Origin: Rozella allomycis CSF55
Taxonomy: Eukaryota
Direction of reading: 5' to 3'
NCBI GenBank assembly: GCA_000442015.1
Contig: KE561117.1
Span: 186,001-217,887 of the forward strand
Length of the DNA: 31,887 nt
Shown: one piece after another, positions 1-31,887 of the stretch
How positions within the stretch are numbered: position 1 is the first letter of the stretch
Layout: each line of letters opens with the position of its first letter
Made by a program: the position numbers and the translations under genes
Notes under the pieces: model-generated
Database searches by the model: none
Told to the model about the DNA's origin: nothing
The model's input: the letters and a program-made list of their open reading frames with translations, nothing else

Positions 1-162
1 CTGTTGAGCTTGTTCTTGAAGTATTCTTCGACTAGGTCTCACGTGTCTAAAAGTATCATTTGTACTTCTTTCATATGCGCCGTTTCTTTTACTAATATTG
101 AATGTTATAATTGTCTAATTCTAATATTTGATGTCATTGTAGCAAAGTTCGAATTTTCTTAA

Positions 163-1191
163 ATGATGTCTTTTGACTCCCAGCACGATGATATTATTGT
201 AAAAAGTGTTATTTTTGTCCAATATAGCACGACGCACAATCTGATTATTATGGGAAACGACTAGCGACATGTTCATCCGATAGGACGATTCGTATTTTCG
301 ATGTCCAAAATGGCCAGCAATCTCTGGCTGATGTTTTGAAAGGGTAATATTTTTATCAAAAATTATAAAGGCACGATGGTCCTGTTTGGCAAGTTGCATG
401 GTCACATCCAAAATTTGGCCCATTGCTAGCATCATGCTCATATGATGGAAAAGTTCTAATTTGGAAAGAAAATAGAAAAAAGTGGTCTGTTATAAAAGAG
501 CACACAGTTCACGAGTCAAGTGTGAACTCCATTTCATTCGCTCCTCATGAGCATGGTCTCCATTTGGCTTGTGGTTCTTCTGATGGAAAGGTTTCCATTC
601 TTTCTTACAATGGTATCATTCACATTATTCGTTTTTTTAAGATGATGGTACCTGGTCTCATCAAGCGTTTGTTTCGCACCAGATAGGATGTAATGCCGTG
701 TCTTGGGCACCGAGCACCGTTCCTGGTTCGTTATTCAACCCTAGCAATCAGCCGAAAATTGCAGAGAAAAAGATTGTGACTGGAGGATGCGATAATCTTG
801 TGAAAATATGGAAGTGGAATGAAAAAGATTCGACTTGGACACAAGAAGGACCCTCATTAGAGGGTCATTCCGATTGGGTTCGTGATGTAGCTTGGAGCCC
901 AAATATGGGATTGAATAATGAGATTATTGCATCTTGCTCTCAAGTAATGACTCTAGTAGTCAGTGATTGTAGGATAAGCGAGTGTTGATTTGGACCTGCG
1001 AGAATAACACTTGGAAAAGCAAAGAATTAAAGAAAGATTTATTTGGAGATACCGTATGGCGAGTTAGCTGGTCGATGACTGGTCATTTGTTGGCCGTTTC
1101 AAGTGGTGACAACAAGGTATCGCTTTGGAAGCAAAAGCTAGATGGATCATGGGAAGTAGCCGCCGAAATGGATGAGTCCCAATTCAAATAA
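163..1191 (+). CDS. SEC13: Sec13 WD40 protein (COPII coat/nucleoporin), 5 exons
   Basis: Spliced translation [36 protein letters not shown]...[17 protein letters not shown]...[15 protein letters not shown] is typical Sec13. GT-AG introns at 199-227, 344-370, 613-641 and 944-972 restore one frame. Confidence 0.97.
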
Positions 1192-1384
1192 AGAATAAGT
1201 TCAATTTAGACTTTCTTGTAATACGAACTTTAGATTTTCGAATGATAGAATGAACCCACCCTTTCGTTTCGGGCAGAGTGCTGGCTATATTGACCGATTT
1301 TTGTTTTTTTCTTGAGAATGGTGATCAATCAGTATTAAATGATCAATATGCTCCTTTCAGCGATTTTACCCCTGGTATATAAAA

Positions 1385-2469
1385 ATGACAAAATCTTTGA
1401 ATGGTGCTCTTTTTGGAATGTGCAATCCACTTTTGGACCTTATCGCAGATGTAAAGTCAGATATTTTAAAAAAGTAACATTTTCACCCTCTCTATAAGCA
1501 GATACAACCTAAAAGACAATGATCAAATTCTTGCTGATGAAACTCATAAAGGCTTATTTGAAGATCTTTTAAATCAGTACAAGGTCCAATATGTTGCAGG
1601 AGGTGCTGGCCAAAATTCAATGAGAGTTGCTCAATGGCTTTTGCCGCCCAATTCAACTGTGTATCTTGGTTGTGTAGGAAACGATGAATTCTCAAGGCAA
1701 TTAAAACAAAGTGCATCAAATGATGGTCTTCATGTTGAATATATGATAGATTCAAGCACTCCAACAGGATGCTGTGCTGTTCTAGTGCAAGGAAAATATC
1801 GGTAAGAGAAAAGGCCCAATAACATGTAGATCATTAGTTGCTAATCTTGCTGCTGCAAATAATTACAAAATGGAGCATTTATTGGCAGAAAAATGCCAAA
1901 CTTTGATGGAAAGTGCGCAATGCTTTTATATCACAGGGTTCTTCATAACAGTGTCTCCTGATTCAATTATCCATGTTGCAAGTCACGCTGCTCAGAAAAA
2001 CAAACCATTTTGCTTTAACTTGTCAGCTCCCTTTTTGAGTCAATTTTTTAATGAGTCTTTATTAAAAACTTTGCCATACGTCGATGTCTTGTTTGGAAAT
2101 GAAACAGAAGCTTTGGCGTTTGCAGAAGCTAATGCATTTAATACTAAAGATATGAAAGAAATAGCAATAAAGTTGTCCGCATTACCCAAAGTAAATCAAA
2201 ATAGAAATAGAATCGTTGTGATTACTCAGGGCGCTGATTGCGTTATTGTCGCTACTAAAGGGAATATTCAAGAATTTTCAGTTGCGCCAATTCCGTCTGA
2301 TGAAATTGTTGACACTAATGGTGCCGGTGATGCTTTCGTTGGAGGATTTTTAAGTCAATTCATTCTTGGAAATCCAATAGAAGATTGCATTCAAAAAGGA
2401 ATCTATGCTGCCAGTGTGATTATTCGTTCTTCTGGATGTACCTTTCCAAAGTCCAATGATAAACAATAA
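1385..2469 (+). CDS. ADK: Adenosine kinase (PfkB family), 3 exons
   Basis: Motifs GMCNPLLD, AGGAGQNSMRVAQW, FGNETEA and DTNGAGDAFVGGFL. Introns at 1474-1501 and 1802-1829. Confidence 0.96.
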
Positions 2470-2478
2470 ACTGATCAT

Positions 2479-3009
2479 TTATTTTTCATTTTTTGATATA
2501 AAAGGCGGAAACATGGTCAACTTTACATTAATCCCTTCTCTGGATATTCTTCTTTCGCATGACATGATATAGAAATCTCTAAGATCGTGAGCATCAACAT
2601 CATCCATCGATTTTGGCATTTTGTTCCAATCAATATTCGCTCTTTCCAATGTAGCTATAATACCTCCAATTCCTACTTTATACATTTTCGAATCTTCGGA
2701 TAATAATCTGCCTTTGATATTGTCACCAGGTTTCAATCCAAGTAGAAATCGAACAGTTTCATTCTGTCTTACTTGTTTGTTCACATTTTCAAATGGTGTA
2801 TATCTGAATTCTGTATCGATATTTCCTGTAAGAATAACGTGGTTCTGGGCCAATTCATCAATTGGCAATTCTCGTTTGAGCCCGAAATTTTTGCCTTCAA
2901 ACATGGCGTTTCTAGAGTTCCTAATCAGCAAATTCTTATCTTTAACATAATTACAAACAAAGGCCGAACGACTGAATAACTGGCGAAAGGATTGATATCT
3001 TTTGTCCAT
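2479..3009 (-). CDS. Hypothetical 176-aa protein, intronless orphan
   Basis: ATG-initiated ORF filling the space up to the ADK stop; no recognisable domain. Its C-terminus weakly resembles the repeat unit of the neighbouring ORF. Confidence 0.6.
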   Translation of the reverse strand: MDKRYQSFRQLFSRSAFVCNYVKDKNLLIRNSRNAMFEGKNFGLKRELPIDELAQNHVILTGNIDTEFRYTPFENVNKQVRQNETVRFLLGLKPGDNIKGRLLSEDSKMYKVGIGGIIATLERANIDWNKMPKSMDDVDAHDLRDFYIMSCERRISREGINVKLTMFPPFISKNEK

Positions 3010-3128
3010 TACAATTTTGAATTTTCGTTATCCATTAATTCGGGTTGCAAGCATCAAATTATCAAATAATAACATAGTAAAAACATCAAAAAATAGACCA
3101 TTTATTGGACCAATTTGCCAATTCTCTC

Positions 3129-3938
3129 CTAGAGAGCTTGGATTTTTTTTCTTAAAAGACTTAGATCTATCGTTTCCTGTGCAACAATTGGCCTCTCCTT
3201 TTTAACACCATTTTTATAATTATCGCTGACGCTTGGATCAGCCAGGTCTTTATCCATCTTTTTAAGATGCCAACTATTGTATTCTATTCTCTTTGTCATC
3301 TCCTCTAAGTATGGCTTAATATCGTCTGCTTTAAGTCTTAAAGTAAGAGCGGAATTGTAAACGTTTCGGGCCCTTTCAACATTCCCCTCGTAATCGTGCT
3401 TGTCCAAAGGTTTGGATTCCCTCTCAATAAAATTCTTGTATTCGTTTCTCAAATCCGCTTGATCTTTGGGTGTTAGCTCATTGAAAGATTTTGCCATGTA
3501 TCTATTCTTAATAGTTGTCATAACGTCACCCTTTCTTCTATAACTGGGAATCAAATCCAATTTTGCATAATCAGTTGGTAAACGTTTAAGCTTGTTTTGA
3601 GTGTCGTATAATTTAAGCAATGTGTGCAGGACATACTCGCGCTGTGCTTTATACTCGGTCGCCAGTCTTCGAAACTCAAAATCTGACATACCCTTCAATT
3701 TCCTAGGTTCGGGAGGGTACATTTTCAAATGATCTCTTTTGTCAATAATTGTTTGAATTTGATCAATTATAGGCTGAACATCTGATTTTATCATTCTCAA
3801 TTTGCGGGCTGATGAATAGATATTTGCAATTTCTTCCACTTTTCCAACACTAATTTCATCAATTTTGTAATTATTTAAAAACTTCTTATAATCACGGAAA
3901 ACCTCAATTTTGTCATCAGGACTTAACCGGTCAGGGGA
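3129..3938 (-). CDS. C-terminal part of an orphan helical protein with an internal 150-aa repeat; 5' end lost at the N join
   Basis: 810 nt of open frame from N3939 to the TAG at 3129. Two alignable units: LSPDD..YKKFL..GKVE..NIYSSARKLR..DVQP..HLKM and LTPKD..YKNFI..GNVE..NVYNSALTLR..DIKP..HLKKM. Confidence 0.7.
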   Translation of the reverse strand, partial: SPDRLSPDDKIEVFRDYKKFLNNYKIDEISVGKVEEIANIYSSARKLRMIKSDVQPIIDQIQTIIDKRDHLKMYPPEPRKLKGMSDFEFRRLATEYKAQREYVLHTLLKLYDTQNKLKRLPTDYAKLDLIPSYRRKGDVMTTIKNRYMAKSFNELTPKDQADLRNEYKNFIERESKPLDKHDYEGNVERARNVYNSALTLRLKADDIKPYLEEMTKRIEYNSWHLKKMDKDLADPSVSDNYKNGVKKERPIVAQETIDLSLLRKKIQAL

Positions 3939-3939
3939 N

Positions 3940-4085
3940 CGTAATTCCAAGGGTTCAATATTGTCTGCAATTCTCTCGATAATTTCAACTGGTAAGTCAA
4001 AGAGACTCAAAGAGCAGGACCAGGAAAGCCAAACGGAGATCATAAGGAGCAACTCAATGCACTTGTTGGATGTCAACATTTCCAT
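3940..4085 (-). CDS. Signal peptide + F-box-like protein, copy 1 (N-terminus only, cut by the N join)
   Basis: MLTSNKCIELLLMISVWLSWSCS (basic n-region, hydrophobic core, S-x-S) followed by LSLFDLPVEIIERIADNIEPLEL. Close nucleotide paralogue of 7517-7717. Confidence 0.65.
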
Positions 4086-4507
4086 CGTTTGCGGTGGCTT
4101 GTAACGATTATTTCGTAGATTTCCTAAGTTGATGGACCCTCATTAAAACATGATTGGAATTTTGTAATTAACATGGAAATCTTCCGTAAGATGCTCATGG
4201 TCCCATGGATTAAAACCACCTCGGACCCATCAATTTATTGTGTATGATGATTAAATTCTTAGAAAATCAACCCATGGAAAAGATTAAGAGATGTCAGGAG
4301 CCTCCTATTCAATACTGAATAATTAATGGCTTTATTTCACTCGTGACTCGGATCTAGAAATGGATCCCTAAATTCCAAAAAGCAAAAAATTGCCATTAGG
4401 CAAGTACCGTAAACCATGCATAAATAAGGGCGGCCCAATGTGAAGTTTTGAACTGTCAATTAAGCCTATATCGATAGTCTACTTAGTTTCGTAATTGTAT
4501 AAACATA

Positions 4508-5100
4508 TTTTTTTTAGAAAAAAACGATTTATTTGCTTTATACAAGGCGACGAAGGATCATAACCGCTGTAATCTTGTTCGCTACAAAAGATATTTTCGT
4601 GATGAAACGATTAAGTATTATTTTTCCCTCAACACCTTCAACTAAATAGACAGGCAGTTCATCCGGTTTTTCGTAAAAACTTCAACAAGATATTGTCAAT
4701 TCCACCAGTCTCCATACAAAATGGTTCAAAAAAGAGGCATTGTGATTGACAAAGGTTCATATATTTCTTCATTTTCAAATCTCTAGAGTTTTCGGCTGCA
4801 GCCAAAGGATTAATAGATGCATTTTCTAACATTGAACTGGCAGAGGGTGACATTCATTCAAAGGCGCATATTATTATTATATCCTTTGTCTGCATGTGCA
4901 CACCATTCACCCGATTCCAGGAGGTAGTTTTATCTGCAGTGATGTCAACTGATAGTTGAAAGATATTAAAATAAAAAGGACAAGGAAGACAAGAAAAAGG
5001 ACATCAGAAGTATTTGCCTATATTTGCCTATTTGGATTCTTCGGCGGAAGGTTCATTACAGTAAGGGACGGTTTCATGATGCTCCGTCTCTGCTTTAACC
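4508..5100 (-). mobile_element. Decayed 3' end of an RLE-type (CRE/NeSL-like) non-LTR retrotransposon
   Basis: SPSASS..AAAENSRDLKMKKY..L....FEPFCMETGG matches the restriction-like endonuclease region. After a frameshift it reads ...ILNRFITKISFVANKITAVMILRRLV* (stop 4538-4540), then AATAAA (4528-4533) and an A8 tract (4508-4515). The 5' boundary is approximate. Confidence 0.7.
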
Positions 5101-5342
5101 CTTGTAAGACAGGGGCAATTTAATAAATTTCCTGGTTATTTTAAGAAATTTGTCTTTGCTTTCTAGCGGACCAAAATCACCTCCGCTACAAAGCGGGATA
5201 CAAGGCTCAGTGTTTCATTATTGACATTTGACACTGACAGGAAGAATTTATTAATCGTGATAGTTGATTGTATCAGGACGAAATATGCATTTATCCGGGC
5301 AGCCCGATCCAATTTTTTTGAATATTAAAAATTAAAGCGATT

Positions 5343-6958
5343 TTATTCGTTTTTTGGCATGTTTTTTAATTTACTCATTAAAAACTGATAGAATGAAATG
5401 AATGCCCCGATAGCGCATGAAGCTTGAAAAGTTTCCAAACTGGCAGATCCGAAATAAGAGGTTAAAGCATTATTTGATTTAGCGATGCCAATAAAGTATT
5501 TGGTTACGTGGAATATTACCATGCTAGCCTTTTCCTTTTCTACGTTAAAAAGAATGGACAAGAAGAGTGGAAGAATGTTCAACCAAATCAGCCAAGGGAG
5601 AATACGATTGAACTCGAGCAACATAAAAAGTTCATACGCCTGTATCATTACCGTTATAGCAATGGCATTCAAATAATTCGATTGAAATGATTTTAGCTGC
5701 CTTTTCACTTTTTCGATTCTTGTTTCTGTTTCTAACGTATCAATGTCACAATCATCCGGATGATTATTTTTGTCTTCAATTAAAGACTCCATTTTATTAT
5801 CCTCCTGCTCACATATTTCAGCGCACTTTGAAACACCAGACTCTTTATTTACCTTATCAGTTTCTTTTATGAATTTAGAACAATTATTTCTTTCATTTAA
5901 AGGATCAGTTTTTAGTCTGCGATAAATCTCACGCAACTTACTTGCGACATTGTGTATGGAAGCCAGCTCGCTATCAGATCTTGAAATGATGTGTTCCGCT
6001 GTGTTTATTAATGACTTAATGGTCTTATCCATGCAAAACTGCTGCTTTTCAAGTGCCACATTAAATTCCGGTAATCTGAAAACATGTTTCCACAACGTAA
6101 AATATGCTTCATTCTTGAGCCTTAGAGTTAGATCCAAAAAAACTTCAATCAAATAGTGTTTCAAATAGAACGCTGCTATCAGAAGGAAACTCTCTTTGTG
6201 TTTCAATTCACAAAACATGGAGCATTTCAAAACACCTTCTTCAATGTCTTTTTTAAGATCGATTGAACCATTATTGGGGCTTTTTACAAATAAGAAATGT
6301 TTCAGAGTTTTAGGACTTGTAGCACAAAATTCCGATAGATTAAATCCATAACCTGCGTCTGCAAACAAAATGCAATGACTAAATATTTCCGGCCTGTCAT
6401 AATGAAAAGCGTATTGTGGTATAAGAACACCATTGATAATTCTGCGAACAAAGTCATTGTCTTTGTCTTCGATAATTTCAATATTTTTCCAAGGGACATT
6501 TTGATCCACACAGCTTTTGAATCTTGCAATATCAGATAATGACGGAATTCCATGTTCAACATCTTCATAGTCTGAAAATGCGTGACAAAATGGATCTGGC
6601 TTGTATTTTCCAGCTAACAATTTTGCTTCGTGAAAGAAAAGAGCATCTAAAAAAAGTCTGTTTATAAAACGCTCACCAATAGCCCCAAAAAGTATATTAT
6701 CTGCGTCGTATTTCAAGATATATTCTATTAAATTGCCTTCCGAGAAAATAAATATGTCAGCGACAATTTCAAAGACAGTTGCGCTATTCGCCTTAAATAT
6801 TGATTTTAACATGTCCATTTTGAACGAATCTTTGATATACGTTACTATTTTTTGGAAGGCGGCATCAGGATTATCAACCAATTCGTCAAATTCTTCTTTG
6901 TTGTCCAAAAGTTTGGGAAGGATACTGTATTCTAGAATTTCCTTGACATGTGTGCTTC
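5343..6958 (-). CDS. Large intronless orphan protein with C-terminal hydrophobic helices; 5' end lost at the N join
   Basis: About 1.6 kb of uninterrupted frame: helical body, acidic linker, then hydrophobic segments (YLNAIAITVMIQAYELFMLL, ILPWLIWLNILPLFLSILF, AIGAFISFYQFLM). Confidence 0.75.
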
Positions 6959-6959
6959 N

Positions 6960-7377
6960 GCGCCTCTCCATGAGCACTTCGCAAAGCATTAGGTGCTTGT
7001 TGTCGAGTTGCATGTTCATAGATAGGCGGCGATCTACGATCTATGGTTGTGTATCTAGGAAGTGTGTCACCTTGTCTTTGTACTTGTTGTCGGGTAGCCT
7101 GTTCATAGGAAGGTAGTGATCCTTGGTCTTGGGCTCTGGAAGTGTACCTGGAAGAGGCAGAACGATGGCGTCCTTGTTGGCCTTGTCTTGAGGGGTTTGA
7201 AGACCGAGTGTTACTTCCTGATGAAGTATTCTTCTTTTTTCCTTTGAAAAAGTTCTTGAACGATTTCCAAGGTGATATTCGAGACCGATTGATTGCTTGA
7301 GAATTGACCGTTCCAGCGGGGGAAGTTGCTATCAATGATAGAAATAGAGGTAAAAGTAATGTCGAAAGTAGTTTCAT
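6960..7377 (-). CDS. Secreted disordered Q/R/S-rich protein with three PY (L/PPxY) motifs; 3' end lost at the N join
   Basis: Classic signal peptide MKLLSTLLLPLFLSLIATSP, basic patch KGKKK, and LPSY (88-91), LPRY (106-109), PPIY (117-120). Confidence 0.75.
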
Positions 7378-7390
7378 GACGACCCCTTAN

Positions 7391-7655
7391 AATTATTGAT
7401 TTTCCATTTCAGTTCGATCAAAGGCACAGATCGCTCAAAATATTTTATTAAGGAGGGTAATATCGCATCCTTCTGATACCAAGCATGTGCCGTTTTGCAT
7501 GAACAAACCATTTGCTGTAATTCCAAGGGTTCAATATTGTCTGTAATTCTCTCGATAATCTCAACTGGTAAATCAAAGAGACTCAAAGAGCAGGACCATG
7601 CAAACCAAACGGAGATCATAAGGAACAACTCAATACACTTGTTAGATGTAAACAT
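7391..7655 (-). CDS. Signal peptide + F-box-like protein, copy 2 (N-terminus only, cut by the N join)
   Basis: MFTSNKCIELFLMISVWFAWSCS followed by LSLFDLPVEIIERITDNIEPLELQQMVCSCKTAHAW, fitting the F-box consensus L.dLP.Ei...I...L....l......CK...W. Confidence 0.7.
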
Positions 7656-7729
7656 TTGCAACGTTTCTTCGGTGGCTTGTGACGGATTTTTCGTAGATTT
7701 CCTAAGTTGAAGGACCCCATCATAAGATT

Positions 7730-8354
7730 ATCGGACGGGGAGTTTACGACCCGGACTTCAGAAACGATTATTGGCATGTTGAGTTAACACCATTTTCACC
7801 TCGAATACACACTCACTTTAAGGGATTTACATCGCTGACCAGGGGGGTTGTCGAGTGGTGTGTGTGTGTGTGTATGTGTAGGTGGCGGAAGTTTTGGAAG
7901 GTGCATGTTGGATTGCTCATTAATATGGCACATTTGTGTCTATTTATAAAAAAATTAAATTGAAATAATAAATTGTTGTTTTATTTTCTTTATTAGCGTC
8001 TTAGAGCCATAAGATTTCCTTGTTACACTTAGTTTTGAGTCCCCCTAACCCCTTGGAGTAGCAAATCTTTAAAAGTATCCAATCGATTAAACAATTATAT
8101 TAATTGAAAGATAAAATTTATAGACATTTATTTATTAGAACAAGATAAAGGGATTTGGGATTCGCGGGAGGAAAACGGTAAATGAAGGTCATGAGCGATG
8201 GAAGAAAGCGGTAAAATGAAATACATCTCTACTTAATTTTAGAAGAAATCACAATTTCCATGGCATCTTCAAACTAATGTCAAAAAATGATAATGATAGC
8301 AAACAGTTGTTTTGTGCGAGAAATTTATTCTTAATTATAAACTCCCCGTCCGAT
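7730..8354. mobile_element. Non-autonomous DNA transposon (MITE-like), 625 bp with perfect 17-bp terminal inverted repeats
   Basis: ATCGGACGGGGAGTTTA (7730-7746) is the exact reverse complement of TAAACTCCCCGTCCGAT (8338-8354). No internal ORF is listed. A second copy of the left end sits at 31851-31887. Confidence 0.85.
7858..7880. repeat. (GT)n microsatellite inside the TIR element
   Basis: gtgtgtgtgtgtgtgtatgtgta read directly. Confidence 0.85.
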
Positions 8355-8650
8355 TTAACGAGCACTGCGAGACTTGTAAGCTAATTGTAAGGATAGCTTT
8401 ACATAAACACTTAACTCTATATTTTTGGTCATTGGAACCACGTTACCACTGAGGCTTCCTATACATCAGTAAGACTCCCACCACAGGCCCAATCTTCGCC
8501 AAAATCCAAATAAGAATATTGAATTTTATTGGTTTGCTTTTCTATACTCCTTATTTGTGGCGATCCATATTCCAGATTACACATGAATGAGCCAGGTTTA
8601 TCATACTAGTATCTTGATTATAAATAAATGCATTTATTATCATAATGAAA

Positions 8651-9362
8651 TCATTCATCTAGGTATCTATCTATGGCACTTTCGTAATCTAAAATAGACT
8701 GAAGGTACGCATCATTGAATTTCTATATAAGCATACTATTGTTTATACTTTTTTTTCTGCAGATGCAATAGCACTCATCTCACCGATTGTAAGACCTTTC
8801 GGAAACTTACTCATCGCCAAAGAAAAATAGAAAAGTGTTGACTTTGGCGGGGTTGGTAATTCCTTGCCATATAGGACAGCTTTTTGCGCGGTTTCCAAAG
8901 GAACTTTTCTTTTAGATAGTATTAAGTTTAGTATAAAGGATGCTTTTTTGGTGTTTGCAGATCTTTGGCATCGATCCTTGTAGCACCTCATTTCATAACG
9001 CCTTTGTTCTTGCATCAACTCCATTCTCTTTTGATAATTCTTTTACTATTTTTGCGTTAATTTTACCTCTTTTTCTAAAGCATTCATTTCTTTCCACTTT
9101 TGGCATGCCTTTTTAAATCTACTTGTTTGATTTTCTTCTAATGCCTCATTGTTAAGGAAATCACGCAAGAAAATTCCCATTTGATGTGTATGGCGCTTTG
9201 GAAACTGAAAATACTTTATTAAATATTCGTAGGCTATTGACTAATACCAATTCCATTACTGTACTTATTAAAATTTGGCACATCAATATTAGAGTTATCT
9301 ACACAAGTAATAGTATATTTTTTAGGCGAAAGAAGTACGTAACATTTTCTAAAAGGTTGCAT
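8651..9362 (-). CDS. HMG-box protein, Abf2/TFAM-like, paralogue B (4 exons)
   Basis: MQPFRKCYVLLSPKKYTITC..VPNFNKY|TYEYLIKYFQFPKRHTHQMGIFLRDF..ACQKWKEMNALEKE|NYQKR..LPTPPKSTLFYF..|KFNDAYLQSILDYESAIDRYLDE*. Introns of 26, 27 and 24 nt; second HMG box degenerate. Confidence 0.75.
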
Positions 9363-9477
9363 CCGTTGCAAATCAAGAAATTTGGAAAATTGACAGATTC
9401 TTTGAAGACTTACAATTTGGACTTAAATAATGAGAAAGTGAAAAAATAAAAACTTTCTTTCTTTCTTTAATGATACT

Positions 9478-10214
9478 TTATTCATTCGTTTTCAAATGCT
9501 CCTCCATGGCATGTTGATAATCAGATATTGACTTTGCATATTCCCCAGCAAATTCCTACATGTGAACAAATATAGACCCCTTATACCTCTTTTTTTCCGG
9601 ATATCATTTTGCTAACTTCGGCAAAATTTTTAGGTTCAAAAACAAACTTCTTATGCATAGAAAATGTGTATGAATGCAGGTTAGATTTAGGGGGCACTGG
9701 AAGTTCTTTGCCATATTTAACAGCTAATTTTGCATCTTCGGGTGAAACTTTGGCATTTTTAACCAACATATTGAAAATGAATGATGCTTTCTTTGCGTTC
9801 GAAGTCTCCTCACATCGAATTTTATATTGCTCCATGTCATGTTCTCTTTTTTCCTTGAAGCGTTCCAGAATATCTTGATATTTCATTTCATTGAAAATTA
9901 TGAACTTACTTTCTTTTCTTCGGCATTCATTGTCTTCCATGTTGCATGAGCCAATTTTAATAGTTCTTGAGGTGATACTTTTTCTTCGCTTTGTTTTGTT
10001 TTGGCTTCTTCAAAAAAATCTTTAATAAAGAAGTTAACTGCAGACGTTGAGCGCTGTGGGTATCCAAAATAATTCTTTAAGAAATCGTAACCTTTCTTAA
10101 GTAGAAACTCCATTTACTGAAGGTATTAAAATTAGGTATTATTTTTTCGGTGTTATTAGTGCATACTATGGTATACTTTTTAGAGAGTATAGGTGATCTA
10201 GCAAACGAAAACAT
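9478..10214 (-). CDS. HMG-box protein, Abf2/TFAM-like, paralogue A (4 exons)
   Basis: MFSFARSPILSKKY (mitochondrial-presequence-like)..IPNFNTF|SYDFLKNYFGYPQRSTSAVNFFIKD..AHATWKTMNAEEKK|KYQD..LPVPPKSNLHSY..|EFAGEYAKSISDYQHAMEEHLKTNE*. Same intron positions as paralogue B. Confidence 0.75.
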
Positions 10215-10637
10215 TTTATGAAAATTAGGGTTTGTGATCGAATAAAAATCTCAAACTCGTCTTATTGGTCCTGATTTTGTAGCACTTTTGATTTGAGACC
10301 AGCTGGCAACTTATCATTAATTAATAGCAATTTGTGTCTACGCGACCTTTTATTGAATCTCATGAATTATTATTATTACGTTTAAAATTAATGGTCTCAC
10401 TCTCTTTTAAGTTTCAATATAATTATAGATATTAAAAATAAGGATCGTTAAAATCGTAAAAAGTGTGATATAAAAACATGGAGCCAGGGATTGCCATAAT
10501 GCCATTGGTCAAGGACTCAAGGGTTTTCAAAAGTTAGAAGGCAAGTAAGTTGAGACAATTGGAATTGACAACCAATAATTTACTAAAAAAAGTTTTTTTT
10601 AAACGAAAGAAAGAATTATTTTTCGTATTTTGACAAA

Positions 10638-12424
10638 ATGAATTTGGAAAATGTCGCAGACTCTTTAAAGAATGGTAAACAATAACAACTTCGAAGTATT
10701 TAGAAAGCATAAGAAAAGGATTTCAATTACATTATCCTGATCTATTGTCTTTGTTGCAAACTAATCTCCACCTGGTGGCGTTTGATGAAAACGAATTAGT
10801 AAACACATTGAGGTGTGTTGCAAATGTCTGCTTTGAAAATAGTGACACCTATCGAATTTTGTTATATAGACGAAAATAGACAATATTTTAATAATGTATC
10901 AGCTGATATACTGCGCATACTCGATTTAGCAATGGACAATAAATTGAGCAGTCGTCTTTTTAAATTTATATACGGCGCCATAGTAAATCACACTATGGAT
11001 AACGGTAACAATTGTTATTAGATTTTGATTAGAAATCAGTCTGAATGGATATGTGCATGGCAATGTCGTGGAGAAGATTCTCGAAGCGTGTGTTACAAGA
11101 ATCAAAAACACTGAAGATGTCTTCATATTAATTCAATTGATTCAATACTTTGTTGAAAGTTCTGAATTTGCAGTCAAGAGAATTAAATGTACTGACTTGA
11201 TGGCGAATATACTGCGTATACTTGTTGCACACCAGAATAATGATGAAATTTTGGATGAAATACATAGTATAGTTATGATTTCCTTGACGGGAGGTAAAAT
11301 TTTATGTATTATGCAATGGAAGATTTGAAAGTCATTGATTTTTCTCAAAGTAACTTGGCAATAAAACTAGAAAGTATAAACTTTCAAAATGAAACCGTGT
11401 GCGAAATAATATCGTATTTTACAATGATTGGTAATCTATTATTTCNGGCAGTCAAGAGAATTAAATGTACTGACACGATGGCAAATTTATTACGTATACT
11501 TGTAGCACACCAGAATAATGATGAAATTTTGGATGAAATACATAGTATAGTTATGATTTCCTTGACGGGTGGTAATATTTTATGTATTATACAATGGAAG
11601 ATTTGAAAGGCATTGATTTTTCTCAAAGTAACTTGGCAATTAAACTAGAAAGTATAAACATTCAAAATGAAATCGTGTGCGAAATAATATCGTATTTTAC
11701 AATGATTGGTAATCTATTATTTCTCACTTTAATTGGATTCTTTTGCTTCTTTGTTGTTTCCAGATCAAATTTTAAGAATTTTGGACACTATTGACTCAAA
11801 TGAAACTCTAACATCGATTCATTACGTTATTTTGACGAATACAATTAGAAATGCAGAGATAGCTTCATTTATTTATAACAATGGAAAGTTACAGACTTCT
11901 CTGTTGAATGCTATGAAAACTACAAGTTCTAATACAAAGCTAAAGTACAACGCACTTGGCCTGCTACGAAACATTTCTATCTCTGGTAAATTTTAACTTT
12001 ATTTATAATTAGAAAAGAGACAAGTGATCAAGAATCCTGAATTAATGGATTGCTTGATTGAATTTTATGATGAAGTTCGGGAGAGGGGGATAGTTGATGG
12101 TCTATTAGGGCAAATTCTATTGCTATTAGTCTCCTTGAGTTCTGATTCAGGTAAACTAAATTAAATGAAGTTATAGAATGCCTTGTGGTATTAAAGGAGA
12201 GATTCGTGTCGCAAGTCAGAATAGCAGGTATTCTTGAACATTGTTCAAAAGAAGACCAAGGAGTATCCAAAATAGCGGCCAGACTAGCCATAAAACTATA
12301 TCCAATCCTTGACGAAAAATTTCAACTGTCCGTTGTTGAGTTGTGCAAAGAATTGATAAAAGGGGAATCCAACCAGGTTATAAAAGAGGAAGCTATTAAT
12401 ATTTTGAAGGGCGCAGAAAAATAA
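10638..12424 (+). CDS. Armadillo-repeat protein, SmgGDS/RAP1GDS1 (Bem4/darlin)-like, multi-exon; a false internal duplication spans N11446
   Basis: Exon motifs DENRQYF, YGAIVNHTMDN and KYNALGLLRNISIS resemble SmgGDS ARM repeats; several short GT-AG introns. Not all junctions were resolved. Confidence 0.6.
11170..11723 (+). repeat. Tandem near-identical 276-bp duplication flanking an N (probably two alleles)
   Basis: 11170-11445 repeats at 11448-11723 (period 278) with scattered substitutions, joined at N11446. Confidence 0.9.
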
Positions 12425-12518
12425 ACATTACTAAATTACAATATGATGGGCGGTTATTTTTGGCAATTTAGTTTTCGGTATTTTCATTGCTCTAATTCTG
12501 AAATTTCGCAAACTAACA

Positions 12519-15474
12519 ATGCAAGAAAAGGACAAGTCGTATGACTATTGTCCACCTTTTGCTAACGGCAATAGGTTTAACCAAAGCTATTCAAACAAGA
12601 ACGAGTATTCTGGACGGCCTTATAGTGGAGGGTATAACTCTAGCGGCGGAGGACAGGGTCAAAGTGGGTATTATGATAGTGATACTGCGCGTTCTAAATA
12701 TTCTAGTGAATATTACAGAAGAGATAGCCGGCCGTACCCCGTGCAGAGGTATGATAAGGGGTATTCACGTGGGTATGAGGACGGATACGCAAGAGATTAT
12801 CGTGGTCATAAGAGTGAAGAGAGTTCAGGCTATGATTATGGAAAGAGGCAGCCGTATTATGAAGATGGATACAAGTACCAGAGCAGGCCACGGCCATACT
12901 ATCCTAGCGAGAGGATTAGCGATAGACCGAATGAGAGGGGCTATTATGATTATACCAAGAAGTATAAATATGATGAGCGATACAAGTATGATAATAGGTT
13001 TGAAGATAAAAGCGAAAGGTAAACACTAAATATTTTTTGAAATGTAGGAAATCTGTGGAGCCATATTATAAGCCGTATGATAGAGGATACGAGAAGCCGT
13101 ATTATGAAAGGTCATACGATAAACCATATGATAAGCCATATGAAAGACCGTATGAAAAGCAATATGATAAGCCATATGCAAGATCATTTGAAAATACATA
13201 TGACAGTGGTGAAAAGCCGTTTGTTAAAAAGTATAAATATGATAATTTCAAGAGCTACGAATATAAGAATGATGACAGGGGGATAAATTATTATAAGAAA
13301 CCATATTATAAAGAAAAGAGTTATGAGAATTATGAAAAACCTGCCTATAGATATGAAAATGATGAAAGAGAGTATGATGAAAGAGATGAAGAACAGTATC
13401 AAGGGGACAATGAAAAGATGAATGATGATAATGGAATAAAGGAGGAGTCTAAAATGGAAGAAGGCGAGTGTTTATCGTCAGAACCAAAAGATGATGATTT
13501 AAAAGAAGATTTGAAAGACGATATGAAAGAAGATTTGAAAGAGCAAGAGGAAAGGATGGAAGTAAATTTTGATAAAGGGAAAGAAAAAGAAGAAGAAGAA
13601 AGTATTGGTAAGAGCGGAGAGAAGATTGAAATTGTCGACAAGGAAAAGATTCAAAGTTCAGAAGAGATATTGAAGAGGATGGATGAAATTGATGTGCAGG
13701 TTTGTGAGTTGGAAAAGAGAATACAAATATTGAAAGGGGAAATGAATGATTTTGATTCAAATTTTTTGGTTGAAAGTATTTTGAATTCAAATAAGAAAAT
13801 ATCTAAAAGTATAAAAGAAGAAAATGAGAAAGAGTTCCCAACGTTGATAAATTTTGAAGAATATTCGCAGCCTGTAATTGAGAAATTTCAGAATCAAACT
13901 AAAGATCTTTTGATGAGAGTTATAAAGCGAAGAAAGCAACAAACATTTGAACTGAAGAAACAATTGAAAGTGAAATATAAAAATATTCAAAATGAATTTC
14001 AATCTAAACTTTTAGAAAATTCTAGTTTGTTTAATACTTCATATGATAAACTTATGGGAATTAAAAATGGATTTATTCATTCAAAGATTAAAGTTGATAA
14101 TTTTATATCACAGAATCAATCTTCTAAAGATATTCAATTAATGTTTGTTAGAACAATTGCTAAAATACCAAACATGTTATTAGATGGATGTGAAAAAGCT
14201 TTCCCCTTTATATCTGAAAATGGACTTGTTTCTGATCCAATGAATGTTTATCAACAATCTAAATATATAAACCCCTGGTCTGATGATGAAAAAGATAAAT
14301 TTGTTTCTGCGTTTCTTGAGTATCCTAAAAACTTTTCTAAAATTGCATCTTTCATTGAAAATAAATCTTCATCTGATTGTGTTAAATTTTATTATCTCAA
14401 TAAAAAATCTTTGGATCTGAAAAAATTATCAAAAAAGAAATTTCGTAAGATTGGACCAGGGTCTTCAAGAGAATTAAAAGATTTAACTTTGGCTAATCTA
14501 CATTGGGAGCAAAGAGAACATCGAGAAAAATCAAAAGAAAAAGAAATAAAAACTCCAATTAAATCAAATTCCAAAGAAATAAATACCAAAGATACTCCAA
14601 GTGAACCAAGTACACCAATAGAGAATAATACAAACACAGCATCTAGATGGACTGTAATGGAAAAAGTTAAAGCGATTGAAGGAATTCGATTTCATGGGAA
14701 AAATTTTCAAAAGATATCTGAATACGTTGGAACTAAAACTGAACAACAATGTAGATCTTTTTATCAAAATTACAAAAAGAAATTAGATTTAGATACAATA
14801 ATTAAAAACAATGAAAAAATTATTCCAAAAGTTGAAACTCCTTCTGACTTATCTTTTGAAAAAGTAAATGAAAGAAAACAAATCCCTTCAACTTCAATTC
14901 CAAGGCCTTTGACTCAAACTTCTTTTGTTCCTTCGTCTGCTTCTTATCTTCAACAACCTTTGGGCTATCCAATGCCTTTTCTTTATTATCCAAACTCTTT
15001 TCAATTTAGATTCCCTCCAATGAGACCCCCTTTCTTTGAATCAAACTTTAATCGTCCTATTCAACAACAAACAAGAAGACACAGGTAATGTAAATGTAGT
15101 TTAAATATTCTAGTATTACTTCAGATATTGTTTCAAATTCATTCAACAAAGAAAGAAGATCTAGCGGTGGCTCCATCGATCATTCCAGAATTCTTGATGA
15201 TTCAAAATTACAACTTAAAGACGATAAAGTGAAATTAAAACTTCAAGATGAATTTAAAAAGGAAGAAACAGTTTTAACTCACAATGATTCAAAGTTACAG
15301 TTAATAGATCAACAACCCATGGTATCATTAGACCCTCATAATGCCATTGACACAAATATCAACAATCAGTCAGAAACTTTTATCCCTCAAGAACAATCAA
15401 CTGTACCAGAAAATATTCAAACATCTGAAACATCTGATGAAACAAGCAAGAATGATGAAACTCAAAATTTATAA
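12519..15474 (+). CDS. Dual SANT-domain corepressor protein (Snt1/NCoR-like), 3 exons
   Basis: SANT1 PWSDDEKDKFVSAFLEYPKNFSKIASFIENKSSSDCVKFYYLNKK and SANT2 SRWTVMEK..HGKNFQKISEYVGTKTEQQCRSFY. Preceded by AKIPNML..ENGLVSDP and a coiled coil EEILKRMDEIDVQVCELE. Introns at 13019-13047 and 15085-15113. Confidence 0.88.
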
Positions 15475-15512
15475 ATATTTTAACTTTATTCTATTTCTAA
15501 TTCTTAAATGCA

Positions 15513-15958
15513 TTAATTGATTTTAGAACCAATAAATTTCAAATTATATATTGTAACTCTGCCAAATAGATCTGTACTCGCCTCAAAAACAATTCTCAAT
15601 TTCTCACACTCTACCTTTTCTTTAAATTTAACAGACTGCTTTGCATTTGAATCATCCATATAAAACTTTTCACAATCCTTCCACTCCCCATTTTCAAAAC
15701 TTTGTACAATCATCGGCGTTCCAACAAATCCTCCTTGAAATGACAATTCAATCCCTTCAACAATAACTCTCTCTTTAAATCCCACAACTATACTCTGTGG
15801 TGACCCGTTATCAGAATTCCAGCATCCTTCCCCATCATCAAACATATGCTGTTTGCCAAAATTCTTAACATCCTTATTCAACGTAGAACTCACTCTTTCT
15901 CAATTCCAAACATTCTTTACTTGCTGCCAATTATATACTCGTTCAAGCAAATATTCAT
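15513..15958 (-). CDS. NR2C2AP: Nuclear receptor 2C2-associated protein (TRA16)-like, galactose-binding-like fold, 2 exons
   Basis: VSSTLNKDVKNFGKQHMFD..CWNSDNGSPQ..FQGGFVG..DSNAKQ..STDLFGRVTIY. Intron at 15895-15920. Confidence 0.88.
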
Positions 15959-16000
15959 ACAAAAAATACAGTATGTGGCTTGTCACCCAGTAGCAGAATC

Positions 16001-16999
16001 ATGAGGCCGAGTTTCAGATTTCTTCACAAACACAAGAAATCTTTCCAAATACTCGCTTATTGTCTGGCCTGGTACGCTGCCTCTGCATTGACAAATAACA
16101 TCAACAAGGTTATTCTCTCGGAATACCCTTATCCAGTAGTACTCACTTGGGCTCAATTTCTTTTCACATCTCTAAGCTCTTTTGCATTACTCAAAGCAAC
16201 TTGTGCCAAAATCACGGCTTTTCAATGGAACATGGCATTGAGCTTTATTCCACTATGCTTTCTCATGATTTTAGGGCATGTATTAACTTCCGTTTCTTTA
16301 TCGTTCATGGGAGTTTCAATGGTACATACAATCAAGGTAGACTGCTGATAATTGTGGTAAAGATAGGGACTAGCGCCATTGTTCACTGTTACAATTAGTG
16401 TCCTGTTTAAAGGTCACAAATATTCAAACGATGTTTACAAGGCTCTGGTTCCTTTAACGCTGGGTGTACTGTTAACATGCTATTCTGAAACGGCCTTTCA
16501 TAAAATCGGGGTTTTAGCGGCAATGTCATCAACCGTAGTATTTTCCATAAAAGATCTCTTTTCAAAGCAGATTATTTCCCATTTCCATAAACAAATGGGA
16601 AAACTATTGTACATGTTTTATGCATCTCTGTTTTCAATGTCATTGCTCACAATTTACCAACTGTTTTATCCCTTTCAAACATCGTCTGATAAAGGTACGC
16701 TAGTTTTTTCTATTAACTTAGAACATAAAATGACGTTTTTTGTATTTACACTATTCATTTTTGATGGATTGTCACACTTTATGCAGTCCTACTTTGCGGT
16801 ATCAGTTTTGGCACTCGTTAGCGCAGTCGCTTATTCTATTGCATCGCTCGGAAAAAGGCTTATCGTAATTTCATCGTCAATACTCTTCTTTGGGGACCAG
16901 ATATCTTTTGTCAAAGTTTTTGGTATTAGTTTGTCCTTTTGGGGCATTTTTTTGTACAATAATGCGAAAAACGATAGATCGAGGATACTTCCTTTATAA
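16001..16999 (+). CDS. Triose-phosphate/nucleotide-sugar transporter family protein (SLC35E/Sly41-like)
   Basis: WYAASALTNNINKVIL..YPYPVVLT..VSMVHTIK|GLAPLFTV..YSIASLGKRLIVI with many TM helices. Intron at 16337-16366. Confidence 0.9.
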
Positions 17000-17071
17000 T
17001 TGAATTAAATTAAATAAACATATAGATTAGATTGCACTTTATGCGTTGTTGTTCACCAAGCCACAAAAAAT

Positions 17072-17919
17072 ATGGTTGAGAGTGGTTTTGATTCTAAAGG
17101 AAAAGAATTTGATTCTGTAGATTCATACTGGAACACTCAAGTAATTTATATTGACAATTTTTTCTAGTCAAAAGAAGAGTGGTATGAAAAATCTTTAAAG
17201 TACTGGGAAACACAACCCGACTCTGTAGATGGAATGCTTGGAGGATTTGGATATCTATCTGACATTGATGTCACATGTTCTTTGGAAATTTTGAATGAAT
17301 TAAAAGCAAGCGGGATGGGAAAATCTTACGCATTAGGTAAAACTCATTTGGGTAGTAAACAAGATTGTGGAGCCGGAATAGGCCGAGTTTCGAAAAATGT
17401 ATTATCGCAAGTTTTCTCAAAGATTGACTTATTGGAGCCTGTTTCACAGTTTATTAATAAAGCCGCCGAAGAGCTTTCCAGTATTGTTGGTGAATCATTT
17501 TGTTGTAAACTTGAAGACTTCCAGGTGCAAAAAGAAAAGTACGATTGCATTTGGGTTCAGTGGGTTTCGATCTATTTAAATGACGGTAATATCCCGCGTA
17601 TAACCAAGATTAGATGATTTTCTGCATTTCCTTGATAAAGCCAGAGCCAGTTTGAAAAAAGGCGGATATATTGTCATTAAAGACAATGTTTCTAGATCTG
17701 GATTTCACATTGACGATGATGACGCTAGTATTACCAGGTAAATCACCATTTCTTATCAAGATTTAGGTCGGATGAAATGATGCTGGCTATATTTTCAAAA
17801 GCGAATTTCAACGTCAAACTAAAAAAACAACAGGAAAATTTTCCACGTCAATTGTTTCCTGTCTTTATGTAAGTTTATTAAGCCTCTTCTCATCAAGATA
17901 TTGCTTGCAACCACAATAA
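17072..17919 (+). CDS. NTMT1: Alpha-N-terminal protein methyltransferase (Tae1/NTMT1), multi-exon
   Basis: WYEKSLKYW..VDGMLGGFG..DCGAGIGRVSK..YDCIWVQW..IVIKDN..DDDDASITR..FPRQLFPV. Confidence 0.93.
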
Positions 17920-17948
17920 AAAATTAAATTTCAAGCGAACCCTTCATC

Positions 17949-18532
17949 TTATTTTGATTGTCTTATAATATTACCTTTTATGTCAATTTGAAACAGCATT
18001 CTATATTCTCTAACACAGAATGAAAAAGATATTATCTAGGTTAAATGTTTTGTGTAGCTTACATGCAATGCATAAAGGAATAGTTTTGAGTAAAACAAAA
18101 GCAGATCATCATCAAATGCATCGGCTCCAAATAGGGCCACTGATATGTCTCTATTCCATGCCGCTATATTGATAATGTTGGCTTTGTAAATTATATATGT
18201 TGTCAACAATATAATTAATAAAAGAGACCAAGTTAGAAACTACTTTTCTTGTGGTACTTCTGATACCATAATAAAAATGAAACGGATTGGCAGGTTACAA
18301 ACTCTATCTTTGATTTTCTTTTTGCTTGTATAGTTCCAGATGTTAAGAATCATCAATAAAGGAATTATCACATCAAAAAGCTGAATGTAGGACATTACGT
18401 CTATACATGCCATCGGCTCACAGTTTTTCAACGAAACTACAAATACAAAGAACTTTGTATACTAGAAAACTTTTGAATTACACAAATTACTATCAAAACA
18501 AGACAGGAAACAGAAAATATCTCAGAGTACAT
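17949..18532 (-). CDS. Four-exon 166-aa multi-pass membrane protein, possibly TMEM138-like
   Basis: Removing GT-AG introns at 18462-18490, 18240-18266 and 18036-18062 gives one 501-nt frame, MYSEIFSVSCLVLI|YTKFFVFVV..IRFIFIM|FLTWSLLLIILLTT..LYALH|IISF..IIRQSK*, with about four hydrophobic segments. Confidence 0.75.
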
Positions 18533-18746
18533 TTGTATCTAAGTATATGTTTTGATTACAATTTGCAAATTGCATTCCAGAACAAAGTTGCATTCATAGA
18601 TATTTTCGCGTTTACAAATTTTTTGGACATTGATCGAAACTAAGAGTACAATTTGATGATAGGAAGAGAAAATATATCGAAACAATGAAGGATATTTTTA
18701 GAAACAGATCGCCAAAATAGAATTTCAGGTGTCAGCCACATTTTGA

Positions 18747-19277
18747 ATGGTGCCAAGGAAATCGGTTAATCTAAAGCTCGACATAAATTTATCAACATTT
18801 CCAGCCTTTACAACCCGAATTCCTAGCCCATATTCTGCAATTAAAACCAGTCTCGTCGAAATACTTCCTGGTGTATATCTCGGCAACTCATTCGTTGCCT
18901 CGAAAGGATCAATCTTAAAGCATTTGGAAATAACAAATATTATTAATGTGGCAAATGAAATCCCCTGTTTTTTCCTAAACGATCATATCTCCCACTTTGA
19001 CTACCTTCACCTTCCTTGGGACCATGCATCAAAAATACAGAATGATATCAATGATATCAATAAGTTTATCGAAAAAGCGATTTCTGAAAAAGGAAATATT
19101 TTGATTCATTGTGACCTTGGCAAAAGCAGAAGCGCCTGTGCAATGATTGGCTTCATAATGCACAATAGAGCATTGCCTTTCGATGAGGCATACAAGTTCG
19201 TTAAAGAAAAGGCACCTCATATCAGCCCAAATTTTGAATTGTTATATCAACTAATAGATTTTGAAACGAACCAATAA
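18747..19277 (+). CDS. Dual-specificity protein phosphatase
   Basis: EILPGVYLGN, IINVA, catalytic IHCDLGKSRS (HCX5R), and ISPNFELLYQL. Confidence 0.92.
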   Translation: MVPRKSVNLKLDINLSTFPAFTTRIPSPYSAIKTSLVEILPGVYLGNSFVASKGSILKHLEITNIINVANEIPCFFLNDHISHFDYLHLPWDHASKIQNDINDINKFIEKAISEKGNILIHCDLGKSRSACAMIGFIMHNRALPFDEAYKFVKEKAPHISPNFELLYQLIDFETNQ

Positions 19278-19289
19278 ACACTTTATTAA

Positions 19290-20664
<1,375 letters not shown>

Positions 20665-20832
20665 GAATCGAAAATTTGAAATTAATTGATTACAACATTC
20701 ATAGGATCAAATATTATGTCATTTAAAAACTACTGGCGATAAATGGTCAAAATTGAACAATTAGTATTATTTAACAACAGGACATAAATTGTAGACTTTA
20801 GTTATTTTTAAAAAAATTATTGTTTTATTTAA

Positions 20833-23800
20833 TTAATCTGCCCTGAAAATATTCAACAAGACGTCTTCGAGAGAACTTCTTCCTAATGAAAAATCCAAAA
20901 TGACGTTCTTTTCCTTCAAAGACATAAAGCGATCGACGATGACACCTAGGGGCAAGGAGAAAGACAATGAAACTTTTGCATATCCATTAATAATTTGCTG
21001 CAAAGAATATGAAGCTTTTAAATCGCCACGTAAAACGTATTCCAAAATGGGATCTAGTATTTTCTCATTACAGTTTGATAGTTGCAAAGTGGCAATGTAG
21101 CCATCGGCCATTGAGATTGATAATTCATGTTCAGTACCACAACTCTTAAGAGTTCCTTTGGTCATGACACCTATGCGATCGCAATTTGATGTTTCGCTGA
21201 TGTAGTGAGTTGTCATTACAGTTGTTCTTTCTTGACCTAGAGCACGGACAGTCTTCCACATTTTGGATCTGGCTAAAGGATCTAAACCGGCAGAAGATTC
21301 ATCAAGCATGACAAGGGACTTTGGTAACATAATGGCAATGATGGTGCTAACTTTTCTTTTTGTGCCGCCACTCAATTGACCACATTTGTAATACTTGAAG
21401 TTTAAGATGCCCATGGATTCCAATAACGTGTCAATGTAGTCACATGCTTCTTTATTTGTATAACCGTTCATGTATAAAAACAAGTACAAATGATCATAAA
21501 TTGACATTGAAGGAATTAGAAGTAAATCAAACTGAGGACAGACACCCATCATATTGATAGCTTTGAACTTATTAGCTGTAACGTCTATGCCATCGACATG
21601 AATAGCACCTGCAGTGGGAACCAACCTTGATGTTAACATGTTTAGTGTAGTTGTCTTTCCACAACCATTGGGACCCAACAGAGCAAAAAATTCATTCTTT
21701 TTAATTTCAAGATTTAAATTTTTAACGACCTTTCTTTTTCCAAACCTTTTTGAAACACCGCTGAATTTAGCGCAAATTTTATGATCAATTAATCTCAACT
21801 TTGAATTTCTATAAAAGACGTGTTTGAATTCAACAATCAAAATAAAATACAACAGACAACCACAGACTATGTAATTTATCATATCACTCCCTTGTATTAA
21901 ATATTTATCATCATTAACCAAAACCATGGGTGATGTTAATGGAAATTTACTCATAACTAACGTTACCAATTTATAAATCTTTGGATCGATAACTTTTGTC
22001 ATTGTTAAAGCCATTAATCCCATCCAACAAAAGAATCCCAAGTTTCTCGCCAGTGAAAGTATTAGGTTGGCCCCTGATTCATTCATAACAATTCCCAAGA
22101 AAAATGAAAGAACAAACGCTAAAACAAAGAAAGATATTAAATAAGAAGAAATATCGTAAGCTATTTTTGAAACAGATATGAAATAAGCAGGGAGAACAAC
22201 AGGGAGCATTAATATTGCTGTCATTATTATATGAACAAACCAAAACGAAACAAATGAGACACCACAAGAAAGCAACAGAAATTGATACTTAATTTTAGCT
22301 TCTTTAACTCTTCTTCCAAAGTACGCGATCAATTCACTAAACAATTGAAGAATGAAATATGGAACAGCTCCATCAAACAATGAACCTAAAATTTCAAGAG
22401 GAGACTCATTTTTAGAATACAAGATTATATTATTTGTAGATCCCTTTATTCCTTTGGACTCTAACAAACTTTCAACGATATAGAATTGTGCAAGTGCCAT
22501 ACCAGGCTGCACACTAACTGAATATGTATTACCTGCTTTATAAAGTCCTCCAAACTTATTTTCTTGTTTCTTTTCTTCGTATGGGATAAACATTGGATAA
22601 TGCAATAAGGATTCAACGTTTGTTTCATATCTAGATCCATGCCAAATCATAGCATTGTACAGATCTTTTCCAAGCGTGTAATTTGCTTTGACTGTAAATT
22701 CATTCTGCAATTTTGCATTCGCGATACTTGGTTTAGGCAAGTTCGAAATAGCCACAATTAAAAGTAAAGTTGGCAGTAATCCTCCTACGTATTCATAAAC
22801 ATGTGTGACAAATCGATACAATTCAAATTTTAAAAGAAGCCATGTTGTTTTAAAGAAATTATTTTTTCTGCAACTTTTGATATGTTCACCCAACAGCCCT
22901 TCAATATTCTTATCTTCGCCATTAGATTTATTGTTTGAAAAAATGTAATCCAATCCATTTTCTTTTATAATAAAAGATTTTATCATTGGTTTAAGTTCTT
23001 CTTCTTGTTCGAATTCTGATATGCTTTCTAAAATCCCTTCTTCAAAAATAAACTCTACGAAATTTCCACTCTCTTTGCATTTATATCCCACTGCCCCCTT
23101 GTTAAAAAACCAAGCTAAAAATGACTCTTCATCAAAATCATCTGTTTTCTCAATTGACAATGAATACCCAGTTCGAAATAGATTCTTCAAATATCTTGAA
23201 GTTCCAATACACGTCACTTTTCCTTGAGTCATCATAGCTTTTCTATCACATATTATATCAGCTTCATCCATAAAATGTGTGCACATAAGAATTGATCTCC
23301 CTTGCTTTCTTTTTTGCAAAAAATTCCAAATCACTCTTCTATTATCAGGATCAACTCCACTAGACATTTCATCCAAAACAACCAATTCAGGATTGCTCAC
23401 AAAAGCAATTGCTATGCAAAGTTTTCTTTTTTGACCACCTGACAGATGCTGTGCAAATTTATCCAACATATCGCCCATTCTCAAATCTTCAACTATCCCT
23501 TCAATAATATCTTTCAGCTCACTATTCTTCACGCCTCTAATTTTACCGAAATAATATAAATGTTCTCCAACAGTAAGATCTTGGAAAAGAATATCTTGCT
23601 GCTGGCAAATCCCAATTCGCTGTGATATTGCTCCTCGATTTTTACTCTTTGAAGAATCAACCCCGAAAACTTTTATATGCCCAGCTGTAGGAGAAAGAAT
23701 CCCAGTAATAATATTAATTAGTGTACTTTTCCCAGCACCGTTAAATCCTATCAGTCCAAATATTTCATTTTTCGCAAACTCTAAACTCACATCATTCAAA

Positions 23801-25209
23801 GCTTTAATCTTGGCACCAGGATAAATCTTTGTCACATTTTTCACAGAAACTTTGTCCTCTAATGGAACAGATGATATTTCACTTTTCTCCTCATGTACAT
23901 TTACTTCCTCCTTTTCAACTTTGCTGATACTTGAAAACAATGCAAGAATTGGATAATAGAAAGGTCTTTTATGGTCCTGACTAACATCCAGCCAATCGAA
24001 ATAAAATGCAATAATATAATAGGCGAAAGTAATCAGCATGCTTACAAAATAGATGTTATAAAGAGATGGATACCCATTTGGAATAGATAACTTTGATAAA
24101 CCTGTGCTTTCCAAAGGAGTAACTTCAAGAACCTTTAAATAATATTTAAATCCAAAAGCTGGTATCATACATGCTACATATATATACTCAACAGACAAAT
24201 CAAAAGGACTTGCAACAATCAAACCAAACCAACTGACAGATAAAATGAATGAAAGAAACCCTGATTTTCTTGGACTTGTTGTTGCATTAGCTATCAATAA
24301 AAAGACTCCAAGCGTAGAGAAGATAGTGTTCAATGCGAAAAGTACAAGAGGCAAAAGTTCACATTTCAATCGAGCATACATTATAGCAACTCCAACACCC
24401 ATGTAAATTGAGCAAAGAATAAACGGAATAAGAAAAATAGATAAAGTATACGCAGATTTGTTAAGCCCTGATCGCAGTAAGGTGAATTTCATGCCATTTG
24501 ATCGATATTGTCTCATTGTGTCAAGGAGGATGCTTCCTATTGAAGTAAATGAAATCGGATAAAGCCACATATCGGCAAAACTAAAAGATAAAACTGAACC
24601 GGTGAATGATGTGGCAAAGTTTGGATCGCCCATGTTGGTCGCAAACGACGGAGGCTGGTCATTTTCTTTATCATTTAAAAGCCCAGTATCCCAAAAGTAC
24701 TTGATCTTTGCGGCAGCCAGATATGAAGAAGTAACAAATTTGCTTCCAAAAGAATCATCAAATTTTCCACTTTTAATAAGATCTACATTGGTTTTCACAA
24801 CACCTTGCGGCATGATTATATCATAAGATAGAAGTTTTTCGTCTCTACTATACGAAGTTATGTTAATGAAAAATGAAGTATCGCTTTCTCTTAATCTTTT
24901 AAATTCGTTGGATGATTTTTGAGAGTAACCAAACTTGCTAGCAAATTTATCAACAAATGCTTTGTCGCTTGCCACCAAGTTACCAAAGGAATAATCATAG
25001 AAAATATTAAATTTTAAAGTTTTGAAATTCAGATCTGGTGGTTGGGCACTCAGTTTCATTTTTTCGAGAAGACTTTCATCAGTAAACACAAAAGCTAAAG
25101 CTCCCATTATAAACATAGAGAAAATAGCCCCCCAAAACGAAAAGCTTCTTCTCTTGAGGAGAAACTGCAACCTAAAGAACGTGTAGGTTTGAAATAGAAA
25201 CGAAAACAT
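20833..25209 (-). CDS. ABCA-subfamily full-length ABC transporter (TMD-NBD x2), intronless
   Basis: 1458-aa ORF with Walker A GFNGAGKST and GPNGCGKTT, signatures LSGGQKRKL and LSGGTKRKV, and ABCA-typical THFMDEADIICDR and GVCPQFD. Confidence 0.93.
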   Translation of the reverse strand: MFSFLFQTYTFFRLQFLLKRRSFSFWGAIFSMFIMGALAFVFTDESLLEKMKLSAQPPDLNFKTLKFNIFYDYSFGNLVASDKAFVDKFASKFGYSQKSSNEFKRLRESDTSFFINITSYSRDEKLLSYDIIMPQGVVKTNVDLIKSGKFDDSFGSKFVTSSYLAAAKIKYFWDTGLLNDKENDQPPSFATNMGDPNFATSFTGSVLSFSFADMWLYPISFTSIGSILLDTMRQYRSNGMKFTLLRSGLNKSAYTLSIFLIPFILCSIYMGVGVAIMYARLKCELLPLVLFALNTIFSTLGVFLLIANATTSPRKSGFLSFILSVSWFGLIVASPFDLSVEYIYVACMIPAFGFKYYLKVLEVTPLESTGLSKLSIPNGYPSLYNIYFVSMLITFAYYIIAFYFDWLDVSQDHKRPFYYPILALFSSISKVEKEEVNVHEEKSEISSVPLEDKVSVKNVTKIYPGAKIKALNDVSLEFAKNEIFGLIGFNGAGKSTLINIITGILSPTAGHIKVFGVDSSKSKNRGAISQRIGICQQQDILFQDLTVGEHLYYFGKIRGVKNSELKDIIEGIVEDLRMGDMLDKFAQHLSGGQKRKLCIAIAFVSNPELVVLDEMSSGVDPDNRRVIWNFLQKRKQGRSILMCTHFMDEADIICDRKAMMTQGKVTCIGTSRYLKNLFRTGYSLSIEKTDDFDEESFLAWFFNKGAVGYKCKESGNFVEFIFEEGILESISEFEQEEELKPMIKSFIIKENGLDYIFSNNKSNGEDKNIEGLLGEHIKSCRKNNFFKTTWLLLKFELYRFVTHVYEYVGGLLPTLLLIVAISNLPKPSIANAKLQNEFTVKANYTLGKDLYNAMIWHGSRYETNVESLLHYPMFIPYEEKKQENKFGGLYKAGNTYSVSVQPGMALAQFYIVESLLESKGIKGSTNNIILYSKNESPLEILGSLFDGAVPYFILQLFSELIAYFGRRVKEAKIKYQFLLLSCGVSFVSFWFVHIIMTAILMLPVVLPAYFISVSKIAYDISSYLISFFVLAFVLSFFLGIVMNESGANLILSLARNLGFFCWMGLMALTMTKVIDPKIYKLVTLVMSKFPLTSPMVLVNDDKYLIQGSDMINYIVCGCLLYFILIVEFKHVFYRNSKLRLIDHKICAKFSGVSKRFGKRKVVKNLNLEIKKNEFFALLGPNGCGKTTTLNMLTSRLVPTAGAIHVDGIDVTANKFKAINMMGVCPQFDLLLIPSMSIYDHLYLFLYMNGYTNKEACDYIDTLLESMGILNFKYYKCGQLSGGTKRKVSTIIAIMLPKSLVMLDESSAGLDPLARSKMWKTVRALGQERTTVMTTHYISETSNCDRIGVMTKGTLKSCGTEHELSISMADGYIATLQLSNCNEKILDPILEYVLRGDLKASYSLQQIINGYAKVSLSFSLPLGVIVDRFMSLKEKNVILDFSLGRSSLEDVLLNIFRAD

Positions 25210-25331
25210 AAAATTTTGTGGCTTAACCTTGCCAATCCAAATATAGAATGCAGGTGATCAAACTAAAAATAATTGCTCCTCGACAAATCAGCATATTCCA
25301 TAAAAGGCAAGTTATGTTACTCTAACTAGAT

Positions 25332-26820
<1,489 letters not shown>

Positions 26821-26940
26821 AATTTTGTTTGGTCCCCTTGTCGTTAGGCAAGATTGTAAAAGTCTGATGATAAAAAATAGATCACTTAAAATAAACCTGG
26901 AAAAGAAAAAATAGTTCATCTTAGATTTTATTGCATTATG

Positions 26941-28304
26941 TTACAAATTGTTATACGTCCTTCCGGTTATGCCAATCATAATACATAACGCTAAAACAAC
27001 AATGGTATTGAAAATGCCTGTTGCAATTATAAATTTAATTGATTTTTTGCTGACTTTTTCTTTTTCCGCTACCTTGTTTATCTCATCTGTGCTCAATATT
27101 ATGTGTTCATGCTGTTGGCCAACGTTTTTCTCACAAAGTATGACAAAGATGAATCCTGAAAAAGTACTCAAACCAACCAAGATAATGGAAATCAAAGATA
27201 ATGTCATGTATTGAATTATAGCCAGTATTATGGAGACAAACGCTAGTAAAACACAAAGTCTACCAGCAAACCAATGCAATTTATCGTCAAACCAATGTGG
27301 AGGTTTACCTTCAAACCATTTGTAATTTGAATAGAAACCCAACAAAATTTCAAGTGCTATTAGTGAAATTGTAGTAATTCCAAAATAGCTATGGTAATTC
27401 CCGACAAACGTCCACCCGGTTTCTTAAACAAGTGTAAATATTAGAATACCTGAAAATATAAGGCATAAAGAAACACCACACAAAAAAGCTGCCATCAATT
27501 GAATATTCCTATGAATTCCATACCAATTCTTGATGTAAGACTTTGAATAGCGCGCCAAGAATATCGAGTTGGGTATTAATATTAGCCTAATGTATTCTTT
27601 GAAGATGATTGTTTTTACCATGATATTATCATGAGAACGGCATGTGCGGATGCGACTTGTGAAAATGGCAAGTAAGATAGGTCTTGTAAGTTTTGCGGTG
27701 TAATAGCAAGAGAATCTACATTTTGACTATGTGCAATACTCTCTGTTAAACTTTCAGAGGGCTTCCTCTTCTGGGACATTTGAGTTTCGTCATAATCTAC
27801 TATTAATTCAATGACACCTCTTTTTGGACCATGATATGAAAGTTGCATACCAGGTCCCTTGGCATAAATTATGTAAATCTTAGAACTTGGAACTATCGCA
27901 ACATTTAGTCCGTTTCCTGAGGCCAATGATCTGGAAAAATTGAAAGATACTTTGTTTTCATTTGAAGAATACTGAAAAGTCTACTATTGCCATCAGTGAA
28001 ATAATACTTCAATTATTGTTGAGCTCTCACTAGGACGAGAAAATGGAATTCCCGTATATGTTTTCAATATTCCAGAATTCAATATTGCCATATCAGCACC
28101 TCCCATTTTCCCGTTTTTTGATATCCCAAATCCGACCCATTCGGATTTAGGATTAGTAGATTTGGCTGATATCTCAAAATCGATAGTAGTGTTTTTGAGC
28201 CTGTAATTAAATGTCCATTGTCTATCAGCGGTAGTGAGCAATTTTGCAAATGCGCAAGGAATTGTGAGGCAGAGCAATAACCATTTCGCTTGATTTGTCT
28301 TCAT
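26941..28304 (-). CDS. DOMON + cytochrome b561 protein (ferric-chelate reductase-like), paralogue 1
   Basis: Signal peptide; DOMON WVGFGIS..GKMGGADM and SYHG; b561 histidines in AHAVLM, IHRNIQ, YHS and LHWF. Confidence 0.85.
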
Positions 28305-28429
28305 TAATATTTAATTTCCGTTTGGATAGTCAATTTATATCTATTGGTGATGGTGATGACAAAATATTCTTATTGCTGATGCAATTAGAGATCAAATATA
28401 AACAATAACCGGTGTAATTAATTATTTAT

Positions 28430-29647
28430 TTAGGAAACCACTTTTTGGCTTACACCTGTAAAAATACATAGCATAAAAAAGGAGACTGCAACCAAAAGAA
28501 TCATCAATGCTAAAAAATAAGCAAATCTCTTAGGGAAAATCGGTCTTTTCTGGAACTCGGTGCTTTGATTGAATTCATGTTCATGCTGTTGGCCTAAATA
28601 TTTTTCAAGAATAAAGACGATCCCAGAAACACCAACTAAATATGTGAGTATACATATTAATAGAACAATTTTCAGATCAAGAAATTGAATAAAAGCCAAT
28701 CCAATCGTTGATATTGCTAATATATAGCATGTTCTTCCCAAATACCAATGCATTTTATCATGAATGAAGTGTGGTGGTTTTCCTTCTCGCCACTTAAAAT
28801 TGGAATATAGCCCGGTCATTGGGACGATGAGAACAAGCGCCAGAGTTGTCATTCCCGCGATGCTGTGATATGTAGGTACAAATGACCATTGAAAATCAAA
28901 ATAATCATGCAATTAATGTATTACCCGACAGAATGACTAAAACAGATGCTAAAGCAATGACCACTGTAAAAAATTGAATATTTCGATGAACAATATACCA
29001 ATTTGGAATTAATCTTTTAAGATATCTAGCTAATAAAATAGCTGTAGGTGTTAAGAAAAGCCATCCGAATAACATTAGTATACCGTGGAGAACCGAAAAT
29101 AAAGACAATTTGTGTTTCACAATGTTGCCTATGGCGTTAGTATCACCACCTAAAGATGCAGGAATAACGCCTCTTGCCTCGCGCCCATGATATCCCCAAT
29201 TGCCTGATGGTCCGTAAGCATAAAGCATTAAAAGATCCTTTCCTTCTTTTATTTGCACGTTAAAGTCCGGGTTTGTAAAGGGTCGGGCAAATTGAAATTC
29301 GATTGTTCCCTCGGTTAATTCCTCTCATTATTACTAGATATATATACCAGTATCTTTATATTTTCTAATTTCGCGCTCGACTCTTGGGGTCGAGCCCGCT
29401 CAATGCCAATGAATGAATTCAAAACTCCGTCACGAACAACGACCATATCTGCGCCTTTCATTTTCCCGTCCGTGCTCAATCCAAAACCTATCCATTCGTC
29501 TTTAGCCGATGAAACTTTAATGTTAAATGATATTCTATTATCCGTTGTAGCATAATTGATCTTGAACTTTCCATCAGGTGATGAAACAAAATAGTCCTTA
29601 GCGTGTGCAAGTGAGAAAATTGATAAAATTATGTGACGCTTGTACAT
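28430..29647 (-). CDS. DOMON + cytochrome b561 protein, paralogue 2
   Basis: Signal peptide; WIGFGLS..GKMKGADM and GYHG; histidines in LHGILM, VHRNIQ, YHS and MHWY; shares GQQHEH with paralogue 1. Confidence 0.85.
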
Positions 29648-29750
29648 GAGAATAGTTTGCTTTATCCAAATTTAATGCTTTATGAAAGCATATAGTGAAT
29701 TTGAATATTTCCGTTTTGGAATGCCATCAAGCAAAAGTCAAAAATCGGAA

Positions 29751-31821
29751 ATGGAAGAACAGAAGAGAAATATTGAAGAAGTTGACCAAGAAGGTGACGG
29801 TAAAGTGACTTTTTGTTAATAATCTAGTTGAAGCAACTGAACTAAAAAAGATCAAAGGTAAATGGTATTTCTTATGAGAAACTAAAGTTGTTGAAGACAT
29901 TCATTTAGTGCAACTACCTAATATGGATCACTATGAAAGAAGTTATATGCACAAGGAAACTGTGACGCATACTATCGTTACAAGGTAATCTATCTCGGTG
30001 GTGACTAAAAGGTTTAACTTTATTGTGACAACCAGTGCGGACGGATATGTTAAATTTTGGAAAAAGATTGACAAAGGAATAGAATTTGTCAAGAATTTTC
30101 GAGCACACACTGGAACTATTAATGGAATTGCCTTGAGTAAAGATGAAACATTATTAGCGACATTTTGCGGCAGTGACAAATCCATTAAGATATTTGATGT
30201 GAATAACTTTGATATGATAAATATGATAAAATTAAATTTTGAAATATCAACGGCTTGCTGGATATTCAAATCTGGGAACTCCAAAGCGCTTCTTGCTTGG
30301 TACATTTGTTTCTTAAATTTTATTAGTTCGGACAAACAATCTTCAGATATAAAAATTTTTGACGCCAAAGAACAAGATTCAGAATTCCAAACTGTGAAAC
30401 TTCATAACCATTCGGTTTGCTTGATGGCAGTAACTACTTGCTATTATTTATAGTATAGTATTCTGAAAAATTCAATACCGTAATTTCGGCTGATATAAAA
30501 GGTATTGTTGAATATTGGACTGCTGATTCTCCCCATAAACTTCCTAAAGGTTTGAAATTCAAGCTGAAATCAGAAACTGATCTTTACGAATTTGCGAAGA
30601 ACAAATCAAGACCTACTTCAATTCAATTTAATAAAGATGAAAGTCTTTTTGTTACAATGGCCACAGATAGACAAGTTAGGATTTTCAGGTTTGTCACTGG
30701 GAAACTGTATCGCAAATATGACGAATCCATAGCAGTTGCCACTTCTTTCCATCAAGTAATCTCGCTTATGCATACAAAAAAGAATATGGATAAAGATAAG
30801 AGAATGGAAGACATTGAATTTGGAAAAAGAGTAGCGAACGAAAGAGAACTTGAAAAGACGACTCAATTTTATACGATTAATGCTATTTTTGATGAATCAA
30901 ACAGTTATATTTTATATCCTAGTCTCTTTGGAATCAAAGGTAAAATTTAGACATAGTAATTATAGTGGTGAATATAGCCTCAAACAAACTCTCTCGAATT
31001 ATTGGAAAGGCAGATTCCTCATTGCGATTTTTGAATATTTCTCTTTATCAAGGGGCTCCTAAACAACAAGGGCAGCTGACAATGGCCATGCTCGCTAGTG
31101 ACAATCCTAACATTGTAGAAACTCAAGTCACAGACCCAACAATATTCGCTACATCATTCAAAACAAACCGATTTTATTTGTTTTCCAGGAGAACACCGCT
31201 TGACAAGTATATTTATCTTTACCAAGTCATAGGGGTGAATTTGGCTTGCAAAATAGGGACATTCAAAATGAGAAAATTATTAAAGATGATTCAGCAGCGA
31301 ATGCGCTTAAGAGAGCTGAATTACCCCGCTCTGCTGTCGTACACACTGATCTTGGCGACATTTTCATCGAACTGTATCCCCAATATGCTCCAAAGGCCGT
31401 GGAGAATTTTGTTACACATTCCAAAAATGGATACTATGACAATTGTATATTCCATCGTGTTATTAAAGATTTTATGGTATTTTCTTTTGAATTAATGAAG
31501 TAGATTCAAACTGGTGATCCTGAAGGCAACGGTACAGGCGGCGTGTCTATTTGGGGTGAAGACTTTGAAGATGAATTTGACCCAGCATTGAAGCATGATA
31601 AGCCTTTCGTCGTTTCAATGGCAAACTCGGGACCTAATACAAATGGTTCACAATTTTTCATCACCGTCAGGAAATGTCCTTGGTTGGATATGAAACATAC
31701 AATCTTTGGAAGATGTACTGGAGGCTACGAAGTCGTGACTCAAATTGAAAATCTTCGAACAAATATCAAAACTGATATTCCTTTGGAAACCGTCAAAATC
31801 TGTAACGTCAGCATAAAATAA
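29751..31821 (+). CDS. PPWD1: WD40-repeat cyclophilin (peptidyl-prolyl isomerase), multi-exon
   Basis: [89 protein letters not shown]. Confidence 0.96.
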
Positions 31822-31850
31822 TAAAATGAACTAACAACTCTACTATGTAT

Positions 31851-31887
31851 ATTATCGGACGGGGAGTTTACGACCCGGACTTCAGAA
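31851..31887. mobile_element. Left end of a second copy of the TIR element, running off the window end
   Basis: 37 nt identical to 7727-7763 (attatcggacggggagtttacgacccggacttcagaa). Confidence 0.85.

Follow-up and report, generated by a model that had tools for sequence, protein, structure and literature searches.

The locus at 2479-8354 of the window (the whole stretch of Rozella allomycis CSF55 DNA analysed, 31,887 nt) carries parasite-only genes for two neighbouring membrane-bound F-box proteins and one PY-motif protein. Judged from their sequences, it is plausible, with a probability of roughly 0.35, that these proteins mimic parts of ubiquitin ligases and are directed at the host. R. allomycis is described in the available part of PMC6317583 as an obligate intracellular, wall-less parasite growing unwalled in a compartment of the host cytoplasm, in line with the earlier note, which had posited an intracellular parasite rather than a free-living organism. 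Its host is Allomyces.

Corrected gene map of a mis-scaffolded locus

The earlier note had described an intronless, same-strand block lying between intron-bearing housekeeping genes, and this description was borne out. On the flank, a WD40 protein (369-1191) is split over at least three frames and a PfkB-family kinase (1470-2469) over two, and every long ORF listed within 2479-7655 is unspliced and on the minus strand. The assembly joins it noted are visible as single Ns at 3939, 6959 and 7390. The region is a mis-scaffolded locus, and the gene models as first read were assembly chimeras.

The true genes were rebuilt from proteins of a second assembly (P0002, P0003 and P0004) and from read contigs (X1, X2 and X5). 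P0003 consists of the head of F-box paralogue 1, the full F-box and a body homologous to the 558-aa ORF; P0004 is the body of that ORF with a P0003-like part upstream; and P0002 combines a PY-rich head with the body of the 318-aa ORF. With high confidence, the resulting order along the minus strand, from its 5′ end, is a MITE-like element, F-box paralogue 2, a spacer, F-box paralogue 1, the PY gene and an Mrp51-like gene. The pieces of the F-box and PY genes are linked in one locus.

At 3939 lies a false join or hidden gap, where the PY head and the remainder of F-box paralogue 1 should be. The boundary of a duplicated segment (3941) adjoins this N, record 17 of the X5 contigs continues for 41 letters beyond 3940 that are absent from the window, and P0003 carries the head of paralogue 1 onward into a full F-box and body. 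Overlapping X5 records 17 and 18 cover 3940-5604. The Ns at 6959 and 7390 are false joins on either side of a misplaced PY head fragment, linking it wrongly to the body and the head of F-box paralogue 2, respectively. Record 11 of X2 runs 457 letters past 7389 without matching the window from 7391 onwards, and it links 3151-3938 with 6960-7389 through 101 letters. This bridge is in frame because 418 + 101 = 519 nt, and X1 records 3 and 7 are consistent with the same length (83 + 48 − 30 = 101).

Several ORFs were rejected as genes in their own right. The 318-aa ORF (3129-4085), read as a signal peptide plus F-box gene, really opens with 48 codons of F-box paralogue 1 and continues as the PY gene body. 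F-box paralogue 2 has its head in the 93-aa ORF (7374-7655) and its body in the 558-aa ORF (5343-6956), and the 163-aa PY ORF is the head of a gene with its body at 3129-3938. Of the two secreted F-box genes and one secreted PY protein originally proposed, what holds is two F-box paralogues with hydrophobic N-termini and a PY head with a signal-like N-terminus and three motifs; the F-box ORFs as read were fragments or chimeras of N joins, and the PY ORF was a head fragment whose body was located elsewhere by the read contigs and P0002.

The separate gene at 2479-3009 (minus strand, 176 aa) likely encodes a mitochondrial ribosomal protein of the Mrp51 family. It matched Pfam PF11709 (E 1.6e-5; score 25.2 bits, cut-off 27.1), which removes the orphan status first given to it. 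P0001 has its Mrp51 match at residues 321-364, and P0002 stops at 3129 without an Mrp51-like part. Database model O9G_000871 was rejected as a single gene, as it wrongly splices the Mrp51-like gene onto the upstream ORF. Between the F-box paralogues, the spacer (4140-5342) lacks ORFs longer than 69 aa and includes a dispersed-repeat segment at about 5042-5275, where summed contig depth was ~4181 in X1 and 3370 in X2 versus ~220-310 in single-copy bins.

The transposon remnants noted earlier are represented by the element at 7730-8354 (625 nt), a high-copy, dispersed, non-coding MITE-like repeat bounded by 17-nt inverted repeats that match perfectly, with a GT microsatellite inside. Its longest ORF does not exceed 85 aa, and summed contig depth was 18000-110000 in four bins spanning 7616-8551. 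A third terminus occurs at 31855, with sequences agreeing for at least 33 nt inward, and an X2 contig connects 7717 with 8377 through 25 letters. Like non-autonomous DNA transposons (MITEs), the element is short, non-coding and present in many copies, with terminal inverted repeats and the start of a second copy in the window; its target-site duplication reads ambiguously, so it was given no superfamily. The end coordinate of the region first singled out, 8354, is a terminus of this element.

Architecture of the F-box and PY proteins

Each F-box paralogue is predicted to begin with a hydrophobic N-terminus and an F-box, to continue into a helical body of ~540 aa seen only in Rozella, and to carry C-terminal membrane helices. 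The window retains a piece of paralogue 1 at 3940-4139 (minus strand; a conserved upstream stretch at 4086-4139, then codons 1-48 at 4085-3940), which covers the hydrophobic N-terminus and the first half of the F-box, the remainder lying outside the window sequence. This head is 100% identical to the N-terminus of P0003. The head of paralogue 2 (7392-7717, minus strand; a conserved upstream stretch at 7656-7717, then 88 codons at 7655-7392) contains the hydrophobic N-terminus and a complete F-box-like domain. Its body (5343-6956, minus strand; 537 codons and a stop) is identical to P0004 and 65% identical to P0003. The window lacks about 34 codons that should connect this head with 6956; in P0003, 34 residues separate head from body, and in P0004 the body is preceded by P0003-like residues and not by the window sequence to the right of the N at 6959. 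The paralogue 2 body is helical; it includes an acidic stretch with Cys, a pair of neighbouring hydrophobic helices at the C-terminal end (body residues 429-449 and 451-473) and a hydrophobic tail.

A 200-nt duplicate (3941-4139 versus 7517-7717, 90-92% identity) encodes the hydrophobic N-terminus and the first half of the F-box in both paralogues. Divergence between the paralogues, measured against P0003, is mosaic: 79 of 88 head residues are identical, the body ends are 73-90% identical and the centre 30-53%. Both paralogues have a hydrophobic stretch at residues 8-26 (KD 1.64-1.67), which stays hydrophobic because three of the five head replacements are Leu to Phe changes inside it. The stretch is preceded by Lys and followed by the small residues S-C-S-L-S, and the next 15 residues are net acidic. 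The charge-difference rule predicts membrane orientation from the charges flanking a hydrophobic segment, and by this rule the C-terminal side of the stretch would lie outside. Signal peptides were judged by hydrophobicity and charge alone.

Support for the F-box assignment is independent though weak. On the paralogue 2 head, the Pfam F-box profile matched over positions 1-32 of 43 (E 0.015, 15.7 bits); the E-values of 0.015 and 0.051 both correspond to scores under the gathering score. In the ESM Atlas the best feature match was an F-box cluster at 0.92, a level to be read against the 0.9 that shuffled proteins attain in 4-10 of 100 cases according to the Atlas documentation, and 10 of 10 structure neighbours among the matches listed were clusters carrying F-box families. 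No F-box chain was found in the PDB by phmmer with the head or by a profile search including the P0003 body.

The PY gene encodes ~442 aa, formed by the head (7377-6960), the 101 missing nt and the body (3938-3129). Its head lies on a misplaced 430-nt contig (6960-7389, minus strand), starts at 7377 and supplies the first 139 codons; within ORF 6886-7377 its N-terminus is signal-like and is followed by a conserved basic patch and three PY motifs, LPSY, LPRY and PPIY. The body (3129-3938, minus strand; 269 codons and a stop) is near-identical to residues 159-427 of P0002. It contains an internal duplication of ~75 aa (repeat score 90 versus 32 ± 5.8 in shuffles), and its AF2 model was all-helical with a pLDDT of 53.9. 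No Pfam match was obtained on the PY proteins.

PY motifs are far commoner than chance. Three [LP]PxY motifs were reached in 0 of 100000 shuffles of the mature part of ORF 6886-7377, and the count in the P0002 head was matched by 3 of 100000. Between the two assemblies the PY head is only weakly alignable (local score 138 over ~96 residues, gapped), and two PY motifs and the basic patch remain aligned across the otherwise highly divergent heads. The motifs are embedded in longer repeated units such as ..P.YTTIDR.., and a strongly basic segment follows the hydrophobic stretch. The P0002 model begins downstream of that stretch and has no signal.

Relatives were found only in Rozella. Word-seeded searches yielded 3 relatives among 1352 candidates, 3 among 7856 and 2 among 3076, all from Rozella, and a profile search of 1.84 billion representatives gave two matches, both from Rozella; none of these searches yielded a relative outside the genus. 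This restriction is weak evidence because Rozella has no close sequenced relatives. With two F-box paralogues and one PY gene, this is not an expanded effector family.

Host-directed mimicry and its alternatives

Under host-directed mimicry, the F-box proteins would be routed into secretion by a short N-terminal signal that stops two residues short of the F-box, and cleavage would leave the F-box at a free N-terminus on the exoplasmic side. An uncleaved anchor at that distance would probably crowd Skp1/Cul1 docking. The conserved C-terminal hydrophobic helices would anchor the protein in the parasite surface or an interface membrane, target choice would fall to the variable central 180 aa, and the F-box would dock host Skp1, mimicking a substrate receptor of the host SCF. 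The PY protein, if its N-terminus were likewise cleaved, would present [LP]PxY ligands to the WW domains of host Rsp5-type ligases. Because the parasite sits in a membrane-bounded compartment, a secreted protein would have a host-derived membrane left to cross before it met Skp1 or Rsp5 in the cytosol.

We counted in favour of this mechanism the Pfam and Atlas support for the F-box, the hydrophobic N-terminal stretch of the F-box proteins with its flanking charges, the Rozella-only relatives, the mosaic divergence, the clustering beside a MITE, unwalled growth in the host, the retention of PY motifs and basic patch in a diverging head, and the precedents of NemLGF2 and SSGP71. Counted against it were the borderline hydrophobicity of the F-box N-terminus, which contains Glu, the F-box match below the Pfam gathering score, the PDB searches without an F-box chain, the C-terminal membrane helices, the basic segment of the PY protein, the host-derived membrane in the way, the small family, P0002 without a signal and Rozella's own RSP5. 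The ubiquitin-ligase reading of the earlier note survives in its weakly supported F-box and its above-chance PY motifs, but not in its gene models or in its soluble secreted F-box proteins, since the C-terminal membrane helices make these more than simple soluble secreted proteins.

Nearly as likely as host-directed mimicry, and likewise short of an even chance, is that these are Rozella's own membrane-anchored ubiquitination adaptors, the PY protein working with Rozella Rsp5 and the F-box proteins with Rozella SCF. F-boxes and WW ligands act in the cytosol, so this role calls for no further transport. The PY protein would be single-pass with its N-terminus outside and its motifs in the cytosol, recruiting Rsp5 to membrane cargo, a topology favoured by the strongly basic segment; the lack of a hydrophobic N-terminus in P0002 also fits this alternative. 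For the F-box proteins, the C-terminal helices make a cytosolic F-box and body, anchored as an SCF receptor, an equally simple topology. Rozella is listed with one RSP5 gene (PMC5913265, Table 1), and the PY protein's N-terminal hydrophobic segment, basic patch and PY motifs match the build of small type-I PY adaptors in the available part of PMC7401822. However, the proteins show no similarity to known adaptor families (Pfam being empty on the PY proteins), the charge balance predicts that the F-box side is translocated, the anchor would stand two residues from the F-box if uncleaved, and a hypervariable centre and PY head are unusual for housekeeping adaptors.

Rather unlikely is that the motifs are fortuitous or vestigial and that these are fast-evolving helical membrane or coiled-coil proteins of Rozella without a ubiquitin-ligase link, the F-box being a chance helix-turn-helix likeness and [LP]PxY a lineage-specific P/Y/T-rich repeat. 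The sub-threshold Pfam scores, the PDB searches, the Atlas scores of shuffled proteins and the low confidence of both AF2 models leave room for this, and the repeated units around the PY motifs may be conserved for another reason. Yet three lines agree on the F-box (Pfam positions, Atlas features and Atlas structure neighbours), the PY counts are all but absent from shuffles, two PY cores stay aligned amid diverged surroundings, and adjacent genes carry two different ligase-docking modules. That the genes are non-functional and unexpressed, duplicates decaying in a poorly assembled region rich in repeats, is improbable: three N joins fall within 3.5 kb, the MITE and another dispersed repeat adjoin the genes and two of three second-assembly models are partial, but the window has unbroken frames of 537, 269, 139 and 88 codons, their counterparts in the independent assembly are unbroken too, the PY gene stays in frame across the read-contig bridge, and the hydrophobic-head replacements are conservative.

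Host-directed mimicry has parallels elsewhere. Bacterial and viral F-box mimics (Legionella AnkB, Agrobacterium VirF, Ralstonia GALA and poxvirus PRANC) redirect SCF in the host cytosol, and Orientia Ank proteins are described, in the source as available, as binding SCF1. Such mimics use injection systems or are expressed in the host, whereas the Rozella proteins would rely on the eukaryotic secretory route and on some means of passing the host-derived membrane. For small type-I membrane PY proteins that act as Rsp5/Nedd4 adaptors (Rcr1/Rcr2, Comm and PRRG4), the accessible text of PMC7401822 indicates a single membrane segment close to the N-terminus with [LP]PxY motifs after it, as in the Rozella PY protein; the latter is larger, with a duplicated helical body and an extreme N-terminal segment that looks cleavable, and no sequence similarity to them was detected.

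Among eukaryotic parasites, the Hessian fly SSGP71 F-box-LRR effectors, in the portion of PMC7330099 available, pair a signal peptide (in Rozella a hydrophobic, putative signal) with an F-box, which in SSGP71 binds wheat Skp1 and thereby imitates an E3 receptor of the host. SSGP71 proteins bind targets through LRRs and form a large, soluble salivary family, unlike the helical, membrane-anchored Rozella proteins. NemLGF2 of the microsporidian Nematocida displodere has a signal peptide or N-terminal TM and a RING, and a role in host ubiquitination was proposed but not shown (bioRxiv 10.1101/047720, partial text). As in Rozella, this is a lineage-specific pairing of an N-terminal signal or TM with a ubiquitin-ligase module, in an intracellular parasite of Rozella's sister lineage. 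NemLGF2 differs in its RING and in making up >10% of genes, against an F-box, two paralogues and C-terminal membrane helices in Rozella, and no sequence similarity between them was found. We regard the locus as a moderately interesting lead rather than a demonstrated effector island.

Corrected gene map

Unspliced ORFs were found at five places on the minus strand: 2479-3009 (176 aa), 3129-4085 (318 aa), 5343-7019 (558 aa), 6886-7377 (163 aa) and 7374-7655 (93 aa). This agrees with the intronless, same-strand genes described in the earlier note, as do the flanks, which it had called intron-rich and housekeeping: a WD40 protein gene (369-1191) and a PfkB-family kinase gene (1470-2469) are both broken by short introns. 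The 318-aa ORF was 97-100% identical to Rozella allomycis CSF55 proteins. Single N's lie at 3939, 6959, 7390 and 11446. A 200-nt duplicate (3941-4139 versus 7517-7717, 90-92% identity), comprising about 55 nt of upstream sequence and the beginning (46-48 codons) of both the 318-aa and the 93-aa ORF, has its left edge two bases from the N at 3939.

We compared these ORFs with proteins from a second assembly of this strain, which is independent of the first. P0003 (543 aa, partial) has exactly the head of the 318-aa ORF at its N-terminus, but goes on into a complete F-box and, after a linker of 34 residues, a body that shares 65% identity with the 558-aa ORF. The body of the 558-aa ORF recurs without change in P0004 (473 aa, partial), where P0003-like residues precede it, not what the window encodes to the right of the N at 6959. 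P0002 (427 aa) has a PY-rich head, and its body is almost identical to the 318-aa ORF from residue 50 to residue 318. By exact look-up, all three proteins were singleton clusters, and no entry in the protein collection corresponded as such to the 176-aa ORF.

Read contigs from the DNA runs X1 and X2 connected the two parts of the PY gene. In X2, one contig of 1776 nt runs through 3151-3938, 101 other letters, 6960-7389 and 457 letters off the window. In X1, the contig ending at 3938 extends by 83 letters, and the contig with 6960-7389 starts 48 letters ahead of 6960; if these extensions overlap by 30 letters, they give 101 letters, the same as the X2 bridge. The 418 nt from the PY start codon (7377) to 6960, together with the bridge, amount to 519 nt, or 173 codons, and base 3938 opens a body codon, so the reading frame of the PY gene is kept across the bridge. 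In the single-cell run X5, contig records 17 and 18 overlap and together cover 3940-5604, linking the 3' end of F-box paralogue 2 through the spacer with the head of F-box paralogue 1; the two are therefore tandem paralogues. Record 17 extends 41 letters past 3940, differing from the window. We also considered whether the two F-box head copies could be alleles of one locus and judged this unlikely, as records 17 and 18 link both paralogues, although other contigs join the upstream stretches of both heads to 8377.

The second-assembly proteins and the read contigs therefore indicate that the N's at 3939, 6959 and 7390 are false joins or hidden gaps. Thus, the assembly joins suspected earlier were confirmed, and the gene models drawn across them proved to be chimeras. 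In minus-strand order, the corrected map begins with a MITE-like element (7730-8354). Next comes F-box paralogue 2, with its head at 7655-7392 (in the 93-aa ORF) and its body at 6956-5343 (in the 558-aa ORF); about 34 codons are missing, and the whole protein would have roughly 660 aa. A spacer, in which a dispersed repeat lies at about 5042-5275, separates it from F-box paralogue 1, of which the head (4085-3940) forms the start of the 318-aa ORF and the remainder is absent from the window. The PY gene follows, a protein of about 442 aa made up of a head (in the 163-aa ORF), the bridge and a body encoded by the rest of the 318-aa ORF. The Mrp51-like gene, represented by the 176-aa ORF, comes last; its match to PF11709 (E 1.6e-5) falls slightly short of the cut-off.

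Pieces of three genes are combined in the public model O9G_000871 (P0001, 461 aa), which UniRef calls 'F-box domain-containing protein': the head of F-box paralogue 1 is joined to the PY body and, across a predicted intron, to the Mrp51-like ORF. Both this three-gene chimera in the public annotation and the corrected gene map are firm results. The scaffold has at least three false joins, and secretome or comparative analyses that use this annotation inherit its errors, whatever the function of the genes.

Two further places showed variant or repeated sequence. The X1 and X2 DNA contigs include a form without the 84 bases at 3045-3128, between the PY-gene stop and the Mrp51-like start; an indel variant is one possibility, a k-mer artefact at homopolymers another. 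At 11170-11723, a 276-nt sequence occurs twice in head-to-tail order (95% identity) with the N at 11446 exactly between the copies, and one peptide is encoded by the ORFs on either side. A real tandem duplication seems less likely here than two overlapping contig ends, or two haplotypes, placed in series, and single N's in this scaffold therefore mark unreliable joins.

Repeats and neighbouring genes

The transposon remnants seen earlier were borne out. The element at 7730-8354 has 17-nt inverted termini that are 100% complementary and contains no ORF longer than 85 aa. A further copy of its terminus, at 31855, matches the left end over at least 33 nt and runs off the window, and both copies are preceded by ATTA. 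Summed contig depth over the element was 18000-110000, versus about 220-310 in single-copy bins; such sums add all contigs together and are not copy numbers. With terminal inverted repeats, no coding capacity and many copies, the element is MITE-like, a type of non-autonomous DNA transposon. No clean target-site duplication was found in its flanks, which end in ATTA on the left and begin with TTTAA on the right. The segment at 5042-5275 is a second dispersed repeat, with a summed depth of about 4181 (X1) and 3370 (X2) versus about 220-310 nearby and several alternative flanks in the single-cell run.

In some contigs, the upstream stretch of each F-box head was joined to 8377 (X2, 7717 to 8377, 25 letters; X1, 4151 to 8377, 13 letters), skipping the MITE and 22 further bases. 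These joins may represent an empty-site allele or a flank common to both F-box paralogues.

GC content is even along the window (about 0.31-0.41), and genes further right encode HMG-box, Myb/SANT, TPT transporter, methyltransferase, phosphatase, ABC transporter and DOMON/cytochrome b561 proteins. On the minus strand, the neighbouring ORFs at 8743-9042 and 9581-10009 have a conserved peptide block in common and look like tandem paralogues. Just upstream of the latter, the minus-strand ORF at 9898-10113 encodes an HMG-box (PF09011, E 3.3e-6), the only piece within 8743-10113 with a family match. Two intron-split tandem paralogues at 26941-29671 (minus strand) combine a signal-like N-terminus with DOMON and cytochrome b561 domains, and a 41-nt stretch is common to 27104 and 28578. 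At 12447-15088 on the plus strand, where GC skew is strongly positive (up to 0.48), two Myb/SANT domains (PF00249, E 1.4e-22) occur in a protein that is preceded by a long low-complexity region rich in Tyr/Lys/Pro/Asp, with short KPY-containing repeats.

F-box paralogues and the PY gene

F-boxes dock Skp1, and [LP]PxY motifs dock the WW domains of Rsp5/Nedd4; both partners are cytosolic. The F-box profile PF00646 aligned over positions 1-32 of 43, scoring 15.7 bits (E 0.015) with the 93-aa head and 14.0 bits (E 0.051) with P0003, and the gathering score of 20.5 bits was not reached. In the ESM Atlas, residues 24-120 of P0003 gave an F-box cluster as the top feature match (0.92, 133 shared features; shuffled proteins score 0.9 in 4-10% of cases), and in the structure search all ten listed rows carried F-box families (TM 0.42-0.63). 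A phmmer search of the PDB with the F-box head returned no match at E up to 10, and a PDB profile search (543 positions, P0003 body included) returned no F-box chain and one irrelevant designed protein at E 2. The AF2 model of P0003 from a 4-row alignment (pLDDT 31.7) was too poor for a fold search. On visual inspection, the residues L-P-x-E-I-I-x-x-I ... L ... V-C-x-C-K ... W are spaced as in the F-box consensus, except that the Trp is displaced by three residues. We regard the F-box in the Rozella paralogues as probably real. Of the two F-box genes proposed earlier, both heads stand; the copy in the 318-aa ORF breaks off mid-domain, and the second half of the F-box occurs within the window in the 93-aa copy only.

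Signal-like N-termini were assessed by eye and with Kyte-Doolittle windows, taking a classical cleavable signal peptide to have a positive n-region, a hydrophobic core of 7-15 residues and small residues at -3/-1. The F-box heads scored 1.64-1.67 over 19 residues (residues 8-26), which is borderline hydrophobicity. A Lys precedes this stretch, and S-C-S-L-S and then a net acidic segment follow. This arrangement fits a cleaved signal or an N-in orientation, and would therefore place the F-box outside. In both heads, only two residues separate the hydrophobic stretch from the L-P-x-E-I-I start of the F-box, and an uncleaved anchor at this distance would presumably hinder SCF assembly. The heads of the two paralogues differ at 9 of 46 codons (5 non-synonymous, 4 synonymous); three of the replacements are Leu to Phe, and the stretch stays hydrophobic.

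At the C-terminal end of the F-box body, two hydrophobic helices lie next to each other (body residues 429-449 and 451-473), with another hydrophobic stretch forming the tail. Identity between the paralogues is mosaic: 79 of 88 positions in the head, 73-83% in the first 90 residues of the body, 30-53% in the centre (P0003 residues 215-394) and 77-90% in the last 150 residues. Word-seeded searches found no relatives of the body outside Rozella, nor did a HMMER profile of 473 positions (F-box head excluded) run against 1.84 billion representatives, which matched only the two Rozella proteins. The ESM Atlas gave no usable match to the body (P0004). As sequence search likewise found no relatives of the PY family outside Rozella, the earlier description of orphan genes holds for these two families but not for 2479-3009, with its match to PF11709.

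The PY head begins with a strongly hydrophobic segment (KD11 2.68, by eye and Kyte-Doolittle) preceded by M-K and followed by T-S-P-A-G, then a basic patch and the motifs LPSY, LPRY and PPIY. The consensus [LP]PxY is quoted in an excerpt of PMC7401822. Three motifs were reached in none of 100000 shuffles of the window head; the P0002 head also has three (PPSY, PPGY and LPGY), a number reached in 3 of 100000 shuffles. Such motifs are therefore commoner in PY heads than composition predicts. The three-motif protein of the earlier note thus keeps its motifs, but its ORF is a head fragment whose body lies at 3129-3938.

In the second assembly, the PY body is near-identical but the head differs greatly. 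The two heads align weakly (local score 138 over about 96 residues, gapped), with the basic patch and two PY cores still aligned. In X1, the PY head contig (6960-7389) had a depth of 128.8, versus 226-306 for neighbouring single-copy contigs. There may be two divergent alleles of the PY head, for which contig depths are weak evidence. The body contains an internal duplication (score 90 versus 32 +/- 5.8 for shuffles) and was all-helical in a single-sequence AF2 model (pLDDT 53.9), too poor for a fold search.

Host-directed reading and its alternatives

Among the relatives of microsporidia, Rozella branches earliest and is still phagotrophic, and to our knowledge its molecular means of host manipulation are essentially unknown. 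The intracellular parasite assumed in the earlier note is correct: Rozella allomycis lives as an obligate endoparasite in the water mould Allomyces. Its unwalled protoplast, as described in an excerpt of PMC6317583, lies in a compartment inside the host cytoplasm, which it phagocytoses.

The reading that we rank first, at a probability of roughly one in three, is host-directed. F-box proteins on the host-facing side of the parasite would mimic SCF receptors and bind targets through their variable centre, with the C-terminal helices keeping them in the parasite's surface or interface membrane, while the neighbouring PY protein would act on ligases of the Rsp5 type. The effector island proposed earlier thus survives as a lead, with less support than had been assumed. 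Two precedents, each taken from an excerpt, are NemLGF2 of Nematocida displodere, a signal-bearing RING family (bioRxiv 10.1101/047720), and the SSGP71 F-box-LRR effectors of Hessian fly, whose F-box binds wheat Skp1 (PMC7330099).

We hold this host-directed reading low because the hydrophobicity of the F-box heads is borderline, and because a cytosolic body tethered by C-terminal helices is an equally simple topology. In the PY protein, a strongly basic segment follows the hydrophobic stretch, and model P0002 starts after that stretch. Even a secreted protein would still face the host-derived membrane around the compartment. Furthermore, the family is tiny, and 'Rozella-only' means little without close sequenced relatives.

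Two other reasons for holding it low bear on the possibility that these are the parasite's own membrane ubiquitination adaptors, an alternative that we regard as nearly as likely. Rozella has an RSP5 of its own (one gene, with three in Allomyces, in an excerpt of PMC5913265), and the PY build is also that of the cell's own membrane adaptors Rcr1/Comm/PRRG4. The likeness consists of one hydrophobic segment followed by PY motifs (excerpt of PMC7401822), but those adaptors are small, whereas the Rozella PY protein is about 442 aa and has no Pfam family match. That the F-box and PY motifs are fortuitous is a little less likely again: the sub-threshold Pfam scores would allow it, and the comparison of PY motifs with shuffles speaks against it. 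Non-functional gene copies are very unlikely, given the intact PY frame. The RNA run X14, with a single contig (90-95% alike) at 2317-2359 in the kinase gene only, was uninformative on expression.

A fuller form of the host-directed reading is unlikely as a whole. The membrane-anchored F-box proteins, on the naked host-facing surface or inserted in the host-derived membrane, would bring in host Skp1-Cul1 so that host proteins at the interface are ubiquitinated, the co-located secreted PY protein would engage or titrate host Rsp5, and the variable centre would track host targets, giving a two-pronged toolkit against host E3 ligases.

In the literature searched, no paper connected Rozella with F-box or effector proteins, although supplementary secretome tables might list the genes. 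If the host-directed reading is true, these would be parasite-encoded F-box mimics and ubiquitin-system effector candidates, a kind already known but, as far as the literature searched shows, the first proposed for Cryptomycota. If the genes are host-facing, they would form a small, testable set of effector candidates, whose predicted partners, Skp1 and Rsp5, exist in both host and parasite.

What the first reader, a model, noticed from the sequence alone, without database searches (positions are those of the whole stretch)
6960..7377. Secreted disordered protein with repeated PY motifs: possible Rsp5/Nedd4 adaptor mimic
After a textbook signal peptide the protein is low-complexity but carries LPSYEQATRQQ, LPRY and PPIYEHATRQQ; the first and third form a duplicated unit 29 residues apart. 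[LP]PxYE.A is the typical context of WW-binding motifs in Rsp5 adaptors and viral late domains. A basic aromatic segment (PWKSFKNFFKGKKK) could bind membranes or act as an NLS. More repeats may lie in the gap at 6959.
Basis: partly seen in the sequence, partly recalled or inferred. Interest (0 to 1): 0.78.

Follow-up and report, generated by a model that had tools for sequence, protein, structure and literature searches.

The report
Rozella orphan protein with PY-motif array
This is the front third of a protein found only in the fungal endoparasite Rozella: an export signal, then a disordered stretch with four motifs of the kind that ubiquitin ligases of the Nedd4/Rsp5 type bind, then a helical domain, so it may recruit such a ligase, but this rests on motifs alone.

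Summary
Window 6960-7377 (minus strand) encodes 139 residues: a signal-peptide-like N-terminus, a basic-aromatic segment, LPSY, LPRY and PPIY. The protein is 138/139 identical to a partial Rozella allomycis CSF55 protein (P0002), which continues past the gap with a fourth motif, PPGY. Four [LP]PxY in 154 residues was reached by 0 of 100,000 shuffles.

Three corrections:
- The 430-bp piece between the two Ns is mis-scaffolded or sits between large collapsed gaps. It interrupts an F-box-like gene, and public contigs give it different flanks.
- The protein is not only low-complexity. A 427-aa paralogue (P0007) adds two helical repeats, and that domain is in the window at 3129-3938.
- Motif conservation in the paralogue is partial. 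It has three canonical PY motifs and two decayed ones, and Tyr plus the following TTIDR is kept at least as well as the prolines. The paralogue's gene model has no signal peptide.

No relative exists outside Rozella, and there is no Pfam family or informative fold match.

Best guess (0.3): an exported, host-facing PY array that engages a Nedd4/Rsp5-type ligase. Rivals are an endogenous membrane-anchored adaptor (0.2) and a Tyr-centred repeat with another role (0.25). Binding, export and expression are untested.

The parts
6960..7377 (-). First 139 codons of the PY-array gene. The piece lies between the two Ns at 6959 and 7390. One further base at 6960 begins codon 140.
   Evidence: It is 138/139 identical to P0002 (Rozella allomycis CSF55 hypothetical protein, partial).
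7315..7377 (-). Signal-peptide-like N-terminus, residues 1-21: n-region MK, h-region L3-A17, c-region with SPA|G.
   Evidence: by inspection only. It is the only 19-residue window with KD >= 1.6 in P0002.
7231..7275 (-). Basic-aromatic segment SPWKSFKNFFKGKKK, residues 35-49. It is the best-conserved part of the N-terminal region.
   Evidence: 14/16 identical to P0007 residues 2-17, against 46% identity overall.
7084..7116 (-). Unit A1: LPSYEQATRQQ, residues 88-98 (PY motif 1).
7036..7062 (-). Unit B1: LPRYTTIDR, residues 106-114 (PY motif 2, overlapping a YxxPhi string, YTTI).
6997..7029 (-). Unit A2: PPIYEHATRQQ, residues 117-127 (PY motif 3), a duplicate of A1.
6959..6959 (.). Collapsed assembly gap. 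The gene continues here with unit B2 (PPGYTTVDR, PY motif 4) and the start of the helical domain.
   Evidence: P0002 residues 140-176. X4 loose end at 6960. The X1 contig runs 889 b beyond 6960.
7390..7390 (.). Collapsed assembly gap or false join on the upstream side of the gene.
   Evidence: The X4 loose end behind 7389 is unlike window 7391 onward. The X1 and X4 contigs carry 457 b and 1579 b of other sequence there.
3129..3938 (-). C-terminal domain of this protein family: two all-helical repeats of about 130 aa, followed by the stop codon. It belongs either to this gene or to its paralogue P0007.
   Evidence: 267/269 identical to P0007 residues 159-427. It starts SPDRLSPDD, exactly where P0002 ends (..KIDSPD). 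The AF2 models are helical.
7391..7661 (-). N-terminal part of the F-box-like gene that the PY piece interrupts. Not part of the PY gene.
   Evidence: 88% identical to P0004 residues 1-90. The loose end at 7392 continues as SAKARR, as in P0004.
5343..6956 (-). C-terminal part of the same F-box-like gene. Not part of the PY gene.
   Evidence: 100% identical to P0003. The loose end at 6958 reads LVMNQNILD(R), as in P0003 and P0004.

Best explanation
What is shown: the window holds the 5' part of a Rozella-specific gene. Its product has four regions.
1. A cleavable-type signal peptide.
2. A conserved basic-aromatic segment.
3. A disordered, basic region of about 110 residues, rich in Ser, Arg and Gln. 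It ends in a twice-repeated two-motif unit, A-B-A-B, giving LPSY, LPRY, PPIY and PPGY.
4. By homology with its paralogue, two helical repeats of about 130 residues.

What is inferred: the protein enters the secretory pathway and is delivered to the host-parasite interface. There the four closely spaced [LP]PxY motifs act as a multivalent ligand for the WW domains of a Nedd4/Rsp5-family HECT ubiquitin ligase. The host, Allomyces, is itself a fungus and should have such a ligase. The two B units (..P.YTT[IV]) extend the contact or double as YxxPhi sorting signals. The basic-aromatic segment holds the protein on an acidic membrane leaflet. The helical domain would supply the target or scaffold. 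The outcome would be diversion or recruitment of host ubiquitination and sorting at the parasite surface, in the manner of PPxY late domains.

Export, host exposure and WW binding are inferences from motifs. None is shown.
For: - Signal-peptide-like start, and no other hydrophobic segment in P0002. There is none at all in P0007, whose highest 19-residue KD window is 0.55.
- Four [LP]PxY within 56 residues (88-143), reached by 0 of 100,000 shuffles. Three canonical motifs are kept in the paralogue at 46% identity, reached by 2 of 100,000 shuffles.
P, Y, E, A, T, R, Q and Q are kept, with synonymous changes at A and T (small sample).
- The region is disordered in the Atlas and AF2 models, as short linear motifs need.
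- P/L-P-x-Y is the stated consensus for Rsp5/Nedd4 WW ligands (PMC7401822, passages).
- Parasites are known to use late-domain motifs on exported proteins: viral PPxY recruits NEDD4, and Toxoplasma GRA14 exposes PTAP and YPxL motifs to host cytosol (PMC10159163, passages).
- In the related microsporidia, host-exposed proteins are enriched for signal peptides and are clade-specific, fast-evolving and in families (PMC5423893, passages).
- This gene fits that profile. The only matches in 1.84 billion representatives are itself and one spurious repeat protein. Two metagenome scans found no relative.
Against: - In the paralogue, two of five B-type units have lost a proline (PSGH, LSGY) but keep the residues after the Tyr position, and three 'YE' units have no PP. 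Selection may therefore act on Tyr and its downstream residues rather than on the PY core.
- The paralogue's gene model begins at MSPWKSF with no signal peptide, so the family may not be uniformly exported.
[quoted passage not shown] A secreted protein may therefore not reach host cytosol without a further step.
- The signal peptide was judged by inspection only.
- There is no binding, localisation or expression evidence.
- The gene is incomplete in both assemblies.
Confidence: 0.3

Rival explanations
1. Endogenous adaptor. The N-terminal hydrophobic segment is not cleaved and anchors the protein in a Rozella membrane with the tail in the parasite's own cytosol. There the PY array recruits Rozella's own Rsp5 to membrane cargo, as the small type-I transmembrane PY-motif adaptors Rcr1/Rcr2, Comm and PRRG4 do. 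The paralogue without the anchor would be a soluble or peripheral version, held on the membrane by the basic-aromatic segment.
For: - PY and YxxPhi motifs are cytosolic signals.
- A cluster of basic residues follows the hydrophobic segment (R31, R33, then K38-K49), which fits a cytosolic tail.
- The P0007 model has no signal peptide yet keeps the basic-aromatic segment (14/16) and the PY motifs.
- The Rcr1/Rcr2 class is described as small type-I TM proteins with PY motifs whose Rsp5 binding is lost in PY mutants (PMC7401822, passages).
Against: - The hydrophobic core is only 15 residues, has a proline in the middle, and is followed by a small-residue c-region. That is typical of cleaved signal peptides and short for a stable anchor.
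- The first nine residues after the predicted cleavage site are uncharged.
- No Pfam family of any adaptor matches.
Confidence: 0.2
2. The PY strings are by-products of a Tyr-centred repeat that does something else. It could be a secreted structural or adhesive interface or wall protein, for example with Tyr cross-linking or glycosylated Ser/Thr-rich spacers. It could also carry another linear motif, such as GYTTIDR or YE.A, with a partner that is not a WW domain.
For: - Across the six B-type units of the two paralogues, Tyr (5/6), the next Thr (6/6) and I/V at +3 (6/6) are kept at least as well as the proline at -2 (4/6). This is my count.
- There are two N-x-S/T sequons, and the composition is rich in Ser, Thr, Gln and Arg.
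- A signal peptide places the region outside the cytosol, where WW domains are not found.
Against: - Seven canonical [LP]PxY motifs in the N-terminal regions of the two paralogues are far more than composition predicts.
- The strongly basic tail (27 K+R against 11 D+E) and a long helical C-terminal domain without Cys or wall-anchoring features are not typical of wall proteins.
- No structural-protein family matches.
Confidence: 0.25
3. Not a real gene: a chance open frame on a stray contig.
For: The piece is only 430 bp, is flanked by gaps and is misplaced in the scaffold. No holder listed is on record as RNA.
Against: - The same sequence is present in contigs of 4 runs from 4 studies, some of which may be the source of this assembly.
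- It is annotated independently in another assembly.
- A paralogue aligns in frame at 46% identity, and its N-terminal region is joined to a 269-residue conserved C-terminal domain.
- The repeat units show synonymous-only changes at conserved codons.
Confidence: 0.03

Closest known systems
Small type-I transmembrane PY-motif adaptors of Rsp5/Nedd4 (yeast Rcr1/Rcr2, Drosophila Comm, human PRRG4), as described in PMC7401822 (passages read)
   Same: An N-terminal hydrophobic segment is followed by a tail carrying several P/L-P-x-Y motifs. In that class, PY-dependent binding recruits the ligase to a membrane.
   Different: There is no sequence or Pfam relationship. Here the hydrophobic segment looks like a cleavable signal peptide. 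The array has four motifs in a duplicated A-B unit. A helical domain of about 270 residues follows. The family is confined to Rozella.
Viral PPxY late domains (RSV Gag, Ebola and Marburg VP40), as reviewed in PMC10159163 (passages read)
   Same: A parasite-encoded PPxY sits in an unstructured region and is proposed to recruit a host NEDD4-family ligase.
   Different: This is a cellular parasite and the protein would have to be exported. It has a four-motif array rather than one motif. No budding function is implied. Binding is untested.
Toxoplasma gondii GRA14 (PMC10159163, passages)
   Same: A secretory protein of a eukaryotic intracellular parasite whose short late-domain motifs face host cytosol and recruit host sorting machinery for uptake of host material. 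Rozella also ingests host cytoplasm (PMC6317583, passages).
   Different: GRA14 uses PTAP and YPxL motifs, not PPxY, and is a membrane protein of the vacuole. No transmembrane segment beyond the N-terminus is seen here. There is no homology.
Clade-specific, signal-peptide-bearing host-exposed protein families of microsporidia (PMC5423893, passages)
   Same: A lineage-restricted, fast-diverging, paralogous family in which this member carries a signal peptide, in a relative of microsporidia.
   Different: Only two paralogues were found here, not ten or more. There is no proteomic evidence of host exposure. There is no sequence relationship.

Membership tests
PY-motif ligands/adaptors of Nedd4/Rsp5 (a functional class, not a homologous family) | One or more P/L-P-x-Y motifs in an accessible, unstructured region | tested here: met
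   LPSY 88, LPRY 106, PPIY 117 and PPGY 140. The region is disordered in the models.
PY-motif ligands/adaptors of Nedd4/Rsp5 (a functional class, not a homologous family) | Motifs located in a compartment that contains the ligase (cytosolic face) | tested here: inconclusive
   The signal-peptide-like start argues for a luminal or extracellular location. The paralogue's model lacks it. Host-side topology is unclear (PMC6317583).
PY-motif ligands/adaptors of Nedd4/Rsp5 (a functional class, not a homologous family) | Physical, Tyr-dependent binding to WW domains | not testable with these tools
Known adaptor families by homology (Rcr, Bsd2/Ndfip, arrestin-related, Sna3 and others) | A significant match to the family profile | tested here: not met
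   Pfam-A found 0 families for P0001 and P0002 up to E = 10. For P0007 it found only one sub-threshold match, to an unrelated family.
Cleavable secretory signal peptide | A short basic n-region, a hydrophobic h-region of 7-15 residues, and a polar c-region with small residues at -3/-1 | tested here: met
   MK / L3-A17 (KD 2.37) / SPA|G. This is by inspection; no dedicated predictor and no experiment.
Ubiquitin-like domain (raised by PDB hits to polyubiquitin) | A significant single-domain match and a beta-grasp fold | tested here: not met
   Each stretch scores about 6.5 bits with i-Evalue about 32. The low whole-chain E-value comes from summing four ubiquitin copies. The region is helical in both AF2 models.
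F-box proteins (for the interrupted neighbouring gene only) | A match to the F-box profile above threshold | tested here: inconclusive
   For P0004, PF00646 gives E 0.051 and 14 bits against a cut-off of 20.5. The window's own copy gave no family at E <= 0.01.

The most novel reading that the evidence does not exclude
Rozella exports a multivalent PPxY/LPxY array protein that captures the host fungus's Rsp5 ligase at the parasite surface. This would be a cellular-parasite counterpart of viral PPxY late domains. No paper in the library searched holds both 'Rozella allomycis' and 'PPxY'. The gene lies scaffolded among paralogous F-box-like membrane proteins, which would point to a small ubiquitin-hijacking gene neighbourhood.
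Probability: 0.2. Interest if true: 0.7.

Novelty: new variant of a known kind. Interest (0 to 1): 0.42.

Why it matters
Rozella belongs to the lineage nearest the microsporidia, and almost nothing is known of how it manipulates its host. Because the host is a fungus, its Rsp5 ligase should be close to the well-studied yeast enzyme. A PY-array effector could therefore be tested directly with yeast tools: WW-domain binding, permease trafficking and Y-to-A controls. If it binds, it would extend PPxY mimicry from viruses to a eukaryotic parasite. If it does not, the gene remains one more lineage-specific repeat protein. The report also flags a scaffolding problem that splits this gene and a neighbouring gene in the assembly.

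Tried and rejected
- Homology searches found nothing outside Rozella.
  - The word-indexed search with near lengths found only P0002, 1 of 41 candidates.
  - The search for longer proteins found only P0007, 1 of 1061 candidates.
  - phmmer against 1.84 billion representatives found P0002 and one spurious prokaryotic repeat protein, P0006.
  - Two metagenome scans found 0 relatives among 212 and 339 pattern matches. An alignment query for the first scan was rejected as not conserved enough.
- Pfam gave nothing usable.
- The ESM Atlas gave no usable feature hit, and structural neighbours had TM <= 0.37.
- PDB by sequence gave only additive polyubiquitin hits, which I judge to be chance.
- The AF2 single-sequence models are poor (pLDDT 46.7 and 53.9).
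- The fold search with pdb_via_wide gave only generic helical bundles. The top hit had Z 11.4 to a de novo bundle, under the bar of about 13 that the tool gives for helical models. No fold is assigned.
- No listed holder of the stretch is on record as RNA, so nothing can be said about expression.
- No whole genome is held for this window, so Rozella's own Rsp5 and other family members could not be sought.
- No complex prediction was run, for lack of a WW-domain sequence.
- Tandem Repeats Finder sees no DNA tandem repeat in 6900-7400.
- Earlier-findings look-ups returned nothing.
- I considered Kex2-processed repeat peptides and dropped the idea, because there is only one RR in the array.
- Paper supplements were not consulted.

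Full report
**Organism and setting**

The window is eukaryotic. Long ORFs are sparse, there are no tRNAs, and GC is about 35%. Its genes include an ABC transporter, a Myb protein, a dual-specificity phosphatase, a PfkB kinase and a weak mitochondrial-ribosome Mrp51 match. The protein of the finding is 138/139 identical to 'hypothetical protein ROZALSC1DRAFT_23571, partial [Rozella allomycis CSF55]' (P0002). The window therefore comes from Rozella allomycis or a near-identical strain. Rozella is an unwalled endoparasite of the water mould Allomyces that ingests host cytoplasm (PMC6317583, passages).

**The observation**

Window 6960-7377 on the minus strand encodes 139 residues. An in-frame TAA lies 12 nt upstream of the ATG.

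- Residues 1-21 have the layout of a cleavable signal peptide: MK, a 15-residue hydrophobic core with mean KD 2.37, then SPA|G. This is the only hydrophobic segment in the known 176 residues.
- SPWKSFKNFFKGKKK lies at residues 35-49.
- LPSY, LPRY and PPIY lie at 88, 106 and 117.
- P0002 runs on beyond the N at 6959 with PPGYTTVDRSPNS... The loose end of a public contig at 6960 gives the same residues when I translate it by hand.
- The array is a duplicated two-motif unit: A1 (LPSYEQATRQQ), B1 (LPRYTTIDR), A2 (PPIYEHATRQQ), B2 (PPGYTTVDR). A1 and A2 are also similar as DNA, 78.6% over 42 nt.
- Between A1 and A2, the amino-acid changes within the unit fall on the first position (L/P) and the two x positions. 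There are synonymous-only changes at the A and T codons.
- Four [LP]PxY motifs were reached in 0 of 100,000 shuffles. The test overstates independence, because the units are duplicates.

**The scaffold**

The 430-bp piece lies between single Ns at 6959 and 7390. On the minus strand the scaffold reads in this order:

1. N-terminal part of an F-box-like protein (7661-7391).
2. The PY piece (7377-6960).
3. The rest of that F-box-like protein (6956-5343).
4. An intergenic stretch.
5. The N-terminal part of a second F-box-like paralogue (4085-3940).
6. An N at 3939.
7. A helical domain (3938-3129) that belongs to the PY family.

Evidence on how these pieces join:

- The paralogue P0004 runs straight from the F-box-like N-terminal part into the STHVKEILEYS.. 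part, through 34 residues.
- One contig of a paralogous copy joins 6958 to 7392 with 100 letters between them.
- The window's own copy continues as ..SAKARR after 7392 and as ..LVMNQNILD(R) before 6956. Both are my hand translations of loose ends, and both fit that 34-residue link.
- Public contigs that contain the PY piece carry other sequence on both sides: 889 b and 457 b in X1, and 627 b and 1579 b in X4.

The literal position of the PY piece inside the F-box-like gene is therefore not real. Either a small contig was dropped into the wrong gap, or the Ns stand for large gaps in a tandem array of near-identical paralogues. The window's immediate flanks say nothing about the PY gene.

**The rest of the protein**

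A search for longer relatives found one paralogue, P0007 (427 aa, Rozella; 46% identity over 162 aligned positions).

- Its N-terminal 143 residues are disordered.
- They carry the basic-aromatic segment (14/16 identical), PPSY, PPGY and LPGY, and two decayed units, PSGH and LSGY.
- Residues 159-427 form two all-helical repeats of about 130 residues. Repeat 1 matches repeat 2 at 31% identity, E 2.5e-7. Both AF2 models are helical but of low confidence.
- Window 3129-3938 encodes this domain, 267/269 identical to P0007. It starts at SPD, exactly where P0002 breaks off.

Whether that piece is the C-terminus of the finding's gene or of P0007 cannot be settled here. The other assembly joins it to the P0007 N-terminal region. 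Both assemblies break at the shared segment of about 37 residues around DVSTTI.ERYKIDSPD. Either way, the finding's protein almost certainly continues into such a helical domain. It is not just a low-complexity peptide.

**What it resembles**

Nothing matches by homology.

- No Pfam family matches.
- No relative was found in 1.84 billion representative proteins apart from itself; the one other hit is spurious.
- Two metagenome scans found none.
- The ESM Atlas gave no usable neighbour.
- The fold search gave only generic helical bundles.
- Hits to polyubiquitin in the PDB are additive noise: 6.5 bits per copy, in a region that is helical in the models.

**Mechanism**

The only functional handles are short motifs.

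- P/L-P-x-Y is the stated ligand of Rsp5/Nedd4 WW domains (PMC7401822, passages).
- Viruses use PPxY to recruit NEDD4. Toxoplasma GRA14 exposes other late-domain motifs to host cytosol to drive uptake of host material (PMC10159163, passages).
- Host-exposed proteins of microsporidia are typically clade-specific, fast-evolving, paralogous and signal-peptide-bearing (PMC5423893, passages).

On this basis my best single guess (0.3) is an exported, host-facing PY array that engages a Nedd4/Rsp5-type ligase. The basic-aromatic segment would serve as a membrane-binding element and the helical repeats as the scaffold.

Against this reading:

- Across the paralogues, Tyr and the following residues are conserved at least as well as the prolines.
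- The P0007 model has no signal peptide.
- Rozella is described as lying in a compartment bounded by in-pushed host membrane.
- Nothing on binding, export or expression could be tested.

The rivals are:

- An endogenous, N-terminally anchored adaptor of the Rcr1/Comm type (0.2).
- A Tyr-centred repeat with a structural or other role (0.25).
- A non-gene (0.03).

**Novelty and verdict**

No paper in the searchable library holds both 'Rozella allomycis' and 'PPxY'. Searches on Rozella effectors and secretomes listed no study of this gene (listings only). The gene is fragmentary and mis-scaffolded. It is a lineage-specific protein with a PY array: a new variant of a known kind of ligand, and a moderately interesting hypothesis that can be tested readily with yeast tools.

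Noticed in passing
window 3939, 6959, 7390 (and 11446): Single Ns stand for collapsed gaps. Across three of them the scaffold interleaves the halves of two different genes: F-box-like N-terminal part, PY N-terminal part, F-box-like C-terminal part, then a second F-box-like N-terminal part and the PY-family C-terminal domain. This points to a mis-placed small contig or to a tandem array of near-identical paralogues.
   Followed up: yes
window 7391-7661 with 5343-6956, and 3940-4085 (minus strand): A Rozella-specific family of F-box-like proteins. Members have a hydrophobic N-terminus, an LPVEIIERI.. motif (Pfam F-box only E 0.051) and C-terminal hydrophobic segments. The paralogue P0004 is 63% identical overall. 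The N-terminal parts and upstream DNA of the two window copies are 88% identical at nucleotide level (3940-4200 against 7517-7735).
   Followed up: partly
window 7726-7878 and 31851-31887: A very high-copy dispersed repeat. Word depth of public contigs is about 45,000-263,000, against about 223 on the flanks, in run X1. A 37-nt identical copy lies at the window's end. A (GT)n microsatellite follows at about 7860.
   Followed up: partly
P0007 residues 210-270 (window about 3600-3785, minus strand): Weak resemblance to ubiquitin residues 15-75 in a PDB sequence search. The whole-chain E of 5e-5 arises only because polyubiquitin repeats are summed. Each stretch scores 6.5 bits, and the region is helical in the models. 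I judge it to be chance.
   Followed up: yes
P0007 residues 279-305 (window about 3495-3575, minus strand): The second helical repeat is also preceded by PY-like strings (LPTDY, IPSY) and by DV.TTI..RY. The PxY-plus-helical-domain arrangement may therefore itself be the ancestral repeated unit.
   Followed up: no
window 20833-25209 (-), 13418-15088 (+), 18747-19277 (+), 1870-2469 (+), 2479-3009 (-): Ordinary neighbouring genes: a full-size ABC transporter with two ABC_tran domains, a Myb DNA-binding protein, a dual-specificity phosphatase, a PfkB-family kinase fragment and a weak Mrp51-like match.
   Followed up: no

Follow-up and report, generated by a model that had tools for sequence, protein, structure and literature searches.

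Two mis-scaffolded tandem paralogues in Rozella allomycis CSF55 and their possible product, a membrane-tethered protein with an F-box-like motif

In the genome assembly of Rozella allomycis CSF55, two related gene starts on the minus strand of contig KE561117.1 are the 5' ends of two tandem paralogues, with gene B upstream and gene A downstream, around which the scaffold has been joined in the wrong order. The window, that is, the whole stretch of DNA that was analysed, comprises 31,887 nucleotides (positions 186,001 to 217,887 of the contig), and the correction of its assembly order and of the public annotation constitutes the firmest result of this study. For the protein itself, the explanation favoured here, albeit tentatively, is that of a membrane-tethered SCF substrate receptor in the parasite's own cytosol. 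The first-pass annotation had proposed a classically secreted protein, in which a signal peptide is fused directly to an F-box, from an expanded multicopy family; this interpretation is partly supported.

The minus strand holds both 5' ends, each with a conserved leader:
7391..7655, minus strand: copy B, first 88 codons, with the start codon at 7653-7655, cut off by the N at 7390
7656..7717, minus strand: about 60 nt of conserved non-coding sequence, the leader or a promoter-proximal part of copy B, about 90% identical to 4086-4139
3940..4085, minus strand: opening 48 codons of copy A (MEM...PLEL); protein P0003 starts with the same residues
4086..4139, minus strand: conserved non-coding leader of copy A, repeated in the copy B leader

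The repeat that unites the two copies consists of the segments 3941-4090 and 7517-7666 (92% identity) and the segments 4092-4139 and 7670-7717 (90% identity), giving a common stretch of about 200 nt at 90-92% that takes in the coding start and about 55-60 nt 5' of the ATG. Such length and identity are far beyond chance, and the earlier description of a diverged second copy that keeps the coding start and about 55 nt of upstream sequence is thereby borne out. The open reading frame of copy B (7655 to 7391) encodes MFTSNKCIELFLMISVWFAWSCSLSLFDLPVEIIERITDNIEPLELQQMVCSCKTAHAW..., its start reading MFTSNKCIELFLMISVWFAWSCS and then LSLFDLPVEIIERITDNIEPLELQQMVCSCKTAHAW... exactly as originally quoted, while that of copy A (4085 to 3940) reads MEMLTSNKCIELLLMISVWLSWSCSLSLFDLPVEIIERIADNIEPLEL, 48 residues that are nearly identical to the start of copy B. 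A 2-nt indel 5' of the ATG sets the two upstream stretches in different frames, and in-frame stops are located 22-24 codons upstream of the ATG in both copies; because of this frame-breaking indel and these stops, the conserved ATG is considered the true start and the upstream part non-coding. An upstream-extended start, as in the model of protein P0002, is excluded for the window copies on the same grounds. Over the first 46 codons, the copies differ at four codons synonymously and at five non-synonymously, the amino-acid changes being three L/F and one S/A in the hydrophobic run and one A/T in the F-box-like stretch, and on this count the start of the module appears to be under purifying selection.

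At 7676-8000, next to the gene B leader on its upstream side, lie a dispersed repeat of very high copy number and a microsatellite; the summed contig depth here reaches about 1.3-1.5e5 vs about 223 in unique parts; many loose contig ends fall within 7728-7998, and a (GT)n tract occupies 7849-7891.

Four single Ns are present in the window, at 3939, 6959, 7390 and 11446. Each 5' end stops at one of them, copy A at 3939 and copy B at 7390, in agreement with the earlier remark that both copies break the assembly soon after their shared part, and the A/B repeat is the cause of these breaks. The features involved are as follows:
7390: single-N scaffold join; gene B lacks about 102 nt (34 codons), which are concealed by this join and the one at 6959
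6960..7389, minus strand: misplaced 430-nt contig, foreign to gene B, which carries the ATG at 7377 (MKLLSTLLLPLF...) of the gene continuing at 3938
6959: single-N scaffold join, upstream edge of the gene B body
5343..6956, minus strand: gene B body, 537 codons plus stop, an all-helical orphan domain to which protein P0005 is 100% identical
3939: single-N scaffold join, where the A/B homology ends and which the O9G_000871 model reads across, with CGN as Arg
3129..3938, minus strand: unrelated open reading frame, wrongly fused to copy A in the gene model at the contig join

When contigs of four public runs were placed on window positions 3000-8000, one 1776-nt contig of run X1 was found to follow 3151-3938, then 101 other letters, and then 6960-7389, and contigs of run X2, which overhang 3938 by 83 nt and 6960 by 48 nt, agree with this bridge. 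The reading frame is preserved across it, since the 418 nt from the ATG at 7377 to 6960 and the 101 nt together make 519 nt, or 173 codons, after which the open frame at 3938 begins with its first codon. Because these contigs join 3938 to 6960 via 101 nt, the 430 nt of 6960-7389 are misplaced inside gene B and represent the start of the gene running from 3938 to 2479; for the same reason, the differing tail of copy A (3938 to 3129) belongs to another gene. The open reading frame at 3129-3938 exhibits no similarity to the module family (best BLASTP E 1.2), and O9G_000871 (P0004), in which the N at 3939 is read as Arg, is therefore a chimera of an A-type start and an unrelated protein. The likely order on the minus strand is the gene B start to 7391, about 102 missing nt, and 6956 to 3940 (gene B body, intergenic stretch and gene A start), followed by the missing body of gene A, 7389 to 6960, the 101 nt, and 3938 onward. 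The remainder of gene A is absent from the window. Judging solely by scaffold neighbourhood, the N-terminal piece 7655-7391 presumably belongs to the body at 6956-5343 rather than to another paralogue. The chimeric O9G_000871 model and the wrong local scaffold order will mislead surveys of domain architecture and of the secretome in this reference genome.

Several further observations concern the repaired gene and its surroundings. The true N-terminus of O9G_000871 is carried by the 6960-7389 contig (minus strand), joined in frame via 101 nt to the open reading frame at 3938, and the parts of this gene with a Mrp51-like C-terminus are 6960-7389, 3129-3938 and 2479-3009, all on the minus strand. 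Its start on the misplaced 430-nt contig, MKLLSTLLLPLFLSLIATSP..., is itself signal-peptide-like, and the S/R/Q-rich stretch that comes next contains a repeated YE.ATRQQ motif; the annotated C-terminal part of O9G_000871 yields a sub-threshold match to Mrp51 (E 1.3e-05 to 1.6e-05, 25 bits vs a cut-off of 27.1). On either side of the N at 11446 lies a direct copy of a 276-nt sequence (11170-11445 and 11448-11723, 95% identity). The stretch 11170-11723 probably reflects a contig overlap that was left unmerged, or a tandem repeat that was collapsed; these duplicate flanks are another sign that the single-N joins of the scaffold are unreliable. A second element, repeated to a moderate degree, is located at 5004-5192, in the intergenic stretch that separates the stop of gene B from the start of gene A; its summed depth is about 20 times the baseline, with loose ends at 5064, 5137-5139 and 5192. 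Elsewhere in the window, an intron-free open reading frame of 1458 aa (20833-25209, minus strand) with two ABC_tran domains (E 1.7e-57) and an ABC-2 membrane domain encodes a full-size ABC transporter, and a 556-aa Myb-domain protein (E 8.6e-23) is encoded at 13418-15088 on the plus strand. The strong purine skew at 13001-14000 (GC skew 0.48, AT skew 0.30) suggests a low-complexity coding stretch.

Relatives of the module were sought with the 87-aa N-terminus of copy B in a word-index search (20 candidates), in which three proteins, all from Rozella allomycis CSF55, were matched:
P0002: 157 aa, partial; N-terminus 94% identical to B
P0003: 543 aa, partial; A-type, equal to window copy A over the common 48 aa
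P0004 (O9G_000871): 461 aa; named 'F-box domain-containing protein' by one source

A phmmer search with P0003 against 1,835,955,588 representatives returned three at E<=0.001 (P0003 itself, P0005 and P0002), and a search with the 537-aa body returned two proteins among 7491 candidates (P0005 at 100% identity, and P0003); for proteins of 47-153 aa, the search for relatives gave no candidate. All related proteins in these protein-collection searches come from Rozella, and because exhaustive and word-index searches return so few, the module family is considered an orphan and small. The description as a multicopy family stands in so far as more than one copy exists, the distinct N-terminal variants found so far being three, namely window A (equal to P0003), window B and P0002. 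That the family is expanded is contradicted by the recovery of three sequences among 1.84 billion.

The organization of the complete protein is revealed by P0003, in which the A-type module runs unbroken via a 34-residue linker into a body that is homologous to the window open reading frame 6956 to 5343 (63% identity over 423 aa). The 34-codon linker hidden at 7390/6959 is carried after the module by both P0002 and P0003, and the loose end of run X2 past 6958, read by hand on the minus strand, gives LVMNQNILD and the first base of an Arg codon, matching the P0003 linker LVINQNILDR just ahead of STHVKEIL. Because P0003 joins the module to a homologous body, the paralogues share one architecture and their differing tails are unreal, which removes the basis for the earlier view of a conserved N-terminal module with variable C-termini. 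What does vary is the interior of the body: identity between A and B is 85-93% over P0003 residues 1-150, 32-54% over residues 211-390 and 76-90% over residues 391-540, and the hypervariable centre corresponds to about 6162-6698 in gene B. This mosaic identity with a variable centre would fit the pattern of a substrate receptor. The gene B body also contains an acidic, Cys-containing stretch; no Pfam family matched it (best Spectrin_7 at E 0.24), and in the ESM Atlas an ankyrin-like neighbour leads at 0.81, a low recognition to be taken as a lead only.

It was also considered whether the two copies might be alleles of one gene, a pure assembly artefact or a dead duplicate. The scaffold is demonstrably mis-ordered here and its single-N joins are unreliable, which speaks for an artefact; nevertheless, the A and B bodies are only 63% identical and differ by indels, on which grounds alleles were rejected, and the earlier designation of the copies as diverged paralogues holds. 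Against alleles, too, P0003 (A-type) and P0005 (identical to the B body) both bear ROZALSC1 single-cell-assembly names, and both variants occur next to each other among contigs of the public runs, 5728-6014 being covered in run X5 by records with 0 differences as well as by records with 8-11. Long open frames of 537 and 543 codons are kept, and this whole group of explanations is regarded as very improbable. The summed contig depth over the conserved segments is 2-4 times the baseline of about 223, a figure that is not a copy number; it would fit 3-4 copies, although it is not relied on. Nothing from RNA run X13 was placed on this stretch of the window, which counts neither for nor against expression. 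The ploidy of Rozella is not mentioned in the accessible part of PMC9457484, and no description of the module family was found in the literature on Rozella allomycis and F-box proteins.

The identity of the conserved module as an F-box was assessed at the levels of sequence profile, language model and structure. In copy B, Pfam PF00646 matches residues 26-57 (7485-7580) along profile positions 1-32 of 43, with E 0.012 and 15.9 bits over the 87 aa; it is the sole Pfam match at E<=1 on this N-terminus and begins exactly at LFDLPVEII. The F-box claim is thus upheld in that PF00646 is matched at the proposed motif, and it falls short in that 15.9 bits lie below 20.5, the curated cut-off. For P0003, the values are E 0.051 and 14.0 bits against the same cut-off, and P0002, P0004 and the 48-aa A fragment give no PF00646 match at E<=1, so that two of the five module-bearing sequences match at E<=1 and none of the five exceeds the curated cut-off. 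The L-P-x-E-I/L signature and the hydrophobic pattern are present (LFDLPVEIIERITDNIEPLELQQMVCSCKTAHAW on profile positions 1-32, with the last 11 positions unmatched), and, as far as PLEL, all four copies in the alignment carry the motif unchanged.

Among the named neighbours that the ESM Atlas gives for P0003 residues 26-115, an F-box cluster ranks first, with a score of 0.92 and 142 features in common, and ten of the ten best family-bearing matches share the F-box family or clan, although a third of shuffled proteins also reach 10/10 agreement and 142 shared features is a low number. Among the Atlas structure rows, ten of ten clusters carry F-box families, at TM 0.43-0.65, all 'under the bar' and for a model with pLDDT 0.46. 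A profile search of PDB sequences recovered no F-box protein, the sole match being a designed protein at E 2.1. AlphaFold yielded no usable model, with mean pLDDT at 32.4 over 543 aa and at 48.0 over the 122 aa of residues 26-147, and Foldseek against the PDB with the low-confidence 122-aa model gave no match at E<=0.001 among 41 at E<=10; these low-pLDDT models and their Foldseek result weigh neither for nor against an F-box fold.

The F-box call is therefore plausible, yet below threshold. An alternative is that no working F-box exists and that a lineage-specific membrane protein, whose function has nothing to do with ubiquitination, has first soluble helices whose LPxEI motif resembles the start of the F-box profile by chance. 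The scores of 15.9 and 14.0 bits vs 20.5, the confinement of the match to profile positions 1-32 of 43, the lack of a match in P0002 or among PDB sequences, the lack of a confident fold and a body without family (Spectrin_7 at E 0.24, ankyrin-like at 0.81) are all in keeping with this alternative. Nevertheless, the F-box is the only family matched at this site, the language-model and Atlas-structure neighbours are uniformly F-box clusters, and the motif is N-terminal, ahead of a large variable domain, which is the usual layout of F-box proteins. A chance likeness is consequently regarded as rather unlikely, and the module is probably a true, divergent F-box, which in the explanation favoured here would be functional and bind Skp1.

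Studies of the hydrophobic segments bear on the location of the protein. In copy B, residues 10-27 (7575-7628) form an uncharged hydrophobic run of 18 residues, and the PF00646 match opens at residue 26, which confirms that the hydrophobic segment directly adjoins the F-box-like motif. By eye, an n/h/c layout can be discerned, with K6 in the n-region, an 11-residue core (LFLMISVWFAW), S-C-S at residues 22-24 with small residues at -3/-1, and then LSLF. One K precedes the segment, and the 15 residues after it hold one K/R vs four D/E (net -3). This N-terminal segment looks like a signal peptide or an N-in anchor, and an uncharged run of 18 residues is a borderline membrane span, long enough for an anchor. 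At the other end of the protein, two strong transmembrane helices are located at body residues 429-447 and 452-470 (5547-5672), with mean hydropathy over 19 residues of 1.71 and 2.15, respectively, and the 15 residues before the first of these helices include four K/R, from which a cytosolic location of the long body follows by the positive-inside rule. If the N-terminal segment is a signal peptide or N-in anchor, the F-box would therefore lie on the far side of the membrane, contradicting the cytosolic orientation; the N-terminal flanks would favour translocation and the flank of the C-terminal helices a cytosolic body, and the predicted orientation signals conflict. In either orientation, the two strong C-terminal helices make the product an integral membrane protein and no soluble secreted effector. 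The notion of classical secretion accordingly retains its signal-like n/h/c start, and the C-terminal helix pair reduces it to a protein that is at best membrane-displayed.

According to the favoured, tentative explanation, the F-box would face the cytosol. The predicted protein of about 660 aa would begin with the uncharged 18-residue segment, directly followed by the divergent F-box, then by an all-helical body (about 450 aa) with a centre that is hypervariable from one paralogue to the other, and last by the C-terminal transmembrane helix pair. The F-box would recruit Skp1-cullin, the variable helical body would pick substrates, and the hydrophobic segments would keep the SCF complex on an endomembrane or the plasma membrane. 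The architecture of the membrane-tethered adaptor derives its support from P0003, which links the module to the body, and from the X2 loose end at 6958, which enters the linker. The explanation is further supported by the PF00646 match and the F-box neighbours in the Atlas, the name given to P0004, the hydropathy of the C-terminal helices with the K/R ahead of them, the variable centre and the purifying selection at the start.

Membrane-associated cellular F-box proteins include the ER-bound FBXW7-beta isoform and the yeast proteins Mdm30 and Mfb1 on mitochondria. In these proteins, an SCF receptor resides on an organelle membrane with a cytosolic F-box, the mechanism favoured for Rozella; unlike the Rozella family, which is an orphan and anchored at both ends, they combine conservation across taxa with bodies of known type, such as WD40. 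Another comparison is offered by AnkB of Legionella, which combines an N-terminal F-box, a helical-repeat body and C-terminal membrane anchoring. It is a bacterial protein that a secretion system delivers by injection and that a lipid anchor holds on the host-facing side. The Rozella protein resembles AnkB in its N-terminal F-box-like motif, its helical body with weak ankyrin-like Atlas leads (0.81) and its C-terminal anchor, whereas the two show no sequence relation and Pfam detects no ankyrin repeat in the Rozella family.

A host-facing function represents a further alternative. In this case, the N-terminal segment would be a cleaved signal peptide, the F-box and the variable body would cross the membrane and be exposed at the exoplasmic surface of the unwalled plasmodium, where the C-terminal helices would retain them or cleavage would set them free, and the F-box would recruit the Skp1 of Allomyces, leading to ubiquitination of host proteins. 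The n/h/c layout with its 11-residue core, small -3/-1 residues and subsequent acidic stretch is compatible with such export, and the module family is species-specific and tandemly duplicated, with a hypervariable centre. On the other hand, the two strong C-terminal transmembrane helices are at odds with a soluble effector, the K/R cluster ahead of the first of them argues for a cytosolic body, the F-box itself is below threshold, and three family sequences do not amount to an expansion. Moreover, a surface-anchored F-box may not reach host Skp1; extra host membranes at the Rozella host-parasite interface are said to have been described by Powell et al. in 2017.

The biology of the parasite and its relatives lends some further weight to a host-facing function. 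Rozella is described as growing in its host as an unwalled plasmodium in the accessible part of PMC6317583, and in the portion of PMC5423893 available, lineage-specific, fast-evolving host-exposed families with a signal peptide or transmembrane segment are reported for microsporidia, the sister lineage. These are traits like those of the present family, and RING and LRR interaction domains occur in the microsporidian families; these families are large, compared with two to three members in Rozella, and the term 'F-box' is absent from the main text of PMC5423893.

Secreted eukaryotic F-box effectors, which the first-pass annotation had called unusual, are less so than implied, as judged from the available portions of PMC4617103 and PMC4746824. 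In the Hessian fly (Mayetiola destructor), the SSGP-71 proteins combine LRRs with an F-box at the N-terminus, and interaction with the Skp proteins of the host has been reported for them (PMC4617103); they share with the Rozella family a eukaryotic origin, an N-terminal F-box, a variable binding domain and a proposed export signal. In contrast to SSGP-71, the Rozella family has an orphan helical body and two C-terminal transmembrane helices, and comprises three known sequences. Measured against a soluble effector of this type, the B protein has hydrophobic C-terminal helices, and measured against an expanded multigene family, three of 1,835,955,588 representatives were found at E<=0.001. The second example, the Rhizophagus clarus effector candidate NLS_30765, carries an F-box-like PF12937 domain (Pfam 2.8e-07; PMC4746824); it is predicted to be secreted and, like the Rozella protein, is fungal and F-box-like, in both cases by prediction only. 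Unlike the Rozella protein, its Pfam match is significant, and no relation between the two was found in the phmmer search. In the accessible part of PMC4746824, 'Rozella allomycis' and 'F-box' occur unrelated to each other. What sets the Rozella family apart from the F-box proteins compared here is an orphan helical body, attachment to the membrane at both ends and a very small number of members.

On balance, a host-facing F-box mimic is considered unlikely. Its more specific form, in which a surface-displayed or shed mimic would act on the Skp1-cullin of Allomyces while its hypervariable centre is engaged in an arms race with host targets, is more doubtful still. If it were true, it would represent fungus-on-fungus hijacking of a ubiquitin ligase in the sister lineage of the microsporidia, by means of an adaptor that is membrane-anchored rather than injected.

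Rozella is an early-diverging obligate intracellular parasite with a reduced genome, living as an endoparasite of the water mould Allomyces. If the F-box is functional, the membrane-tethered protein favoured here would be an unusual SCF adaptor, in which a signal-like start abuts the F-box and an orphan helical body, hypervariable at its centre, is followed by a C-terminal transmembrane pair, and it would offer a tractable candidate for understanding in what way ubiquitination is used or subverted by Rozella and, by extension, by the forebears of the microsporidia.
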